A DNA stretch of 64,000 nt, taken from the IMG/VR virus record IMGVR_UViG_3300020450_001133; one strand, written 5' to 3'. How positions within the stretch are numbered: the stretch's first letter is position 1; the number at the start of each line of letters is the position of its first letter. The stretch is from a virus (Duplodnaviria; Caudoviricetes). Below, in pieces: positions 1 through 64,000 of the stretch. Under the pieces are notes generated by a model. That model saw only the letters and a list, made by a program, of their open reading frames with translations, was not told the origin of the DNA and did not search any database. The position numbers and the translations under genes are program-made.

Positions 1-365
1 ATGACATCTAATAAACTTGCAGGTTGCATTAACCATATAACTCCTGTTACAACACAGGTCATTGTTATAGCACTAAACCTTGTTAATATATCACCTATGT
101 TCCAAATAACTGTTTGATAGAACTTACTGAACCAATTGTGCCAAGGTATAACACCTATTACACCTCCAACTAAAAGTCCAATAGCAGAACCTATCTCACC
201 ATATGTAACAAACCACCATACAATATATGGCAAGTTCCACATCTCTGCTTCTGCTCCCATATCTCCATTATACTTCATGAATCCTTGTTGGAAGAACATC
301 ACACTAAGTGGTATTCTTAACAAGAATGTGGCAAGTGGCGCCTGTAATTTAAAACTATATTTCAT
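1..365 (-). CDS. DoxX-like membrane protein (runs off window start)
   Basis: Not in ORF track. GGAGG then ATG at 365; my translation MKYSFKLQAPLATFLLRIPLSVMFFQQGFMK...YGEIGSAIGLLVGG has several hydrophobic helices and a DoxX-like LLR...F..G..K / E..G..LL.G pattern. Confidence 0.55.
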   Translation of the reverse strand, partial: MKYSFKLQAPLATFLLRIPLSVMFFQQGFMKYNGDMGAEAEMWNLPYIVWWFVTYGEIGSAIGLLVGGVIGVIPWHNWFSKFYQTVIWNIGDILTRFSAITMTCVVTGVIWLMQPASLLDV

Positions 366-377
366 ATTCCTCCCGGT

Positions 378-905
378 TTATTCTATTACTTCATCTCCAA
401 CATATTCGGTCCAATCGGTATAGTTGGATCTGTCTTTTAAATCATGCAACTGATGACACCAAACACCTGTGTTAGTTCCTTCAAAGGATTTGTCATCTAA
501 CTTTAGTGTTGCATTATAATTAAACTTGTCTATATAAGGTAACCTAACTGCAATCATTGGAATAAATTTTGCATTTTCATTCCATTTATAATCTTGAAAG
601 TAATTGTGATTAGCAAAGCCACTGTCAAAGTCTAGTGTTACCCAAACATCTGCTTCTAGTAAAGTAGTAATAATAAAATCCCAGTCAGACCAATCTTCTC
701 TCTTAGTTGGCTTAAATGAATCTGCACAACCTAAGTACACATGGTCAATTTTATTGTTTAAGCATCTTGCAAGAATCTCTTTTGGATTCTGTGCTCCAAT
801 AACAAACAATGTTCTTCTGCCTTTTAAAGGAGTTTGTTCAACTTCTTTACCTATAAAGAACTTAGGATCATCTCCAAAGTTTTCTCTTCCTTCTACTTTA
901 GCCAT
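378..905 (-). CDS. hypothetical protein (175 aa)
   Basis: ORF with GGAG SD; FFIGKEVEQTP...TLFV and WCHQLHDL motifs; same run of genes as the TGT-fold gene. Confidence 0.75.
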   Translation of the reverse strand: MAKVEGRENFGDDPKFFIGKEVEQTPLKGRRTLFVIGAQNPKEILARCLNNKIDHVYLGCADSFKPTKREDWSDWDFIITTLLEADVWVTLDFDSGFANHNYFQDYKWNENAKFIPMIAVRLPYIDKFNYNATLKLDDKSFEGTNTGVWCHQLHDLKDRSNYTDWTEYVGDEVIE

Positions 906-1089
906 ATTTTGCTCCGCTGTTTATATCACTCTTTTTCTTTTTCCTTTTAAATAATCTTTGTACGCCACCGCCTATACCCCAAGTTACAAACTTATAACTT
1001 AGATATACTAATAATACATTTATAAAGATAGCCCATACCCACTCTAATATATAGAACATGTATGCTGTCTCCCAATATAAATCAGACAA
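898..1089 (-). CDS. small single-TM protein
   Basis: 63 aa, hydrophobic segment followed by basic tail; overlaps neighbours. Confidence 0.6.
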   Translation of the reverse strand: MSDLYWETAYMFYILEWVWAIFINVLLVYLSYKFVTWGIGGGVQRLFKRKKKKSDINSGAKYG

Positions 1090-1291
1090 TGTAATCCTCT
1101 CGTTCTTTTTTAGCAGTCCTTTTCTTACCTGAAGGACTTGTATATTCGTCTTTGCTTATACCTTTTGTGCCACCATCTTGTTTAGTAACCCAATTGAAAA
1201 ACAATCCAAGTGTTATTGCTACCACAACAAGTATAGTGAACAACAATGTCACTGGCAAAAACAATATATCTGTAACTTCTACTAAATCCAT
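1082..1291 (-). CDS. small single-TM protein
   Basis: 69 aa, N-terminal TM helix, charged C-terminus. Confidence 0.6.
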   Translation of the reverse strand: MDLVEVTDILFLPVTLLFTILVVVAITLGLFFNWVTKQDGGTKGISKDEYTSPSGKKRTAKKEREDYIV

Positions 1292-2208
1292 TTTAAATAA
1301 GTTCTCCCTTTATCTATGCCATTTGCTTTATTTTCAAAAGCATTCTTGGCGTCATCTCTATAATATTCTTTTTCCCACATATCAGAAACTTTTAAACTAC
1401 CGCTCTTAATACATTCTCTAGCATATCTCATAGAATCTAAAAATGTTTTGTCTCTTGGACTAGGACATTTTATTGTAATGTTATTCCAAAGATACTTGCT
1501 GAAGTCTAGATTGTCTACAGTCTTTTCAGCCGCCAATACAAATATACCATTCTCATTTACATAATTGCTTGTAATGTATTGTGGCTTACTTGAATAATCT
1601 ATAAATGCATCAAAGCCTTGTACTCCTGTTGGCATTTGTAAATGAAATCCTGTGTGAGTCATTCTTACAACATCTTGCTTTTCCCAATGCTCAGGATATG
1701 CTTTACCATATACATAAAAGTTTTTATACCCTGCACGTTTTAAAACATAATGTGTAACTCTTGCTAAGAATCCTGTGCCAATAATTGCTATTGTTTGTTC
1801 TTTATCTTCACTGTGATTGTAAACTGCATTAGCAACATTAATACCACATGCTACAGGCTCTAGTATATATTTAGGATCTGCTTTAGGAACTTTAACAAAT
1901 GTTCCTTGTTTAGCATTGTAGTAATCTGCAAAGCCAGGCTCACCTCTAGTTGCAACTATATCGCCTTCCTTCAATCCCATGTTTGCATTTACTAAACTAC
2001 CAACCTTACTAACAACACCAAGTCCTTCATGTCCTTGAATATCCATTGGCAATGTTGTAAACTTACCTTGATACATAGCAACATCACTGCTACACAAACC
2101 AGTCATAACTGCTTTTACTTCTATCTCATCTTTTTCAGGATCAGGCTTATTCCATATTGTTTCACACAAATCATTCTTGCCTGTTGTGTACAATAACTTA
2201 ACCCTCAT
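1282..2208 (-). CDS. zinc-dependent medium-chain dehydrogenase (MDR/Tdh-like)
   Basis: GLCSSD and GHEG catalytic-Zn motifs, EPVAC, Rossmann IIGTGFLA; no 4-Cys structural Zn loop. Confidence 0.85.
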   Translation of the reverse strand: MRVKLLYTTGKNDLCETIWNKPDPEKDEIEVKAVMTGLCSSDVAMYQGKFTTLPMDIQGHEGLGVVSKVGSLVNANMGLKEGDIVATRGEPGFADYYNAKQGTFVKVPKADPKYILEPVACGINVANAVYNHSEDKEQTIAIIGTGFLARVTHYVLKRAGYKNFYVYGKAYPEHWEKQDVVRMTHTGFHLQMPTGVQGFDAFIDYSSKPQYITSNYVNENGIFVLAAEKTVDNLDFSKYLWNNITIKCPSPRDKTFLDSMRYARECIKSGSLKVSDMWEKEYYRDDAKNAFENKANGIDKGRTYLKWI

Positions 2209-3091
2209 AGTACACCTCTAATTGTTTGTGTATCCAAGAATCAATTTCATTATGATAAGAATAATCTTCTGAAAGTCCTTGCACAATCATTTCACCATAC
2301 GCATAATCAGGACATAATCCAAAGTTCCATTTGTAACTGCTATCTTTTGTTTGAACTGTTATTGCTTGGTCATCTATACCGGACTTCCAACCTGCTTCTA
2401 TGTTTATAATTGTATCATTCAGTTGCCATGTTTCTTGTGCAAAGTCACATACATCATATGTTCCACTAGGGTCTACGTTTCCATAGTCTGAATTTAACAT
2501 GTCTCCTATCTTCCATTGTTGAGTCATTGCATAGGATGTTCTAGTTATATGTTGTAAGAACTCTACGTCAAACATTTTAATAAACTGACAATATAAATGT
2601 GGGAATAAGTCTAATGCTACACCACCACCTGCTAGTTTTTTGTTTGTACTCCAACCACCTGGATTAGGAACTCTATTATTATTAAGCCATTTGATATCTA
2701 ATCTCAGCATTTTGTCTGCATTAGGATCATTTGTATAACCTGTAATTGCACCTTGTTTGTCTCTATACAAATTGTTTTTACACATTATAAACTTTGTTGC
2801 TCTGTACTGTTCTACAGTATTGTTCCACATATCAGCACTAGCAAAGCCAGGCTTCTCTACAAATATAACAGGTGCTATATTCTTCTTGGCAATATATGTT
2901 GCAATTTCATAGTGTGTAAAGTTAGGTGTACAAATAACTGCTACATCATATGTGCTATCTACTTTATCTACATTATCATAAGTCGCAGGTAAGACAGAGT
3001 CTACTGTATCAACAGTAAACCCTTTCTTCATTAGTTGTGGCAAATAAACATTCTGTCCTATGCCACCTGCGCCTATTAATAATGCTTTCAT
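2198..3091 (-). CDS. Gfo/Idh/MocA-family oxidoreductase
   Basis: N-terminal LIGAGGIG, FVEKPG and GGGVALDLFPH motifs. Confidence 0.85.
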   Translation of the reverse strand: MKALLIGAGGIGQNVYLPQLMKKGFTVDTVDSVLPATYDNVDKVDSTYDVAVICTPNFTHYEIATYIAKKNIAPVIFVEKPGFASADMWNNTVEQYRATKFIMCKNNLYRDKQGAITGYTNDPNADKMLRLDIKWLNNNRVPNPGGWSTNKKLAGGGVALDLFPHLYCQFIKMFDVEFLQHITRTSYAMTQQWKIGDMLNSDYGNVDPSGTYDVCDFAQETWQLNDTIINIEAGWKSGIDDQAITVQTKDSSYKWNFGLCPDYAYGEMIVQGLSEDYSYHNEIDSWIHKQLEVYYEG

Positions 3092-3277
3092 CTAACTCGC
3101 AAATGCTGAATTTGTTAATCTATCTAACTCTTCTAAGTCTACGTCACCATGCAGTTTTACTTCAAATGTGCCTTCAGGCAAAGTAGTTACTGTATGTGGT
3201 AAATCATATCCTTGTTCTACAAGTTCATTTACTCTTATTGTAAACTCCCTGTATTCGTCTTTACTTAAGATAGCCAT
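3092..3277 (-). CDS. hypothetical protein (61 aa)
   Basis: ORF tightly packed between neighbours, GGAG SD upstream. Confidence 0.65.
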   Translation of the reverse strand: MAILSKDEYREFTIRVNELVEQGYDLPHTVTTLPEGTFEVKLHGDVDLEELDRLTNSAFAS

Positions 3278-4821
3278 TACAACTCCTCCACTAAATCATC
3301 TAGTGCTTTTTCCATTACTTCATCGAACTCGCCTTCTACTTGCTGTTCAACCTCCTCATCAAAGAACATACTAGCCGCACTATTTTTAAATGCACTATCA
3401 TGATCCTTGTGCTTGTTGTTGCTTAAATCATCTAAGAAGTCTTTTGCTTGGTCTAACAATACATGTGGATTATCAGATACAAATAGTTCTTCTACAAATG
3501 TATTAAACATCAATAAGTTCCTTGGTGTCCAAAGGCTTTCTTGATTAAGTTTCTTGCCTTTCTTTTGCCAATGTCTCCAGTCTAACTTGTAGTTTTCAAA
3601 CTCCATTGTTGCTAAACTGTTTGCTTCTTGTACTGCTCTAATGTGCATGTAAACATTGTGGCTCATTAAGATACCATATGTAAAACTATCCCAACTTGTT
3701 TTACCTTCTTTACCAATCTTGTTTAACATACCAGGAGCATACCAGTTACAGTCTCCAGCAGTAACTCTATTACCTATCTCGCTCTCCCAAGGGAAAGGAG
3801 TACTAGATAAGTCACCTGGACTAAAATGGCTAAATGCTTTGTTATCAAAACTCTTCTCCATAATGTAACTCATTTGTTCACTTGTAATTTTATTTCTAGT
3901 GTAAACTAATCCATTTGCACTACTAATATAAGGACTGGCACAATCAAAACTTACTGTTATATTAGGATTGATATGCTTTCTTAGTTGACGTTGTATGCTT
4001 GTTAGCATCACTGCCCACTCTAATTTACTTGTACCTAAGAAGTGTATCCAATCTCTATCTTGCAATAGTTCATCATCTCGCATTGTGATAAGTCTTTTAA
4101 GAACCATATGCATATCTCGAATGTTATTACCACCCATTCCCCATCCTTCGAAAGGATAGTCTTTAACAGTTTGATACCATTCCTCAGCATCATCCCAATA
4201 TGTTCCTTGCAATACATTTAAAAACTTAGTCTTACCCAAACGATTATCTGCAAACCATTGGTTGTTAAATTTAGTACATGCTAAACATTCATCGAAGTTT
4301 TGTAGTCCTGTCTTCTCTCTGAACCCAGGCTTTGCCGCCCAACTAGGAACATCAAGTGTCATACTCCAATCAGCAGTTTGTTCTAACCATGCAAGTATTT
4401 TTGCTCTAGTTCTATCTGCATCACCTTTGTAGTTTCCACTTGCAGGAGTTTCAAAAAAGTTTTCCCAGTCAAATTTAATTACACCTTTACCTATTTGGAA
4501 TCCACCCGAGTCACCTACAATAGTTGTATGTGGTCCTCTTTCTTGTATAATGTATTCCATTATTGCACTTCTATCTAAATCGAGATAGGCATGGCCCGCC
4601 GAGTAAAGTGCGTTGTCATATGTGTAATAACCTTTTTCTTTGTCTAGGAAATTCATTCCTTCGAAGCCATGTTCGAATCCTTTAGGGACTCTGTTTCTAC
4701 CATCTACTTCTGGTATATAACCTTCTACACTATTACATCTGCCCAGTAGTTCTGTAAAGAATCCACTAATAGCAGGAAGAAATACTGCATAGTCTTTGTG
4801 TTGGCTTCCTAAATCTTTCAT
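3277..4821 (-). CDS. TGT-fold guanine transglycosylase-like protein (DpdA/Tgt superfamily)
   Basis: DSGGFQ, MTLDVP, VLQG, GWGMGG, HFLG and FDCASP motifs in TGT order; no CxCxxC Zn motif seen. Confidence 0.8.
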   Translation of the reverse strand: MKDLGSQHKDYAVFLPAISGFFTELLGRCNSVEGYIPEVDGRNRVPKGFEHGFEGMNFLDKEKGYYTYDNALYSAGHAYLDLDRSAIMEYIIQERGPHTTIVGDSGGFQIGKGVIKFDWENFFETPASGNYKGDADRTRAKILAWLEQTADWSMTLDVPSWAAKPGFREKTGLQNFDECLACTKFNNQWFADNRLGKTKFLNVLQGTYWDDAEEWYQTVKDYPFEGWGMGGNNIRDMHMVLKRLITMRDDELLQDRDWIHFLGTSKLEWAVMLTSIQRQLRKHINPNITVSFDCASPYISSANGLVYTRNKITSEQMSYIMEKSFDNKAFSHFSPGDLSSTPFPWESEIGNRVTAGDCNWYAPGMLNKIGKEGKTSWDSFTYGILMSHNVYMHIRAVQEANSLATMEFENYKLDWRHWQKKGKKLNQESLWTPRNLLMFNTFVEELFVSDNPHVLLDQAKDFLDDLSNNKHKDHDSAFKNSAASMFFDEEVEQQVEGEFDEVMEKALDDLVEEL

Positions 4822-5576
4822 TAACTTCTCGCAGGAAGTAAGTATGTGTAAACTCCCATTCCACTGTCTACTTTAATTTGTAGTAAACCTTGATTGTTGA
4901 AACTCATATCAATTGTAGAGTTGTCTCCAAGCCTTAGTATTCTTAACACAACATCTAAGGGCCAGTTCCAATCTGTATTAATCTCGCCATCAACATTGTT
5001 GTTGACTACAATCTTTGTTCTGTTACTTGCACCATCACCAACATTAAATACCAATGCACCATCTTCAGTTTTAGGACTAAAGTTTGCTTCATAGGCTCCT
5101 AAGATACTGTTAAAGTATGTCAAGTCTTTTAACATTTTTTGTGAAGGTTCAATTGTTACATCAAACTCTGCACCTTTAAACTTAATATCTTTAAGTTGTT
5201 GATTAATTACGTCTGCTAACATAAATCTGTAATGAGCATCTGTACCATCTGCACTAACAAACTCTACTTCAGTTGGAACAGTTTCACCATTCCTATCTTG
5301 AGTTTTTACTTGCACCGTTGCATTCTCATCTTCAAATCCAGGATATTGTATGTATCCTTTTAGCACACCCATTGAACTCAAACCAACTGTAGAATCAATA
5401 AAGTCTACAACAGGATTATTCAATGTGCCTTTTAGAATAACTGTCTTATCTGCATCAACAGTTTCAACTTCTGTTACTTCAGAAGTACCTTTTATTTTGA
5501 CCATTTCAAAGATACTCAAATCATGTGTATGTCTGAGTACATCTTTCAATACGTCTTTGATATAATTATCTGCCAT
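4821..5576 (-). CDS. probable DNA sliding clamp (gp45-like)
   Basis: 251 aa, acidic, beta-rich, C-terminal YTYLLPA; near PolB, with a clamp loader in the window; inference from size and context. Confidence 0.55.
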   Translation of the reverse strand: MADNYIKDVLKDVLRHTHDLSIFEMVKIKGTSEVTEVETVDADKTVILKGTLNNPVVDFIDSTVGLSSMGVLKGYIQYPGFEDENATVQVKTQDRNGETVPTEVEFVSADGTDAHYRFMLADVINQQLKDIKFKGAEFDVTIEPSQKMLKDLTYFNSILGAYEANFSPKTEDGALVFNVGDGASNRTKIVVNNNVDGEINTDWNWPLDVVLRILRLGDNSTIDMSFNNQGLLQIKVDSGMGVYTYLLPARS

Positions 5577-5602
5577 TTTATCTCCAATAATATTTTTGTT
5601 CT

Positions 5603-5631
5603 ATTATACAGTATGTATTTAGAAAAGTCAA
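5603..5631 (-). promoter_or_regulatory. sigma70-type early promoter
   Basis: TTGACT-17-TATAAT upstream of 5576. Confidence 0.75.
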
Positions 5632-5638
5632 GCAATTA

Positions 5639-5803
5639 TTACACAATTTCTTCGACAATTCCTAGCACCTCTGCACCAATTAATAATGCTCCTGCTAACA
5701 TAACTCCACCAAATATTAAACTTGCTCCTGCTAATATACGGATTCCGCTCTTAACAAGACTAACGTAAAAGTGTCCTTTACCTGGGTCTTTACTCGCTAC
5801 CAT
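5639..5803 (-). CDS. small membrane protein (54 aa)
   Basis: Not in track; MVASKDPGKGHFYVSLVKSGIRILAGASLIFGGVMLAGALLIGAEVLGIVEEIV, GGAG SD. Confidence 0.7.
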   Translation of the reverse strand: MVASKDPGKGHFYVSLVKSGIRILAGASLIFGGVMLAGALLIGAEVLGIVEEIV

Positions 5804-6107
5804 TTGCTTCTCCTTTTATTTTGTTTAACATTTTTTTACAGTTAAACATTTCTTTTATAGGATTATCATCATCTAGTTCACCTATGATGTCTAATAATAC
5901 TAATAAATCTTTTACTTTGTCCTCTGATAATTCTGTGTCTCCTACTACTAAAGGTCTCCTCATATCTACAACATCATCTATTGTAATTGTATCAGTATTG
6001 AATGAACCTGTTAGTGTATAAGGTGCATCGTTTGTAATGGTTATTGTGTCTCCAGCACCATCTGTATCTATGAAAAAATCTTGTTGTGCGTACATGTTGT
6101 TTGTCAT
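5790..6107 (-). CDS. hypothetical acidic protein
   Basis: 105 aa ORF downstream of PolB, GGAG SD. Confidence 0.65.
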   Translation of the reverse strand: MTNNMYAQQDFFIDTDGAGDTITITNDAPYTLTGSFNTDTITIDDVVDMRRPLVVGDTELSEDKVKDLLVLLDIIGELDDDNPIKEMFNCKKMLNKIKGEANGSE

Positions 6108-6116
6108 TTTAACTCC

Positions 6117-8816
6117 CTAAAATTCAAAAAATGTATCTAGTGTTTTACTATCATTTGCCGCCTTTAAGTCCCAACCTGTAACACCTAAAACATTTTGGAT
6201 CTTTTTATCTAAGACTGCTTCTTCCATACCTTCTTCATCAAAAGGCAATTCTTTAAACCAATCAGGCAAGTGCATTTCATCTGTAGGATATGCAACACTT
6301 GTATAGTTCATTGGATTGTTCTTAAGTCTACACACCACAACTTTAGCACCATCCATTATTTTAAGACTGTAATTATCACTGTTAGCAAACAGTAAGTTAT
6401 TCCAATTAATACTTGCTCTTACATGTCCTGGAATCATTTTGTTTTCACTTTCATTCTTTAATGCATCTAGTTTGTATAAAGTTGCATTAGAACCAGGACC
6501 TTTTAGTTGTCGATTATACTTCTTGGTGTACATGGTCACATTGTTTGCTCTTTTAGGCATACCTTTCTTCCAAGGTTCCAATGACCTGAACTCCTCTTTG
6601 AATTCTTTAATCATTTCTATAACTTCTTTTTCTGTTTTACCTTCTAGTGTTGCATCTAGACATGTCTCTAAAAAGTCTTGTACAAACTCTGGAGTATCAC
6701 TTCGCTTGATATCCATTCCCATAATCTTTAATTTACCACCCTCAGGTTGATATCCTTCAATGTCTAAACACTTGATAGCATACCTTTTCTTAGTAATAAA
6801 CATACCAGACTTACCAACAACTTCTCTACCTGCTTTAATAACACTACCCATATTCAACGGACAGTTAAAGTCTTCTAACATAAACTGTGGGAATGTATCT
6901 GAAACTTGTTCACTGATACGGTCATACAAAGCGATTGCACCGTCCATATCTAAGGACATATCTTCTGGCATAGCCGGAGTGGCTGTAAAATACACAGAGT
7001 CTGTATCACCATAGATTAAGCAATCGCCTGTATGGTCGTATCTTCCCAGGAGCAACTCATTCACTTTTGCTCCCATGTGGCGGGTGATCCGCCTTCCGGT
7101 CAGAGTGGTGCTCTGACCAATTCTTTTATCGAAGAACCTACAGCCTGGATTCAATATCGCTCCATATAAACTGTTTAGGTTAATCTTTTTAACTAATTGT
7201 CTTTTATCCCAAAATGCTATTTCTTCTGGGTCAGTTGCTTTCTTTTTGTTTGCTTGTAGTTCTTGTCTTTCAGCATACCAACGTTCTAATAGTCCAGGGA
7301 CAACACCCTTAAAGTCTGTTTTAAATATAGTTCCATTGCTACTAATACACCAAGGTTGTCCACTTTTAAATACTAAATTGTAAACATCAGCACCTGTGCA
7401 TTCTACTGTACCACCGTCTTCCATGTCCAACTTCATTACAGTATTAACATCTTTTTCCATTACCATTTCATATTCATTGGTACCAAACTTACCTAGCCAA
7501 GCATCTGCAAATGATTTCTTTTCTAGTTTCATTTTATTTGCTAGTTCTTCATCTGTGAAGTCAGGTCTTAACTGTCCAACAATAGTTTCTGGAGCCATGT
7601 TCAATGCTCTAAACACACTAGGATACAGACTGTTTATGTCCATACTGCCTACCCATTGATGTATTCCTTTTTGTGGGAAAGCCACATAGGCACCTGCCGC
7701 CGTTGTATCTTCTCCACTTTTACTTCTCTTTCTATCTGGAACAACAAAGCCACGTAGATGTGCTTCATTAATAATTGCTTGTTCTGTAGTTGCTACCGCA
7801 CCCATTGTAGTAAAAAGTAATACAGTATTATCATGTGCAATAGTGTTTGCCAAGTCTATGAACTGTAACTTCTTATCCATATTAGCAATCAGCATAACAT
7901 CTTGTATGTTATATTCTAAGAACTTCTGGAAATCATGATTGTATAATCTATCTAAACTACCTTCATAGGCTACTTTCTTTTCACCTAACTCCATTTCACC
8001 GATGTAATCTAGCCTGTAACTATGCCTTTCTTCATAGTTGAACTTACGATATAATTGCATGTAATCCAAATGCACTCTACCAGACAAGTCATAACTTTGT
8101 CTCTCACTACCAAAACTATCATAAGTTCTTTCTCTTGGGAATTGGTCAAACAAACAAAACTTTCTTGTTTCGCTTTTACCTAATACTTTAATAACTCTAT
8201 TCACAGTATAAGGAATATCATAACCTTCACTGTTCCAACCGCTCAACACGTCACAATCATCAATCAAGTCTAAAAATGTTTTAAGCATTTGTGCTTCATC
8301 TCTAAACAAGATAACCTCAGGCATATCTTTTGCTACTTCTTGTGCTTGTTCCCAAGTTAATGTTTTAGGTGGTACTGCCAAACACACCATTGCGTCCATC
8401 CAATCCAAGTAAACACCTATAGCAGTAATAGGCATAAATGCTTCTTCAGGAGATGCAAATCCTTTTACAGGATCAAAGTCAACCTCAATATCAAAAAATG
8501 CACTATGCAGTTTAGGAACTTCTGTACTAATTGGATGATAATGTTTCTCTAATGTTTTGTTCAGTGGCTTGATATCAGTTTCATATAACTGTCCACTGGC
8601 ACGATTTATTGCTACGTTCTTCTTAAAATCTTTAAAGTTTTTACAGACAACTTCCGTTACAGGATCGCCATAAACACTTTTCTTTTTGCCACGTGGATCG
8701 GCATAATAGAAATTGTATTCCGGTTTGTGTGTAACTATATGTCTTTTACCATTAACACGTTCGGAGACGTATATTACGTCCTTCGCCCTGTCATGATATG
8801 CGTCTACATAACTCAA
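6117..8816 (-). CDS. polB: family B DNA polymerase (T4 gp43-like)
   Basis: ExoI DIEVD, ExoIII YNIQD, motif A DINSLYPS, motif B KINLNSLYG, motif C YGDTDS; no intein. Confidence 0.97.
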   Translation of the reverse strand: MSYVDAYHDRAKDVIYVSERVNGKRHIVTHKPEYNFYYADPRGKKKSVYGDPVTEVVCKNFKDFKKNVAINRASGQLYETDIKPLNKTLEKHYHPISTEVPKLHSAFFDIEVDFDPVKGFASPEEAFMPITAIGVYLDWMDAMVCLAVPPKTLTWEQAQEVAKDMPEVILFRDEAQMLKTFLDLIDDCDVLSGWNSEGYDIPYTVNRVIKVLGKSETRKFCLFDQFPRERTYDSFGSERQSYDLSGRVHLDYMQLYRKFNYEERHSYRLDYIGEMELGEKKVAYEGSLDRLYNHDFQKFLEYNIQDVMLIANMDKKLQFIDLANTIAHDNTVLLFTTMGAVATTEQAIINEAHLRGFVVPDRKRSKSGEDTTAAGAYVAFPQKGIHQWVGSMDINSLYPSVFRALNMAPETIVGQLRPDFTDEELANKMKLEKKSFADAWLGKFGTNEYEMVMEKDVNTVMKLDMEDGGTVECTGADVYNLVFKSGQPWCISSNGTIFKTDFKGVVPGLLERWYAERQELQANKKKATDPEEIAFWDKRQLVKKINLNSLYGAILNPGCRFFDKRIGQSTTLTGRRITRHMGAKVNELLLGRYDHTGDCLIYGDTDSVYFTATPAMPEDMSLDMDGAIALYDRISEQVSDTFPQFMLEDFNCPLNMGSVIKAGREVVGKSGMFITKKRYAIKCLDIEGYQPEGGKLKIMGMDIKRSDTPEFVQDFLETCLDATLEGKTEKEVIEMIKEFKEEFRSLEPWKKGMPKRANNVTMYTKKYNRQLKGPGSNATLYKLDALKNESENKMIPGHVRASINWNNLLFANSDNYSLKIMDGAKVVVCRLKNNPMNYTSVAYPTDEMHLPDWFKELPFDEEGMEEAVLDKKIQNVLGVTGWDLKAANDSKTLDTFFEF

Positions 8817-8842
8817 TTGAATTTCCTAAAACAAAGTTTATA

Positions 8843-9109
8843 TTATAGTTGGTCTTTACCAACTGCCGCTAGAATTGTTTCTAGTTCATCGAACTTATCT
8901 GATTCTTCTCCAAAGTTTGCCTTGTGGGCAATCTTGATTGCTTTGTTTAGGATAGCAGGTCTAATGTCCATTTCCTCTGCGATTGCTTTCACAGTCTCTC
9001 TTAGTCCTACTTGTAATGCATCGACCTCATATAATACTTGGTCGCCTTCTTGAATGAGTTTTTTGAGTCTTGCGACTTCTTCTGAATTGAATACTTTATT
9101 GAATGCCAT
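8843..9109 (-). CDS. small dsDNA-binding protein (T4 DsbA-like)
   Basis: 88 aa helical protein with LRETVKAIAEEMDIRPAILNKAIKIAHK; next to PolB. Confidence 0.5.
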   Translation of the reverse strand: MAFNKVFNSEEVARLKKLIQEGDQVLYEVDALQVGLRETVKAIAEEMDIRPAILNKAIKIAHKANFGEESDKFDELETILAAVGKDQL

Positions 9110-9152
9110 GTGTTTTACCTCTGTGTATAATTTTATTTATAAGCATGTTTGC

Positions 9153-9181
9153 ATTATATATTCACATTGTGGTAAAGTCAA
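9153..9181 (-). promoter_or_regulatory. sigma70-type early promoter
   Basis: TTGACT-17-TATAAT. Confidence 0.75.
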
Positions 9182-9188
9182 TAAAAAT

Positions 9189-9196
9189 GATAAATA
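9189..9196 (+). promoter_or_regulatory. T4-like late promoter motif
   Basis: GATAAATA about 28 nt upstream of the 9224 ATG, divergent from the early promoter. Confidence 0.55.
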
Positions 9197-9223
9197 CATA
9201 CATAACAGATAGGAGTACACATT

Positions 9224-9529
9224 ATGTCAGATTTACCAGAAAGCAAAAAGGTAAATATCGAACTAGAAATTGATACTAAAACTGTTGATAGCAGTAAGAA
9301 TCCATACCAAGGTTGGATACATATGGCAAGAGCCGTTGATGCTTGGAGAATATTCCCTAGGTTATTCTTAAGTGTATATGTATTTTTACTATATTATTCC
9401 ACTATGTGGTTTATGGGTTTGGAAAATCCTAGTTTAGAACAGTCAGGATTGATAAGTATTATAGTAGGTGCCGGTGCGGCATGGTTCGGTTTATACGCAG
9501 GAACAGATAAAGATAAGAGTAGTGATTAA
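9224..9529 (+). CDS. two-TM holin-like membrane protein
   Basis: 101 aa, two TM helices (WRIFPRLF..., GLISIIVGAGAAWFGLY), late promoter motif and AGGAG SD. Confidence 0.5.
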   Translation: MSDLPESKKVNIELEIDTKTVDSSKNPYQGWIHMARAVDAWRIFPRLFLSVYVFLLYYSTMWFMGLENPSLEQSGLISIIVGAGAAWFGLYAGTDKDKSSD

Positions 9530-9531
9530 TT

Positions 9532-9843
9532 ATGTTTGTTAAACACTTTGTAAGATTTAATACTAGAGAAGAACTAGATGATTACGATGTCATAGAATTT
9601 TTTGACATCGTACAAAGTGTCGTGCCTGCAAAAGTTGTTCAAGCAGTTAGTGTCGACGGAAATAAAGTTAGTGCTGATGTACTAATTTATGATGACGAAG
9701 ATGCTGACGGTCCAATTTACATTCACGAAATAATACTAGAAGAAATGATTTCTGAGGATGAAGGAAACAAAATTAGTGGTATGCTATATGAAGAGTTTCC
9801 GGATCAAGATCCATTTACATTTGAAGCAAGTATAGAACTTTAA
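9532..9843 (+). CDS. hypothetical acidic protein
   Basis: 103 aa ORF 2 nt after previous stop. Confidence 0.7.
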   Translation: MFVKHFVRFNTREELDDYDVIEFFDIVQSVVPAKVVQAVSVDGNKVSADVLIYDDEDADGPIYIHEIILEEMISEDEGNKISGMLYEEFPDQDPFTFEASIEL

Positions 9844-10964
9844 CTGGCTACGGCTCTATCAGCCATTCTACGCCAATTACTTCCATCATAGAATACAACA
9901 GTTGACCCACCAGTTTCATCTGTGCAAAGTGCTAAGTCACCTGCTACTGTGTCAGGTAATGTTGCTACTGTATAACTTGGTAGTTGTGGCAAACCCGAAT
10001 CTCTAAATATAAATCCATGGTCATTAGATGTATTGCCAGTATTTGCTACTGTACCAAAGTCGCTTGTGAGTGTTGCTGATGTGGTTATTACATCATAATC
10101 TGTAAGTGACCCAAAGGACAATGCTGTAACTTTATCTACATTAGTTGTACTTGCACTGGTACCTGCCCAACTAATTACACCTGTTGAACTATTATATGAT
10201 AGTTCATCTCCTGCACTAGAACCATCAGTTACACTGATAGCCGCCCTTGCTCTTGGATTGGTAAAATATAAATTACTTGAACCTTCTCCAACACTATCTG
10301 AACTTAGTCCTGTAACAGTTGCTCCTGTTACTGTAAGTGTTCCACCACTAGATATAGTTGCACCATTAGTAAATGTTTTAACTCCAGCCATTGTTTCTGC
10401 ACCTGTTGTGTGCATAATGACAGTACTGTTTGCTATTTCAGTACCAATAAAGTCTGATATTCTACCTGTTGTTGCTAGTTCACTATCGTTATCGTTCCAT
10501 ACTTCACCAGTTGCAACATAGGCTGTACCAACTAAATCATCTACATCAATTGCACCAGACAGTACCAAATTACCACTTGCATTAGGTAATTTAATAGTGT
10601 TATCAGCAGTTGGTTCTACAGTTGTAAGAGTTGTTTCATGTGCATCAGCAGATGCTCCTTCAAACACAAATGCATTTTGAATTTCTACTGATGTTGAATT
10701 AACTGTGGTTTGAGTTCCTTGGACAGTTAGGTTACCTGTAATAGTTACGTCACCAAAGTTCTCAGTGATTATTTTATTCCAAGTTACACTATCACCGCTC
10801 TTGGTTGCTATTTTGGTTTCATTGTTTGATATATCAAACCAAAGGTCACCGGTATTACATTCCGATGCTGTCGGTGTTGCTGTTGCGCCAAAGATTTTAT
10901 TTCCACGTTTTCCAATCTGGAAAACAGAACTTTGTGTACCTTTGGCATTCATAAAGACTGCCAT
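9840..10964 (-). CDS. virion fibre/decoration protein
   Basis: Thr/Ser/Gly-rich; N-terminal motif and TTVNST module shared with the 20116-23358 protein; C-terminal FYDGSNWRR; late motif at 11027-11034. Confidence 0.7.
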   Translation of the reverse strand: MAVFMNAKGTQSSVFQIGKRGNKIFGATATPTASECNTGDLWFDISNNETKIATKSGDSVTWNKIITENFGDVTITGNLTVQGTQTTVNSTSVEIQNAFVFEGASADAHETTLTTVEPTADNTIKLPNASGNLVLSGAIDVDDLVGTAYVATGEVWNDNDSELATTGRISDFIGTEIANSTVIMHTTGAETMAGVKTFTNGATISSGGTLTVTGATVTGLSSDSVGEGSSNLYFTNPRARAAISVTDGSSAGDELSYNSSTGVISWAGTSASTTNVDKVTALSFGSLTDYDVITTSATLTSDFGTVANTGNTSNDHGFIFRDSGLPQLPSYTVATLPDTVAGDLALCTDETGGSTVVFYDGSNWRRMADRAVAS

Positions 10965-11025
10965 GTATTATATCCTCTATCAGTTAATAAACTGTCTAGG
11001 ATTACTCCTAGTTAAAGTTATAATA

Positions 11026-11742
11026 CTATTTATCTTCTTTGGAAGGAAAAGATACCCTATTCAAAAAGGTTTCTTTACATTTAGAAAACTTAGAAACTTC
11101 TTGGCTTTTAACATATCCAGAGAAAGCAATTTGCTCACCTTCTTTAAACATATCCTTAGAAGCACCTGCTCTATAAAGGTCATAGAAGAACTTAATGATG
11201 TTATCATCTTCAGTAAGAACTGCAACCAACATACTGTTACTTCTGTTCATATACCTAGCCATCACAATCTCGCCTTCGAAAGAACCTCTCTTTTTGAGTT
11301 CACCTACAAATTCAGAAACTTTTCTAAGAGCCCTTTCTCTGTCTGCCCAATCATCATGCTTGGTATTGTTTCTATAAACATTAGGCAAAGAACCAACGAT
11401 AGGTAACCTATCATCTCTACCAGACAAACTGATATCATCTGCTTTAATAAGAGCAGTAATTTTGTTTTCAAAATCAGACAAGTCTCTAGTCATTGCCTTA
11501 AAAATAAGACCTTCGAAATACTCTATGATTTCATCAGCCATTTCAAAGTGGCTGTCAGTCAATTTCATTGGTGAATCTTTTGGAGTGTGAAGTAATTGCA
11601 ACATCAACTTAAAGTTGGATTCAATACCTTTATCTCTATCTGTTTCATGAGATTTAATGTATTTTCCACCTTGAAATTCATCAACTGCTACTGCGTGAGC
11701 AATCAATTCTTTTCCTGTGTAAAGTCTTTTTTGTGGTTTCAT
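11026..11742 (-). CDS. hypothetical protein (238 aa)
   Basis: AGGAG SD; TTGACT-17-TATTAT promoter at 11770-11798. Confidence 0.75.
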   Translation of the reverse strand: MKPQKRLYTGKELIAHAVAVDEFQGGKYIKSHETDRDKGIESNFKLMLQLLHTPKDSPMKLTDSHFEMADEIIEYFEGLIFKAMTRDLSDFENKITALIKADDISLSGRDDRLPIVGSLPNVYRNNTKHDDWADRERALRKVSEFVGELKKRGSFEGEIVMARYMNRSNSMLVAVLTEDDNIIKFFYDLYRAGASKDMFKEGEQIAFSGYVKSQEVSKFSKCKETFLNRVSFPSKEDK

Positions 11743-11821
11743 CCGTTATCTCCTGTTCCTACATTATATATAATAGCAAAAACCAGGTCGCAAGTCAACC
11801 TTTTTTTCCAGTTTTTTTGGA

Positions 11822-12016
11822 CTAATTTAGTATGTTTGACCAAAGAAGTACTGACACATCAAATGCAAATGCCAGCATGAATATGGCAAGTGGTATAAGA
11901 AAGAAACATGCAATTATGAACAAAGACACTTTTGCTAAGAATCCTATAATACTTCCGCCAAATTTGAATGCAATAAAAATTAATGCACAAAGTCCTATAA
12001 AAGATAATATATCCAT
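11822..12016 (-). CDS. small hydrophobic membrane protein
   Basis: 64 aa, almost entirely hydrophobic. Confidence 0.6.
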   Translation of the reverse strand: MDILSFIGLCALIFIAFKFGGSIIGFLAKVSLFIIACFFLIPLAIFMLAFAFDVSVLLWSNILN

Positions 12017-12019
12017 TGT

Positions 12020-12628
12020 TTAATATCCTGATGGTATAACTTGATTGTTTATAATATAATTATAAACGTCTTCCCAATTCTTAGCAACCATGCCATCAAC
12101 TTTTATGTTCATGTTATGACCATGTTCAATAAGAATCCCCTTAAAGCCTACTTTTACACCTGCATGTAAATTGGCTGGCTTGTCTTCTATCCAGTAACAG
12201 CCTTTGTATTTTTTAGCAAGTCTTTCTAGTGCTTCGTCTTTATCAGCACCTGTGTCTAAACAAATAACTTTACTGAATGCATCTCCCATAAGTTTTTTAA
12301 GATTCCTTTCTCTTAAAGCATGAGCATAAGGATCTAAACTTAAACTTGTTAATGCAATAAACTTGTATCTATGTTGTTCGTGTAACTTCTTAATAAAAAA
12401 TTGTGCATCTCTCAATGGTGGGAGAAAACCTATTGCGGCACTTTCATTGAAAGTCTTAACCATTTGGTTTCCTTGTTGATGCGTTAGTCCGTATCTATCT
12501 CCAATACTATATTGGAATTGATAGCCTTCTACTTTTTCGTGTCCATGGTGTTCTGCCCAAACACTAAATCCTTCTTCCCAATCTAGGACACATCCATCAA
12601 TATCCGTTATAATAAATTTTTGTTTCAT
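12020..12628 (-). CDS. HAD-superfamily phosphatase / 5'-nucleotidase-like
   Basis: DIDGCV motif I and WIEDKPAN motif. Confidence 0.8.
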   Translation of the reverse strand: MKQKFIITDIDGCVLDWEEGFSVWAEHHGHEKVEGYQFQYSIGDRYGLTHQQGNQMVKTFNESAAIGFLPPLRDAQFFIKKLHEQHRYKFIALTSLSLDPYAHALRERNLKKLMGDAFSKVICLDTGADKDEALERLAKKYKGCYWIEDKPANLHAGVKVGFKGILIEHGHNMNIKVDGMVAKNWEDVYNYIINNQVIPSGY

Positions 12629-12634
12629 GCTGTA

Positions 12635-12663
12635 ATTATACCGGATTTTTCGGCTGATGTCAA
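12635..12663 (-). promoter_or_regulatory. sigma70 promoter, predicted leaderless
   Basis: Perfect TTGACA-17-TATAAT; 6 nt between -10 and ATG at 12628, no SD. Confidence 0.8.
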
Positions 12664-13319
12664 GAACTTTTGTTCTTATTACTTCTAACTATATGTTTTA
12701 AAACATTTCTAGTTGCTACTTGAAAGTGGTTTTGCATTTCATTTACGTCTGTGAAGTTGCAATTCACAACCTGTTCTACTATATGATATGGCTTTTTATC
12801 TATTAAATCTATTAATAAATGTGCCGCTTCTTCTTGTTCAATCATATTATCTGCATTAACTTCTTTAGTAGTTTTAGTTACTAAAGGAGTATCTACAAAA
12901 CCAAAACTTATATTATATAATCTAGTTTTATTATTCCAAGGATAATTGAAACTGCTTTTGATACAAAACTCAGACATGTTTTTCTTATCATTAATATAAT
13001 CACTTTCTTGGTCACCTAGCATTTCACCTAAGTATCCTGATATAGAACCTGTGTTTATAATAACTTTTTCTTTATTAGACCATTCGGTGTATAAGGTTTC
13101 ACATATCTTATTTTGTATTTGGGGATAGTATGCGTTGTTGAATAGTACATCAGGATCATAGTCAATTAATTCTTGTATTATTAATTCACCATCATCCTGT
13201 GCTATGTTCCAGCCATTGGACTTTGAGTATCCTTTTATTTCATAACTGGTGGTTAGTGATAGTATAGTGTCAACTGCTCTACCAATACCACTGGAGTGTC
13301 CAGTAATGGCTATCTTCAT
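12660..13319 (-). CDS. short-chain dehydrogenase/reductase (FabG-like SDR)
   Basis: TGHSSGIG, FNNA, NTGS and YxxxK (YINDK) motifs. Confidence 0.8.
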   Translation of the reverse strand: MKIAITGHSSGIGRAVDTILSLTTSYEIKGYSKSNGWNIAQDDGELIIQELIDYDPDVLFNNAYYPQIQNKICETLYTEWSNKEKVIINTGSISGYLGEMLGDQESDYINDKKNMSEFCIKSSFNYPWNNKTRLYNISFGFVDTPLVTKTTKEVNADNMIEQEEAAHLLIDLIDKKPYHIVEQVVNCNFTDVNEMQNHFQVATRNVLKHIVRSNKNKSS

Positions 13320-13642
13320 TCGAAGTGTTTTCCTAACATTGAACCCACTTTGTCTCCAACGGACTCTTCAACTTTACTTACATCTACTACAATAGTAATC
13401 TGTTTTACTTTCTGAAATGCTTGTATAAGTTGTTGCCAGGTTTTGTTAGGTGCAGTAGGCAGTGGGTGTTCTAACTCCCTGGTATCGAGTTGTGCTTTTG
13501 AGCCGTCAACAAACTCGAGAACAACTTGTTCGATTAAATCAATTGGTATTTCCTGAGGGAATACCTGTCGAAGTAATTTCTCAAACTCATTATTTTTACT
13601 CTGTTTTGCGACTAATACAATCTTTACGTCGTGAGTCGACAC
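13316..13642 (-). CDS. hypothetical protein
   Basis: 108 aa, GTG start after AGGAG. Confidence 0.65.
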   Translation of the reverse strand: MSTHDVKIVLVAKQSKNNEFEKLLRQVFPQEIPIDLIEQVVLEFVDGSKAQLDTRELEHPLPTAPNKTWQQLIQAFQKVKQITIVVDVSKVEESVGDKVGSMLGKHFE

Positions 13643-13706
13643 CTTTTTATCTCCTACTATTAGGTTTTAATATAACCTTCTGTTATATTACTTATCTGTT
13701 TTAGAC

Positions 13707-14315
13707 TTATACGTCTAATGATGCACTTTTTGGAGGTCTGCCTGGACCTTTCTTAGGTTTAAGTTCAGGAGCAAGTTTATATGCTTCTTCTTCTTTACTG
13801 TCTGCATCGCCTAATAGTACCTTAGCATCTTCTCTTAGAAGTGATGCCTGAGATAATAAGTTTTGAGCAACTTGGTTACCATCTTCTGCTTCATCAACAG
13901 GAACATCGCCTTGTGATAAGTTCTCAACATTTTGTTCAGTAACTAAAGGTGGGTTAGAACCTGTTTCAATTTTTGATAGTTCAGCATTTACTTCTGCTAA
14001 CTCTACTGATTGATTAGGAGCAGGAGTAAGTTTAACCATGTCCACTGGAACTTTAGTAAGTTTACCTCTGGTGTGTAATGCTTCTAGCATGTTTTCACCA
14101 TCTGTAAGTCTACGTCTAAAGAACACTTCGCTCACATTGTTTGATTCTTGTCCTTCAGGACTATCAACAACTGACATAATGTCATCATGGAATTGTCCTT
14201 CTAGTGAATCACTGATTACTATTAATGCTTGGTCGACTTCATCTGGTACTTCCCTGAATACAACTACGCAAGGTTTGTCACCATATAAGCCTACATGTTT
14301 TGTCATCTCTGCCAT
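13707..14315 (-). CDS. hypothetical protein
   Basis: 202 aa, acidic, basic C-terminal tail. Confidence 0.75.
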   Translation of the reverse strand: MAEMTKHVGLYGDKPCVVVFREVPDEVDQALIVISDSLEGQFHDDIMSVVDSPEGQESNNVSEVFFRRRLTDGENMLEALHTRGKLTKVPVDMVKLTPAPNQSVELAEVNAELSKIETGSNPPLVTEQNVENLSQGDVPVDEAEDGNQVAQNLLSQASLLREDAKVLLGDADSKEEEAYKLAPELKPKKGPGRPPKSASLDV

Positions 14316-14623
14316 TATTTTTCTCCGTCCTGAGCCTCGTCATCACTCACTGGTGCTTCTTCGGACTCTGCCGCCGCTTTTGCGGCTTCTTGTTGTTCTT
14401 TAACATTGTTTAAGAACGTTGCTAATTTATCGTAAAGTTGTCCTACTGTGGACATCTCTCCGCCTCTGAATGCTCCTCTTTGTGATGCTAAATCAATTAT
14501 CTGAGCAATTTGATCCAGTTCCCTAAGAGTAATACTTTCCACATTACCTGCTTCTGGTCCGCCAGTTTGGTCCTGTGTAAAGCCTTCAGAAATTTCTTCG
14601 TTGTTTGATACTTCTTCTGCCAT
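14315..14623 (-). CDS. hypothetical acidic protein (likely start 14623)
   Basis: GGAG SD before ATG 14623; TATAAATA at 14677-14684. Confidence 0.7.
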   Translation of the reverse strand: MAEEVSNNEEISEGFTQDQTGGPEAGNVESITLRELDQIAQIIDLASQRGAFRGGEMSTVGQLYDKLATFLNNVKEQQEAAKAAAESEEAPVSDDEAQDGEK

Positions 14624-14721
14624 TTTGTTTTTTGCTCCAATTAAAAATATATTTTGTAATATCAAAATTACACAATTATTTATAGTATGCTTTAATTGGA
14701 TATTAAATTCTTGGCTAGAAT

Positions 14722-15459
14722 TTATTTGAATTCAACACTATTAAGAACCAAACCGTCATTGTCAAGAACTACGCCTGAAACAAATCCACCTTTACCTGCA
14801 CCTGTGTCTGTGAAGTAAACTGTACCACCTTGGTCATTAGTTGATTCAACTATTTGATTAATGTTACTTTCAAAAGCAGGTACTTCATGAAAAGGACTTC
14901 TATCATGTCCAACAATTACTGTCTTATCTGCAGGAATAGAATCAACCCAAGCATAAGTTCTAGCAGGATATTGTTGTCCATTCCATTCAACAAATGGCTT
15001 AGACTTATCTATCTCTCCATACAACCTTGCTCTTTCATGCTTCTTAACATCTACATCATCAGTCCAATATGAAGAAGTAAATGCACCATGGGTAATATGA
15101 GTATCACCTATAACCAATAAAGGTAACATGTTCTCATAGATGCTTTTAAACATATCGGAAACTTTGTTGTGCTTCAATGCTTCTATAGTAGAAACCATAC
15201 CATGTGAAATAGTCACATCATTACCTAACAAGTATCTGTTAATCTTGTTATCATGATTACCTTCTATAAAAATAGCATTATGATTGTTCATCAAATTGTA
15301 TGCCATGTGGATTGTTTCTGCTGGATTAGGACCATAGTCAACTAAGTCTCCAACAAATACCATTCTGAGTTCATTGTGCAAGGCATAGTCAATAGCATGT
15401 CCTAACAAGTGTGACTCGTTGTGTACATCTCCAATAATGATATAGCCTTTGTGCATCAA
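14722..15459 (-). CDS. calcineurin-like metallophosphoesterase
   Basis: GDVHN, GDLVDYGP, GNHD, THG, VGHD and DTG motifs. Confidence 0.9.
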   Translation of the reverse strand: MMHKGYIIIGDVHNESHLLGHAIDYALHNELRMVFVGDLVDYGPNPAETIHMAYNLMNNHNAIFIEGNHDNKINRYLLGNDVTISHGMVSTIEALKHNKVSDMFKSIYENMLPLLVIGDTHITHGAFTSSYWTDDVDVKKHERARLYGEIDKSKPFVEWNGQQYPARTYAWVDSIPADKTVIVGHDRSPFHEVPAFESNINQIVESTNDQGGTVYFTDTGAGKGGFVSGVVLDNDGLVLNSVEFK

Positions 15460-15480
15460 ATACTCCTACAGTATCTATAT

Positions 15481-15508
15481 ATTATAGCACCAAACGGGCC
15501 AAAGTCAA
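15481..15508 (-). promoter_or_regulatory. sigma70-type promoter with extended -10
   Basis: TTGACT-16-TATAAT with TG one base before the -10. Confidence 0.65.
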
Positions 15509-15570
15509 CCTATTTTTCTGGTCAATTTGCCCTATTAAAACGTGTTTTAACTGTGGTACTAGTGTGTAGT

Positions 15571-15613
15571 TGAGCGTCTAATTCGTGCTTATATGACGTC
15601 TATGAGCGTCTAA
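15571..15613. repeat. 11-bp direct repeat TGAGCGTCTAA x2
   Basis: Copies at 15571-15581 and 15603-15613 in an intergenic gap. Confidence 0.6.
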
Positions 15614-15621
15614 AACACCAA

Positions 15622-15912
15622 TTATTTGAACTCTTCTTGGATATTTATCGTGTTTACAGGAGGTGCTTCTGCTAAAGGTGTATCCAAGTGTGCATGGATT
15701 CTAGCAATATCTTCCTTTGATTCAAAGTAAATTATCCATTGATTGCCCATGTCTTTAATAACACAATACTGTCCTAATGAATTATCATACAACCATTCAC
15801 AAATATCAAAATCATCAGTAACAAATTTGTTACTAATCATATGTGCAAATTTATCTGTACCTGCTAATGCAGTGAATTCAGATTCAGTAAGTTTATTAAA
15901 TCGTTTGAACAT
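15622..15912 (-). CDS. hypothetical protein
   Basis: 96 aa, start overlaps the upstream stop. Confidence 0.7.
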   Translation of the reverse strand: MFKRFNKLTESEFTALAGTDKFAHMISNKFVTDDFDICEWLYDNSLGQYCVIKDMGNQWIIYFESKEDIARIHAHLDTPLAEAPPVNTINIQEEFK

Positions 15913-17258
15913 TATTCATCTCCAGGCTTTCTATCATATTGTACGGTTGTACCGAAAGGTGCAACAGGTGACCTTCCACCATACCCACCACCGTGAACAA
16001 TAAACAAAGTATCACAGTAGTTTTCATCTCCCCAACTATCCCAAGGATAACCATCTGTAAACATAACAAACTTCTTAGGCTGTATGCCTTGTTCTTTCAT
16101 GTAATCGAAACAACAATCAAAGTCAGTACCACCGCCACCAGCAGGTTCGTAGTCTAAGAACTCGTCCATGTTGTGTTCAGTAAACTCTTGTGGATTATGA
16201 ACTTCAGTATCAAAACAGAACAAGTGTATTTTAAAGTCTGTGTATTGATCCATAATACCTTTTGTTTCTGTTAAGATATCAATCAACATAGGATCACTCA
16301 TTGAACCTGATGTATCAATAGCCATTGCAATATCAATTGTGTTCTCTCTGTCCATACCAGGCAAGTAGTAACCTTCGTCTCTACCTTTCCTGCTTGGAGT
16401 AGACATTGTGTAATCACTCTTAAAAGTTGATTGTATTTCTTGTGGCAACAACTCTCTCCAACTTAACTGTGGATTAGTCATTTGGTCAACTAGGCGTTTA
16501 ACACCACTTGGTAAGTTACCAGCACCAGCCGACTTAGCCGCCTGGATAGTTGCGTTCTTAAAGTTCTGCTGAATCTCTTTCTTTTCTTCAGCAGTATATC
16601 TTACTGGACCTTTGCTACCATCATTATCATCTTCTGTATTGCCTTCAGGTCCATTACCATCAGCATCATCATCACTAGTGTCCATATCAATATGAACATC
16701 TAATGTAGACTGTTGAAATACTCTACCTTCCTCTTCAGCCTGTTTGAACAAGTCATCATAAACTTCTTCAGACATCCATCCACGATATTTGTAATCGTGT
16801 AGTATTTCAACAAGTGTAATTCTGTCACCTACATTTTGTTCAATCAAATCACTATTAACAACATAGTCATTTGCAAAGTTCCAAAGCATAGGATCTCTAT
16901 CTCCCCTACGACCAAAGTGGTCATAAACACAATGCTCTACTTCATGTCCCCAAAGGAAAACTAACTCGCCCTGCTTAAGAGCATCTACGAAATGTCTATT
17001 GTAATAAAAGTATTTGCCATCAGTTGCGGCAGTTGGGCACCAGTCAGTTGCGTCTTTCATTTCTAAACGACAAGCAAGGTTACCATAGAAAGGACAGTTT
17101 AGTAGCATAGAAATTCTAGCACTAATAAGACGGTCTTCAATTTCTTGTTTAGTCTTAGTAGTTTCTGGAATAGTATCTAGAGCCTTATGAGCAGTATCCT
17201 TTGGATTACTAGACTGCTTAGGATTCTTTACTGCCTGTTCTAAAATGTTTTCTTTCAC
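15912..17258 (-). CDS. putative metallopeptidase + vWA domain protein
   Basis: HEVEH (HExxH), acidic linker, vWA MIDAS DTSGS, GGGTDF and FTDG motifs; GTG start after AGGAG. Confidence 0.85.
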   Translation of the reverse strand: MKENILEQAVKNPKQSSNPKDTAHKALDTIPETTKTKQEIEDRLISARISMLLNCPFYGNLACRLEMKDATDWCPTAATDGKYFYYNRHFVDALKQGELVFLWGHEVEHCVYDHFGRRGDRDPMLWNFANDYVVNSDLIEQNVGDRITLVEILHDYKYRGWMSEEVYDDLFKQAEEEGRVFQQSTLDVHIDMDTSDDDADGNGPEGNTEDDNDGSKGPVRYTAEEKKEIQQNFKNATIQAAKSAGAGNLPSGVKRLVDQMTNPQLSWRELLPQEIQSTFKSDYTMSTPSRKGRDEGYYLPGMDRENTIDIAMAIDTSGSMSDPMLIDILTETKGIMDQYTDFKIHLFCFDTEVHNPQEFTEHNMDEFLDYEPAGGGGTDFDCCFDYMKEQGIQPKKFVMFTDGYPWDSWGDENYCDTLFIVHGGGYGGRSPVAPFGTTVQYDRKPGDE

Positions 17259-17286
17259 GTTGTCATACTCCTTACAATATACTTAT

Positions 17287-17314
17287 ATTATACTTCTTTT
17301 ACGGGCAAAGTCAA
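17287..17314 (-). promoter_or_regulatory. sigma70-type early promoter
   Basis: TTGACT-16-TATAAT. Confidence 0.65.
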
Positions 17315-17359
17315 CCTTTTTTTCTGGCATATTTACATAAATATTACTATGCAATAGCC

Positions 17360-17390
17360 AAAAAAAACCCCCTCCGAAGAGGGGGAAAAA
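17360..17390 (-). terminator. rho-independent terminator
   Basis: 7-bp CCCCCTC/GAGGGGG stem, C(UUCG)G loop on minus strand, U8 tail. Confidence 0.9.
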
Positions 17391-17476
17391 CTGTTGTCGT
17401 CGTAGGTTGTAGGAGTAACGATGTGCCTTTTTATAAAGGCAGGATACAACAACGGTTTTTAACTGTTTGAAGTAAC

Positions 17477-18571
17477 CTATTCAGTTGGGAATAGGTACTT
17501 CCAATACTTCTCCTTGAACTCTTTCTTACCAGCCAACTTACGAGGTTTAATATCTATATCGTGGTCAGCCAATACAGTCTTAGCAGAGTATATTACTAAC
17601 TCAGGCTCAAAGTTCTGCATGATGAATTCAAAGAAGTAATCAACTCCTTCATCAAATGCTTCTTCACTTCCATTATCAGAAAGTTCTGCAAGTTCATAAC
17701 ACAATCCTATTGCAAATGAATATTGTGCAGACTTCTCTTTGATGTCTAACTTCTTAACTTTACCATTAAGAACATCTTCTGGATTAGGAAGTTTACTAGC
17801 AATCTTTCTGTGTTCACAGAACTTGATAGCCATTCCTTCACCAATAGCACCGGCAACTTCTGCCTTTTGCTGGAAGTCTGTGGCAGTATCAAAGCCTTCA
17901 GTGTTAAGAATCTCACTAACATAGTTCCAACTTCTTGGAGTAGCAAAAGCCTGACTAGATGTTTTAGGATCAAAGTCAAACAAGTCTGCTTTACTGTATG
18001 TAAGATAACCAATCACATCTTGGTGAACTTTGTTATTGGTTGCCCAAATGCTCCAATCTTCAAAGTTTACTTCCATATTGATGTGTCTGAATCTGTTTGC
18101 CAAAGGACTAGGCATTCTATAAGTAACACCTCGGTCAGTCTCCCTGTTACCTGCGGCAACAATTTTTACATTCTTAGGAAGAATGTATTGACCAATCCTT
18201 TTGTTCAATACTAATTGATAAGCCGCCGCCTGTACACTTGGTGGTGCAGAGTTCAACTCATCTAAGAATAAAACAATAGTGTCATGTGCATCTGCCATTT
18301 CCTGATTAGGAAGGTCGGCAGGTGGTGACCATTCCATTGCATTAGTTTCTGGATTACGGAACGGATAACCTCTAAGGTCGGTTGGTTCCATTAATGCTAG
18401 ACGCAAATCTATCATGTAAGCATTACCTAACTCACCTGAATCAACAATTTGCTGAACTAGTTCTGATTTACCAATTCCAGGAGCACCCCATATAAAAATA
18501 GGTCGCTCTGCCTTCATTGCTCTTAGAACGATGTCATTTGTATCGTTCGGTCTAACTTGTAGTGTGTCCAT
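17477..18571 (-). CDS. MoxR-like AAA+ ATPase
   Basis: Walker A GAPGIGKS, Walker B LFLDE, AAGNR sensor; next to the vWA gene. Confidence 0.9.
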   Translation of the reverse strand: MDTLQVRPNDTNDIVLRAMKAERPIFIWGAPGIGKSELVQQIVDSGELGNAYMIDLRLALMEPTDLRGYPFRNPETNAMEWSPPADLPNQEMADAHDTIVLFLDELNSAPPSVQAAAYQLVLNKRIGQYILPKNVKIVAAGNRETDRGVTYRMPSPLANRFRHINMEVNFEDWSIWATNNKVHQDVIGYLTYSKADLFDFDPKTSSQAFATPRSWNYVSEILNTEGFDTATDFQQKAEVAGAIGEGMAIKFCEHRKIASKLPNPEDVLNGKVKKLDIKEKSAQYSFAIGLCYELAELSDNGSEEAFDEGVDYFFEFIMQNFEPELVIYSAKTVLADHDIDIKPRKLAGKKEFKEKYWKYLFPTE

Positions 18572-18603
18572 ATATTACTCCGTTTTATTAACCTACATAT
18601 ACT

Positions 18604-18631
18604 ATTATACGTCTTTACTCCTTAAAGTCAA
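18604..18631 (-). promoter_or_regulatory. sigma70-type early promoter
   Basis: TTGACT-16-TATAAT. Confidence 0.65.
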
Positions 18632-19025
18632 CCTTTTTTTGCATCTCAATGAATATTTTTTGCATGTTTTTTGAGAGCCACTCTAAGTCTTTGATTTGTA
18701 AAGAACTTTCCATTTTAAACATGTTTCTTTCTATGTATTTTAAGTATTCAAACGTCTTATCTACTAAGGTTTCTGCCTTAAACATACGTTCATCTAACTC
18801 TTCTGGAGTAAAAGTATCCAACAATTCCCAGCCGGTATCCTCAGGCAAAGGGTGTTTTTCTTTTATAAACTGCTCAAAGTCTCTTAATTGTTCTGATGTT
18901 AGTTTACCTGTAAGGTCTTCTATTAGGTCAGGTATTAATTCACTAATGTGTTTTGGTCTGCTTGGAAAAGGAATTACATTATCAGGCGTCTTATCGTCGC
19001 CGTCCTTACCGTTATCTTTTGACAT
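18615..19025 (-). CDS. hypothetical protein
   Basis: 136 aa, NVIPFP motif. Confidence 0.7.
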   Translation of the reverse strand: MSKDNGKDGDDKTPDNVIPFPSRPKHISELIPDLIEDLTGKLTSEQLRDFEQFIKEKHPLPEDTGWELLDTFTPEELDERMFKAETLVDKTFEYLKYIERNMFKMESSLQIKDLEWLSKNMQKIFIEMQKKVDFKE

Positions 19026-19543
19026 TAATTAATCCTGAATTGAACTTTAATCTTGTCTCCAACAGTTGGTTGGAAGTTTCTTTTTACTTGGTGTAAAGAT
19101 CCGCCATATTCTACAGTAACTAAATAATAGTCCAAAACCTGTGTAACATGGCTGGTCTTTACGGGGATTTCTCTGAACTCACAATTATATTTGTATTTGC
19201 CTTTGTGGCTTAAATCATTGCCTATTCTATTACCTAAAAGTCCTGCAATAATTCTAGCATTGTTATTTGCATCTAATTCATCTGCAATAGCAATACCTAT
19301 TACTGAACCTATAAAGCCTCCATTAGAACCAAATATGCTGTCTGTACCTCTTTCAAAGATACCATAATTATCTCTAGCACGTCTATCTTGACATACTTCT
19401 CTGTATTCGTTTGCAACACCATGTACTGTTTGATATTTAAGTACTGGTTGAACTCCAACTACTTCTGCATCTACTCTAATAAACGAAGAAGCATGGGCAT
19501 TAAATGTAAAAATTAATGCAAATAATAAAAATAATTGTCTCAT
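19025..19543 (-). CDS. secreted glycine-zipper protein (SlyB/YcfJ-like)
   Basis: Signal peptide (FNAHA), GGFIGSVIG...IAGLLGNRIG zipper; promoter TTGACA-17-TAATAT at 19575-19603. Confidence 0.65.
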   Translation of the reverse strand: MRQLFLLFALIFTFNAHASSFIRVDAEVVGVQPVLKYQTVHGVANEYREVCQDRRARDNYGIFERGTDSIFGSNGGFIGSVIGIAIADELDANNNARIIAGLLGNRIGNDLSHKGKYKYNCEFREIPVKTSHVTQVLDYYLVTVEYGGSLHQVKRNFQPTVGDKIKVQFRIN

Positions 19544-19616
19544 ATTGACTCCTTTTTTTATAGCCTTATATTATATATTACATGTTTTAGAGGTACATGT
19601 CAACCTTTTTCGACCC

Positions 19617-19645
19617 AAAAAAAAGCACACCGAAGTGTGCTTTTT
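19617..19645 (-). terminator. rho-independent terminator (possibly bidirectional)
   Basis: GCACAC/GTGTGC stem, C(UUCG)G loop, A and T runs on both sides. Confidence 0.9.
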
Positions 19646-19662
19646 CTTAATTTTTAATAAAA

Positions 19663-20007
19663 TTATGCACCTACGGCAATTGATAATGTTTGAGCAGTAG
19701 CAGTTGTACCACTTAAATCTACACCATCAACTGTACCTAAAGCCTGGATTCTTCCTTGAAGACCAGAATCTAACTCACCTTCAATAATGAAAGTTTGTTC
19801 TGTGTTAGAGTTAGATAGAGGACCAGCCGCTAAAATTACTCTTGATTCTTGAATTGCTTGAAGAACGGCTTGTTGGGCACCGCTAGGTCCTGCACTACCG
19901 TCGATAGCAACAATGTAGTCTAGTGAAAAGATAGAAACATCTTTACCAATAACTTCTGATGCTGAACCTGTAGTAGTTGCACTTGGGTTTGCTTTTGAAA
20001 TAGCCAT
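19663..20007 (-). CDS. small late/virion protein, paralog of 54077-54445
   Basis: QALGTVDGVDLSG motif; TATAAATA at 20052-20059; AGGAG SD; own terminator. Confidence 0.65.
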   Translation of the reverse strand: MAISKANPSATTTGSASEVIGKDVSIFSLDYIVAIDGSAGPSGAQQAVLQAIQESRVILAAGPLSNSNTEQTFIIEGELDSGLQGRIQALGTVDGVDLSGTTATAQTLSIAVGA

Positions 20008-20057
20008 TTATTTCTCCTAATATATTAGGACTCATATGAGTCTGTTGCTATTATTTA

Positions 20058-20087
20058 TAAAAAAAGGAGGCCGAAGCCTCCCTTTTT
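20058..20087 (-). terminator. rho-independent terminator
   Basis: GGAGGC/GCCTCC stem, C(UUCG)G loop, U tail. Confidence 0.9.
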
Positions 20088-20115
20088 CTAGTAATAAATT
20101 ACTATCTAACTATTA

Positions 20116-23100
20116 TTATGTATTGTAAACATATTCAACAGTTACAGTTACAGCACCACTTGTGGCTACTGCCGCTGTAGAACCATCACTTTGTACTACG
20201 TCTAATTGTAGTGTAGTACCTGAAGTTAATGACTCCATACCTAAGTCAAGTACATAAGTACCTGTTACTGTAGGATCAGCCTGTGCCGCTGTTACATAAG
20301 TTGTTTCAGAACTCTCATTATCTGTAATTTTGAATCCATCAACAGAACCACCTGCAAAAGCAGTTGTTACTTTTAATACTGCCTTATTGGCAAAGTAACT
20401 TCTACCTGATACACTTGGAATAGCACCAATTGTGAAAGTACTTGCAGAACTATTGGCTGTAATAGCCGCTCTTACAATACCATCATCTTGTGCTACTACT
20501 TGTGAATCGACATAAGCCTTAACAGATTGTTGGGTTGGTACTAATGTAGCACTATCTGAAGCCATGTTGTCTTCATCAACAAATGCTGTAATTGTAATGG
20601 CACCATCACTTAAACTTGCGTATGTGATAGTTCCTGCTTTTAAATTAGCATCTGTAAGAGTCAAGTCACCTGAACTTGCTCCTGTGGCTGTTGTGGTTGC
20701 AAGTTGTATTTGGTCTGCACTTTCGTCCCAACCAATGAATACATTGTTGTCGTCACCACGTTCAATAATAATACCAGCATCACCACTTGCTGAACCAGAG
20801 TTACCTGTTCCAAGTTCTATCAATTGGTCTTCAATTGTTGTGTTGGTTGCTGAATTAGTTACTGTTGTACCATTAACTGTAAGGTTACCTGCTAGTGTTA
20901 AGTCAGTTGCCGCAATGGTTGTTACGCCACTTAAAGCACCAGAGTTAATACTTGCTACACCATCTGTTACAGTTGTACCTGTTATAGTTGCCGCACTTAC
21001 ACCAGTTAGTCCACTTACTGTACTTGGTAAGCCAATTGTTGCTGTATCAGTTGCTCCAACTGTTACCTCAATCTCATTAGCCGTACCTGCTATTGTAAGT
21101 GTATCACCACCTGCAACGGTTTGTGTATTAGAACCATCACTTAATGTGAATGATGTACTAATAGAAGCCGTTGTTGCCGCTGTTATACGACCTTGTGCGT
21201 CTACTGTTAGAACTGGTATTGCTGTTGCACTACCATAACTAGCGGCTGTTACCGCTGTGTTATCTAGTGTTACAGTAAGTGTGTTACCACTTCCTGCTGT
21301 ACTAATACCTGTTCCACCTGCTATGTCTAATGTTTCTGAATCTAAATCAATACTTAGAGCACCACCTGAGTCACCTTGGAAGTCAAGGTCACTAGCAGTC
21401 AATTGAGCATCAACGTATGCTTTAACTGATTGTTGAGTTGGAACCAATGTAGCACTATCAGATGCCATATTGTCCTCATCAACAAATGCAGTAATAGTAA
21501 TTGAGCCATCACTTAATGAACCATATTGTACTGTACCACTTGCTGTGATATTAGTAGCACCTGTAATAGCACCACTGTTAATACTTGCTGTTCCATCAGT
21601 TAATGTTGCACCAGTTACTGTTCCTGCTGTTGTTAATGCACCAGTTAAGCCAGTTAAGGCTCCACCAGTCATTGTTGCTGTTCCGTCTGTAATACTTCCA
21701 CCTGTAATAGCACCACTGAATGTTGCCGCTACACCGCCAGTAATACTACCGTCGGATAATGTTGCCGCACCGTCTGTGATTTGTCCAGCAGTTGTAAAGT
21801 TACCTGCTGTCATTGTGCCACTTACTGTAGGAGCATTTACTAAGCCAATTGTAATAGCATCGTTTGAAACCGTTGTTTCAATCTCATTACTAGTACCTGC
21901 AAAGTTTAATGTTCCACCAGTTGTGAATGTATCATTAGACCCACTGTCTGCTGATAGGGTGAATGAAGAACTAATTCCACTAATCTCTGTATCAACGTAT
22001 GCTTTAATACTCTGTTGAGTAGCACCTGCTGTTGCTGAGTTAGAGTTCATATTATCTTCATCTAAGAATGCTGTAATAGTAGCACCACTGGCACCTGTAA
22101 ATGATGTTGCCGTGATTGCCTGGGAGTTTATTGCTCCTGTTCTAATTGCACTCTTTGTACCTGTAAAGGTATTTGAACTTTCTGTAGCATCTGCAATGAA
22201 TACAAATTCACTTGCTGAATCATCATAACCAAAGAAACCTTTCTTTGCATTTGATCCGTCATGCCAATTAAATTTTATACCTCTATCTAAGTTGTCGTCA
22301 GATGAAATTCCTGGATCACCTATTTCAAAAATAGGATCATCAACTTGGACTGTTGTACTGTTTACTGTTGTTGTTGTACCGTTTACTGTAAGTGTTCCTG
22401 ACACAACTGCGTCACCAGTAATTGTAACTGTGGATGATGTAATATCATCTGAGTTCAATGTACCGGAAACAGTTAAGTCACCGCCTACAGTAACATCATC
22501 TGGTAATCCAATCTGTATTTGATTGTTTGTTACTGCTGTTTCAATTTCGTTTGAAGTACCTGCAAAAGTTAATGTGTCAGTTCCAACTGTTACTGTATCA
22601 TTACTTCCACTGTCTGCCGCAATAGTCAATGCAGATGAAATACTGGCTGTACTTGCCGCTGTAATTCTACCTTTTGCATCTACTGTTATGACAGGAATCG
22701 CTGTACTTGAACCATAACTTGCCGCACTAACACCTGTACTATCAAGTGTAGTTGTTAATGTAATGTTCTGACTGCCATCAAATGCAGTTGCAGTTGCGTC
22801 TACATCACCGTCTATTGTTATTGTTCTAGCATTTGCTAATGCTGTTGCTGTTGAGGAATTACCTGTTACAGCACCAGTTAAGTTACCAGTAATTGTGCCA
22901 GATGCATTTATTGTTGTAAATGAACCTGCCGCCGCTGAGTTGCCACCAATGACTGCGCCGTCAATAGCACCACCATCTATGTTTACTGAGTCACTTGCCT
23001 GAGTTGCGATTGTACCTAAACCAAGAGTTGTTCGAGCCGCTGATGCGTCTGCATCATCAATTATGGATCTACCAAATGCCGAAATATCGGAAGCCGCAAA

Positions 23101-23358
23101 AGTGTTTGCACCTGATGTGTAGATAATCTTGTCTGCCGCTACTGATGTTAAACCAGTACCACCTTTGGTTACAGCAATCTGAGTACCTGACCAGGTACCT
23201 GCTTGAACCGTTGCAAACTCTACATCTTCAAGTGAACTACCGTTGTCTTTGAATTGGAACTTGTTGTTGGAAGAATCGTAAACTACGAACCCACCACTCT
23301 TTCCATATTGAACATCGGAGGCTACACCTTTGATTCCAAAGTTTTTAATATTCGCCAT
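20116..23358 (-). CDS. large modular virion fibre protein (1080 aa)
   Basis: Thr/Ala/Gly/Ser-rich with repeated internal modules; late motif at 23433-23440; strong SD. Confidence 0.8.
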   Translation of the reverse strand: MANIKNFGIKGVASDVQYGKSGGFVVYDSSNNKFQFKDNGSSLEDVEFATVQAGTWSGTQIAVTKGGTGLTSVAADKIIYTSGANTFAASDISAFGRSIIDDADASAARTTLGLGTIATQASDSVNIDGGAIDGAVIGGNSAAAGSFTTINASGTITGNLTGAVTGNSSTATALANARTITIDGDVDATATAFDGSQNITLTTTLDSTGVSAASYGSSTAIPVITVDAKGRITAASTASISSALTIAADSGSNDTVTVGTDTLTFAGTSNEIETAVTNNQIQIGLPDDVTVGGDLTVSGTLNSDDITSSTVTITGDAVVSGTLTVNGTTTTVNSTTVQVDDPIFEIGDPGISSDDNLDRGIKFNWHDGSNAKKGFFGYDDSASEFVFIADATESSNTFTGTKSAIRTGAINSQAITATSFTGASGATITAFLDEDNMNSNSATAGATQQSIKAYVDTEISGISSSFTLSADSGSNDTFTTGGTLNFAGTSNEIETTVSNDAITIGLVNAPTVSGTMTAGNFTTAGQITDGAATLSDGSITGGVAATFSGAITGGSITDGTATMTGGALTGLTGALTTAGTVTGATLTDGTASINSGAITGATNITASGTVQYGSLSDGSITITAFVDEDNMASDSATLVPTQQSVKAYVDAQLTASDLDFQGDSGGALSIDLDSETLDIAGGTGISTAGSGNTLTVTLDNTAVTAASYGSATAIPVLTVDAQGRITAATTASISTSFTLSDGSNTQTVAGGDTLTIAGTANEIEVTVGATDTATIGLPSTVSGLTGVSAATITGTTVTDGVASINSGALSGVTTIAATDLTLAGNLTVNGTTVTNSATNTTIEDQLIELGTGNSGSASGDAGIIIERGDDNNVFIGWDESADQIQLATTTATGASSGDLTLTDANLKAGTITYASLSDGAITITAFVDEDNMASDSATLVPTQQSVKAYVDSQVVAQDDGIVRAAITANSSASTFTIGAIPSVSGRSYFANKAVLKVTTAFAGGSVDGFKITDNESSETTYVTAAQADPTVTGTYVLDLGMESLTSGTTLQLDVVQSDGSTAAVATSGAVTVTVEYVYNT
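20528..21516 (-). repeat. intragenic duplicated module (SLSDG.ITITAFVDEDNMASDSATLVPTQQSVKAYVD)
   Basis: Near-identical DNA copies at about 20528-20612 and 21430-21516; degenerate third copy near 21990-22085. Confidence 0.85.
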
Positions 23359-23451
23359 CTTGTTACTCCTTAAGGATTTCTTCTATATATAGATGTACAA
23401 GAACGTACTGTTATGTACGCATTATACTTGTATATTTATCGTATTAAAGGA

Positions 23452-25485
23452 TTAGACGTAAGTTACCGACACAGTTACAGCACCTAATGTTGCTGAGTTA
23501 TGTGTGAACTTACAACGTATGTTAAGGTCATTTGTTTGACTTGCTGGATATACATAATCTGGATTTGATGTATATGTTCCTGAAGCAGATAGGTCACTCA
23601 TGTCACCTGTCATATAAGCATCTATGTCTGTTTGGTCACCAACATCTATTGTAGGAGCAGAGCCTGTATAGTTTGTTACTGGTGTTGATACTTTTACAGC
23701 AACTTCAACTATTCTTGAACCTGGAGATACATTACCAAGTGTTACAGTTTCAACTCCACCAAAGCCTGCACCTGGTGTATCAAAGTCAACTGTTAATGTT
23801 TGTGCATCTGTGTTAGCACTATCTTGGTTACTTAGTTCGCCCCAAGCACTTCCATCATATAAGTACAATGCCCACTCACCATCACCAGCATCAGTAACAT
23901 AAGCAAGGTCTCCTGCTTGTGGACTTAATGCATCTCTGGCTGATATGTTTGCTACAATAGTTGTTCCTGAACTCTTAACACCATGTTCAATGTAAAGTCC
24001 TAAAGGAAATTGTCCATTGTGTACACTTGTAATGCCAAAGTCTGAACTAGGAGTTCCTGTCTTATCTTCTAAGTCAATAGGTCCACCATCAGTTCTAGTA
24101 AGTTTTAAATACTTTCCTGTACTTGCATTTGTACTTAAAGGTAATCCAGTTACACTGGCATCACCGGCAAATGGAACATTACTGTTGGCATCATTGGTCA
24201 CATTGGTTATAGTAACTGCATTACCATTTGCTTCTGTAAGTCTTATTCTACCATCACCTAATACTTCTGTTGTTAAGTTAGGAATACTTAATGCATCTAT
24301 TGTGTCTTTGATGTCTGTATTGTTTGCAATACCGGCACCATATTGTGCATTACCACTTGGACTTGACGTAACATTAGCAAGATATGTACCACTGCCTGTT
24401 GTTATATTACCACTAAAAGGTATATAACCACCTAACAATCCATAACTGTAATCGCTTGTATCACTTGTTACAGTTGTGGGAACAGAGGCTTCACTGGCTG
24501 TTACAAAGGTATTAGAAGTATTATTAATGTCTGTAACAGCATTTGCTATACTTGTTCCTGTGCTTAAGGTAACATTGGTACCATTTATTTCTAACACATT
24601 GTTTTGTGTTGTTGTTCCGTTAGATACATTGCCTGTTGAAATACTGCTTATTGCATCTTTTATTTTTAAAAATAATATTTTGCCTGTATCAGTTGTAGTT
24701 AAATCTCCATCTGTATCAGCAAATATAAAGTCTCCAGCACTACCTGGTAATGCTGGATTGAAATCTATAATTTGGTTTTGTGGCTTTACTTTAAATTGAT
24801 TAGGTCCTGGGCCTGTATAACTTACTACGCCAACTGTTCTACTAATTGTACTGGCATTTGCTTTTTCTAATGCACCTGCACTTGTTATAGCAATAACATC
24901 TCCTCTAGCAAAACCATGTGCATCTTTTGTAAACTTATAATGTTCTTGTGGATTTATGTATTCAAATCTACTAACAATGTTTGGATAAAAATCTGTACTA
25001 ACTAAACTTGCTGGTAGAGGATCTAACATAGGTTTACCTTCATTGTTGATTGTAAACAACACACCTGTACCTGGTACAGCAAATATTGGTGAACCTGAAC
25101 TGCTTCTAAATACATTATATCTGTCTATATCCTCTGCAATTACTGTAACAGATGTTGCACTTTTACTTGTAACACTTACAATCTGTAAACACTTTCCATC
25201 CTGGGAACCTGCAATCCAATCTCCAACACTTACATCCATGCCATTATACTTTCTGGATTCACGTGTTTTATGGGAACCATGTGCATATTCCGTTACAGTA
25301 AAAGTTATTGTATATTGATAAGGTTTTGCTGAGCCGCCGCCACTCCACCAAGGATCACCTTCTCCATCATTGTGAGTCCAGTTTTTATATCCTGTTGCTG
25401 AAGTAAAAGATATCTGTAATACCTTTGCGGGTTTGTAAACGTCTAATGTTGAATCAGCACTTTTGTTAAAAATAGTATCAGCCAT
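23452..25485 (-). CDS. virion structural protein (677 aa)
   Basis: In late cluster; C-terminal domain shared with the 1080-aa and 355-aa proteins. Confidence 0.75.
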   Translation of the reverse strand: MADTIFNKSADSTLDVYKPAKVLQISFTSATGYKNWTHNDGEGDPWWSGGGSAKPYQYTITFTVTEYAHGSHKTRESRKYNGMDVSVGDWIAGSQDGKCLQIVSVTSKSATSVTVIAEDIDRYNVFRSSSGSPIFAVPGTGVLFTINNEGKPMLDPLPASLVSTDFYPNIVSRFEYINPQEHYKFTKDAHGFARGDVIAITSAGALEKANASTISRTVGVVSYTGPGPNQFKVKPQNQIIDFNPALPGSAGDFIFADTDGDLTTTDTGKILFLKIKDAISSISTGNVSNGTTTQNNVLEINGTNVTLSTGTSIANAVTDINNTSNTFVTASEASVPTTVTSDTSDYSYGLLGGYIPFSGNITTGSGTYLANVTSSPSGNAQYGAGIANNTDIKDTIDALSIPNLTTEVLGDGRIRLTEANGNAVTITNVTNDANSNVPFAGDASVTGLPLSTNASTGKYLKLTRTDGGPIDLEDKTGTPSSDFGITSVHNGQFPLGLYIEHGVKSSGTTIVANISARDALSPQAGDLAYVTDAGDGEWALYLYDGSAWGELSNQDSANTDAQTLTVDFDTPGAGFGGVETVTLGNVSPGSRIVEVAVKVSTPVTNYTGSAPTIDVGDQTDIDAYMTGDMSDLSASGTYTSNPDYVYPASQTNDLNIRCKFTHNSATLGAVTVSVTYV

Positions 25486-25488
25486 TTA

Positions 25489-28400
25489 TTAAGACCCCAT
25501 CGAGAAGTATATCCAAGCATGAGTTGTTTGTCCAAACCCACTACTTGAACCTGTTTCACTTCTTGTTAATGATAATGTCACATTACTAGTACCCAATGAT
25601 CCATGTGGTGAACCACTTCCTGCTAGTTTTAAAGTAGTATTGTTTACACTTGCACTCTGCCCTTTAATCAAATACTCCGATGTGGACTGACTGTACCCGT
25701 ATGCTGTTATGGCTACTGGAGGGAAATTATAGTTGCCTCCGAAGTCTACTATGACTTCACAACTGTTTGATGCCGCATTGTTTATAGTAACGTTTCCAAT
25801 ATTTGTACTTGCATCACTATAACCACCTGAGCCTTGTGCTGTGTCTATTGCTCCTGCAGATGTATAGTATAGTTTGAAGTATTCAAAAGATGAACTACCT
25901 CCACCGCCACCGCCAGTATTATCTGCCGCTGGTGCCCAACTACTACCATTATATTTTAAAACTTGTCCTGATGCCGCACCTGATGTACTAACATCTGATA
26001 AATCACCTAATGCACTTGCACCACCACCTGATTGGTTAGCCCAACTAAGTACACCACTACCGTCTGTTTTAAGTACTTGGTCAGCACTACCATCATCGTT
26101 TGGTAATGTTAATACATAGTTTGCACCTGCACTATGTGGAGGTCCTTGTATTGTAATACCATGTGAATTGTTTTCACAGTTAAGTTGGAAACGTCCTGCA
26201 CCATTACCACCGTTGCCGGAGTTACCTTTAAATATTACTCTACCTGTGCCATGTGGTGATAATTCTATATTACCATTACTTGCACTTGTTATATCTTGTC
26301 CATTAACATCTAATGAACCACCTAGTTGTGGTGTTGTATCTGAAACAATGTCAGTACTTCCTAAAATACTTGTTAAGTCTACATTACCTGATTGTCCTGA
26401 TAAACTAATTACATTGCCAGATATTGTTAAATCTTGTGCGTCACTATCACTTGTAATAAATGAACTAAGGTCTGGTGGTGTAAATGTAAACACACCAGTA
26501 CCACTGTTATATGATAAACTACCATTGCCACTATTACTTGCTGTCGTAACACTTACGTCATTAAGTCCTGCACCTGCTGGGCCTGTGGATCCTGTGGCTC
26601 CTTGTGGGCCTTTGATGTTTCCTACATCTTGCGTTGAACTGTTTGAATAGTTAAGTACTAAATTAGCACCACCAACTAAACTTACACTTGTTATACCAAC
26701 ACCGTCTGTACCGTCAGCACCTGCATCACCCGTAGGACCTGCAACACTACCTGTTACATTTATTGTATTACTATCACTTAATGTGAGTGTTAATGCACCA
26801 CCACTTACTGATGCACTTGAAATAGTTGTGCCATCTGTACCAGCATTACCCTGTGGTCCTTGTGGACCTGTAGCACCCAACCCACTTAAATCTAGTGTGG
26901 TGCCATCGTATGTTAGGTCACTACCACTTAATGATATAGTAGGTCTGTTTTGTACATCTGTATGATTACCAGTAAATGCTACTGTGGATAATTGTGTATT
27001 ACTGTTGTTTAAGGCATTGGCAACTTCTGCCAAACTGTCTAAATTGACATTGGCTCCGCCTTTTAATAATGTAACCTGATTGTCAACGTATGCTACAACA
27101 TTCGTATTTGCAGTATTAACAAAAGACTGCATATTTGAATTTGCTGTATTAACATAGGATTGGTCTGCATAGTTGTTAGTTGAGAGGTATGATGCAACAT
27201 TACTGTCACCATAATTACCTGCCACGCCTGCCAGTGTGCTTGTTAAATCTACATTACCTGATTGTCCTGTAAGGCTTATAACATTACCACTAATGGTTAA
27301 GTCTTGAGCCGCCAATACACTTAAATCAACTGAGTTACCACTTGAAATACTTAATGAACTTGTACCTGCATTCCAACTTAAACTTTGAGTTGTTGCTTGA
27401 ATGTTAGCAGGAGTAAATGTAAATACACCTGCATTGTTATATGATAAACTTCCGTTACCACTTGGTGTTTGACTTGAAACACTGAAATCTGTTAGGGAAA
27501 CATTACTGTTTCCTCCACCACCGCCGCCTCCGCCGGTGCTTGTAAATGTAATACTATCGCCTGCATCACTTGTTGTAATTGACATGTTAGTACCAGCAAC
27601 AAATGTTAATGTGTCTGAAGAACTGTCTGCAACTACATTGTTTTGTCCTGATACTGCTATTTGTCTAAATGCTCTTGTGGCTATGTCTGTTGCATCAAAT
27701 CCAATAGTAACTCTTTTGTTTGTAGTGTCAGGAGTAATAGTAATATTACCATCACCTCTTAAATCTACCTTACCTGTTGTTTCTACAAACTGTGTTGAGC
27801 CATTTGTAACTGTAATATTGGATAGTAATCCACTAGTATTAGCAGTATCTACATTGGCTATTAAGGCATCAACTTGTGCTGATGTATAACTGTCTGCCGC
27901 TAGTCTATAGTTAGCCGCGGGTTGTGATCCTAAGTTAGTGGCATTTACTGCCAGGTCAGCCGTACCTCTAAAGTATGTACTGAACACTTCATTGTATTTG
28001 TTTGAACTGTTACCTAAGTCATATGTATTATCTAATGCTGGAGCATTGTTGGCTGTGGTAACCATTGCTTGTGCCACGTGAGCATTAAAGGCTGTATTGT
28101 CTGTTTTTACGGATATATCTTGTTGATTGGCAAAACTTAATACGTTTGAACCATTTGTTACTAGTATTTGATTAGCAGTACCGTCTGCTGTTGGCATTGT
28201 TATACCAGCAAATGTTAAGTTTGTTGTAACTAAATTATTTGCAGTAACAGAACCATTTGCTACTGTTACATTGTTGCCTGAACCTAAGAAACTAAATGTT
28301 GTGCCATCAAATGTTAAACTGTCTGATCCATTTAATACATTACCAGTAGCATCTGCAACTAAAACTGTGTTTGCATTAGCACTTCCTAATGTAGTTGATC

Positions 28401-28686
28401 CTGCACCAACAACTGCATCAATAAAAAGTACATTGTCAGTCAAAGTCAATGTGGTGTTAGCACCAGACTGTAACTTGTAAAATTCTAAATATGAACCATC
28501 ATTTTGTTTGTAAAGTCCAACACCTTGTGAGCCTACGTTTCTACCTTGCCCAGTTACGTTAGCATTGGCACTTACTGCCGAAGTTTCATTCTTAAATGAA
28601 CCTGTTGAGGCATCATATACTAATATTTGATTGTCAGTAACATTATCTAAATTAAAAGATATTGTTTCATTTGATCCTATTGCCAT
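25489..28686 (-). CDS. collagen-like repeat fibre protein (1065 aa)
   Basis: Three short Gly-X-Y tracts, duplicated QDLTISGNVISL.GQSGNVDLTS and SGNGSLSYN..GVFTFTP modules; late motif at 28712-28719. Confidence 0.8.
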   Translation of the reverse strand: MAIGSNETISFNLDNVTDNQILVYDASTGSFKNETSAVSANANVTGQGRNVGSQGVGLYKQNDGSYLEFYKLQSGANTTLTLTDNVLFIDAVVGAGSTTLGSANANTVLVADATGNVLNGSDSLTFDGTTFSFLGSGNNVTVANGSVTANNLVTTNLTFAGITMPTADGTANQILVTNGSNVLSFANQQDISVKTDNTAFNAHVAQAMVTTANNAPALDNTYDLGNSSNKYNEVFSTYFRGTADLAVNATNLGSQPAANYRLAADSYTSAQVDALIANVDTANTSGLLSNITVTNGSTQFVETTGKVDLRGDGNITITPDTTNKRVTIGFDATDIATRAFRQIAVSGQNNVVADSSSDTLTFVAGTNMSITTSDAGDSITFTSTGGGGGGGGNSNVSLTDFSVSSQTPSGNGSLSYNNAGVFTFTPANIQATTQSLSWNAGTSSLSISSGNSVDLSVLAAQDLTISGNVISLTGQSGNVDLTSTLAGVAGNYGDSNVASYLSTNNYADQSYVNTANSNMQSFVNTANTNVVAYVDNQVTLLKGGANVNLDSLAEVANALNNSNTQLSTVAFTGNHTDVQNRPTISLSGSDLTYDGTTLDLSGLGATGPQGPQGNAGTDGTTISSASVSGGALTLTLSDSNTINVTGSVAGPTGDAGADGTDGVGITSVSLVGGANLVLNYSNSSTQDVGNIKGPQGATGSTGPAGAGLNDVSVTTASNSGNGSLSYNSGTGVFTFTPPDLSSFITSDSDAQDLTISGNVISLSGQSGNVDLTSILGSTDIVSDTTPQLGGSLDVNGQDITSASNGNIELSPHGTGRVIFKGNSGNGGNGAGRFQLNCENNSHGITIQGPPHSAGANYVLTLPNDDGSADQVLKTDGSGVLSWANQSGGGASALGDLSDVSTSGAASGQVLKYNGSSWAPAADNTGGGGGGSSSFEYFKLYYTSAGAIDTAQGSGGYSDASTNIGNVTINNAASNSCEVIVDFGGNYNFPPVAITAYGYSQSTSEYLIKGQSASVNNTTLKLAGSGSPHGSLGTSNVTLSLTRSETGSSSGFGQTTHAWIYFSMGS

Positions 28687-28785
28687 TCGATATATCCTAT
28701 GTTATAAACAGTATTTATCGTTTTTGGCAAAGTTGACAGTCTTTAGAACTCGTGGCTTGACTGTGATTTGTAATAATTTTTTAAA

Positions 28786-29199
28786 TTATGCTGATAATCT
28801 GATATAGTTTATAGCACCATACGTGGAATCGTATGTGGTACCATCGCCCAAATAACTTCTATCTACTTTAACTCTTAAGTAAGTAAAGTTACCTGTGATA
28901 GTATATGCTTCTACTCCAGTGAACCCATCTGTTCCTGAAATTGGAAATTGTTTATATCCACCTGCCGCCGCAGTTAAACCTCCTTGTATTTGTATGTCAA
29001 AGAAGTCTGCGTCTGTGGGTGTAAGTGCTAGAGTACCTTGTACACTAACTCTGCCTTTAAATGAGTTATATGATATTGCTATGGTGTGAATACCGTCTGA
29101 ATATCCATAATAACTGTCTCCTTCTACATTACTTGTAGTCAAAGACATAGTAGAGCCTGTTGAACTCTGCATTAAAACTGATTTTCTATTGATGCTCAT
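28786..29199 (-). CDS. probable small virion protein
   Basis: 137 aa, beta-rich; late motif 29205-29212 only 5 nt before the ATG. Confidence 0.55.
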   Translation of the reverse strand: MSINRKSVLMQSSTGSTMSLTTSNVEGDSYYGYSDGIHTIAISYNSFKGRVSVQGTLALTPTDADFFDIQIQGGLTAAAGGYKQFPISGTDGFTGVEAYTITGNFTYLRVKVDRSYLGDGTTYDSTYGAINYIRLSA

Positions 29200-29216
29200 A
29201 CTTGTATTTATCGCTT

Positions 29217-29903
29217 TTAGAGATTTTCAACGACCAATACACTGGTGATACACTGAACACAATCATTATATTTTAGTTTTAGAATCATTAAAATGTCATC
29301 TAAGTCTTCACTTTTGACATATACTGTACGTTGATGTTGCCTTATCTCTCCATCGGACGAACAACTTTTAACAGTCTCTCCAATTCTTTTAAAGTGTTTT
29401 ACTGTATCTTTCCATTTATCTGATGCTTGTAAAGATCCATAGAATGATCCATGGTGTCTGCCGTGTGGGTATTTAAAAATAAGTTTAGTATCATACTTTT
29501 TAAAATAATTATCTTTTCTTATACTATGTTGTTTATAGTCCCAATAGTTTTCAGAATTTGTTAATGCTAAAAATGAACAATGCTCTTTATCATAAGGCCC
29601 TGTTACTTCTAATATTTGTTGTTTAAATTTTGTAATAAACATATCAAATGTGTCCTTATGTTTAAAGTAAGCATAACGTGACCAACCATTTAATAGTTTT
29701 ACTGTTTCAGAATATGATTCACAAAAATCCCATATCTCTAAAAACTTTTTATATCCTTCCTCATGTGAGTCATCAAAGTTCCAACTAGGTATAATATTAT
29801 TACCTGCTAGTTTTATTCTGTAAGGATATTTACCGTAGAATACTTTAGGACTTCCACTAAGTTCTAAACCTTTATACTTGTTCCTTTGGTTCAGTGGTTT
29901 CAA
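29217..29903 (-). CDS. hypothetical protein
   Basis: 228 aa basic, aromatic-rich ORF overlapping the clpA end. Confidence 0.7.
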   Translation of the reverse strand: MKPLNQRNKYKGLELSGSPKVFYGKYPYRIKLAGNNIIPSWNFDDSHEEGYKKFLEIWDFCESYSETVKLLNGWSRYAYFKHKDTFDMFITKFKQQILEVTGPYDKEHCSFLALTNSENYWDYKQHSIRKDNYFKKYDTKLIFKYPHGRHHGSFYGSLQASDKWKDTVKHFKRIGETVKSCSSDGEIRQHQRTVYVKSEDLDDILMILKLKYNDCVQCITSVLVVENL

Positions 29904-32070
29904 TGTTTAATTCTCCATCTATTGTTTTTACAAATACAGTTACGTTTTTCAAATCTTCAAATAGTATTTTCTTACTTAAAGGCTTTTTAAGTTCACCTTC
30001 AAATAATCTTTTTAAAGGTCTAGCACCCATTGTAGGTTCATAGCCATTCTCAACAAAGTAATCTATTGTGTCATTGTCTAAATTAATTTCTATGTTTTTA
30101 TCTTTGAGTTGTTCGTTAATTTCATCTTCAAGACGTTTTACAATTTTCTGTATTACTTCTGTGCTTAACTTATTAAATTTGATAACAGAATCTATTCTAT
30201 TTCTAAACTCTGGTGTAAAGAAACTTTGTACTGCTTTAACATCTACATTCTCTTTGATGTTTTTACCAAAACCAATTTTAAGTTTTTCAGCATCAGAGGC
30301 TCCTAGGTTACTTGTCATGAGTAAAACTACATTGGTAAAATCAGTTGTTTTACCTGTAGCACCTGTTAATCGTCCATCGTCCATCACTTGTAATAATACC
30401 TGTAGTACTTCTGGTGCGGCTTTCTCAACCTCATCTAATAGAAGTACGCAATTAGGATTTTCTTCAACACTTGTAAGTAGTTGACCTTGACCCATTTTAC
30501 CTTCGGCATGTCCAACGTAACCAGGAGGTGCTCCAATTAGTTTACTAACACTATGTCTTTCTTGATACTCACTCATATCAAAACGTATTAGTTTGCTTTC
30601 TAATTGTTCTGCTAACTGTTTGGCTGTTTCAGTTTTACCTGTACCAGTAGGACCTAATAGTAGGAAAGAACCAATAGGCTTGTTAGGCTCTCTTAATCCA
30701 GACTTACTAACAAGTATTGCTTCTACAATTTGATCCACTGCATCATCTTGTCCAAACACTTTTGTTTTAATTCTTTTATCTAAACTCTTGTAACCTTCTG
30801 TGCTGTCTATATCAATTACATCTTTACCAATGTTGCTCATCTTACTAATAACAGAAAGTACATCATCCATTAGAACTGTTTGCTCTCCCCTTAATTTTGT
30901 TTTTGCACCTGCGGCATCCATAACGTCAACTGCTTTATCTGGAAAGTATTTGTTCTTGATATATCTGTCTGCTAAATCAACACTTTTTTCTAACAAGTTA
31001 ATCTCATAATTAACTTGATGAAATTCTTCAAAGTATGGTTGTAATCCTTTTACAATCTCTGTTGTAGTTTCAACATCAGTTGGCTCAACTTCTACTCTTT
31101 GGAATCTACGCATTAATGCTCTATCTTTTTCAAAGTGTGTGCTATATTCATCGCTAGTAGTTGCACCCATAGTAAGCAACTTACCTCTACCTAATATTGG
31201 CTTCATTAAGTTTGCTATGTCTACACTACTGCCACCAGCACTACCGGCACCCATAATCATATGTATTTCATCAATAAACAGTATAACGTTTTTGTTCTTT
31301 TCTAAACTATCTAAAACTATTTTAATTCTTTCTTCAAAGTCACCTCTGTATCTAGTTCCTGCAAGTAGTCCACCTACATCTAAACTATATACAATTTTTT
31401 CTTTTAATGCATTTGGTACTTGACCTTCTACTATCTTTAATGCTAGTCCTTCTGCTATTGCAGTTTTACCTACACCAGGTTCTCCTATAAGCAGTGGATT
31501 ATTTTTCTTACGTCTTGCAAGTATGTGAACAACATCTTCGACTTCATCCTGTCTTCCTATTAAAGGATCTATTTCACTTGCCGCCGCTCTTTCATTTAGA
31601 TTAATTAAAAATTCTTCTGCTTCTTTAAGACTTTGAGCAGTAGTAATATGTTTAGTAATGTATTCAACTACTGCTAATCTATTAATACCATTTAACTCAC
31701 AGAAGTATGTTGCATGTGATTTATCCTCAGATAAAATGCTTACAAATATATCAACAGGATTTACTTGGTCTCTAGCACTAAAAATTACCTGTGCAAATGC
31801 TCTTTGCATAACACGTTCTACAGTAGCAGTCTTTTTAGGTTTACCATCCCATTGTGTTTCGCCTACTAAACCATTGAACTCTTTATCATCTAGATAATTT
31901 TGTAAATCATTAATAGCAGTTTCTTTATCATCTGTTATAGCATCTACTATTTCTGATATCTCAGGTGTTTCTAATAGGCACAACATCAAATGCTCAACAG
32001 TCACATATTCATGATTTCTGTTTTCAGCATACTCAATTGCACATTCTATTACGTTGTCTACTCCATTCAT
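29872..32070 (-). CDS. clpA: ClpA-type Hsp100 ATPase
   Basis: Clp N-domain (TVEHL), Walker A GEPGVGKT and [32 protein letters not shown] ClpP-docking loop; no ClpB middle domain. Confidence 0.92.
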
Positions 32071-32078
32071 ACTAATAT

Positions 32079-32891
32079 TTACTCTTTGCTGTTTTTAATA
32101 TCTTCTATTCTTGAAATCTGTTCTTCTGTTAGGTTTGGACTTACAACTTCCACTACAACAATAAGGTTTCCTGCCCTACCATTATTAGGATTTGGCATAC
32201 CTTTTCCTTGTAATTTTAGTTGTGATCCAGGGTTTGTTCTTTTAGGCACTTTTATATCTAGTTGCTTATTATCCAATTGAGTAACTCTTACTTCAGTGCC
32301 AGTCATTGCTTCTAAATAATCTATCTGTACTCTACAATATAAGTCATCGCCTCGTCTATCCCATTCAGGTGGATTGTGTATAAAACATCTAACAATTAAA
32401 TTTCCTGGTGGTAATCCTTGATGTTCTGTTGGACCTTTACCAGGCATATTAAATTTAGTACCATGTCTGGTTCCTGCAGGTATAGTAATTTTAAATGTAC
32501 CATATCCTGTGTTTATCATTTTTTCTACACCATGATAAACTTCATGTAATTCTAAATGTAAGTCTACTACTCCGTCAGGGTTCCTTGTTGGCTGTCTTTG
32601 TTGCTGTCTAAATCCACCCCCAAATATTTCTTGGAATACATCTCCAAAGTCTCCTCTGAAGTTAAAGCCGCCTTGACTAAATGGGTCGCCGCCTTGGAAT
32701 GGATTTGGATTATCGTATTGCTGACGTTTTGCAGGATCGCTAAGAGTTTCGTATGCTTGTTGTATTTTCTTAAATTCATTTTCATCTCCACCTTTATCTG
32801 GATGATGTTTACCCGCAAGTTTACGATAGGCTTTTTTAATTTCCTTGTCGTCTGCTTGAGGTGATACACCTAATGTTTGATAATGATCCAT
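32079..32891 (-). CDS. dnaJ: DnaJ-class co-chaperone lacking Zn finger (CbpA type)
   Basis: J-domain with HPD, G/F region, C-terminal domains. Confidence 0.92.
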
Positions 32892-32897
32892 GACTTA

Positions 32898-32926
32898 ATT
32901 ATACACTTTATAAAAATGAAAGTCAA
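32898..32926 (-). promoter_or_regulatory. sigma70 promoter, predicted leaderless
   Basis: TTGACT-17-TATAAT, 6 nt before the dnaJ ATG, no SD. Confidence 0.8.
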
Positions 32927-32934
32927 GGACAAAG

Positions 32935-33165
32935 TTAGGAGAGATTTTCTACTAAATCTATTATATCTTGGATAGTTTGTATGCTATCGATTTCATCATC
33001 TGTTGTTTCAATGTCAAACTCTTTTTCAAGTTCTAAAACAACTTGAACACTATCCAAACTGTCAAAGTTTAAATCGTCGAATACATGTGCTTCAGGAACA
33101 ATTTTATCCTTGTCAATTCTAAGTTCTTCTGATATAATTTTTGTAATACGTTCTACGGTGGTCAT
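32935..33165 (-). CDS. acpP: acyl carrier protein
   Basis: 76 aa, very acidic, DLNFDSLDSVQVVLELEKEFDIE with the phosphopantetheine Ser (DSL). Confidence 0.93.
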   Translation of the reverse strand: MTTVERITKIISEELRIDKDKIVPEAHVFDDLNFDSLDSVQVVLELEKEFDIETTDDEIDSIQTIQDIIDLVENLS

Positions 33166-33167
33166 AA

Positions 33168-33905
33168 TTAATCTTTTGTATTGCCTATACTAGGTATAAG
33201 CGATTTTAAACTAAAACCTGAGTTTTCCTCTACTTCAGGTTCAACAGAAGCCTGTTCGTTATCTGCTTTTGCTTCTTCTACTTGTTGTTCTTGTCTTTCT
33301 TTGTTCTCTTCTAACCAACCATCAGGTCCTTTGGGTGCAGTTGCTTCTCTATAATAGTAAATTATATCTTTTTGTTGGTTAATGTATCTTTTTATTTCTT
33401 GCAAGTTAGCAGACATTTTTTCATATCCTACAGGAGTAACTGCAAATATTACAAAGTCACCATCTAACATTAATTCTACTTCTGCTATTTTTTGTTGCAA
33501 GTTACCACATACTTGTATTACACCATTGCCATCTTCTAACTGTGGTAATTCAATTCTATTGCCTTCAGCATCACGTTTTACTTTACGTCTTGTTTCTTGC
33601 TTTTCTTCATCAAAGTATTCTTCATATTCAAATCTTTCTGTAGTGTAATACCATTTGCCTTCTGATAATGTCTTTTTACCTGTTGCAGGTTTGCATGGAG
33701 TGTTGGTAATTACTTTCCATTCTACATCATTAAGTTGAATCTCAGGTGGTAAAGGTGGAGCATAAATCTCTACTTCAACAGTTTCCGTAATTACTTTGAC
33801 TGGAGGTAATGGTTGATATCCTCCTCTAGACGCACATGCAGTCATTAGAACTGTAAGTGCAATAATTGAAAATGTCTTAAATGTTCTGTTTCTTAAAATA
33901 TCCAT
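33168..33905 (-). CDS. lipoprotein, probable o-spanin
   Basis: Lipobox LMTAC followed by Pro-rich segment; downstream of an i-spanin-like gene. Confidence 0.65.
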   Translation of the reverse strand: MDILRNRTFKTFSIIALTVLMTACASRGGYQPLPPVKVITETVEVEIYAPPLPPEIQLNDVEWKVITNTPCKPATGKKTLSEGKWYYTTERFEYEEYFDEEKQETRRKVKRDAEGNRIELPQLEDGNGVIQVCGNLQQKIAEVELMLDGDFVIFAVTPVGYEKMSANLQEIKRYINQQKDIIYYYREATAPKGPDGWLEENKERQEQQVEEAKADNEQASVEPEVEENSGFSLKSLIPSIGNTKD

Positions 33906-34045
33906 ATCAATAATAGTGTCAGGACTACTCCTTTAAAAAAAGAAATCCAATATGCTGTGTATTCATCGATGTTTAATTTGTACATCCAATTATCTATTTG
34001 AGTGTTATGCCAATCTCTTAACTTTTCTAATTGTTCACTAATCAT
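33893..34045 (-). CDS. small C-terminal TM protein (50 aa)
   Basis: Not in track; MISEQLEKLRDWHNTQIDNWMYKLNIDEYTAYWISFFKGVVLTLLLIWIF; overlaps both neighbours. Confidence 0.65.
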   Translation of the reverse strand: MISEQLEKLRDWHNTQIDNWMYKLNIDEYTAYWISFFKGVVLTLLLIWIF

Positions 34046-34475
34046 CTTTTCTCTCAACCTCATCTAAGTTTGCTACTTCTTTACTGTCTTGTTCAACTGC
34101 ATCAAATACTTCCTTTGTTGCATTGTTGGCCCTATCTTCAATCATACCAGGTCTTAACCTAGATAATTTTGTGAAGTTATGGTCTTTAAAAATTTGTTGT
34201 GCGTCTTTGGCTTGTCTTTCCCATTCATTAGACTTAACTGTTAAATCACTAATCTGTTCTATTTGTCTACTTGCAGTTTCTTCTAAACTCTTAATAGTTT
34301 TCTCATTAATCTCAGCCGCACTTTGTAATGCCACATTTTGTTGGTTTAATACATCTATTTGTCTTTGCTGTTGTTCTACAGTTTTGTTTAGGTTGCCAAC
34401 AATAAAACTATGGGCACCCCAGGCAAACAGTAATGCTATTCCTACAAATGGTAATGAACGTATAAAACTTAACAT
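34038..34475 (-). CDS. probable i-spanin (Rz-like)
   Basis: N-terminal TM helix plus long Gln-rich coiled coil. Confidence 0.65.
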   Translation of the reverse strand: MLSFIRSLPFVGIALLFAWGAHSFIVGNLNKTVEQQQRQIDVLNQQNVALQSAAEINEKTIKSLEETASRQIEQISDLTVKSNEWERQAKDAQQIFKDHNFTKLSRLRPGMIEDRANNATKEVFDAVEQDSKEVANLDEVERKDD

Positions 34476-35227
34476 GGCCTTGCTATTAACACTTGGTCAG
34501 TAGCAGGATTATGAAATACTATATGTTTGTTGATTGGTATGATGTTTAAATTACCTCTCATGCTCTCTAAAGTTTTCACTAATGACTTATCCCAATCGAA
34601 GTCTAATGCCGCTTCGGATATGCCTGCTTCTTCTAGTGTTACCTTTCCTTCTCCAAATTTTACAAATTCTAACTGTACGTTATACTTATAGTCCTTTAAA
34701 GTTAGAATGTCATTTTCTAGAACCGCACTTTGGATTATTGCATTGTCTTTTAAGAAGTTTACAATGCTTTCTTCCTTTTTGCTTTTCTTATCTGCTTCAA
34801 ATTCTTCTTTAGTCATATACTTGTCAGGATCTGTGATAACATATTCATCTAACAATGGATCTGATATATCAAAAGAATCATCTGACAAGAGAGGTTTTAC
34901 TTTCCAATTCATTCTGCCTGATGTGTTTTCTATATCTAAAACATACTCTTTTAACTTATCCAATAATCCTTCTTCTCTGTCTACTTCTACAAACACCATA
35001 TAAAGATTGTCCTCATTTGGATTAGGTGTTACTTCAACATCTCTGAAATTGAAATGACTTTTTTGTAAAAAGTTTTTAAGGTCTGCTCCAACTTTTTCTT
35101 CAGTAACGTAAAAACCTATTACAGATATTTCTTCTTTCTTACCTGTTTTAGGTTCATACTCATCTATACTAATGTTAGATGAAATTACTTCTTCTAAGTC
35201 ACCGTGCCTAATATTTTCATTTATCAT
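34469..35227 (-). CDS. hypothetical protein
   Basis: 252 aa acidic ORF in a late operon. Confidence 0.75.
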   Translation of the reverse strand: MINENIRHGDLEEVISSNISIDEYEPKTGKKEEISVIGFYVTEEKVGADLKNFLQKSHFNFRDVEVTPNPNEDNLYMVFVEVDREEGLLDKLKEYVLDIENTSGRMNWKVKPLLSDDSFDISDPLLDEYVITDPDKYMTKEEFEADKKSKKEESIVNFLKDNAIIQSAVLENDILTLKDYKYNVQLEFVKFGEGKVTLEEAGISEAALDFDWDKSLVKTLESMRGNLNIIPINKHIVFHNPATDQVLIARPC

Positions 35228-35781
35228 ATTATAGGTGCTCCTGGATCTACTGGTGGTGCTAAAGGATCAGCCTGTGGTTGTTGGTCTAATGATTGGTCTT
35301 TTGCACTTTGGATATCTTCCATATCAATGTAGGCATCTTCTGCCGCTTCAACTTGCTCTGTGCTAAACTCATCTACAAATCTTCTTGGCATTTTGATTTC
35401 TACAATCCATACAGGCAATCTTTCTGTTTTAGCAACACGTCTTGGAAGTGTTCCTCTTACTTTGATTTCTGTATCTTCTATGCCTTCAATCTTTTTTGAT
35501 TTAACTAAATCGTCTTTGTACATTTTAACTTTACAGTCATTTTCTCTAAGACGTCTAATTGCATATGGATCAGGCATATCTTCTTGTGGATACATTAACG
35601 CAACTTCAATAAAATACCTGCCTAATTTAGGGCCAGCAACTATTTCTCCTTTGTTCCAGTTCTTGTAAGCATAAACATCAAAACTGTCTATAACACCTTC
35701 GAACTCTAACAACATGTCTAAAAGAGTATTTGTTTGTGATATCTTCTTTACGTTGTCGTTTATAATCTTTAATGTTTGCAT
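35224..35781 (-). CDS. hypothetical protein
   Basis: 185 aa; late motif at 35803-35810. Confidence 0.75.
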   Translation of the reverse strand: MQTLKIINDNVKKISQTNTLLDMLLEFEGVIDSFDVYAYKNWNKGEIVAGPKLGRYFIEVALMYPQEDMPDPYAIRRLRENDCKVKMYKDDLVKSKKIEGIEDTEIKVRGTLPRRVAKTERLPVWIVEIKMPRRFVDEFSTEQVEAAEDAYIDMEDIQSAKDQSLDQQPQADPLAPPVDPGAPII

Positions 35782-35900
35782 ATTAATATCCTTCGTTACT
35801 GTTATTTATCACTTTTAAATAAGATGTGTTAATAATTAAAAACCGAAACTAAATAATATTGTAATATGAAAATACTACACATACAAAACAAATCATTCTT

Positions 35901-35945
35901 TTCCCCCTATAGTCGTAACTTAGGTGAGCATATCGCTCAGGGGAA
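35901..35945 (+). promoter_or_regulatory. candidate three-way-junction RNA in phoH leader
   Basis: TTCCC/GGGAA closing stem enclosing CCTA/TAGG and TGAGC/GCTCA hairpins. Confidence 0.45.
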
Positions 35946-35972
35946 TCACTATGGCAGAGACAGGAGCATAAC

Positions 35973-36716
35973 ATGTCTAGAAAAAAACGCAAAGAACGAG
36001 AATTTAAAACAAGATTTAAGGAGAGTCAATATTTGAAAATATTACAAGGTGGTCAAGTCGAGACAATAAAACGGCAAACCCAGGTTCGCATAGTTCCCAG
36101 AAACTTTAAGCAAGACGAACTACTAGGTCTATTAACAGACCAAACAAAGCATATAGTGTTTACAACAGGCCCTGCAGGCACAGGTAAAACAATGATAAGC
36201 ACCTTACATGCAATAAAACAATTCAAAGAACGTAGAGTAGATAAAATAGTCATTACGAGACCAGCAGTAAGTGTAGATGAACAACACGGTTTCTTGCCAG
36301 GTACATTACAAGAAAAGATGGCACCATGGACTAGACCCATATTTGATATTATGGAAGAGTTTTATCACCCTAAAGAAATAGAATATCTTTTAGAAAATAA
36401 CAAACTAGAAATAGCACCATTGGCATATATGAGAGGTAGAACATTTAAAAATGCTGTTGTGTTAGCAGATGAAATGCAAAATGCAACACCAGAACAAATG
36501 AAAATGTTATTAACAAGAATAGGAGATAACAGCCAACTTATAGTAAATGGTGACTTAAACCAACACGATAGAGGTTACGAAGCCAACGGACTTAAAAACT
36601 TCTTGGATAAATTAAATGATACAGAGTCAACAATGATTGCACATGTAGAATTTGATAAAAGGCATGTTGAAAGACATCCGGCTGTAAGTGAAGTACTTAA
36701 GATTTATCAAACATAA
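35973..36716 (+). CDS. phoH: PhoH-family ATPase
   Basis: GPAGTGKT, ITRPAV, GFLPG, LAYMRGRTF, DEMQN and GDLNQ motifs. Confidence 0.95.
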   Translation: MSRKKRKEREFKTRFKESQYLKILQGGQVETIKRQTQVRIVPRNFKQDELLGLLTDQTKHIVFTTGPAGTGKTMISTLHAIKQFKERRVDKIVITRPAVSVDEQHGFLPGTLQEKMAPWTRPIFDIMEEFYHPKEIEYLLENNKLEIAPLAYMRGRTFKNAVVLADEMQNATPEQMKMLLTRIGDNSQLIVNGDLNQHDRGYEANGLKNFLDKLNDTESTMIAHVEFDKRHVERHPAVSEVLKIYQT

Positions 36717-36918
36717 TAGATAATTGTCTTAACACTTCTTCGCATAATGGGCCGAACTGGCAGTCTTCAATATCATGAAGTTCTCTCATTCGGTCCACTG
36801 CACTTTGAACTGCTCTTAATGGATCTGGTCTTCCTTGTTCCAAATGTTTAAATACAAAACCATTCTCTTTGAACTCTGGCTCTGATAATATCTGTTCTGC
36901 TAAATTCCCTATATCCAT
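36697..36918 (-). CDS. hypothetical protein
   Basis: 73 aa, convergent with phoH. Confidence 0.6.
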   Translation of the reverse strand: MDIGNLAEQILSEPEFKENGFVFKHLEQGRPDPLRAVQSAVDRMRELHDIEDCQFGPLCEEVLRQLSIMFDKS

Positions 36919-37039
36919 AAATCCTTATCTTTTTTTGACTCTTAGTAAAACAAGTATTTAACTTCTAAACGTTGTTTACCTTTGGCAAAACTGGTTAAAT
37001 AATATTGATTCAGGAATGAATCACAAGGGAGAATATTAT

Positions 37040-37285
37040 ATGGATATAATTAAAAAAATAGGTGATTGGGCCTATAGTTTAACACAAACAGGAATATCTA
37101 TATTAGCACTAGGCATTGTTCTAGAAGTCTTATTTAACGGAGTTGGAATTCCATTCTGGCCCGAAATAAGTGTTGTAGACAATGTTATGGGTATCTTAAA
37201 AGGACTATCAGCAGAAGGATTGCTTGGTCTAGTAGGTGCTTTTGTGCTATATCACATTTTCAATAGACCTATGCCTAAAAAGTAA
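37040..37285 (+). CDS. small two-TM membrane protein (likely start 37040)
   Basis: GGGAG SD before ATG 37040; TTAAATA motif at 36995-37001; terminator follows. Confidence 0.7.
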   Translation: MDIIKKIGDWAYSLTQTGISILALGIVLEVLFNGVGIPFWPEISVVDNVMGILKGLSAEGLLGLVGAFVLYHIFNRPMPKK

Positions 37286-37303
37286 GGTTAATTGGGATTG
37301 CTA

Positions 37304-37332
37304 AGTAGCCGGCTCATGTCGGCTACTTTTTT
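37304..37332 (+). terminator. rho-independent terminator
   Basis: AAGTAGCCG/CGGCTACTT stem followed by T run. Confidence 0.85.
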
Positions 37333-37344
37333 GACTGAATCTTC

Positions 37345-37352
37345 TATAAATA
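37345..37352 (+). promoter_or_regulatory. T4 late promoter consensus
   Basis: Exact TATAAATA, 8 nt before ATG 37361. Confidence 0.65.
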
Positions 37353-37360
37353 CTATTCTA

Positions 37361-38692
37361 ATGACAACAAGCATTCATAGACCTAAATGGCAATTAAACA
37401 ACGATCCTGCATGTCAGTTCAAATGGACATGGAGTACTTTATTCTTAAATTTTGGTACAACATCAAGTTGCCATAGATGTAAGCATTGGAAACTTACAGT
37501 AGAAAACTTTATGGACTTTCATAACTTACCTGGTAAGATTGGTGATAGAGAAAAAATGGTTAAAGGGCAATGGCCCGGTAATGGTTGTGAATATTGTAAG
37601 GTTGTAGAAGATGCAGGTGGTATAAGTGAACGTATAGGTTATATCAACGACTTAGAAATGGTACCACCAGAAAATGAAATTGACCCAACAGAAACACATG
37701 TTACTCCAAGACTATTAGAAGTTTATTTTAGTAACTTATGTAATATGAGTTGTACCTATTGTAGTGCAAAATTTAGTAGTGTTATCCAACATGAGAATCA
37801 AAAGTTTGGAGAGTTTACTAAAAATGGCTTAGAAATATATGAATGGCCCGATAATCCAGAATACGAAGTAATGAGGGATATGTTTTGGGATTGGATGGAC
37901 TTACATGGACAAGAATTGTTTACATTACATGTTTTAGGTGGTGAGCCTTTATTCCAACCAGAGTTTGAAATGTTTTTAGATTGGTTTGATAAAAATCCAT
38001 GTCCTAATTTAGAATGGGTTATATTCAGTAACCTTAAACACAATACAATAAGATTAGTTAGCCAAGTTGAAAGAATAAAAGAACTTATAGCAAAAGGTAA
38101 ACTAAAAGGATTTCAAGTTAATGTAAGCATAGACAACTTTGGCAAAGAAGCCGAGTATGCCAGACATGGAATTATTTGGGACCAATTTGTAGATAACTTT
38201 ACATTCTTAGCACAAGAAAAATGGATTGGTATGCAAGTACAAAGTACAATATGTCCTATTACAGTTCAAAGTATGTGGCAACTGTATGACTTTATATTGA
38301 ACTTTGAAGACCCTAGAATAAATTTAAGTTGGAACACAATACAAGATCCTAAATGGTTTAATCCAAGTAGATTTGGAACATACTGTTTAGATGGTATAGA
38401 TAAATTGATAGAAAGGTTAAACCAATCTCCTTTCTCACAGCATCATAACATACCATATCTATTAGGAATAAGAAATCAAATTAGTAAAGCAAGATGTGAC
38501 TCATATGAAATGATAAGATTTAAAACACATTTAGACGAACTAGATGTAAGAAGAGGCTTGAAGTGGAGACAACTCTATCCTGACTTATCTGAACACATTG
38601 AAAAAAATATCACAACTGATGATATTATATTCCAAGAATTAAAAATTATGGGTGCTCCGACTGGAGACCAAGAAGTTAAGAACGCAACTTAA
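37361..38692 (+). CDS. radical SAM protein (likely start 37361)
   Basis: CNMSCTYC (CxxxCxxC), LGGEP; extra N-terminal Cys cluster (ACQ...CHRC...CEYC). Confidence 0.9.
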   Translation: MTTSIHRPKWQLNNDPACQFKWTWSTLFLNFGTTSSCHRCKHWKLTVENFMDFHNLPGKIGDREKMVKGQWPGNGCEYCKVVEDAGGISERIGYINDLEMVPPENEIDPTETHVTPRLLEVYFSNLCNMSCTYCSAKFSSVIQHENQKFGEFTKNGLEIYEWPDNPEYEVMRDMFWDWMDLHGQELFTLHVLGGEPLFQPEFEMFLDWFDKNPCPNLEWVIFSNLKHNTIRLVSQVERIKELIAKGKLKGFQVNVSIDNFGKEAEYARHGIIWDQFVDNFTFLAQEKWIGMQVQSTICPITVQSMWQLYDFILNFEDPRINLSWNTIQDPKWFNPSRFGTYCLDGIDKLIERLNQSPFSQHHNIPYLLGIRNQISKARCDSYEMIRFKTHLDELDVRRGLKWRQLYPDLSEHIEKNITTDDIIFQELKIMGAPTGDQEVKNAT

Positions 38693-39615
38693 CTAACACT
38701 ATTCATTTCAAGTTCAACAAGTGTAGCCGCTAAGTTTATCTCAGGATCTGCTACTGCAACACTCTTTGCAATACCATTTCTTATAATAACGATTGCTTGG
38801 TCTTGTTGTAGTTCTGTTTTACCCCATAACTCTAAGTTACGATACATGAACTTGTAAACTTCTTCATACTCTTCAGGTCTTGCTTGATTAACAATCATTG
38901 TTCTTGCGTCTTTGTACTTACCTGCTTTGAATAATTCTACTGCACTCAACATCCAATCACTTGTATTACCATCACCATCTTGTGGCTTTTGTAAAACATT
39001 ATCTACTACGTTTTGTTGTGTAAGATTAATTGCTTTACGCAAGTCTGGATATGTTGCTTGTACATAAGTGTCTAGTGTTTCTAAATCTACTTCAACACCT
39101 TCTTCAATACATATTGTTGCAATACGAGCCGTGAACTCTGTTATGTCTAGTTTCTCTATGTGGAATCCTTGACATCTGCTATGTAATGCAGGAATAATTC
39201 TTTGTGGGTAGTTGCAAGTTAGTATGAATCTACAACTGGTATGATACATCTCCATAACACCACGAAGTGCCGCCTGTCCATTAGGAGTAATGTAATCAGC
39301 CTCATCAAGCAACACATACTTCATATCACCAAAAGGCATTGTGCCACTAAAGTTTGTTATTTTGCTTCGGATAGTTTCAACACTATTTTCATTACTTGCA
39401 TTTATTTCAAGTATGTCCATACTGTCTACATCAAGTTCTAGTAACAATACCTTTGCAAGTGTTGTTTTACCAGTTCCAGGAGCACCACTAAATAGCAAGT
39501 GTGGTAGTGCTCCTTCTTGTACCCAGCCACTCACCTGCTGGCGTTGACCGTCATCTCTAAACACATAGGTACCTATGTTCGACGGTCTATATTTCTCTAC
39601 CCATAAATCCTTCAT
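38689..39615 (-). CDS. clamp loader AAA+ subunit (T4 gp44/RFC-like)
   Basis: WVEKYRP, GAPGTGKTT, INAS, DEAD and SRC motifs. Confidence 0.95.
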   Translation of the reverse strand: MKDLWVEKYRPSNIGTYVFRDDGQRQQVSGWVQEGALPHLLFSGAPGTGKTTLAKVLLLELDVDSMDILEINASNENSVETIRSKITNFSGTMPFGDMKYVLLDEADYITPNGQAALRGVMEMYHTSCRFILTCNYPQRIIPALHSRCQGFHIEKLDITEFTARIATICIEEGVEVDLETLDTYVQATYPDLRKAINLTQQNVVDNVLQKPQDGDGNTSDWMLSAVELFKAGKYKDARTMIVNQARPEEYEEVYKFMYRNLELWGKTELQQDQAIVIIRNGIAKSVAVADPEINLAATLVELEMNSVS

Positions 39616-39770
39616 ACACTAATTCCTATTAACCACATTGATATTCCCATGGCTAACAACATAATAACCTGTACGCCTGACATCACAGTAATCATTTTCA
39701 TTGGGTGTACTTTATCTATAGACCCTAATTGTTCAGCCTGTGTGTCTTTTATTTTGGAATATTCACTCAT
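39612..39770 (-). CDS. small membrane protein (52 aa)
   Basis: Not in track; MSEYSKIKDTQAEQLG...VIMLLAMGISMWLIGISV; ATGA overlap with the clamp loader gene. Confidence 0.65.
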   Translation of the reverse strand: MSEYSKIKDTQAEQLGSIDKVHPMKMITVMSGVQVIMLLAMGISMWLIGISV

Positions 39771-39774
39771 ACAA

Positions 39775-40005
39775 TTATCCTTTAGGCAAAATAGTTATCG
39801 CTTCAACATCATCGTAACCACCATTAATGGTAAACTTCCTTGTAACAGTAGTACGTTTCATGCCTGCTGATACATTTTCGTATGTTACGAACTCTTGTTG
39901 AACTAATCCTTCTCTTGGTTGTTCAAAAATCATATCATTTTTATAGTCTGATACAACCCTTGCACCTTTAGTGAATGTTGCTTTTGTTGTAAATTCTTTG
40001 CTCAT
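39775..40005 (-). CDS. hypothetical protein
   Basis: 76 aa, GGAG SD. Confidence 0.7.
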   Translation of the reverse strand: MSKEFTTKATFTKGARVVSDYKNDMIFEQPREGLVQQEFVTYENVSAGMKRTTVTRKFTINGGYDDVEAITILPKG

Positions 40006-40032
40006 TTATTGTCTCCATTTGTAACTGCTCTT

Positions 40033-40061
40033 ATTATAGTACATCATAGAACCAATGTCAA
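40033..40061 (-). promoter_or_regulatory. sigma70 early promoter
   Basis: Perfect TTGACA-17-TATAAT; back-to-back with plus-strand late motif GATAAATA at 40072-40079. Confidence 0.8.
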
Positions 40062-40107
40062 GTACTATTTTGATAAATAGTTTGTATAAGATCCGTAGGA
40101 GCATTAG

Positions 40108-42735
40108 GTGGCAAACGAATATAGATATGGTCAAAAAGGTGTATCAACCGACCTTCAATTTGGTAAAAGAGGACCAAGAGTAGTAGCAAACGCAACAACA
40201 TCAGCATTACAAGTGACTGCGGCTGATGGTACTACATTAAGTAATTTAAGAATTGCCAATGCTGTTATCGATTCAGATGCTGTTAATAAAGCACAATTAG
40301 ACGCAGAAGTATCAAATATTTCAACAAATGCATATAATATTACACTAGGATCTGGTGGTGATGGTAGTTTTAGTAGTCCAGGTAGTGTAACAAGTTTAAC
40401 AGGTTCAACAACTGTTTCAGAAGCAATAGATAGATTAAATGAAGTCACAGAGAATATTAGAAACAACACATACGTTAAAAGTGTTGATGCTTCAACAAGT
40501 GCTACCTCAGGTGGTAATCCTTTATCAGTAACATTAACTTTAACAGTTGTAGGTAATGCAAATCAGTTTGATATTGATTGGGGAGATGGTTCATCAGACA
40601 ATGCTACTTCAGATAGTACTCCAAGTCATACATATACGGACAATAGTAACTCTCCTTTTGATGTAGTAATTACAGCAAGAAATACAAATGGTAGTGGAGA
40701 GGGTAGTGAAGCAAGTGTAACTAAAACAAACTTCATAACATTGTTTACAGCAACTCCTGTAGCAGACTTTGAATTATATACAGCAAGTTCAGGTGGTAGT
40801 GCATTAACAGGTAACAGTAGAGAAATAGATGCTGGTGAAACAATTTATTTAAAAAATACAACAACAAATTCAAGTTCAGCAACATGTACATATCAAATCA
40901 ATTGGGGTGATGGTTCAGCAAATACATCAGTAACTTCAGGTGGTACAGGTGATGTTGGACAAGCAAGAGCACCACATACATATACTGCTGACAGTGGTAG
41001 TTCAACAAGAACAATTACAATACAACAAACTGCTCACAGTACTGCAGACCCAGGTGAAGTAGGCAGTACAGCAACTGATATATTAAAAGTTTACAATCCA
41101 AGTATAGCCGCACCAAGTGGATTAAGCAGTAAGACATTAGTGTTTGGTGAAAGTAGTTCAGGTTCAAGTCCAAAACTTGCACATGGATTTACAGACAATA
41201 GTGCAGAAGATTCACAAACTGCAGGATCAAGTGTTACAAGGATAACAAATAGTAGTGCAGGTACAAATACGCAAACAAACATTTTATCATCATTTGCTCA
41301 TAACGGTGATAGTGGAACATTAAAAGCAATAGTTGATGGATCCGATGCAGGTTCAATAACACTCAGTAATGCTGATGATAGTGGTACATCAGGCAACTTG
41401 GTTATAACAGAAGAAAGCGATTATCAATTTTTAAGTACTGCTGGTAGTAGCACATCATTTAGTAGTTCAATTTATTCTCCAGGATTATATCAAGGTTTTA
41501 AAGCAAGAATAAGTTCAACAACTACAAGTTTAGGTGTTGGTACTCACAGTTATAAACTGTCACATAGTACAACTGGTAATACAAATATTCTAAGTTTTAC
41601 CAAAGATGATGTTACATCAAGTCCAACAACTAGCATGACAGGTGCAACATTAGTTCAAGCAAGTGCTGGTACACTAAAATATATCTCAGGTGTTCCTTAT
41701 TACACAAATGATGCAACACTTACATTGGGTGGTGTTACAGTACATGATTGGATTGGACAATGTTATGCAGATACAAGCACACCTTTTACAGTACAAAATG
41801 GTACTAATCTAGAAAGTACAAGTGGTAGTGCAATTGGTACACAAACTTACACCTATGCAAACATAGATGGTTCTACTACGTTTTTAAGTGGTAGTACACC
41901 TAAAGCAAACACAGGTGAAAACAGTGGAGCCGCATATACATTAGGTGATTTAACAGTTAATGTTAATGGTGGTGGAATAGGTATAGAACAATTAAAAGCA
42001 AGAATGTTTAGTGTAAATGGTAATGGTTCTTTTGCAGAACTTACAGGCAAATACATACAAGCATTTAATGGTAGCACAGGTATAGATGAAGAAGCAATAT
42101 CAGTAAGTGATAGTTTAGGTGCTACACATGATGATGACGGAAAGAGAATAACAGGATTTAGTGGATCTGCAGATACTCCAGCATTTGATAGTAGTGTAAA
42201 CAACTATACTGCAAATGTATGGACTGGTGCTCAAACAGTAGCAGGTACATCAGAAGCAATTACACGTTGGGGAAGTATAAAACATTTTGATACAGATTTA
42301 AGTAGTAGTGCTTACTTGCCAGCAGGACCAGATTTGAATACAGGTAGAAGTGGAGCACAATATTTTACTTTTGCATTTAGAAGAAGTACAATGAGTAACT
42401 TTACTGTAAGACTTTCAGGTACAGTGAGTGGATTCTTTATAGCCGCTCCAGGCACAAGTATAGATAGTGCAAGTACACTTAATGGTTGGGTAGATGCAGG
42501 AACAACATACGGTGGGTCAGGTACTCCTGGTGCTGACACAGGCAATGGTGGTAATGGTTCAAATGGTGTTGCATTTACATCAGGTGACAGAATTATAGAC
42601 GGAACAAGTTATAGTAATGATACATTCACACTTACATTAGGTGACCAGAATGCATCAAACAGTACAGGTAATAATATACTTGTAAGAATAAAATTAGAGG
42701 ACGGTGACTCCTTAACAGCATTGAGTATTGAATAA
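40108..42735 (+). CDS. virion protein with PKD-like domains (875 aa)
   Basis: Two WGDG...HTY PKD-like units; Ser/Thr/Gly-rich; shared N-terminal QFGKRG motif. Confidence 0.75.
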   Translation: MANEYRYGQKGVSTDLQFGKRGPRVVANATTSALQVTAADGTTLSNLRIANAVIDSDAVNKAQLDAEVSNISTNAYNITLGSGGDGSFSSPGSVTSLTGSTTVSEAIDRLNEVTENIRNNTYVKSVDASTSATSGGNPLSVTLTLTVVGNANQFDIDWGDGSSDNATSDSTPSHTYTDNSNSPFDVVITARNTNGSGEGSEASVTKTNFITLFTATPVADFELYTASSGGSALTGNSREIDAGETIYLKNTTTNSSSATCTYQINWGDGSANTSVTSGGTGDVGQARAPHTYTADSGSSTRTITIQQTAHSTADPGEVGSTATDILKVYNPSIAAPSGLSSKTLVFGESSSGSSPKLAHGFTDNSAEDSQTAGSSVTRITNSSAGTNTQTNILSSFAHNGDSGTLKAIVDGSDAGSITLSNADDSGTSGNLVITEESDYQFLSTAGSSTSFSSSIYSPGLYQGFKARISSTTTSLGVGTHSYKLSHSTTGNTNILSFTKDDVTSSPTTSMTGATLVQASAGTLKYISGVPYYTNDATLTLGGVTVHDWIGQCYADTSTPFTVQNGTNLESTSGSAIGTQTYTYANIDGSTTFLSGSTPKANTGENSGAAYTLGDLTVNVNGGGIGIEQLKARMFSVNGNGSFAELTGKYIQAFNGSTGIDEEAISVSDSLGATHDDDGKRITGFSGSADTPAFDSSVNNYTANVWTGAQTVAGTSEAITRWGSIKHFDTDLSSSAYLPAGPDLNTGRSGAQYFTFAFRRSTMSNFTVRLSGTVSGFFIAAPGTSIDSASTLNGWVDAGTTYGGSGTPGADTGNGGNGSNGVAFTSGDRIIDGTSYSNDTFTLTLGDQNASNSTGNNILVRIKLEDGDSLTALSIE

Positions 42736-43802
42736 TGGCAATATCAGATAGTCAAAAAATTGATTTACTTTGGAAGAAGATTGGTTTTGGAAAAACTAAG
42801 ACAGATACCAATGCGAATAAAAAAGCACCTAACGAACCAAATGCAAGTAACTTTATTATTAAGGACTCAGACATTTGGAATCAGTCAGCAAGTATTCCAT
42901 CAACCATACCAAGTGCTAATTCAAGTATAGCAAATGTTTATTTGGATAGTGTAAGTGGTGCTTTAGAAACAACTGAAGATGGTTCATCAACTGATAACAG
43001 AACTTGGAAGACAGGCAAAACAAATTGGATACCACCAACATTTGGATCAACATATCAATTAAAAGTATATGCCGCGGCTAGTGGTACAAATAATCCACAA
43101 ACAAATGGTACACAACTATTTGAAACAGGTTCAGGAAGTAATGACGAATGGTACTTTGATTATCAATCAGGAATACTAAACTTCATAGGAAGTAACTTAC
43201 CTACTGCAATAGGCACAGGTACAAGTAATACTATTTTTGTTGCAGGAGCAGTTTATGTTGGTAACACAGGTGTTACTTCAACTGGCAGTAACATGGTGTA
43301 TCATACCTTTGCAAACTTAACTGCCTTATTTGCCGCAACAACTGTTGAAGCAGGAGACTTTGTTAAAGTTGATGATGGTGGAGACGGTGAATACAGATTG
43401 TTTATTGCTAATCAGGCTGACCCAGCCAACTCAGGACACTTAACACTAATTGGTACAGCCGATAGTGCCGTTACTGATGCTGGAACACTTACAACAACCA
43501 TTATACATACAACTGGTGCTAGTGTTGTAATTGGTAATATAAGTCAAAACAAAAAAGTTCAAACTGTTACTGTTGATGTTACTACTGCATTTGATGGTAG
43601 TGCTCCAACACTTACAGTTGGTGATGCCGGTGATAATGATAGATTGTTGACAAACGATTATATAGATTTAAAAGATGTTGCAACATACGAAGTTGCACCT
43701 AACTTCACATATACTAATGCCGCTGATACTGATATATTGGCTTATTTTGATGCTGATAGTAGTTCGACAGGTACTGCTGTTATTACAATTAGTTACGCCT
43801 AA
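42735..43802 (+). CDS. virion structural protein (355 aa)
   Basis: Start overlaps the 875-aa gene stop; C-terminal domain similar to the 677-aa and 1080-aa proteins. Confidence 0.7.
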   Translation: MAISDSQKIDLLWKKIGFGKTKTDTNANKKAPNEPNASNFIIKDSDIWNQSASIPSTIPSANSSIANVYLDSVSGALETTEDGSSTDNRTWKTGKTNWIPPTFGSTYQLKVYAAASGTNNPQTNGTQLFETGSGSNDEWYFDYQSGILNFIGSNLPTAIGTGTSNTIFVAGAVYVGNTGVTSTGSNMVYHTFANLTALFAATTVEAGDFVKVDDGGDGEYRLFIANQADPANSGHLTLIGTADSAVTDAGTLTTTIIHTTGASVVIGNISQNKKVQTVTVDVTTAFDGSAPTLTVGDAGDNDRLLTNDYIDLKDVATYEVAPNFTYTNAADTDILAYFDADSSSTGTAVITISYA

Positions 43803-43969
43803 TCGTTAGTCTTACCGCTTTCTAATCCAGTTCCCATAAGTATTAAAACAATACCAGCAATTATCCACCATGGGTTAATTGCATTGAAAACTACTCCTGC
43901 TAATACAATACAACCTGCTAATCCTATTGTAGATAATCCTGTTCTATTTTCTGTGTTTGGAAATTTCAT
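43799..43969 (-). CDS. small two-TM protein (56 aa)
   Basis: Not in track; MKFPNTENRTGLSTIGLAGCIVLAGVVFNAINPWWIIAGIVLILMGTG...; ATGA overlap. Confidence 0.65.
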   Translation of the reverse strand: MKFPNTENRTGLSTIGLAGCIVLAGVVFNAINPWWIIAGIVLILMGTGLESGKTND

Positions 43970-44325
43970 ATTGCGTCTGGTTTCATAGATGTTAAACTAC
44001 CAATATTAATTGTGTTCTTAGGTTCTTCATCTGATATAAGTAAACAACCTTCAGGGTCTACTTTCCAAAGTTTTGCACCTTCTTCTAGTCTATCATCTTT
44101 AACAGTAAAGCCTTCAGTCCATCTACCATATGAAACATATAGCCATTGACCTGGTTTTACCCAATCAATGTCTGGTCCAACTTCAAATGCTTTGAACCAA
44201 CGTGGTGTTATTCCTTCGTCTTTACCTATTGTGGATTTAATAATAATACCTGCTTCAGTGGTCTTGTCTCCAAAATCACCTTCAATGCAAAGTATGTTGT
44301 CTTTATATGCTCTAAGAGTCGGCAT
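43966..44325 (-). CDS. GroES/Cpn10-like co-chaperonin (likely start 44325)
   Basis: LRAYKDNI..., mobile loop TTEAGIII, FEVGP, VKPGQ pattern. Confidence 0.7.
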   Translation of the reverse strand: MPTLRAYKDNILCIEGDFGDKTTEAGIIIKSTIGKDEGITPRWFKAFEVGPDIDWVKPGQWLYVSYGRWTEGFTVKDDRLEEGAKLWKVDPEGCLLISDEEPKNTINIGSLTSMKPDAI

Positions 44326-44773
44326 CGTTTTCCCAATCGTCCTCGTCATCGTATATTGGTACCATTTCAATGTCACCATTTGGTAATTCAACTTCTTTAT
44401 ATCCTACTGGTGTCCTTTCTTCATCTGCTTTTGCAGGAACACTTGCTGGATCTACTTGGTCAATTACACTTTGGTTTGCTTCAGTCTTTTGTGCTTCAGC
44501 AGTTTTAACTTCTGGTTCCATCTCTGAATCTGTTTGTGCCGGTTGGTCAGGCTGTGCGCCTTTAAGTGTAGATTTAGCAGTACTTGACTTAGGATTTTCT
44601 GTATAGTATGCCCTGGCTCTGTCTTCAGCAGTTTGGATTATTTCACCATTTTTACCAAGTACATCACCTTTTGCATTAACTTTCATGTTGCCCATTGCAG
44701 GCTCTTCTGAGTTTTGAGCAAGTAAGGCTTCCATATCTATTATAATGCCTTTATTTGTTCTTCTTTGTACCAT
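44312..44773 (-). CDS. hypothetical protein
   Basis: 153 aa, MGNMKVNAKGD motif, acidic tail. Confidence 0.7.
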   Translation of the reverse strand: MVQRRTNKGIIIDMEALLAQNSEEPAMGNMKVNAKGDVLGKNGEIIQTAEDRARAYYTENPKSSTAKSTLKGAQPDQPAQTDSEMEPEVKTAEAQKTEANQSVIDQVDPASVPAKADEERTPVGYKEVELPNGDIEMVPIYDDEDDWENDADS

Positions 44774-44781
44774 CTTATCCT

Positions 44782-45273
44782 CTACTTTAAGAATTCTTTA
44801 ATGTCTAAGTTATATTTCAAACTATCTACTTTGTGTACACCTAGTAAGTATAATACATAACTGGCTACACTACTACCTCTTCCAACACCCCAAACAAGTT
44901 CATGCTTACGCATGGTCTCTATAATATATATTAGTATTCTCAACACTGGAAATAAATTCCTGGCTTCGAATTCAGTTAGTTCCATTTCTACTCTTGCAAG
45001 TTCGCCTGAGTCACCTTGCTTTACTAACTTTCTAACATATTCCTTTACATCTATTGTTTGGTAGTGTTCTGGAATGTTATATGTATTTATGCGGTCATAG
45101 TCACTATCGCCTAATTTTTTTAGCACATTTATATCAAAATCATTACAAAATTCATTAAACTTGTCTATGTCTTCTGATGTTGAAAACTCTGTAGAATGTA
45201 GGCTCTTGCCCTTATACAGCATTTCTAAGCCTGTGTTTTCATCACTCTGATATCTGTTAAACTTATCTAACAT
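44782..45273 (-). CDS. stand-alone fragment homologous to DNA Pol III alpha (DnaE)
   Basis: RVEMELTEF...LRILIYIIETMRKHELVWGVGRGSSVASYVLYLLGVHKVDSLKY; ends before the PDID catalytic motif. Confidence 0.8.
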   Translation of the reverse strand: MLDKFNRYQSDENTGLEMLYKGKSLHSTEFSTSEDIDKFNEFCNDFDINVLKKLGDSDYDRINTYNIPEHYQTIDVKEYVRKLVKQGDSGELARVEMELTEFEARNLFPVLRILIYIIETMRKHELVWGVGRGSSVASYVLYLLGVHKVDSLKYNLDIKEFLK

Positions 45274-45279
45274 CTTTGT

Positions 45280-45308
45280 ATTATATGGGATATATGTGTA
45301 TTTGTCAA
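45280..45308 (-). promoter_or_regulatory. sigma70 promoter, predicted leaderless
   Basis: TTGACA-17-TATAAT, 6 nt before ATG 45273. Confidence 0.8.
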
Positions 45309-45313
45309 CCGTT

Positions 45314-46117
45314 TTATACTAACTTTGGCTTCCATGCTTTTTTCTTTTTCTTTCTAATATCATCTAACTGAATAAGTTCTGCTGTTTTTTGCATTTCCTC
45401 TTCTGTCATTTCGGACAAGTCTTTAGTTGTCAATTGCATAGTAACTGCTTCTTCAATTTCTTTAAAGTCTCGTTCTAATATATCTTCACTCTCTAATAAC
45501 TTCAATCTTATATTTGTTAGTTCTTCTGTATTCAATGCTTTATTGTCATATGTACTCACGTCATCACGTTCCCACCAAGGTTGTTCATATACACTTAGTT
45601 CTCCCATAAAGTCTTTTTGTTCAGGTAGAGAACTTGGAATTATATATGCATCATCTTGATAATCATATGACATGTTTGTTGCAAAGTCATACAATTTTAT
45701 ATCGCTAATGTGAATATCTGGTTTACTAATGCTGTTAAACTTTGCAAATAAGGCATTACATAATACTGATATATTTGTATTTGGTGTAACTAATAATCCA
45801 TTGTCTGTTGCACTAAAATGATTATCCACACATTCCATACTTTCAGGAGCATACCATAACGAACTATCTACATAAAAAGTTAAAAAGTGATGTATTTTTT
45901 GATATGATATATTTTGGTCTATTGCAAGTTTGTCATAATCTGAATCCGGGTGTGCTTCTGCAAACATGCTCCAACTAATATTAAATCTATTAGGTTGTAC
46001 TGCTACAACTTCTTTTTTACTACCAAAGATAGTTACAATACTAACTTCTTTACTACAAGATAGTTTAACTATCGGTCCTATCATCTCTGTCATTTTTGCT
46101 CCTATATAATTCAGCAA
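45314..46117 (-). CDS. hypothetical protein
   Basis: 267 aa ORF; true start probably a downstream Met. Confidence 0.7.
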   Translation of the reverse strand: MLNYIGAKMTEMIGPIVKLSCSKEVSIVTIFGSKKEVVAVQPNRFNISWSMFAEAHPDSDYDKLAIDQNISYQKIHHFLTFYVDSSLWYAPESMECVDNHFSATDNGLLVTPNTNISVLCNALFAKFNSISKPDIHISDIKLYDFATNMSYDYQDDAYIIPSSLPEQKDFMGELSVYEQPWWERDDVSTYDNKALNTEELTNIRLKLLESEDILERDFKEIEEAVTMQLTTKDLSEMTEEEMQKTAELIQLDDIRKKKKKAWKPKLV

Positions 46118-46403
46118 CTGTTTTTGTTAATTTATCATTAACATCATCATAGTCTGGTGAGTACTCTTCACTGTTTATTTCGCCTATCTCTATTATCTTT
46201 TCTGGTTCTTTCAACTTTTCTTTTTGTAAAGACATAAACATTTTTTCATTGTATGCTTGTTGGCATTGTGTTTGTAAATCTAAAACTTGTTGATATAAAG
46301 GACTATTACCATTTATCTTTTGTAACTGCATTGTATATTCTTTGTTTTTATCTAACAGTTCTTCCTGTGTCATGCTTTCAAAATTAATAAATGGATTACT
46401 CAT
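46065..46403 (-). CDS. hypothetical protein
   Basis: 112 aa helical ORF, ATGA overlap. Confidence 0.7.
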   Translation of the reverse strand: MSNPFINFESMTQEELLDKNKEYTMQLQKINGNSPLYQQVLDLQTQCQQAYNEKMFMSLQKEKLKEPEKIIEIGEINSEEYSPDYDDVNDKLTKTVAELYRSKNDRDDRTDS

Positions 46404-46753
46404 ATCGACAACCTCATAAGAAATGCATACTGTGAATCAGCAAATCTAACTACATGTCCTTTTATTTGATAATCTATCATTTCTTTTAATTCATGTTTGT
46501 CTGTAAAATCTTTTATTACTTTTTTAACATCCATATATTCTAATGCTAATTTGTAACGGCTGTATTGTTCAATTGCTTTCTGTGGAAGTACAACTTGATT
46601 GTCTTCCCAACTGTCCCACAGGTTACCAAAATACTCTGCTCTTTCTGAAATACTTACTTCTGCACTACCAAAAATATCCTGTAGTTGTTCTTTAGATAGT
46701 AAGGCTTCCATATTCATTCTCATAATATTTAATCGATTCTTCATTGAGACCAT
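46400..46753 (-). CDS. hypothetical protein
   Basis: 117 aa; start uncertain. Confidence 0.6.
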   Translation of the reverse strand: MVSMKNRLNIMRMNMEALLSKEQLQDIFGSAEVSISERAEYFGNLWDSWEDNQVVLPQKAIEQYSRYKLALEYMDVKKVIKDFTDKHELKEMIDYQIKGHVVRFADSQYAFLMRLSI

Positions 46754-47564
46754 TGTGATTGTGACGTTGACTTATAATAACATTAAGTTTTGGGAGTAGT
46801 TCAGGGAATGATTTTTCCAATACATAACTTTTTGCTTTACCGCCAATGTTCAAATCCCAACCTTTTATAACATGTCTTGGAGGTAATTCTTGTGGATCTT
46901 TTTTATATTTTTTATCTATTTCTTTTAAACGTTCTTCACTAATATCAGAAGTTTCAAATCCTCTAGCAACATATTTTGAAACAACATCTACTATATCGTT
47001 TGTTTTTATAACAAGTGTATCTATTTTATTTTCTTGTGTATTAGTATTCCACATTACAGAAAATCTATTTTGTGGACAAACAGATGTAGTATAATCATCT
47101 GTTTTCTTAACAGTTCTAAAGTTAAGTGATTCATTAAATTCATTTATATTTTCTTTGTTGGAAGTTGAGTAAACAACACCAGCAAAATATTCTATTGGCA
47201 CATCAACACCTGCAGGGTTCATAGTAGTGAAGTGATTATCATAATTGTCTTTGAAACTTTCTATAGGGTATGTTAAAATTTCATGTCCACTTTTATTAAT
47301 AAACTTATTCATACCTGTTGTATCGCAGTGAGTAGAACCGTCTGGTGCATTAGAAGAGTTGAAACCAAAACCACTAATGCCAGTTGGTAAATTATTATCT
47401 CTGCTTACAAGCATAATGCATTGATTACATGCCCACATTGTAACTTTGTAATCTTTTGACTCGCTTATTATTTCAAAGCCAATATTTTTTAAACGTATGA
47501 CTAGGTCTTCGGTGATATCCGATTCATCATTTACGTTATACTTTATGAAGTTAAGTTCAGACAT
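46692..47564 (-). CDS. hypothetical protein (possible VOC/glyoxalase-like fold)
   Basis: 290 aa; repeated beta-alpha-beta-beta-beta-like pattern judged by eye only. Confidence 0.55.
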   Translation of the reverse strand: MSELNFIKYNVNDESDITEDLVIRLKNIGFEIISESKDYKVTMWACNQCIMLVSRDNNLPTGISGFGFNSSNAPDGSTHCDTTGMNKFINKSGHEILTYPIESFKDNYDNHFTTMNPAGVDVPIEYFAGVVYSTSNKENINEFNESLNFRTVKKTDDYTTSVCPQNRFSVMWNTNTQENKIDTLVIKTNDIVDVVSKYVARGFETSDISEERLKEIDKKYKKDPQELPPRHVIKGWDLNIGGKAKSYVLEKSFPELLPKLNVIISQRHNHNGLNEESIKYYENEYGSLTI

Positions 47565-47819
47565 TTAGCACCCAGTATCGTTTGGGTCAAATCCTAAGTC
47601 TTCATCAGATGTTTCACAACTGTTACAACATTCATCAGTACCACACTTGTCATGCAATACGCCATCTTCATCGTAACCATGTTCGTCAACCTTCTTTTTG
47701 GAACTGGATAGATCCTCGCCATAACGTCCACGGTCTCTGTTACCATCGCCGTTTAGTTCTGTTGCATCTTGTTGAACTTCCTTAAAATCCTTTTTAAGTT
47801 GTACTTTCTTTACTTGCAC
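47565..47819 (-). CDS. small acidic protein with Cys cluster
   Basis: GTG start at 47819 after AGGAG; [13 protein letters not shown] motif. Confidence 0.6.
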
Positions 47820-48414
47820 CTTCGTCACTCCTTTTCTCAATGATTTCGTCAGCAAGACCAAACTCTAGTGCTTCTTCGCTAGTCATAAAGTTATCTCTAT
47901 CCATAGCAGTTTCAAATTCTTCGTAAGTTTTGCCTTTACTGTTGTGCTTGACATATATCTCTGTCAACTCTGTTTTAATTCTTTCTAATTCCTTAGCACG
48001 AATTATAACATCACTAGCCTGACCGTTTGCACCACCTAATGGTTGATGTATCATAGTCCTGCTTTTAGGCAATAAAAATCTTTTACCTTCAGTACCTGCT
48101 TGTGCAAGTAGGCTTCCCATTGAAGCCGCTTGTCCCATTACAATAGTAGAAATATCTGGTTGTATATACTGCATGGTATCATACATTGCCATTCCACTTG
48201 TAACTGCACCACCAGGTGAGTTAATATAAAAACTTATATCAGCAGTTGGGTCTTCTGCTTCTAAGAAAAGTAGTTGAGCACAGATACTGTTTGATACTGA
48301 GTCCGTTACTTCTCCATTCAAGAATACAATTCTTTCTTTAAGCAGTCTACTGTAGATATCATAACTACGTTCTCCTGCTGACGTCTTTTCTATTACATAT
48401 GGTACAAAATTCAT
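47794..48414 (-). CDS. clpP: ATP-dependent Clp protease proteolytic subunit
   Basis: [22 protein letters not shown], catalytic Ser (AASMG), His (MIHQP), Asp (DRDNF). Confidence 0.97.
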
Positions 48415-48442
48415 ATTATCCTCTTTATATAGTATATTTATT

Positions 48443-48790
48443 TTAATTTGCTAATTGCTTTATGCGGTTTAGGAAACTTGTAACGCCTTTTAATCGTTGG
48501 TATGATATAATATTCGTATTGAGAAAAGGATACTTTTCTAAAGTAACATTTTTAATATCTTCACGTGAAGATAATTGCGAACATATAACTGTTAGTAATC
48601 CTTTTACAAAAGCACTACTACTATCAAAGATTAACTGGTCACCTTCTAATACAACCCAAACATTACTGGTACAACCATATACTTTGTTGTCTTCTGTTTG
48701 AATTTCTCTGACATGCTCACGGTCTGCTAGTTCCATAACAGTCTCGTAAAAGTCAGCCGGTGATAATTCGTTTAAGTAATCTATTTCCAT
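48443..48790 (-). CDS. sufE: SufE-like sulfur acceptor (likely start 48790)
   Basis: [10 protein letters not shown] and [11 protein letters not shown] motifs; promoter TTGACA-17-TATAAT at 48798-48826 lies over the track start. Confidence 0.75.
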
Positions 48791-48838
48791 TGTCATTATT
48801 ATATTGCCTTTTACTGCAAATGTCAATGCAATTATTTA

Positions 48839-49300
48839 CTATCTATGGTCTTTATAGGGATCACCTTTTGGCGCCTTAGGTGCCTGAAGGTTAGTTGATT
48901 TCTTTTTCTTCTTTTTCTTTTTCTTTTTGTAAGGTCTGCTACCGAATGGTACAAAATATGCTAATCCTATACCTGAGCCTTTTTGTGATGGTGTGGAATC
49001 AGCGGACGAATCACTACTGCTATCACTAGCACCAGAGTCTGCAGAACCTCCGCTGTCTCCACTAGAACTTGATGTGCTTGAACCGTTACCTGCGGAACCA
49101 GGTACTCCAGTAGCACCACTGCCTCCTCCAGAACTTCCTGCTCCGGCTCCACCTGAGCCTCCTGCTCCAGCACCGCCGCCACCGCCGGCTCCACCGCCGC
49201 CAGCACCACCGCCGCCACCGCCGCCTCCGCCTCCGCCGCCACCGGCGTTTGCGTTAAGACGACTTTTCTTAACTGCTTCTAAAAGTTCTGAAAGTTTCAT
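48839..49300 (-). CDS. Gly/Ser/Lys low-complexity protein
   Basis: MKLSELLE, then poly-Gly, Ser-rich and K9 tracts. Confidence 0.65.
   Translation of the reverse strand: MKLSELLEAVKKSRLNANAGGGGGGGGGGGGGAGGGGAGGGGGAGAGGSGGAGAGSSGGGSGATGVPGSAGNGSSTSSSSGDSGGSADSGASDSSSDSSADSTPSQKGSGIGLAYFVPFGSRPYKKKKKKKKKKSTNLQAPKAPKGDPYKDHR
49125..49250. repeat. GC-rich (CCG/CCA)n microsatellite-like tract
   Basis: Imperfect trinucleotide repeat encoding poly-Gly; far richer in GC than the rest of the window. Confidence 0.85.
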
Positions 49301-49302
49301 GT

Positions 49303-49737
49303 TTACGGTTGACTAGGGTCAAATCCACTGTCTGTTAAAAGTGTTGATATTTCACTTGAGTCTACAATTTCAACAATAGAATCACTATTGCCATTGTCTG
49401 CTTTGTAGTATTTTGCATCACCATCTACATCTTTGTAGAACCATGTTCTGTAATCTGCACCACTAACACTATCATCATAATGTATTGCTTGATACTCTGC
49501 AAAATCACTAGGGCCTTCTCCACTATTGTTTTCAGGACCTAGTCCTTTTAAAATAGTGTTTGAACCCATACTTGCAACTTTGGCATCTAACAATGCCTGT
49601 GCGGCATCTTTATCTGATTCGTTAGTTAATGCCCACATACCACTTGCGCCTTCAGTAAAATAATCTGCATAATCGCCACCTTCTCTTATTAAAAGTAGGT
49701 GAGCCCTCATCATTTTTTCTTGTGCAAAAGTTGACAT
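49303..49737 (-). CDS. hypothetical protein
   Basis: 144 aa acidic ORF in late operon. Confidence 0.7.
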   Translation of the reverse strand: MSTFAQEKMMRAHLLLIREGGDYADYFTEGASGMWALTNESDKDAAQALLDAKVASMGSNTILKGLGPENNSGEGPSDFAEYQAIHYDDSVSGADYRTWFYKDVDGDAKYYKADNGNSDSIVEIVDSSEISTLLTDSGFDPSQP

Positions 49738-49740
49738 TTA

Positions 49741-49905
49741 TTAATCCTCTTTCTTGATTAGTGTCCAAATACCATATGCTAAACCGGCCCATGCCGCAAT
49801 TTTAACTATGCCACCGAACAAAATTATTGCTAGTGAACCAGCAATAATAACACCGCCGTCCCAACTAGTTCTCTCTTTAATTCTTGATTTTATATAATCT
49901 AACAT
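49741..49905 (-). CDS. small membrane protein (54 aa)
   Basis: Not in track; MLDYIKSRIKERTSWDGGVIIAGSLAIILFGGIVKIAAWAGLAYGIWTLIKKED; AGGAG SD; late motif 49929-49936. Confidence 0.75.
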   Translation of the reverse strand: MLDYIKSRIKERTSWDGGVIIAGSLAIILFGGIVKIAAWAGLAYGIWTLIKKED

Positions 49906-49927
49906 ATCTATCTCCTATGCTATGTTA

Positions 49928-50719
49928 CTATTTATCGTCTTTAGCAATGATGCCTGCACGTTCTACATACAAAGGCATAGCATGATCCGATACAAAATCA
50001 AAGAATTTGAATTGTTTTATTGCCGCCCAAATACCTCTCCATTGGTCTTTTACTCTTTGCCAATAAGTCATAGTTCTAATTTTTCCATGATGATTAATAT
50101 ACATTAATTTACCACCATGTACAAATAATAACCACGTAGGTGGTACACTAGGAACAATATCGTTGTTATTAACATAACGAATGTATGCACCAATATCGCA
50201 ACCCTCTAGGTGCTGACGGAACAATCTATTTCCTACTCTCGGTTGCCCATAAGTTCTAAGTTCCTTCACTGGAATACCTTCGTGTGTTAATGCTTCTGCA
50301 ACTAATACTGCCATTGCTCCACCTAAACTGTGACCAATAACATATACGTTTTCCTGTTTCTTTCTGTTTGCTTTTACAATTTCTAATACTTCATCAAATA
50401 TTAAATTAGTGTATTCATAAAAGCCTGCATGTACTCTACCGTTACGTGGATGTCTTACTGGATATGTTTTTAAATCTGCTAGTATGTCACTGAACTTAGT
50501 TGGTTCTGTGCCTCTACATGAAACAATAATACCATCGTCTCTTGTAAAAAACACCCATGCTTCTGCATCGCCATCTTTTACAAGAACTGCTTTCTTGCGT
50601 TTCATTTTAATTTGATTTTGAGCATCTTTTAACTCTTGCTCACTGAGATATGCCCTACCAGCCAACTTGGCTAAAACAGCCGCACGTTCGCCTTCGGAAC
50701 AGTCTGCTAACCATCCCAT
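49928..50719 (-). CDS. class 3 lipase (likely start 50719)
   Basis: RGTE oxyanion motif, GHSLGG nucleophile elbow, NNNDIVP, DHAM; AGGAG SD; late motif 50761-50768. Confidence 0.9.
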   Translation of the reverse strand: MGWLADCSEGERAAVLAKLAGRAYLSEQELKDAQNQIKMKRKKAVLVKDGDAEAWVFFTRDDGIIVSCRGTEPTKFSDILADLKTYPVRHPRNGRVHAGFYEYTNLIFDEVLEIVKANRKKQENVYVIGHSLGGAMAVLVAEALTHEGIPVKELRTYGQPRVGNRLFRQHLEGCDIGAYIRYVNNNDIVPSVPPTWLLFVHGGKLMYINHHGKIRTMTYWQRVKDQWRGIWAAIKQFKFFDFVSDHAMPLYVERAGIIAKDDK

Positions 50720-50779
50720 AATTACTCCTACATAATCATAATAGATTTCTATTATAGCAGTATTTATCTTTAAGTCCAT

Positions 50780-50812
50780 AAAAAAAGGGGCCTTATTAGA
50801 CCCCCTTTCTTT
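50780..50812 (-). terminator. rho-independent terminator
   Basis: G-run/C-run stem with U tail, about 25 nt after the -1 frame stop at 50837. Confidence 0.75.
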
Positions 50813-50908
50813 GTAGTTATGTAATTATGTTTATAATTAGCACTCCTTAGGATTGGCTTTACAATACCTTTTTAATTCTTTTATTAAAAGTTTTATATCA
50901 CCATCTAT

Positions 50909-50941
50909 GCCATTCTTGTCTGAATGGCTTAGTCCTTTTTT
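50909..50941 (-). promoter_or_regulatory. candidate programmed -1 ribosomal frameshift signal
   Basis: In-phase A_AAA_AAG (50941-50935), 6-nt spacer, GCCATTC-AGACAA-GAATGGC hairpin (50928-50909). Confidence 0.65.
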
Positions 50942-51213
50942 TCCGGAGTTTCTTTATCTTGTAATTCGTCGGTTTGATTATCAATTTCGTCACTGACAGT
51001 TTCTATTACACCACTAGAGACTTTCGCCGCTGTTGCTGTAATGTCTGATACATCTTCTAAAACTGCTGTACTTACAGTAGCAACACCTTTAACAGAACTA
51101 TCTATTACGCCTGTTGTGAAATCTTTTCCACCTTCAATGACTGCTCCAACTGAGGCACATGATGGTAGTAATACTAAACCAAGGATTGCAAGAAGTGAAT
51201 AAAGTTTATCCAT
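50929..51213 (-). CDS. lipoprotein (94 aa; predicted 125-aa frameshift isoform ending at 50837)
   Basis: Signal peptide with LLPSC lipobox, amphipathic repeats; late motif 51260-51267; AGGA SD. Confidence 0.75.
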   Translation of the reverse strand: MDKLYSLLAILGLVLLPSCASVGAVIEGGKDFTTGVIDSSVKGVATVSTAVLEDVSDITATAAKVSSGVIETVSDEIDNQTDELQDKETPEKKD

Positions 51214-51283
51214 ATCTTCTCCTGATTTATGTTATAAGCCAACTGCTATATAACAGTAATATTTATCATTATAACTGTATATT

Positions 51284-51619
51284 TCAATAGGTTAAAGAGT
51301 CTTTATATACAGGTTCGCCACCTAAACTATGTAGGTCTGCATACCATAATTCTTCTAATAGGATTTTTCGTGTGCTTTCATTTTCTGTAGCATTTATTAA
51401 TGTAATTAAATTTTCTCTATTGGATTGCTCTATCTGATAACATAACTCAACCCATTTGTACATAATAAAAAATGTTCCTGGAACAAAAATTATATAAAGC
51501 AGTTGTATTGGATAATAATATGCAACAAGTAATATGTGTAAACCAATTACAGTTGCTAATTGGATATGTACAGAACGTACATATTTCTTTATTGCTTTAT
51601 TGACTTGGATCTGACTCAT
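51284..51619 (-). CDS. hypothetical membrane protein
   Basis: 111 aa with two hydrophobic segments. Confidence 0.6.
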   Translation of the reverse strand: MSQIQVNKAIKKYVRSVHIQLATVIGLHILLVAYYYPIQLLYIIFVPGTFFIMYKWVELCYQIEQSNRENLITLINATENESTRKILLEELWYADLHSLGGEPVYKDSLTY

Positions 51620-51758
51620 ACATCACAGTTGTTGTACCACGCCAATAACCATCTAATCCTATGTCAACCATAAGTGCAATTAATAGTAGTGTCGCAATAA
51701 TGGAAAGGTATAGATTAATACCTGCGGATATTTTCATCCATTTGATTAGATGTTTCAT
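51597..51758 (-). CDS. small single-TM protein (53 aa)
   Basis: Not in track; MKHLIKWMKISAGINLYLSIIATLLLIALMVDIG...; TTGACA-16-TATAAT at 51765-51792, 6 nt before the ATG. Confidence 0.65.
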   Translation of the reverse strand: MKHLIKWMKISAGINLYLSIIATLLLIALMVDIGLDGYWRGTTTVMYESDPSQ

Positions 51759-51796
51759 AGGTATATTATAACAAATTTAAATCATTTGTCAACCAT

Positions 51797-51825
51797 AAAA
51801 AAAGACGCACTCCGAAGAGTGCGTC
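51797..51825 (-). terminator. rho-independent terminator
   Basis: 9-bp GACGCACTC/GAGTGCGTC stem, C(UUCG)G loop, U7 tail. Confidence 0.92.
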
Positions 51826-51869
51826 ATAAAATTGTTTGGGAGAATATAAAATTCTTAAATTTTTAAATT

Positions 51870-52049
51870 TTAAAAGCGAAGTATCGGTTCCATAGCAACG
51901 TACATGAACCAAACCATAAATGCCAAACTGCCTAAAGTGGCTATGTCATTACATAGTTGTCCACTAGGGCAATACTTCTCTTTAAAGGTTGTCCAGTTAT
52001 CTTTTGCAATATGAATTATCGATTTCGCATTACTCGTTGTACTGCTCAT
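51870..52049 (-). CDS. small protein with C-terminal TM (59 aa, start 52049)
   Basis: AGGAG SD; YCPSGQLC motif then hydrophobic helix. Confidence 0.7.
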   Translation of the reverse strand: MSSTTSNAKSIIHIAKDNWTTFKEKYCPSGQLCNDIATLGSLAFMVWFMYVAMEPILRF

Positions 52050-52082
52050 CTTAGAACTCCTGTAGTCTATATTAAATAGCAC

Positions 52083-52253
52083 TCCAGTTCACATTTCCTT
52101 ACGGACAATGCTCAGGGGTTAAAAGTTCCTAAACTTTTTTCAACTTCGTAATGTGAAAATAGTAACCACAATCTTCACCGACAGTTGCCAACACCTCTGT
52201 TGTGGAAGTCGGATTGCTTTAACTTCCAACCTTATTTATCAGAAGTTAAAGCA
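52083..52253 (-). ncRNA. candidate structured RNA leader / ncRNA
   Basis: Several complementary segments (see findings) downstream of late motif 52233-52240. Confidence 0.55.
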
Positions 52254-52289
52254 TGTGTTTAGTTTTGTGGTACTTTTGAATCGAAATGA

Positions 52290-52538
52290 TTATTTCTTTG
52301 ATGCTTTGAGTACTTCAGCGACTAAATCGTCTTTCTTTTTGCGTCTGTCTACTTCAACTCCAAACTCTCTACCTTTCTCTTCGATTTGTGCTTTAGTAAG
52401 TTTTGACAAACTTGCCTTAGTCACTTTCTCTGCAGGTGCAGGTTGAGCCGCTGGTGCTTTCGCTTTTGCCTTAACAGGTTCAACTGCTTTAGGCTCTTCA
52501 GACTTAAAAAAACTGATTATCCATTCGAAAAATCCCAT
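52290..52538 (-). CDS. small Lys/Ala/Pro-rich protein with Rho-N/SAP-like C-terminus
   Basis: LSKLTKAQIEEKGREFGVEVDRRKKKDDLVAEV pattern. Confidence 0.6.
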   Translation of the reverse strand: MGFFEWIISFFKSEEPKAVEPVKAKAKAPAAQPAPAEKVTKASLSKLTKAQIEEKGREFGVEVDRRKKKDDLVAEVLKASKK

Positions 52539-52539
52539 T

Positions 52540-53499
52540 TTATAAACTCCTGTCTAATGTCTCTAACAAATTAAACCTATCATTAAAAATTGGATGATTT
52601 AAGTTGTAAGGGTTAAATCTTTTAAAAGTTGTACTTGCTATTCTATTTGCAACAAGTGTAATTTTTTTATTAACTTTTAAATCCGTAATACTATTTATAT
52701 ATAATTCAACAGTATTTTTATCTAATCTTGGTAAAGATAGCAGTTCAAAAAGGGCAATATCGAACTCTAAGTAACTCATTCCTAGTTGGTCTGCATCACT
52801 ATTTGATATGCCTAAACCGTCAGTTGGAACTGCTTCTACCGTTGCTTGTGGTACATCTAACATCTTTGCTAACATAGGAACTTCCCAACTTTTGTTTAAA
52901 GATTGGATAGGTGCAATATCACCTACGTCACCATGTAGTGTCCAAAACCCTGCGGCTAGTTCACTAAAGTTATCAGTACTACCAACACACCCTGCAACTT
53001 TATGTGCAAGGTTATACAAAGTAATCATTCTAAGTCTTGCTCTGATGTTACCTTGTCTTTGTTGTACACGATATGTACCTGCTTCTAATTCATCTTTATC
53101 TATAATAAACTGTTGCATACTGTCAAACTGTTCACTTAAATCGTAACTATGTGATTCTAATCCAAGTGCTTCTATGTTTTCCAGTCCTCTGTCAGTTTCT
53201 TCTTGATTTTGATGTATAGGCATTGTTACACCATGTACTGTCCAGCCTGCTTCTTTAAACAAAGCGGCAGTTAAGGCACTATCAACGCCTCCACTCATTC
53301 CAACAACAACATCTTCAATTTGATGTTTGTCAGAGTATGCAGATAAATCATCTACTATGCTTTGCTTGATTGCGGCTAGTTCGCCTTCATTTGGATAAAG
53401 ACCATTGTTAATATGTGTTTCCAGTTTGTCTAAAAACCAACTATCAACATCTTCTTCCATCCCTGGAGTAATGTCTAATATTTTATCCTTCATGTTCAC
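52540..53499 (-). CDS. nadE: NH3-dependent NAD+ synthetase
   Basis: PP-loop GMSGGVDS, GNIRARLRM, GFWTLHGDVGDIAPI, PTDGL and DADQLGMSY motifs; no glutaminase domain. Confidence 0.9.
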   Translation of the reverse strand: MNMKDKILDITPGMEEDVDSWFLDKLETHINNGLYPNEGELAAIKQSIVDDLSAYSDKHQIEDVVVGMSGGVDSALTAALFKEAGWTVHGVTMPIHQNQEETDRGLENIEALGLESHSYDLSEQFDSMQQFIIDKDELEAGTYRVQQRQGNIRARLRMITLYNLAHKVAGCVGSTDNFSELAAGFWTLHGDVGDIAPIQSLNKSWEVPMLAKMLDVPQATVEAVPTDGLGISNSDADQLGMSYLEFDIALFELLSLPRLDKNTVELYINSITDLKVNKKITLVANRIASTTFKRFNPYNLNHPIFNDRFNLLETLDRSL

Positions 53500-54022
53500 G
53501 TTGTATCTCCTCGGGCGACTTTATTTTAATCATCGCTCCAATTTTATCTCGACTAACTTTTCTTCTTAGCCAAAATTTCAAATCCTTTACAGGCTTTCCT
53601 TCATCTAAAAAGAAAGACCCCATTTTGCCATGTTTGCCTTTTATAAAAAGTGTCATAGCATATCCACCTTCTGGTATTTCAACTCTATGGAAGTCATTGT
53701 GTGAACGCCAAGCAAACCAGCCTGGTCCTCTCCACTTTCTCTCCTCTCCTCTTACCTCATAGTATCCTCCCGACAGTATGAGTGTAAAATATCCCCAGGG
53801 GTGATTGTGTTCGACAGGTAAATCACTGCCTAATATTAGATTGAAACAAACTCTTCCTGCACCATACTTACCAGCAATTCCATCTTGAAATATTTGTCTG
53901 CCTAAAAATACCCTGTGCATATATTCTTGCCCAGTGTATATATTAGTTAATGTTTCAGTGCCTCGTTTCTTTGCTAGGTACCAAAATAGTTTCTTCCACA
54001 TGTTACTATTTACTTCATTCAC
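53483..54022 (-). CDS. cupin-fold protein
   Basis: HNHPWGYFTLILSGGYYE and HRVEI cupin motifs. Confidence 0.7.
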   Translation of the reverse strand: MNEVNSNMWKKLFWYLAKKRGTETLTNIYTGQEYMHRVFLGRQIFQDGIAGKYGAGRVCFNLILGSDLPVEHNHPWGYFTLILSGGYYEVRGEERKWRGPGWFAWRSHNDFHRVEIPEGGYAMTLFIKGKHGKMGSFFLDEGKPVKDLKFWLRRKVSRDKIGAMIKIKSPEEIQREHEG

Positions 54023-54024
54023 TC

Positions 54025-54056
54025 AAAAAGAAAGGCACCATTTGGTACCTTTCTTC
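54025..54056 (-). terminator. rho-independent terminator
   Basis: AGAAAGG.ACC/GGT.CCTTTCT stem with U tail. Confidence 0.75.
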
Positions 54057-54076
54057 TGTTTAATAAGTTTTAAGAC

Positions 54077-54445
54077 TTATAGGTCAAATGCTGTAATTGC
54101 CGCACCTGCTAGGTTGACTCCGTCAACTGTGCCTAATGCTTGTACAACGTCTTCCAAGTGAGCCGCTAGTGATTCACTGTTAGATCCATCATATGTATCT
54201 GTTCCGTGTTCACCTTCGAAAAGAACTTTAAGTCCTTGTCCAGTTCCACCTGTGTTGTCAACTGCACCAATGGCGAATGCTGTTAAGCCTTCGTTCATGA
54301 TTGCTTTCATTGTTGCGTCTACGGCTGATCCAACTGCCAATTTTGCTGAACAGTCAGCACCGAAATCAATTTGGATTCCAGCGATTACTTTACCGCCTAC
54401 GTGACCTGCGGCTACTGCCGCTCCTGCGTTTTGAGTTTGTGCCAT
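54077..54445 (-). CDS. small late/virion protein, paralog of 19663-20007
   Basis: QALGTVDGVNLAG motif; AAGGAG SD; CTAAATA motif 54523-54529; own terminator. Confidence 0.65.
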   Translation of the reverse strand: MAQTQNAGAAVAAGHVGGKVIAGIQIDFGADCSAKLAVGSAVDATMKAIMNEGLTAFAIGAVDNTGGTGQGLKVLFEGEHGTDTYDGSNSESLAAHLEDVVQALGTVDGVNLAGAAITAFDL

Positions 54446-54604
54446 TTTATGACTCCTTAATTTCTAGTGTAATACGGTTAATCCTACGTTTTTTTATTAA
54501 CTCTATATTACTTTGTTACTAGTATTTAGTAAAAATTAAGGAAAATTTAAAGTTATAGATTAAATAATTTCTCCGAAATTACTTAATTATTGTGAAATTA
54601 TTTG

Positions 54605-55399
54605 TTAATTATCTCTAATTTTTTTATTAGAACTTACTGCTTTACGCAATACACTCATTTTGATGTTCTTTTTGTCAGCATAATTTAATAATGCTTCTGT
54701 GTCTTTTGGGAAACAATGCCCACCAAAACCTTGTTTACCATCTGGTCCTGGTACTTGCATGTGTGATTTACCCACACGTTCATCTCTGCTTAACATATCT
54801 GTGAATTGTTCCCAACTTACCATACTAGTACCTAACTCATGTAATGTCTTTAATTCGTTAAAAAACATTACTTTGGTTGCTAACCAACTGTTAATACTGT
54901 ATTTTAATAAACTTGCAGTGGTTAAATCTACTTTGAATGTAGGCACTATCTTAACAGAACTATGTCTTAGATATGCTTTTTCAACTACTTCACAGTCTTT
55001 CCATTTGCCTCCAAACACTTGAAATGGAGGGTTTTTAAAGTCTTCATCTGCATTTGATTCTGTTAGAAACTCTGGATTATACACTATTTTAAGGTCAAAA
55101 CACTTCTTAAATTCATGTAAATAATCTGGTATAATTGTACTCTTAATAACACAAACTCCCTTGTAATGAAGCATATCTAACTCTGTGAGTACTTCTTTTG
55201 CTATTGTAGTATCGCAACCACCATCTTCTGCTATGGGTGTTGGTACACATATAAAAAGAAGTGGTGGCCCAAACTCGACAAGTTGTTCAAGTGTGTTGTC
55301 TGAAAATTGTGGGTCCACCACAAACTGTTCGACATCACGGTCAAAGCCGTTTGCTACTGCTGAGCCTACAAAGCCTTTACCAATGATGCCTAATTTCAT
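54605..55399 (-). CDS. UDP-glucose/GDP-mannose dehydrogenase-like protein lacking the C-terminal domain
   Basis: GIIGKGFVG, ICVPTP, KST, YNPEFL, KYSINSW and catalytic GFGGHCFPKD; only 264 aa. Confidence 0.85.
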   Translation of the reverse strand: MKLGIIGKGFVGSAVANGFDRDVEQFVVDPQFSDNTLEQLVEFGPPLLFICVPTPIAEDGGCDTTIAKEVLTELDMLHYKGVCVIKSTIIPDYLHEFKKCFDLKIVYNPEFLTESNADEDFKNPPFQVFGGKWKDCEVVEKAYLRHSSVKIVPTFKVDLTTASLLKYSINSWLATKVMFFNELKTLHELGTSMVSWEQFTDMLSRDERVGKSHMQVPGPDGKQGFGGHCFPKDTEALLNYADKKNIKMSVLRKAVSSNKKIRDN

Positions 55400-55665
55400 A
55401 CTTTACCTTTTAATCTGTTCATTAAGTATATATCTTCATATGGTTCTTCTCCTGAATAAGTTGGCGCATCTACTAATGCTTCATCAACTGCATTTTTGAT
55501 ATCCCATAACCTTTTCTTCATATCCGAACCTGTCCAACCATCATTACGAGGGTTATTCATTTCAAACTTTAGTTCCCATATAATGTGTTCTGCTTTTTTA
55601 CTATCTGGTATAATCATTCCTTCTCTGTTATAATATATTCTTTCATTATGTGCATTGTCGCTCAT
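55396..55665 (-). CDS. hypothetical protein
   Basis: 89 aa, ATGA overlap. Confidence 0.65.
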   Translation of the reverse strand: MSDNAHNERIYYNREGMIIPDSKKAEHIIWELKFEMNNPRNDGWTGSDMKKRLWDIKNAVDEALVDAPTYSGEEPYEDIYLMNRLKGKV

Positions 55666-55670
55666 AACAC

Positions 55671-56729
55671 CTATTCGGAAACTTGATAACCTTCATATAC
55701 AGGGTTATAAGTTTTTCCACCATTAACTTGTACAAAGGTTGTGCATTTAGACAAGTTTTTCAACTTATCAGCACCAACATAAGTACAAGCAGAACGCAAC
55801 CCTCCCAAAATATCGGTGACCACATCATTAACGGTCCCTTTGTAAGGAATGCGTACAACTCTTCCTTCGCTCGTTCTATGTTCTTGAACTCCACCTGATT
55901 CCTCCTGTGCTACTGTGGTACTGCTACCAAAAAATTCAACTGTACCACCATCACGGACTTCATGTCCGATTCCTTCTTTTGTTCCTGCCATCATGCCACC
56001 TAGCATTACGAAGTCAGCACCGGCACCAAATGCCTTTGCTACATCACCAGGGCTAGTACAACCACCGTCAGCAATGATATGACCGCCAAGTCCATGAGCC
56101 GCGTCAGCACACTCCATGACAGCGGAGAGTTGAGGATATCCGACTCCAGTTTTAATACGAGTAGTACAAACACTACCAGGCCCAATACCAACTTTAACAA
56201 TGTCTGCTCCTTTTAGTAATAGTTCTTCTGTTATATCAGCAGTTACAACATTACCTGCAATAATAACTATGTTAGGATACTTCTCTCTAAAACGTGCTAC
56301 ATAGTCTAAAAAACGTTCACTATAACCATTAGCAACATCTAAACAAACATAGTCTATACTTCTTGACAGTTTAAGTGTAGCATCAATTCTTTCAATGTCT
56401 ACATCTGTTATACCTGTTGTTACTGCTATGTTTCTACATAAGTCAGGCTTATGTACATGATTGTTAATCCAATCCCAAATGTCTGCAGGTTGATAGTTTT
56501 TATCTAAACATGTAAACATTGGTACTTTAATAAGTTCTTCTGCCATTCTAAATGTGCCAACACCTTGCATGTTAGCCGCCATAATAGGAATGCCATCATA
56601 TGTTCTGCCACTGTTTAAGAACTTATATTGTCTTTTAAGTTCGACATTCTTTCTACTTCCTAATCTACTTCTCTTAGGACGTAATAGTACATCTGAATAA
56701 TCTAATTTAATATCTCTTTCTATCTGCAT
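55671..56729 (-). CDS. guaC: GMP reductase
   Basis: [40 protein letters not shown] and IIADGG motifs; no CBS domains. Confidence 0.93.
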
Positions 56730-57079
56730 AAAATCACCAATAAAACGTATGTCATAAAATGTAGGAATTGGTCAACACCATGTGCTACCCAATACATTTG
56801 GTCACTAGGACCTAACTTCCTTGTCTTCCAGAAGTTACTTTTTACATAGTCTACGTGATAATGTATTACACTATCCAATAGACCTAGTAATATAGAAAAG
56901 AATATAGGAAATCCAAACCAGGTAATTACGGCAGTAGTTAAAATACCATGCCACCCACTATGTGCTAATCCTCCCCAAGCACCATAGTTGCCTTTATCCT
57001 TTATCATCCAACTGTATTGCATGAAGTAATCTGCAATAACATGTTTTATCATTAGATATGTAATCAATTTTAATTCCAT
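56720..57079 (-). CDS. DUF3307-like membrane protein
   Basis: KHVIADY.MQ, H..WHG, IHYHVD and DQFLH motifs. Confidence 0.75.
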   Translation of the reverse strand: MELKLITYLMIKHVIADYFMQYSWMIKDKGNYGAWGGLAHSGWHGILTTAVITWFGFPIFFSILLGLLDSVIHYHVDYVKSNFWKTRKLGPSDQMYWVAHGVDQFLHFMTYVLLVILCR

Positions 57080-58338
57080 ATTTGTGCCTCAACACTATTT
57101 AATCTTTGGTCTATACTCATTTGTAATAATCTTCGCCAATTATGTAATGCACATGCTCTTAAGTATTTTTCATTTTTATCTACAATATTATTCATGTCTT
57201 TAATAATGTCTATGATGTTCTCATTTGTTTTTATAAAGTCATCTTCTACTATATAATCACCAAAGATATCTCTATAACTTTTAAATCCTAATTCTTCTAA
57301 AAACTCTAAAGAACCATAACTGCCATTTACAATAAAGGGCAACCCATACTGTATTGCTTTATATGTTTTTTCAGTAATATGCTTCATGCCAGAATTACAG
57401 CCTTCCCACCATGTTTCATTTGATATCCAAACTTTTGCATCTGTAATCCATTCATATGCTACACTTCTATCATTTAAAATTTCTTTATTGTCTCTTACAA
57501 ACTTGTTTGTTTCTGTAGGTTCATACAAAGTATCTTGAAATCGTTTATCATAGGATCCTACTATATTAAATTCTTGCATGTTTTCAACTTGCATTTTGTT
57601 CCACAAGTCTTCTCTATGTGGTTTTAGAAAACCAAACAAGCACACAAAGTCATGCTTTTTATCATTGATGTTAGATAAATTTTTTTCTATAAACTGCTCA
57701 TATCCTACTCTAAAATTATAAATCTTTTCAATCCAAGGAGCATGGTCTCTAAATGATCCGCCTTTTGTTTTACTTGTATTTGTTATAGTGCCATTAACAT
57801 CTTTAATCCATCTATCTGTAACATTATCCACATGAGCAATGGCTTCTAATAAAAATACGTCTGTTCTTACAAAATTAATGTGTGGGTATTTTTCATTCCA
57901 TGTTGTATCAAAATTATCCCATACAACAACAAACTTACTAGCAAGTTCTGACATATTAAAAAAGTCATCATTAACATCTATAGTTGTATTTTCTTGTAAA
58001 TGATATTTGTGGGAATTTTGAAATCCATATAAAAATGCTTCGTTTGGATTTGAAATTAAAATATTTCTATCTTTAACTAACTTTACTTTATGCTCGTCTT
58101 TTAATAGATGCCAATCTAAATCGCTTAGTTCGTATATTGCACTAGTGTCGTTATGGTCAATATTTCCCAGCAATTCTGTAAGCAATATTGTAGTATATTT
58201 TCTTGGTTCTTTATACCAAAAATTAAAGAGTCTTTCTGTAACAGTACCAGTAGCATGACTAAAGTCTATATCATTAACCCAAGGTGTTTCTGAAACTCCT
58301 ATTTGTAAGGATTTGTCTACTATTACTTGTACAATCAC
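57070..58338 (-). CDS. hypothetical protein, possible glycosyltransferase-like fold
   Basis: C-terminal ITEKTYKAI..GLPFIV.G...LEFLEELGFKSY pattern reminiscent of GT-B nucleotide-sugar binding. Confidence 0.55.
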   Translation of the reverse strand: MIVQVIVDKSLQIGVSETPWVNDIDFSHATGTVTERLFNFWYKEPRKYTTILLTELLGNIDHNDTSAIYELSDLDWHLLKDEHKVKLVKDRNILISNPNEAFLYGFQNSHKYHLQENTTIDVNDDFFNMSELASKFVVVWDNFDTTWNEKYPHINFVRTDVFLLEAIAHVDNVTDRWIKDVNGTITNTSKTKGGSFRDHAPWIEKIYNFRVGYEQFIEKNLSNINDKKHDFVCLFGFLKPHREDLWNKMQVENMQEFNIVGSYDKRFQDTLYEPTETNKFVRDNKEILNDRSVAYEWITDAKVWISNETWWEGCNSGMKHITEKTYKAIQYGLPFIVNGSYGSLEFLEELGFKSYRDIFGDYIVEDDFIKTNENIIDIIKDMNNIVDKNEKYLRACALHNWRRLLQMSIDQRLNSVEAQIWN

Positions 58339-58339
58339 T

Positions 58340-58477
58340 CTACCACCACTTAAGATGTTGTGGTAGTCTGTTTTTAATAGGTCCTAATATCTTTTCTTCA
58401 ATTGGTCCTATAAAACGGGGTCTTGGAATGAACCACCCTAAAATAACTCCCAGGATGATTAATAACAAAGTATCCAT
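58340..58477 (-). CDS. small membrane protein (45 aa)
   Basis: Not in track; MDTLLLIILGVILGWFIPRPRFIGP...; AGGAG SD. Confidence 0.6.
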   Translation of the reverse strand: MDTLLLIILGVILGWFIPRPRFIGPIEEKILGPIKNRLPQHLKWW

Positions 58478-58779
58478 TAACTGTCTCCTTCTTTAACAAA
58501 CACACCATCAACCATTTTGCCTTTACGGTCTTTGATGTCGTCCCATGCTTTTGCTAAACATTCATCTATAGTAAGATTATTTCTTTCTGCTATATTAATC
58601 AATACTACAATCATATCACCAATGTCATCTGATATATCATTACCTTTACAGATATTATCAGATAATTCACCTGCTTCTTGAATAAGTTTAGCGAATTGTG
58701 ATTTATCATCTGATCCATCTATAAGATTTCTATCATGATGCCATTGTGCAATATTCTTCACGTGGTCATTTATCGCCAT
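58477..58779 (-). CDS. MazG-like NTP pyrophosphohydrolase
   Basis: KLIQEAGEL and DDIGDMIVVL motifs of the all-alpha NTP-PPase fold. Confidence 0.8.
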   Translation of the reverse strand: MAINDHVKNIAQWHHDRNLIDGSDDKSQFAKLIQEAGELSDNICKGNDISDDIGDMIVVLINIAERNNLTIDECLAKAWDDIKDRKGKMVDGVFVKEGDS

Positions 58780-59150
58780 ACCAGTGTGTCTCCATTTTCA
58801 GTTACGTCATTGCCTCTTACACCTTTGTATTGTTCATACCCTGTGTCTGGTAAAAAATACATCCATGCTTTTCCTTGTGTGGTGTGTACAATTTGTTTGT
58901 TATAAAATTCTGGATACCCTTCAATGGCGTCTAATTGTTCCATTACATCATCACTGACTTCCCATACTTCACCTTGTATGTGATATTTTCCATTTAGAAA
59001 TACTCCTGGAAATGCTCCTAGGTCAGACATCTCGTAATCTGGATATTGTGTTTTTGCTTTTCCTACAATACTAGCACCTTCACCAAATTGATTAAGTCCT
59101 CTAATTTCTCCGCCACTTTTTAGTGTTCCATATACAAATACTTTATTCAT
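58770..59150 (-). CDS. gamma-glutamylcyclotransferase (AIG2-like)
   Basis: VFVYGTLK, GAFPG, IQGEVW and LDAIEGYP motifs. Confidence 0.88.
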   Translation of the reverse strand: MNKVFVYGTLKSGGEIRGLNQFGEGASIVGKAKTQYPDYEMSDLGAFPGVFLNGKYHIQGEVWEVSDDVMEQLDAIEGYPEFYNKQIVHTTQGKAWMYFLPDTGYEQYKGVRGNDVTENGDTLVWR

Positions 59151-59382
59151 AATCTTTCCTACTCTCTACATCTAAGATTTTATCTTCAAGCATTTTGATT
59201 CTTGCATTCATTCCACTAATAATCATACTAGTATCTTGGTCCGCAATAATAGTATCTAATGCAATTCTATCATTTTGCATTGTTTCTATTTGGTCTTCTA
59301 ACTCTTTAACCTTATTTTCCAATGTGTATGCAAGGTCAATTAGTTCTGCTTTAGTCATTTGTGTCTTAGACTTTTTACTCAT
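59143..59382 (-). CDS. small coiled-coil protein
   Basis: 79 aa; TTGACA-17-TATAAT at 59389-59417, 6 nt before the ATG. Confidence 0.7.
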   Translation of the reverse strand: MSKKSKTQMTKAELIDLAYTLENKVKELEDQIETMQNDRIALDTIIADQDTSMIISGMNARIKMLEDKILDVESRKDYE

Positions 59383-59417
59383 AGATACATTATACGTTAT
59401 TTTTTAACTGATGTCAA

Positions 59418-60353
59418 CTAGTATTCTAACGTATTTGACTCCTTTATTTTTGTGTACTTTGTAAAGTAATTATCAATAATTCGGTCATAATGGAAGGTTA
59501 TTCTATGTAAGACACGTTTTGCAATTATCTCAGGTTCCCATTCTACTCGTTTGTGTAATGTTAATACTTGGTCACTTATAACAATGTCACCTGGATGCCA
59601 TTTATGATTGTAGACATATTTGTCTTGAAAACAATGTTCTTTAAGAATTTTTTTAAGTTCTGGATCTGTAGGAAATCTACAGTTATTATGAAAGTGAAAA
59701 TATAGGCCCTTTTGACCGTTAAATGCTTCGTGTAACAGGTTCATTTGGTACTTATGGTTACCAATACCAAAGCCTTTCATTGCCATTAGTTGTGGCATAG
59801 GTACACCTTTTGCCCAATTTTCAGGTGCATATTCAAAGTCTCCCACAACTCCTTCACACCGTTCTTTAATATCATCTGGTAAGTCTCTGTATGCATTTAC
59901 AGTATTCATAAATGCTGTATGAGTTTCTTCGCTATTCCAAGCACCTTGTAATGCAACACCTCTTGCTCTATCCATATCACCATTCATGTTGCTATGCCAG
60001 TCCAATTCTCCATTACCAAATATGCCTGTAGCCATTCCTTTGTCTGTAGTTTCGCCTGTAACTCTTTGTAAAGGGTAATTGTTATCCTCTCCGTCAAATG
60101 TAAAAGGATCTATAAATTCTGTTTTAGGTCTTGTAGTACCATCTTGATTCCATAACATTTGCTCCCAATTTGCAAAGGTACCCATTTTGTGAATAAGTTT
60201 AGTAAAAGGAATTGTTTCAAAAGGCTGATTTTCAAATACTATAACAAGTTTGTCTAAATAAATTTCGTTTATATCTTGATAGTCTTGTTCACTAAGTTTG
60301 CTAATGTCACAGTCTATTTTAACTGCAACATCTCTAATTTTTTCTACTTTCAT
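59418..60353 (-). CDS. TauD/TfdA-family dioxygenase-like protein (likely start 60353)
   Basis: LVIVFENQ, WHSN, TAFMN, HKW.PGDIVISDQ..TLHKR motifs; ATGA overlap. Confidence 0.8.
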   Translation of the reverse strand: MKVEKIRDVAVKIDCDISKLSEQDYQDINEIYLDKLVIVFENQPFETIPFTKLIHKMGTFANWEQMLWNQDGTTRPKTEFIDPFTFDGEDNNYPLQRVTGETTDKGMATGIFGNGELDWHSNMNGDMDRARGVALQGAWNSEETHTAFMNTVNAYRDLPDDIKERCEGVVGDFEYAPENWAKGVPMPQLMAMKGFGIGNHKYQMNLLHEAFNGQKGLYFHFHNNCRFPTDPELKKILKEHCFQDKYVYNHKWHPGDIVISDQVLTLHKRVEWEPEIIAKRVLHRITFHYDRIIDNYFTKYTKIKESNTLEY

Positions 60354-60853
60354 TCTATATGTTCCACAACACACCCACTCTTTTCTAAAAATTCTCTACC
60401 TGATCCTTTATCTGCTTTGTAAGTATGTTTGAATATAACTGTTTTAATACCCGATTGATATATTAACTTTGCACAATCCATACAAGGTTCATGTGTGCAA
60501 AACAATGTAGCATCTTTACAGTTTTCGTTACTTTGTGCCACTTTTGCAATAGCATTTGTTTCTGCATGTAATACTTCTGGTTTTGTTCTTAATCTACTCC
60601 AAGTAGCACCGTGTGGAGAATCATGGAACTTTGCTCCTTGGTTTTCCCATTCCTGTCTCATGTGAGGAATATCATTCCAAGTTTCTGTTGTTTCGCAATC
60701 ATTGGTCCAACCACTAGGCATGCCGTTGTAACCAATACTAATAATTCTATTGTCCTTAACAATACATGCACCTACTTGGGCTCGTTTGGCACTACTTAAT
60801 TGTGCAAATCTTTCTGCACAATCCATAAATGCATGTTTAAACTTCTCTTTCAT
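60350..60853 (-). CDS. dCMP deaminase
   Basis: VGACIV, IGYNG, HAETNAI and PCMDC Zn motifs. Confidence 0.93.
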   Translation of the reverse strand: MKEKFKHAFMDCAERFAQLSSAKRAQVGACIVKDNRIISIGYNGMPSGWTNDCETTETWNDIPHMRQEWENQGAKFHDSPHGATWSRLRTKPEVLHAETNAIAKVAQSNENCKDATLFCTHEPCMDCAKLIYQSGIKTVIFKHTYKADKGSGREFLEKSGCVVEHIE

Positions 60854-62051
60854 CTACTACACTCACTGCGGCACTTCTGCCACCAAATCCAAAACTAGTT
60901 TTAAACAGCCTTGTGTATTCTTTTTCTTCTATTTGAGACAATAAATTAAAATAACCATCTTCTGTAAATGGTTTTACTAAATTTGCATTTGCAGGAACAA
61001 ATCCTTGCTTCATTGCTTCTGCACCTAATACTACTTCTGCTAATCCACTAGCACCCATTAAATGGCCCACTTGACTTTTATTTCCGTACAAGTGACTTCC
61101 CTCTGGAAAATAATCTTTCAACACGTTGTATTCTACAGGGTCACCAAATGGTGTACTAGTAGCATGAGCATTTAATACATTATAGTCTACAGCACTGGTA
61201 CCTGCTTGTGATAATGCTTTATCAATAGCAATCCTGGCACCAGTGCCTTCCAAATCAGGCTGGGTAGCATGAGCACCATCGTTCGCTATCCCGATGCCAT
61301 CTACTACCCATCTGATATTTGCTCCCCTCTCCCTAGCAAGTTCTAAAGGTTCAACTACCAGATAAACTGTACCCTCGCCCATAACAAAACCATCTCTACT
61401 TTCGTCCCATGGTACACTTCTACCTGTTGGACTTATTGCTCCTAACAGTTGAAAGTATATTGTACTCATAGAACTAGTCATAAAGTCTGTTGCACCTACA
61501 ACGGCACAAGTATATTCTTCTGTCATCATATACTTTTTGGCAAGGTCTAATGCTTGTACTCCACTAATACATGTACCACTTGTACCCATACTGGCACCAT
61601 GCCATTTGTAATGACTACTTACGTGATTACTAACGTATTCGTGTGAACTACTTAATAAAATTTGGGGGTGTACTTTGCGTCTTTGTTCATGTAGTATTTG
61701 TCCATACCTTGCTAGGTTTGGTGCACCTCCTCTGATAGTGCCCACAAATACTGGAGTATTGTCTGGAAAATCTAAGCCACTCATTTCTACTGCTTCATTT
61801 ACAGCAATCATGCTGGTAATAACAGTAGGATCTAACCAACGTTTATCTTTTGCTTTTATTAAATCTTCTAAATCAACATCTTCATAGTTACAATGAAATG
61901 CTTTTTCTACATTCAAAATCCAATCACTAAAATGACCTTGTGGTTTATAATCACTAATTGGAACTTGTAGAGCCTTTAAATTTTGTATGTTTTCGAAGAG
62001 ATTATTGCCTAAAGGCGAAACAATACCCACTCCGGTGATAGCGAGTTTCAT
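60837..62051 (-). CDS. fabF: beta-ketoacyl-ACP synthase II
   Basis: AITGVGIVSPLGN, catalytic Cys (GTCISG), NAHATSTP.GD and NKSQVGHLMGASG His motifs, SRDGFVMGEG, SFGFGG; late motif 62057-62063 5 nt before the ATG. Confidence 0.93.
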   Translation of the reverse strand: MKLAITGVGIVSPLGNNLFENIQNLKALQVPISDYKPQGHFSDWILNVEKAFHCNYEDVDLEDLIKAKDKRWLDPTVITSMIAVNEAVEMSGLDFPDNTPVFVGTIRGGAPNLARYGQILHEQRRKVHPQILLSSSHEYVSNHVSSHYKWHGASMGTSGTCISGVQALDLAKKYMMTEEYTCAVVGATDFMTSSMSTIYFQLLGAISPTGRSVPWDESRDGFVMGEGTVYLVVEPLELARERGANIRWVVDGIGIANDGAHATQPDLEGTGARIAIDKALSQAGTSAVDYNVLNAHATSTPFGDPVEYNVLKDYFPEGSHLYGNKSQVGHLMGASGLAEVVLGAEAMKQGFVPANANLVKPFTEDGYFNLLSQIEEKEYTRLFKTSFGFGGRSAAVSVVDEREV

Positions 62052-62078
62052 ACAAATATTTATGAATGGATTTAAGTA

Positions 62079-62972
62079 TTAAGCCAGTTTCTTGATAGCC
62101 ATTGACTGGTATGCACCAGTGTTATCAGATTCTGTATTATTATAAATTACTGAGTCCCATTTAGAAGTATCAATCTTTGATAATGCATCTGATACTGCTA
62201 AGTTTACTGCATTAAGGTGAATTTTATCGTATATAAGCACACCGCCAACTGGTATTTTATTAAAGAATCTATGTAGTTGCATACTCATATCTTTTCTAAG
62301 AACTGCATCAATTCTAGTTTCTTCATCACCACTTGCTCCTGTATATGAACCTGAGAATGCTGGTGATGGGCAAAATACAATTACATCTGATGGTATTGAA
62401 TCTGAACTGCCATCTTCTAATTTAGCATCGTCTTTGTTTAAGACATCATTTTTAGTGTGGAAGTCATATAAATTTTTAGCAACTTCTGTGGCTATGTCTT
62501 CATCTGACATGTTTACAAATGGTGTAGTTAATGTTGTGCCGTCATCTTTTGTATCAATTACTGCATCTGTAACATTATTTTTAATTGTTATTTCAGTGTT
62601 ACCAACACCTGCCCAATTAACAACGCCATGCATTTCTTGTAGATAAACATTATCAATTGAACCTAATACTGTTTTTACATTTGCTCTGTGATTGTTAGGT
62701 TGACTACTTGTATCATTAAAAGCATCTCTTAAAATAACTTTAAGATCCGCACCGTTTGTACAATTTTGAACAATAAATTTTGGAGTTTTGCCTGTTCCTC
62801 TTCCTGGGGAAACAACTTGCACATATTCACCTGCGTCTAGTTGGTCGCAAATAAGTTTTAATAATGCTCCGTGAGCCTTAGTTAAGGAACCTGGATCAGA
62901 ATCAGACCAAGTAAATGCGGATGTATCTACTGCGGCTCTTTCCACTTCAGTAGGTAATGTGATATTAGGCAT
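62079..62972 (-). CDS. hypothetical protein, possible divergent SAM-methyltransferase fold; paralog of 63038-63868
   Basis: SPGRGTGKT and IPVGGVLIYD patterns; late motif 63007-63014. Confidence 0.55.
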   Translation of the reverse strand: MPNITLPTEVERAAVDTSAFTWSDSDPGSLTKAHGALLKLICDQLDAGEYVQVVSPGRGTGKTPKFIVQNCTNGADLKVILRDAFNDTSSQPNNHRANVKTVLGSIDNVYLQEMHGVVNWAGVGNTEITIKNNVTDAVIDTKDDGTTLTTPFVNMSDEDIATEVAKNLYDFHTKNDVLNKDDAKLEDGSSDSIPSDVIVFCPSPAFSGSYTGASGDEETRIDAVLRKDMSMQLHRFFNKIPVGGVLIYDKIHLNAVNLAVSDALSKIDTSKWDSVIYNNTESDNTGAYQSMAIKKLA

Positions 62973-63037
62973 GTTTTACTCCAATAAAATAATTTTTTAA
63001 CACAACTATTTATCTATTTTGTGCAAACACACGAGTT

Positions 63038-63868
63038 TTATGCAGTACGTTTTATTAGTCCAACACTAAAATTACCATTTACTTCATTGCAAAACACTTC
63101 TTCAAACTCGTATCCTAAGAGTTTGTTGGCTTCATATGCCTGCCAAAATGCTACATTTGTTTTAGGTAAATGAAAGTACGTTACTACTAATACGCCATTA
63201 ACTGGTAAATTTTTTATTACACCTGACAGTTCTCGTATCAATCCATCTTCTTCATGTGCGGCACTTCCTATGGATATGGGCCAAGTCATGTAAATTACTA
63301 ATGAAGGCTTAAACTTTTCATCACTAGGGCCTAATGCTTCATTATTTACATTTTTAATACAAGATAATGGAACAGTTACAGCATCTAACTTGCTTAATTC
63401 TGCTTTTGTCAATGCAACAGGTTCTGTGTTTAAATCTATTGTTCTATAATGATTAGGTGGGTCATAGTTAAAAGGATCAATTAAATTTACAGTTACAGGA
63501 TTACCCACGTCATCATATACTATATCTCTTGTACCTGATATGTCTAGTTTATATACATTGCCATGATTAGTACAATTTAAAAAATAATCTGATGTAGCAA
63601 AGAATGAATCATCAAACATATCTACTGTAACAATTTTTAGACTTAATCCGTTAGTTGCATTGTCTTTAATAAAAGTTGCAGTTTTACCTGTACCTGCATA
63701 CATTTCTCTACAAGATATATGTTCACCAGAATCCATTTGGTCTGTTAAAAGTTTTATAATTGCCGCAACTTCTGGTGTTAGTGGTCCGTCAATTAAGTCG
63801 TCCCAAACTAATGCAGATGTATCTACTTCACCTATTTGTTCAATTGTTGGAAGGGTAAGATTACTCAT
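63038..63868 (-). CDS. hypothetical protein, paralog of 62079-62972
   Basis: EMYAGTGKT and LPVNGVLVV patterns; N-terminus aligns with the neighbour. Confidence 0.55.
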   Translation of the reverse strand: MSNLTLPTIEQIGEVDTSALVWDDLIDGPLTPEVAAIIKLLTDQMDSGEHISCREMYAGTGKTATFIKDNATNGLSLKIVTVDMFDDSFFATSDYFLNCTNHGNVYKLDISGTRDIVYDDVGNPVTVNLIDPFNYDPPNHYRTIDLNTEPVALTKAELSKLDAVTVPLSCIKNVNNEALGPSDEKFKPSLVIYMTWPISIGSAAHEEDGLIRELSGVIKNLPVNGVLVVTYFHLPKTNVAFWQAYEANKLLGYEFEEVFCNEVNGNFSVGLIKRTA

Positions 63869-64000
63869 CGCTGTCAGAATCTACTTCTGCTTGTGCTTCT
63901 TCAAATTCTGCTTGTGCTTCTTCGTATCGCTTTATTTCTTCTCGTCTCACATCTCTTGCAGTTTCTAAATAAGAAAACATTGTGTCTACATCACTTACTT
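63861..64000 (-). CDS. 3' end of an acidic protein (partial)
   Basis: Open frame ...DTMFSYLETARDVRREEIKRYEEAQAEFEEAQAEVDSDSDE*, with an 18-nt duplicated unit. Confidence 0.55.
   Translation of the reverse strand, partial: VSDVDTMFSYLETARDVRREEIKRYEEAQAEFEEAQAEVDSDSDE

Follow-up and report, generated by a model that had tools for sequence, protein, structure and literature searches.

Does one small phage lipoprotein gene give rise to two proteins that differ at their C-termini? The question is raised by the 3' end of a gene in a 64,000-nucleotide stretch of viral DNA (IMG/VR record IMGVR_UViG_3300020450_001133; its whole length is called the window here), for which the original prediction had proposed a canonical -1 programmed frameshift yielding lipoprotein isoforms of 94 and 125 aa. 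That proposal is supported by a conserved heptamer, a covarying hairpin and selection on the -1 frame, and on these comparative grounds we consider it very probable that a -1 programmed ribosomal frameshift (PRF) takes place at the 3' end of this late-expressed gene.

The window is phage DNA, with 35% GC and nearly all genes on the same strand, and codes for a family-B DNA polymerase, a ClpB-like ATPase, and baseplate and tail-fibre-like proteins. Its polymerase is only 41-45% identical to the enzymes of jumbo myoviruses (Atu_ph07, Phosso, CBB). Neither the region nor two members of the lipoprotein family found a match among 50,697 phage records (megablast, blastn, tblastn), and no relative of the lipoprotein was found in 185,579 bacterial and archaeal species, each represented by one genome. 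Judging from the sequences of its relatives, the gene is widespread in what appear to be uncultured marine T4-like and jumbo phages.

The features of the locus are collected in Table 1. The 94-aa ORF ends in CCG GAA AAA AAG GAC TAA on the minus strand, with a run of seven A (50942..50936). The heptamer A_AAA_AAG does lie in the correct phase (50941..50935), and the perfect 7-bp hairpin predicted to follow it after 6 nt was confirmed at 50928..50909, its arms GCCATTC (50928..50922) and GAATGGC (50915..50909) enclosing the loop AGACAA. It folds with -12.6 kcal/mol (z = -4.2), and none of 200 shuffled sequences was as stable. The -1 frame was likewise found to be open for 32 codons with no start of its own, down to the TAA at 50839..50837; it encodes GLSHSDKNGIDGDIKLLIKELKRYCKANPKEC (GLSHSDKNG...YCKANPKEC) and contains no ATG, GTG or TTG. 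The long isoform is made up of 93 + 32 = 125 aa, in a residue numbering that leaves out the junction residue X, with which it would count 126.

Table 1. Features of the lipoprotein locus and the basis of each assignment (window coordinates).
Feature	Position	Strand	Basis or remark
Small single-TM protein gene	51597..51758	minus	window copy of the recurrent upstream neighbour
T4-late-promoter-like box GATAAATA	51260..51267	minus	leader comparison and RNA contig start
5'-terminal leader hairpin, AGUUG loop	51231..51254	minus	folding
Shine-Dalgarno GGAG	51219..51222	minus	5 nt before ATG, read from sequence
Predicted signal peptide and lipobox (L-P-S-C19, +2 Ala)	51157..51213	minus	family alignment
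0-frame ORF, 94-aa lipoprotein precursor (short isoform)	50929..51213	minus	>137 homologue clusters
Slippery heptamer A_AAA_AAG, X_XXY_YYZ phase	50935..50941	minus	sequence and homologues
6-nt spacer GAC TAA, holds the 0-frame stop	50929..50934	minus	sequence
Putative stimulatory hairpin GCCATTC-AGACAA-GAATGGC	50909..50928	minus	folding and covariation
-1 frame extension, 32 codons + TAA	50837..50935	minus	G at 50935 re-read; TAA 50839..50837
C-x6-C motif, Cys118 and Cys125 of the long isoform	50840..50863	minus	conserved in extension peptides
Intrinsic terminator, hairpin and U-tract	50780..50811	minus	folding, -19 kcal/mol, z = -5.0

By itself this single-genome observation is weak, because in-phase A_AAA_AAG is not rare: four occur in window ORFs of at least 60 aa, and its significance has to come from comparative data. 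Only the lipoprotein heptamer among these four precedes a substantial -1 frame that is not merely an overlapping real gene. Two minus-strand cases serve as internal negatives, the in-phase heptamers at 35497 (ORF 35781..35224) and 18639 (ORF 19025..18615), after which the -1 frame is open for only one codon.

A homologue search yielded more than 137 protein clusters, of ~87-97 aa, from marine metagenomes. Loci were taken from IMG/VR (80), from metagenomes (80) and by exact look-up (5); the window and L001-L161 form a set of 162 sequences, to which L162-L165 were added afterwards. Conservation of the heptamer among orthologues had been named as a check, and in 151 of the 162 sequences it is kept or swapped for another motif of top efficiency: an in-phase A_AAA_AAG or G_GGA_AAG stands at the end of the ORF, together with a -1 ORF of 31-38 codons ending in YCxx(N/F)PxxC. 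G_GGA_AAG, present at ~15 loci of at least two lineages, is the only variant. With a stimulator, C_CCA_AAG, G_GGA_AAG and A_AAA_AAG are the three most efficient -1 heptamers in E. coli (PMC4066793), so the one substitution that the family tolerates is another top motif. The 0-frame stop comes 0 or 1 codon after the heptamer in every member.

The remaining 11 of the 162 comprise four contigs that end before the motif, the frame-broken L161 and six loci without a heptamer. L027-L030, L131 and L132 have AAA CAG instead of the heptamer and a terminator directly after the stop, and the extension is absent; L162, L163 and the distant homologues L164 and L165 have neither heptamer nor extension. The heptamer-less loci are ten in all, every one of them also without the extension, and among the complete loci of the window and L001-L165 the two features are always present or absent together. 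A tree was built from the mature proteins, and only its starred branches were used, as the short alignment limits resolution; in it G_GGA_AAG is nested inside A_AAA_AAG clades, and the loss of heptamer and extension in L027/28 is nested next to the heptamer-bearing L124/L129.

The -1 frame bears the marks of a coding sequence. For the ungapped 21-codon conserved core of the extension, in its 57 distinct nucleotide versions, the -1 frame has a pN/pS of 0.33 and the other two frames have 1.10 and 1.64, which means that purifying selection, looked for among orthologues as the original prediction had advised, is seen in the -1 frame only. Column entropy over the core is highest at the third positions of the same frame. 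The conserved block of the peptides can be written as x-D-I-K-x-L-I-x-x-I-x-x-Y-C-x-x-N-P-x-E-C, with one large clade reading ...LLEAMMLYCSEFPQKC, and the C-x6-C motif noticed in the long form recurs as YCxx(N/F/Y)PxxC in all 62 distinct extension peptides. These data bear on whether the gene is simply decaying, an ancestral longer ORF having been broken by a frameshift mutation to leave the tail as a non-functional relic. Some lineages do lack the tail (L027-L030, L162), as decay would have it, but selection on the -1 frame of the tail is purifying, that frame has stayed open in 151 sequences whose main ORFs diverge by up to ~50%, and an efficient slip site and a hairpin accompany the tail without exception; we hold a relic to be extremely improbable.

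The stretch in which both frames are open is 7-49 nt long. It amounts to exactly the 7 nt of the heptamer in 24 distinct sequences (CCT GAA AAA AAG TAG), where a -1-frame TGA directly precedes the heptamer and a 0-frame TAG directly follows it, so that in these sequences a shift is possible only on the heptamer. The short overlap is also where a two-cistron arrangement has to be weighed, with the downstream peptide made by independent initiation or by termination-reinitiation and never fused. No more than 6 nt separate the 0-frame stop from the start of the -1 ORF, so that coupling would be geometrically feasible. However, neither the overlap nor the first eight codons of the extension contain an ATG, GTG or TTG in 72 of the 75 distinct sequences, which excludes independent initiation in them, and there is no Shine-Dalgarno sequence for the -1 ORF. 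That ORF always opens at or just before the heptamer, and heptamer and extension are lost together. Moreover, a peptide of ~30 aa without a signal peptide would stay in the cytoplasm, where a disulfide between the conserved cysteines is unlikely. Two cistrons are therefore a very unlikely arrangement.

The stem-loop gives a further line of evidence for PRF. One is found 5-7 nt after the heptamer in all clades, and 8-9 nt after it in the L031-type clade. The stems are unrelated between clades, more than 10 different ones occupying the same position, such as GCCATTC/GAATGGC, GCCAGCC/GGTTGGC, CCCCTG/CAGGGG, GCCTATTCTCC/GGAGAATAAGGC, TCTTCATC/GATGAAGA and CCTTTTCTC/GGGAAAAGG. Covariation, another of the checks that had been put forward, was found in two alignments. 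In the gap-free alignment A2 (26 sequences) 93.8% of the cells are paired and double changes occur in four of the 11 pairs; neither the pairing nor the covariation score was matched in any of 500 shuffles, and sliding the 3' arm by 1-3 columns leaves pairing at 41-54%. Alignment A3, the window's own clade (9 sequences), is 100% paired and has two compensatory pairs. Slid controls over both alignments are 27-54% paired. For the L031-type clade the structure is larger, weaker and less certain, with two covarying pairs. Conservation of the extension peptide is lowest in the segment that the hairpin encodes, as would fit a constraint at the RNA level there. No Rfam family came near threshold for the hairpin region, and neither GGAG nor AGGA is conserved at -10 to -14 in the sequences upstream of the heptamer (such as ACTCCGG, GACGCTCC and CAACCTG).

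A simpler account of the locus is that the true gene has eight A and encodes a single 126-aa ORF, the shorter run being a sequencing or assembly error. Such runs are error-prone, and one contig does contain an in-frame fusion (P0119 on L161). We compared Logan contigs from four public runs with 50700..51300. An independent DNA contig (X7) spans 50700..51265 with zero differences from the window; a metatranscriptome contig (X13) spans 50804..51254 with zero differences or gaps, and hence with A7; and a second contig from an RNA library (X16) is identical to the window over 50884..51111. The independent DNA and RNA contigs thus all have A7, and the A8 run on which the original prediction would have fallen did not appear. 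Furthermore, ~150 independent assemblies from many studies have the same frame arrangement, and an error in a homopolymer would leave the G_GGA_AAG members unexplained. An artefact of this kind has next to no probability. The exceptional contig, L161, is pilon-polished and carries at least one further frame break in the same gene.

No in-frame fusion other than P0119 was found among the more than 137 listed protein clusters. P0119 was rejected as a natural fusion, as its contig, of 252 kb and pilon-polished, has the same gene frame-broken again upstream; a shortened A-run fuses both frames in L161, likely a homopolymer assembly error that mimics a natural fusion. In the DNA run X12, whose label is an organism name and not a metagenome, the contig covering the 3' part stops at 50941, within the A-run, and the next begins at 51005; this break may reflect strain variation or a homopolymer assembly break.

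The A-run also invites a transcriptional explanation, in which an extra A inserted by RNA polymerase yields A8 transcripts, and these are translated in the ordinary way into the extended protein. Most members do have a homopolymer of 6-7 A, and a minor population of A8 RNA is compatible with data at the contig level: Logan contigs drop minor variants, and a small A8 fraction would not show. The RNA contig X13 nonetheless carries A7. The run is 6 A in members with CCA AAA AAG and 7 A in the window, whereas slippage in known bacterial cases requires a run longer than 7 A or 8 T (summary in PMC3711429). The ~15 G_GGA_AAG loci, which have 3 A only and no homopolymer, possess the same extension, and a covarying hairpin at a set position 5-9 nt downstream belongs to stimulation of the ribosome, not to slippage. 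Slippage by RNA polymerase is unlikely because of the short A-run, the members without a homopolymer and the positioned hairpin.

Around the cassette, the transcription unit can be delimited at both ends. Of 82 distinct homologous leaders, 69 have the motif NATAAATA at a distance of 50-85 nt upstream of the ATG, and X13 begins at 51254, 6 nt downstream of the GATAAATA box. A sigma-70-like promoter match (TTAACC-16-TATAAT, 10/12) lies immediately upstream of the box, at 51268-51295 on the minus strand; the late box fits the start of the RNA contig better than this match does. The GGAG Shine-Dalgarno is kept in nearly all leaders. An apical loop AG(U/A)U(G/U) was seen in 47 of the 82 distinct leaders (L081-L160 among the homologues); the closing triplets of this leader hairpin covary (AGC/GCU, UGC/GCA, CAC/GUG, CUC/GAG), while its lower stems have nothing in common. 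The hairpin could serve the late transcript as a 5' element that binds a protein or adds stability.

At the other end, the -1 frame had been said to stop about 25 nt before a terminator and the 0 frame more than 110 nt before it, and folding shows a clear hairpin at 50811..50780, missed by a consensus terminator scanner on account of its stem and loop rules; the distance from the -1 stop to this hairpin is ~25 nt, and that from the 0-frame stop ~118 nt. X13 ends inside this terminator, and its run has zero coverage of the intergenic stretch before the next gene. The start, end and coverage pattern of X13 look like a monocistronic late transcript, with DNA carry-over in the RNA library a possible contributor.

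With the competing accounts weighed, -1 PRF would proceed as follows. Ribosomes with AAA-AAG in the P and A sites would be stalled by the hairpin 6 nt downstream, and a fraction would slip back by one base, the tandem re-pairing being to AAA-AAA, and then read 32 codons in the -1 frame; the others would decode one more codon and terminate. One monocistronic mRNA would in this way give a short form (94-aa precursor, 76 aa mature) and a long form (125-aa precursor, 107 aa mature). Both isoforms would have the same lipid anchor and the same helix of 11-residue repeats, and the long one alone would add a C-terminal amphipathic helix and the Cys-x6-Cys pair. We infer the slip itself, and its efficiency (the 'fixed ratio' of the original prediction), from the sequence comparisons. 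Lipidation, an outer-membrane location and any role of having two isoforms are likewise predictions, read from the features of the protein.

An N-terminal signal peptide, a lipobox (LLPSC in the window, FVGC and VASC elsewhere in the family) and a nearly invariant Cys mark the product as a predicted SPase II lipoprotein. Almost no variation is seen across the family in Cys19 or in the ASVGAVIEGGK after it, and with Ala or Ser at +2 the Lol rule of E. coli would predict sorting to the outer membrane. Six 11-residue repeats make up the mature body. When hydrophobicity is averaged over the family, it peaks sharply at a period of 3.67 residues and is almost without power at 3.5, which indicates a hendecad helix and not a coiled coil of heptads. 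For the long isoform, modelled with X at the junction, AlphaFold2 gave a low-confidence structure (pLDDT 51), with one long helix at 37-81 and a C-terminal one at 102-121; a homotrimer prediction for the mature short form scored 0.00, which counts neither for nor against oligomerisation. Two cysteines, 118 and 125, are found in the long isoform alone.

No significant family was found for the lipoprotein in Pfam, PHROGs or NCBIfam. The only family matches, all sub-threshold, were to amphipathic repeats of Senescence, ApoL and Synuclein type; hendecad repeats probably explain these, as well as the matches to adhesin stalks. YadA-type adhesin stalks and PPR proteins were rejected as relatives, being repeat or composition matches to long proteins. 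A profile search of 1.8 billion representative proteins returned only 44 clusters, and a protein atlas only unnamed viral clusters and a weak DUF6726 lead. In a full-text literature search neither a frameshifted phage lipoprotein nor this family turned up.

The gene neighbourhood is not conserved, and varies among marine T4-like phages. In some of these the lipoprotein gene comes after gp43 and two small membrane proteins; at other loci it follows a pelagimyophage-like major capsid gene or a gp32-like gene, and at still others FecR-like and curlin-repeat-like genes precede it and a CHASE2 cyclase lies downstream. The sole recurrent upstream neighbour is a single-TM protein of 45-57 aa, ~450 nt away at 44 of the 80 IMG/VR loci. 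Its gene is usually followed by one for a 2-TM protein of 80-111 aa (window: 51284-51619, minus strand), and in some phages the trio of single-TM, 2-TM and lipoprotein genes stands directly after gp43, which we take to be the position of imm.1 and imm in the T4 gene order. The small membrane neighbours had no significant family in Pfam, PHROGs or NCBIfam. In L006, L014, L019, L020 (about 400-5500) and L161 the lipoprotein gene sits between the FecR-like (~390 aa) and curlin-repeat-like (secreted) genes and that of a 685-aa membrane protein, read by eye as a CHASE2-type cyclase; L161 also has a weak Guanylate_cyc match on a nearby gene. FecR, curlin and CHASE2-type neighbours are unusual signalling cargo for a phage.

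The type of the frameshift signal is textbook; what is new is the gene family, and an exported lipoprotein as the target. E. coli dnaX (tau/gamma) and IS3/IS911 orfAB use the same A_AAA_AAG, with the slippery tRNA-Lys at AAG, and likewise have a 3' stem-loop ~6 nt downstream and two products from one mRNA. The phage signal differs from these in having the 0-frame stop 0-1 codon after the slip site, in acting on a phage lipoprotein and not on a replication or transposition gene, and in its lack of an Rfam match. An SD-like stimulator lies upstream in dnaX but none is conserved in the lipoprotein family, and the dnaX shift shortens the protein whereas the lipoprotein shift adds 32 aa. The lambda-type tail chaperone G/GT is also a conserved phage -1 PRF that adds a C-terminal extension to some chains, and its heptamer, G_GGA_AAG, is that of one lipoprotein sub-clade. 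The G/GT gene is unrelated, however, and the lipoprotein gene is not placed between tail tube and tape-measure genes, its product being exported.

In architecture alone the long isoform is like the T4 o-spanin PseT.2. Both are ~100-aa outer-membrane lipoproteins (by prediction here) of T4-like phages, with a C-terminal helix and then two cysteines at the extreme C-terminus; in PseT.2 both cysteines are required for function (PMC6139136). Unlike PseT.2, the lipoprotein has a helical body of hendecads in place of a Pro-rich or beta region, and its Cys pair is present only in the frameshifted isoform and absent in some clades. BLASTP found no similarity between the lipoprotein and T4 PseT.2, nor between the upstream 1-TM and 2-TM neighbours and T4 PseT.3, and there is no clear adjacent i-spanin; the lipoprotein matched no spanin PHROG or Pfam family. 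Identity as an o-spanin subunit was rejected for want of an i-spanin partner and of spanin homology, and for the variable gene context. Braun's lipoprotein Lpp is also a small lipoprotein of outer-membrane type (+2 not Asp) predicted to be mostly one long helix, but it forms a heptad trimeric coiled coil, in contrast to the 11/3 (hendecad) periodicity of the phage protein; identity with Lpp was rejected too, as there was no sequence or Pfam match and the period is 3.67, not 3.5.

To our knowledge, IS elements, dnaX and phage tail chaperones or capsids account for most of the well-supported examples of -1 PRF in bacteria and phages, and there are few others. The ~150 instances described here, with two interchangeable heptamers, many covarying hairpins and clean co-loss, form a comparative data set on the requirements of a bacterial frameshift stimulator. 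Standard gene calling mis-annotates this widespread marine phage gene: the extension is missed in every case, and databases therefore do not show that an envelope protein has a conserved C-terminal module with cysteines. The results point to control of the isoform ratio of an exported phage lipoprotein, for which we found no characterised precedent in the literature. Perhaps, though this is a tentative and rather doubtful idea, the frameshift sets the ratio between Cys-less forms and forms with the helix and Cys pair, and so tunes an envelope-spanning activity, be it spanin-like disruption, lysis timing or superinfection exclusion. A spanin-like, lysis-tuning role and one in superinfection exclusion or at the envelope would seem roughly equally plausible. 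If the idea is true, the cassette would be a 'dual-stop' counterpart of the dual-start motif of holin and antiholin, widespread in uncultured marine T4-like and jumbo phages.

Follow-up and report, generated by a model that had tools for sequence, protein, structure and literature searches.

The DNA analysed here (the window, 64,000 nucleotides) comes from an uncultured marine phage of the T4 superfamily, whose DNA polymerase is of T4 type and shares no more than 45% identity with its counterparts in cultured jumbo phages. On its minus strand, a gap of 240 bases without open reading frames (ORFs) separates an 82-aa SAP/HeH-like gene (52538-52290) from a 59-aa ORF (52049-51870), and a T4-type late box, a leader of ~180 nt, the ORF (which encodes a small membrane peptide) and a strong terminator follow one another in the direction of transcription. 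A sequence-only reading of this stretch had described a self-contained late unit, in which AGGAG precedes a 59-aa ORF with CPSGQLC and a membrane helix, and a UUCG terminator comes last; promoter box, ORF and terminator (51825-51804, with a T run behind it) are indeed all in place. The features used below are, from 5′ to 3′ on that strand:

52246-52280, minus strand: conserved element 5′ of the late promoter, ...ACCAYAAAACUUAAC-N6-GUUAAU, from a comparison of the upstream sequences of 42 leaders
52253-52242, minus strand: upstream arm TGCTTTAACTTC of a 12-bp inverted repeat, pairing with 52226-52215 (P1 5′ strand and loop)
52240-52233, minus strand: T4-type late promoter box GATAAATA, with the start predicted at ~52227, the first core base of P1
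52228-52203, minus strand: P1 hairpin, UGGAAGUU / GACUUCCA, with a 10-nt loop; core pairing in 42 sequences
52217-52211, minus strand: pseudoknot 5′ strand GCAAUCC, located in the P1 loop and pairing with segment X
52203-52200, minus strand: J1/2 linker ACAA, nearly invariant
52199-52193 with 52119-52113, minus strand: P2, CAGAGGU with ACCCCUG, a long-range helix closing the variable central domain
52192-52139, minus strand: variable central domain, in a long or a short form by clade (the short form is one hairpin)
52187-52183 with 52145-52141, minus strand: P2a, CAACU with AGUUG, covarying (alignment columns 61-64 with 142-145)
52182-52178 and 52149-52146, minus strand: GUCGG and ACGA, flanking a variable hairpin in the long-form centre
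52138-52121, minus strand: P3 hairpin AAAAGUU-UAGG-AACUUUU (NAGG loop in the family), of near-invariant sequence
52112, minus strand: single unpaired A directly after the P2 3′ strand
52111-52091, minus strand: P4, an 8-bp hairpin with GNRA loop, G-CAUUGUCC-GUAA-GGAAAUG-U, with strong covariation
52090-52088, minus strand: conserved GAA linker between P4 and segment X
52085-52079, minus strand: segment X, GGAGUGC, 3′ strand of the pseudoknot; its AGU (52083-52081) alternatively pairs with Z
52079-52067, minus strand: P5, AU-rich hairpin CUAU-UUAAU-AUAG, predicted independently by RNAalifold together with X-Z
52066-52064, minus strand: segment Z, ACU, pairing with X across a bulged G (52080) and extending P5, just 5′ of the Shine-Dalgarno sequence (SD)
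52060-52057 and 52049-52047, minus strand: SD GGAG and start codon AUG, from the sequence
52049-51870, minus strand: 59-aa peptide ORF, with a basic N-terminal part, C-x2-G-x2-C (CPSGQLC) and a C-terminal hydrophobic transmembrane helix
51825-51804, minus strand: intrinsic terminator, from the sequence, with a 9-bp GC-rich stem, UUCG loop and a T run to 51797

Transcription unit and peptide

The late box GATAAATA agrees with the T4 late consensus-like TATAAATA at 7 of 8 positions, and the unit has the layout of T4-type late transcription, namely a box about 6 nt before the start and no -35 element; the predicted start at ~52227 follows from applying T4 spacing to the box. A (G/T/C)ATAAATA box stands 3-6 nt before P1 in all 51 leaders that come with upstream sequence. 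The remaining ATAAATA boxes of the window lie 5-75 nt ahead of ORFs, compared to which the leader of the peptide, with 183 nt, is far longer. The conserved element upstream of the box is found in most relatives, where it often follows TTGAC-like bases placed directly behind an upstream terminator, and it occurs a single time in the 64-kb window. No match to the sigma-70 consensus was found at the element (52246-52280), which is palindromic and resembles a DNA site. At the other end of the unit, the 3′ terminator attracts weak, terminator-like Rfam matches; behind it, the next small membrane-protein gene has a perfect sigma-70 promoter.

Traces of expression were found as RNA-library contigs from four studies that cover the leader together with the ORF. 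In one library, from a sample that also contains this DNA, a contig of 379 nt (51833-52208, depth 42.7) is separate from an upstream contig (52236-52653, depth 13), and the gap at the predicted start (52209-52235) is not covered by RNA contigs. As contigs prove neither starts nor levels, this break is a weak hint at a transcript start near 52227. RNA contigs from two other studies span the upstream gene and the leader.

The peptide itself has no family in Pfam or PHROG, and no named relative was found among 5.8 billion proteins; tblastn against GenBank phages returned no match, and a protein atlas yielded sub-threshold look-alikes only. Its own family is nevertheless coherent: members of 43-65 aa lie directly after all 42 non-redundant leaders, starting 5-14 nt past the GGAG (which in turn follows Z by 0-3 nt across the family), and 37 of these 42 carry the C-x2-G-x2-C motif. 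On podovirus-like contigs the peptide gene is found directly after the DNA polymerase gene, without the leader. The first 70 coding bases give no support for a conserved anti-SD (-4.4 vs -4.1 kcal/mol).

Family and fold of the leader

The first relatives were 10 IMG/VR loci recovered with the peptide. Pattern scans, performed with the P3 hairpin and independently with the promoter-P1-ACAAC part, gave 56 distinct leaders, 42 of them less than 96% identical, and a covariance model built on the leader's 3′ portion counts one copy per locus at 86 viral or metagenomic loci, making up a family of RNAs of 150-210 nt. Among the matches of this model are two loci (L014 and L015; L numbers denote loci) that had been fetched solely via the neighbouring SAP-like gene, whereas the podovirus-like loci with leaderless peptide genes gave no match. 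The leader is kept in four distinct phage lineages although their peptides share only 50-60% identity, and compensatory changes are seen in most of its helices; this comparison is what decides that the structure exceeds chance. A pattern scan of 185,579 representative prokaryote genomes found no true copy (its 7 matches are all chance occurrences in coding DNA), and 1 kb of DNA around the leader had no match among GenBank phages; the family seems to be confined to phages.

Rfam 15 (4227 models) was searched with positions 50500-53500 of the window at E <= 10 and gave no match on the leader with one exception, an 18.6-bit match of a miRNA model to the inverted repeat on the opposite strand, and at 8 diverse homologous loci no match overlapping the motif was found at E <= 1. 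The earlier proposal of an undescribed, structured, cis-acting RNA tied to a small membrane peptide is supported by these results, as it is by the 42 of 42 leaders that precede the same peptide family. A fragment of the motif may be present in a bulk catalogue of 8,495 unnamed RNA candidates from IMG/VR (PMC10690425). Judging from the comparative sequence evidence given below, the leader is a genuine RNA structure, pseudoknotted and strongly conserved, for which Rfam has no matching family.

The evidence for the structure is comparative, and single-sequence minimum free energy folding misses P2 and P3. More specifically, the predicted late transcript alone folds only modestly better than shuffles (z = -2.1); the 205-nt stretch pointed out by the sequence-only reading does better (z = -3.4), much of which is due to the inclusion of the inverted repeat. 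Taken by itself, folding energy counts for little here. RNAalifold on MAFFT alignments of full leaders recovered only P2a and P4, and nothing for P1, because the variable loops are misaligned; therefore P1, P2 and the pseudoknot were counted by script on anchored positions. It should be kept in mind that kinship among the sequences inflates every covariation count that follows.

The five core pairs of P1 are paired in 99-100% of 42 sequences, with GC>CG, AU>CG and GC>UA swaps (slid controls, 0.41-0.68). The long-range helix P2 is 77% paired (27-45% in slid controls) and shows several Watson-Crick types at positions 1-5, three or four of them at positions 2-5; its closing C-G pair is changed to G-C or A-U in L014, L015 and L088. 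In P4, both sides have changed in 6 of 8 pairs, and 98.8% of cells are paired. When P4 and P5/X-Z are taken together in 40 distinct metagenomic copies, 97.0% of cells are paired (75.3% in shuffled and 21-43% in slid controls), both partners have changed in 12 of 17 pairs, and covariation scores 0.63 vs 0.21 (0 of 500 shuffles reach the higher value); RNAalifold by itself also predicts the P4 and P5/X-Z helices. Numerous G-U pairs assign the structure to RNA of the minus strand, and no conserved reading frame was found to run through the leader. P3 is conserved in a different manner, by its sequence, and here the sampling matters: since the loci were largely fished out by P3 or P1 sequence, the invariance of both is partly there by construction. 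Among loci not chosen by the P3 motif, most have P3; L071 and L079 lack it, and L080 has a GAAA-capped hairpin in its stead.

Measured against this fold, most of the pairings in the sequence-only reading are wrong. Both GGAAGU/ACUUCC and the hairpin AAAAGUU-UAGG-AACUUUU (52138-52121, here P3) exist as described. A helix CCGAC/GUCGG has no cognate advantage in the family (959 of 3000 permutations as good), and neither has UUCACAUU/AAUGUGAA, continued by ACG/CGU, which had 251 of 3000 permutations as good and conflicts with the strongly covarying P4; the ‘second domain’ that it was thought to close is replaced by P2, P2a and P4. A pseudoknot had been placed between CCACAA and UUGUGG, for which 2732 of 3000 permutations were as good and cognate pairs again had no advantage. 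The H-type topology was correctly foreseen, with other strands: the true pair is GCAAUCC (52217-52211) with GGAGUGC (52085-52079).

The inverted repeat TGCTTTAACTTC / GAAGTTAAAGCA (52253-52242 and 52226-52215), which encloses GATAAATA, is likewise present as the earlier reading gave it. Strong pairing of its arms is limited to the window, L001 and L003 (-15.7 to -17.2 kcal/mol, the window having -17.2), and the repeat is absent elsewhere in the family, where the mean is -4.1 vs -4.5 kcal/mol for non-cognate arms and 3618 of 5000 permutations are as good. A late promoter within a hairpin, in the T4 sense of one conserved among relatives, is therefore not what the family has, and the suggestion that read-through and late transcripts fold differently, as in T4, applies at most to the close relatives of the window and not family-wide. 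In that clade, the repeat may add an extra layer, by which long transcripts would be unable to form P1 and the pseudoknot.

Two competing pairings of segment X

The 3′ part of the P1 loop and X form an H-type pseudoknot, in that a hairpin loop pairs with a 3′ single strand and the two strands show compensatory change. Expressed as duplex energies with permutations (and not as a column-wise, phylogeny-aware count), cognate loop-X duplexes reach -5.8 kcal/mol compared to -4.1 kcal/mol for non-cognate ones, with 0 of 5000 permutations as good. Restricting the comparison to 13 representatives that differ in both strands gives -6.3 vs -4.4 kcal/mol (11 of 20000 permutations), and removing the shared GCA/UGC from these still leaves -3.1 vs -1.6 kcal/mol (14 of 20000). 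Distinct combinations of loop and X in relatives include CAUUGGUC/GACUAGUG, GCAC-AA-CGC/GCG-A-GUGC, GCA-U-ACCU/AGGU-UGC, ACUCUC/GAGAGU and CAUCC/GGAUG, and the pseudoknot is weak in a few members (L084, L195).

The second partner of X is Z. Over 4 positions, at which GC, AU and UA alternate, the X-Z helix has 98% pairing, compared to 12-46% in slid controls. Because both pairings use the same nucleotides of X (4-8), loop-X and X-Z are mutually exclusive, and both are kept by compensatory changes. The alternative is not universal, as P5 and Z are both absent from a subgroup (L076, L092 and L111) that has kept the pseudoknot.

When X is blocked in silico, the 3′ region loses ~5.8 kcal/mol on average, about as much as the pseudoknot duplex contributes, and the predictions put the two states at almost equal energy. 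At the same time, the predicted openness of the region from -6 to the AUG rises from 0.48 to 0.61. The SD itself lies outside both helices and is predicted to be almost equally accessible in either state (0.46 vs 0.49), for which reason a regulatory output is something that we infer.

A putative late switch and its rivals

Several known systems have parts of this design, and none of them (hok, tisB and zorO; SAM-II, SAM-V and preQ1-II; the glutamine riboswitch; the gene 32 leader) has the sequence or the architecture of the leader. SAM-II, SAM-V (from marine Pelagibacter) and preQ1-II have the H-type topology in common with it, a hairpin loop pairing with a downstream strand near the ribosome-binding site (RBS), and like the leader they are cis-acting, come in some cases from marine microbes and have a competing alternative pairing. 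However, they are 50-80 nt long, hold the SD inside the pseudoknot and have known ligands, whereas ‘loop 3’ of the leader holds P2, P3 and P4, its SD is outside both helices and no Rfam model matches it. The Downstream-peptide form of the glutamine riboswitch precedes short ORFs. Both forms of this riboswitch (glnA, RF01739; Downstream-peptide, RF01704) contain a pseudoknot, as the leader does, but their architecture differs, with a ~60-nt three-stem fold, an E-loop and another downstream peptide family, and neither RF01739 nor RF01704 matched at E <= 10 in the window or at E <= 1 in the 8 homologues. A kinship via the shared words GGAAGU and AGGAAC was considered and dropped, because neither model matches. 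The glutamine riboswitch is present in marine bacteria and their myophages (PMC9004378), and the position upstream of a short ORF in marine phages, which the leader shares with it, is context and does not define membership.

Among phage systems, the T4 gene 32 leader likewise belongs to the mRNA of a T4-type phage, has an AU-rich tract and the RBS placed after a 5′ pseudoknot, and is subject to translational control. Its pseudoknot is small and nucleates the binding of gp32; the marine leader is far larger, has no sequence likeness to it and precedes a 59-aa membrane peptide instead of a protein that binds single-stranded DNA, which speaks against an operator of the gene 32 type. The T4 genes e, soc and I-TevI have hairpins over their late promoters, which control early against late transcripts. 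Likewise, the late box of the window clade sits in the loop of a 12-bp hairpin whose downstream arm is part of the late RNA fold, but the T4 hairpin hides the RBS of the long transcript, whereas that of the window would hide P1 and the pseudoknot strand and is not conserved in the family. Type I toxin leaders (hok, tisB, zorO) are also long structured 5′ UTRs, in which long-range pairings gate tiny hydrophobic membrane peptides; there is no homology, and a phage late gene is not a chromosomal or plasmid addiction module, so that the analogy is one of logic only.

Both the structure and its association with the peptide have good support; as to function, we infer, as the most economical reading, a two-state cis leader gating the translation or stability of the peptide mRNA. 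We assign a probability of roughly 0.55 to a cis-acting two-state leader switch that gates the small membrane peptide late in infection. Transcripts made from the late box of T4 type would begin with the first base of P1, and the RNA would act in cis as a two-state switch. Synthesis reaches X earlier than Z, which allows the pseudoknot to form first. If it is held by the conserved purine junction (ACAA, A, GAA), a ligand or a protein, P5 would lose its base and the AU-rich region around the SD would open to ribosomes; otherwise Z would capture X, giving a 9-10-bp hairpin that abuts the SD. The output would be a dosed or timed synthesis, late in infection, of a small and possibly membrane-active peptide. 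Candidates for the trigger are (i) a ligand at the purine-rich junction, (ii) a protein on P3 and (iii) folding kinetics.

What would set such a switch is the point at which other readings diverge. The leader could be a true riboswitch, a special case of the two-state model, whose P1/pseudoknot-P2-P4 junction (ACAA, A, GAA) would bind a small molecule or ion, stabilise the pseudoknot and thereby set translation of the peptide. As in riboswitch classes, a conserved, complex and covarying fold is found in a 5′ UTR, and within its 150-210 nt the leader combines a multi-helix junction with invariant unpaired purines, a pseudoknot, an exclusive alternative helix beside the RBS and a strict link to one gene family; phage-borne glutamine riboswitches have, moreover, been reported in marine myophages (PMC9004378). 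We consider this possible and tentative, given that there is no clue to a ligand, the sole regulated gene encodes a peptide without assigned function, the SD is not sequestered and A-rich linkers can be purely structural. The near-invariant P3, which looks more like a protein or tertiary-contact site, also argues against a riboswitch and for an operator, at which a phage or host protein on P3 or the pseudoknot would repress or activate translation. Such control is familiar from T4, where gp32 and RegA act on mRNAs as translational regulators; conservation of P3 in sequence and not by covariation is typical of sequence-specific protein sites, and the order of pseudoknot, AU-rich tract and RBS recalls the gene 32 leader. 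Nevertheless, the upstream genes vary between clades and no candidate protein accompanies the leader consistently, three loci (L071, L079 and L080) lack P3 or carry a substitute, and the invariance of P3 is in part an ascertainment effect, all of which makes this reading rather unlikely.

A leader that regulates nothing is also conceivable: the fold would protect the 5′ end or enhance translation constitutively, and loop-X and X-Z would be successive folding steps. P1 at the predicted +1 stands where 5′ stabiliser hairpins classically lie, either state leaves the SD open, and the subgroup with the pseudoknot and without the alternative helix fits as well. A simple stabiliser, however, does not need a multi-domain fold of 150-210 nt, and it is hard to explain why two incompatible pairings are kept by compensatory change if not both of them have a function; we find this reading doubtful. 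In the two-transcript model, the upstream arm, present in read-through or early RNA, would capture the 5′ strands of P1 and the pseudoknot, and only the late RNA would fold actively. The arm does pair perfectly with the P1 5′ strand and the loop GCA in the window, L001 and L003, the single differing base of L001 retains a wobble pair, and the RNA contigs of two other studies run across the upstream gene and the leader. Yet this pairing is not conserved beyond the window clade (-4.07 vs ~-4.5 kcal/mol, 3618/5000), and read-through cannot be general because many relatives have a terminator directly upstream, and the model as an account of the family is improbable. Finally, the conservation might be caused by something other than a cis element, namely a stable sRNA, a self-cleaving ribozyme or a DNA-level site (promoter, operator or origin). 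While the size resembles that of small ribozymes and sRNAs, and the palindromic upstream element is DNA-site-like, the covariation, being rich in G-U pairs, is specific to one strand and to RNA, there is no match to a ribozyme or sRNA family, the RNA contig runs unbroken from the leader into the ORF, and the motif is always 5-14 nt from the peptide start; we regard these explanations as very improbable.

To our knowledge, structured regulatory RNAs of phages are poorly known, and the few reported phage riboswitches are copies of bacterial classes. The RNA described here occurs across many lineages of uncultured marine phages in the T4 superfamily and is linked to a single small membrane peptide, and the sequences collected supply a seed alignment for a new RNA family. 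A new riboswitch class of abundant marine giant phages, sensing a host metabolite or ion at the P1/pseudoknot-P2-P4 junction and timing a holin-like or membrane-depolarising peptide, is a speculative and quite unlikely extension of the two-state reading; if true, a small-molecule-sensing RNA would set a late infection step such as lysis timing. The two incompatible pairings preserved in evolution make the leader a concrete, testable candidate for a new phage regulatory switch, and its trigger, once found, would show how a late and probably membrane-directed step is controlled and could add a new aptamer or RNA-protein module.

Leader variants and transcript contigs

In the leader family, a subgroup of homologous loci (L076, L092 and L111) lacks both P5, the AU-rich hairpin near the SD, and Z, the segment just 5′ of the SD. 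Here 7-8 nt separate GGAGG from X (UGAGAGUGC), the preceding segment that can pair with the P1 loop or, in other members, with Z, and the 6-bp pseudoknot ACUCUC/GAGAGU is retained. At the RNA level, one metatranscriptome holds separate contigs for the leader with its ORF (51833-52208) and for the upstream gene (52236-52653), which differ about 3-fold in word depth and are separated by a gap without contig coverage (52209-52235).

Promoters and the element upstream of the late box

Over the whole window, the late promoter motif ATAAATA is rarer than expected (22 copies found versus 32 expected), and about 12 of the copies are intergenic, on the coding strand and 5-75 nt before ORF starts, a placement expected for T4-type late promoters. 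An element of about 45 nt lies 5′ of the leader's late box (window 52246-52285, minus strand), occurs once in the window and is kept family-wide, in most homologous loci, where it often stands immediately 3′ of the preceding terminator. It consists of a TTGAC-like stretch and then AAAAUACCAYAAAACUUAAC-N6-GUUAAU, including the near-palindrome TTAAC-N6-GTTAA, and no fit to the sigma-70 consensus was found within it; it may be a regulator binding site or a non-canonical early/middle promoter.

Neighbouring genes

The leader and its peptide ORF are flanked by the following features:

51765-51792, minus strand: perfect sigma-70 promoter (TTGACA, 16 nt, TG, TATAAT; 12/12), directly after the terminator
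51758-51597, minus strand: gene for a 53-aa membrane protein, predicted to be driven by this promoter
52290-52538, minus strand: gene for an 82-aa SAP/HeH-like protein

Given the perfect promoter, host RNA polymerase probably reads canonical promoters; the 53-aa gene behind it overlaps the gene for a 111-aa membrane protein. The N-terminus of the 82-aa protein is hydrophobic, and a Lys/Ala/Pro-rich linker connects it to a SAP/HeH-like helix-hairpin-helix at the C-terminus. Its PHROG matches are weak and fall in the C-terminal regions of families of Arc-like repressors and of endonuclease VII. Homologues of this protein adjoin the leader in some lineages and lie 2 kb off in others (L014, L015). 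In one lineage (L009:3163-3594) a gene for a SufE-like protein, with the motif ...VRGCTTNVWI..., comes next after the peptide gene; any tie of the two-cysteine peptide to Fe-S or cysteine metabolism is purely speculative.

The peptide family beyond the leader

The peptide family (C-x2-G-x2-C with ...WFMYVAMEPIL) also occurs in podovirus-like IMG/VR contigs (L004-L006, L008, L010), directly 3′ of a family-A DNA polymerase gene. At these loci the leader is absent and the covariance model has zero matches. Therefore, the peptide moves between phage types, and only in myovirus-like lineages is it placed behind the structured leader.
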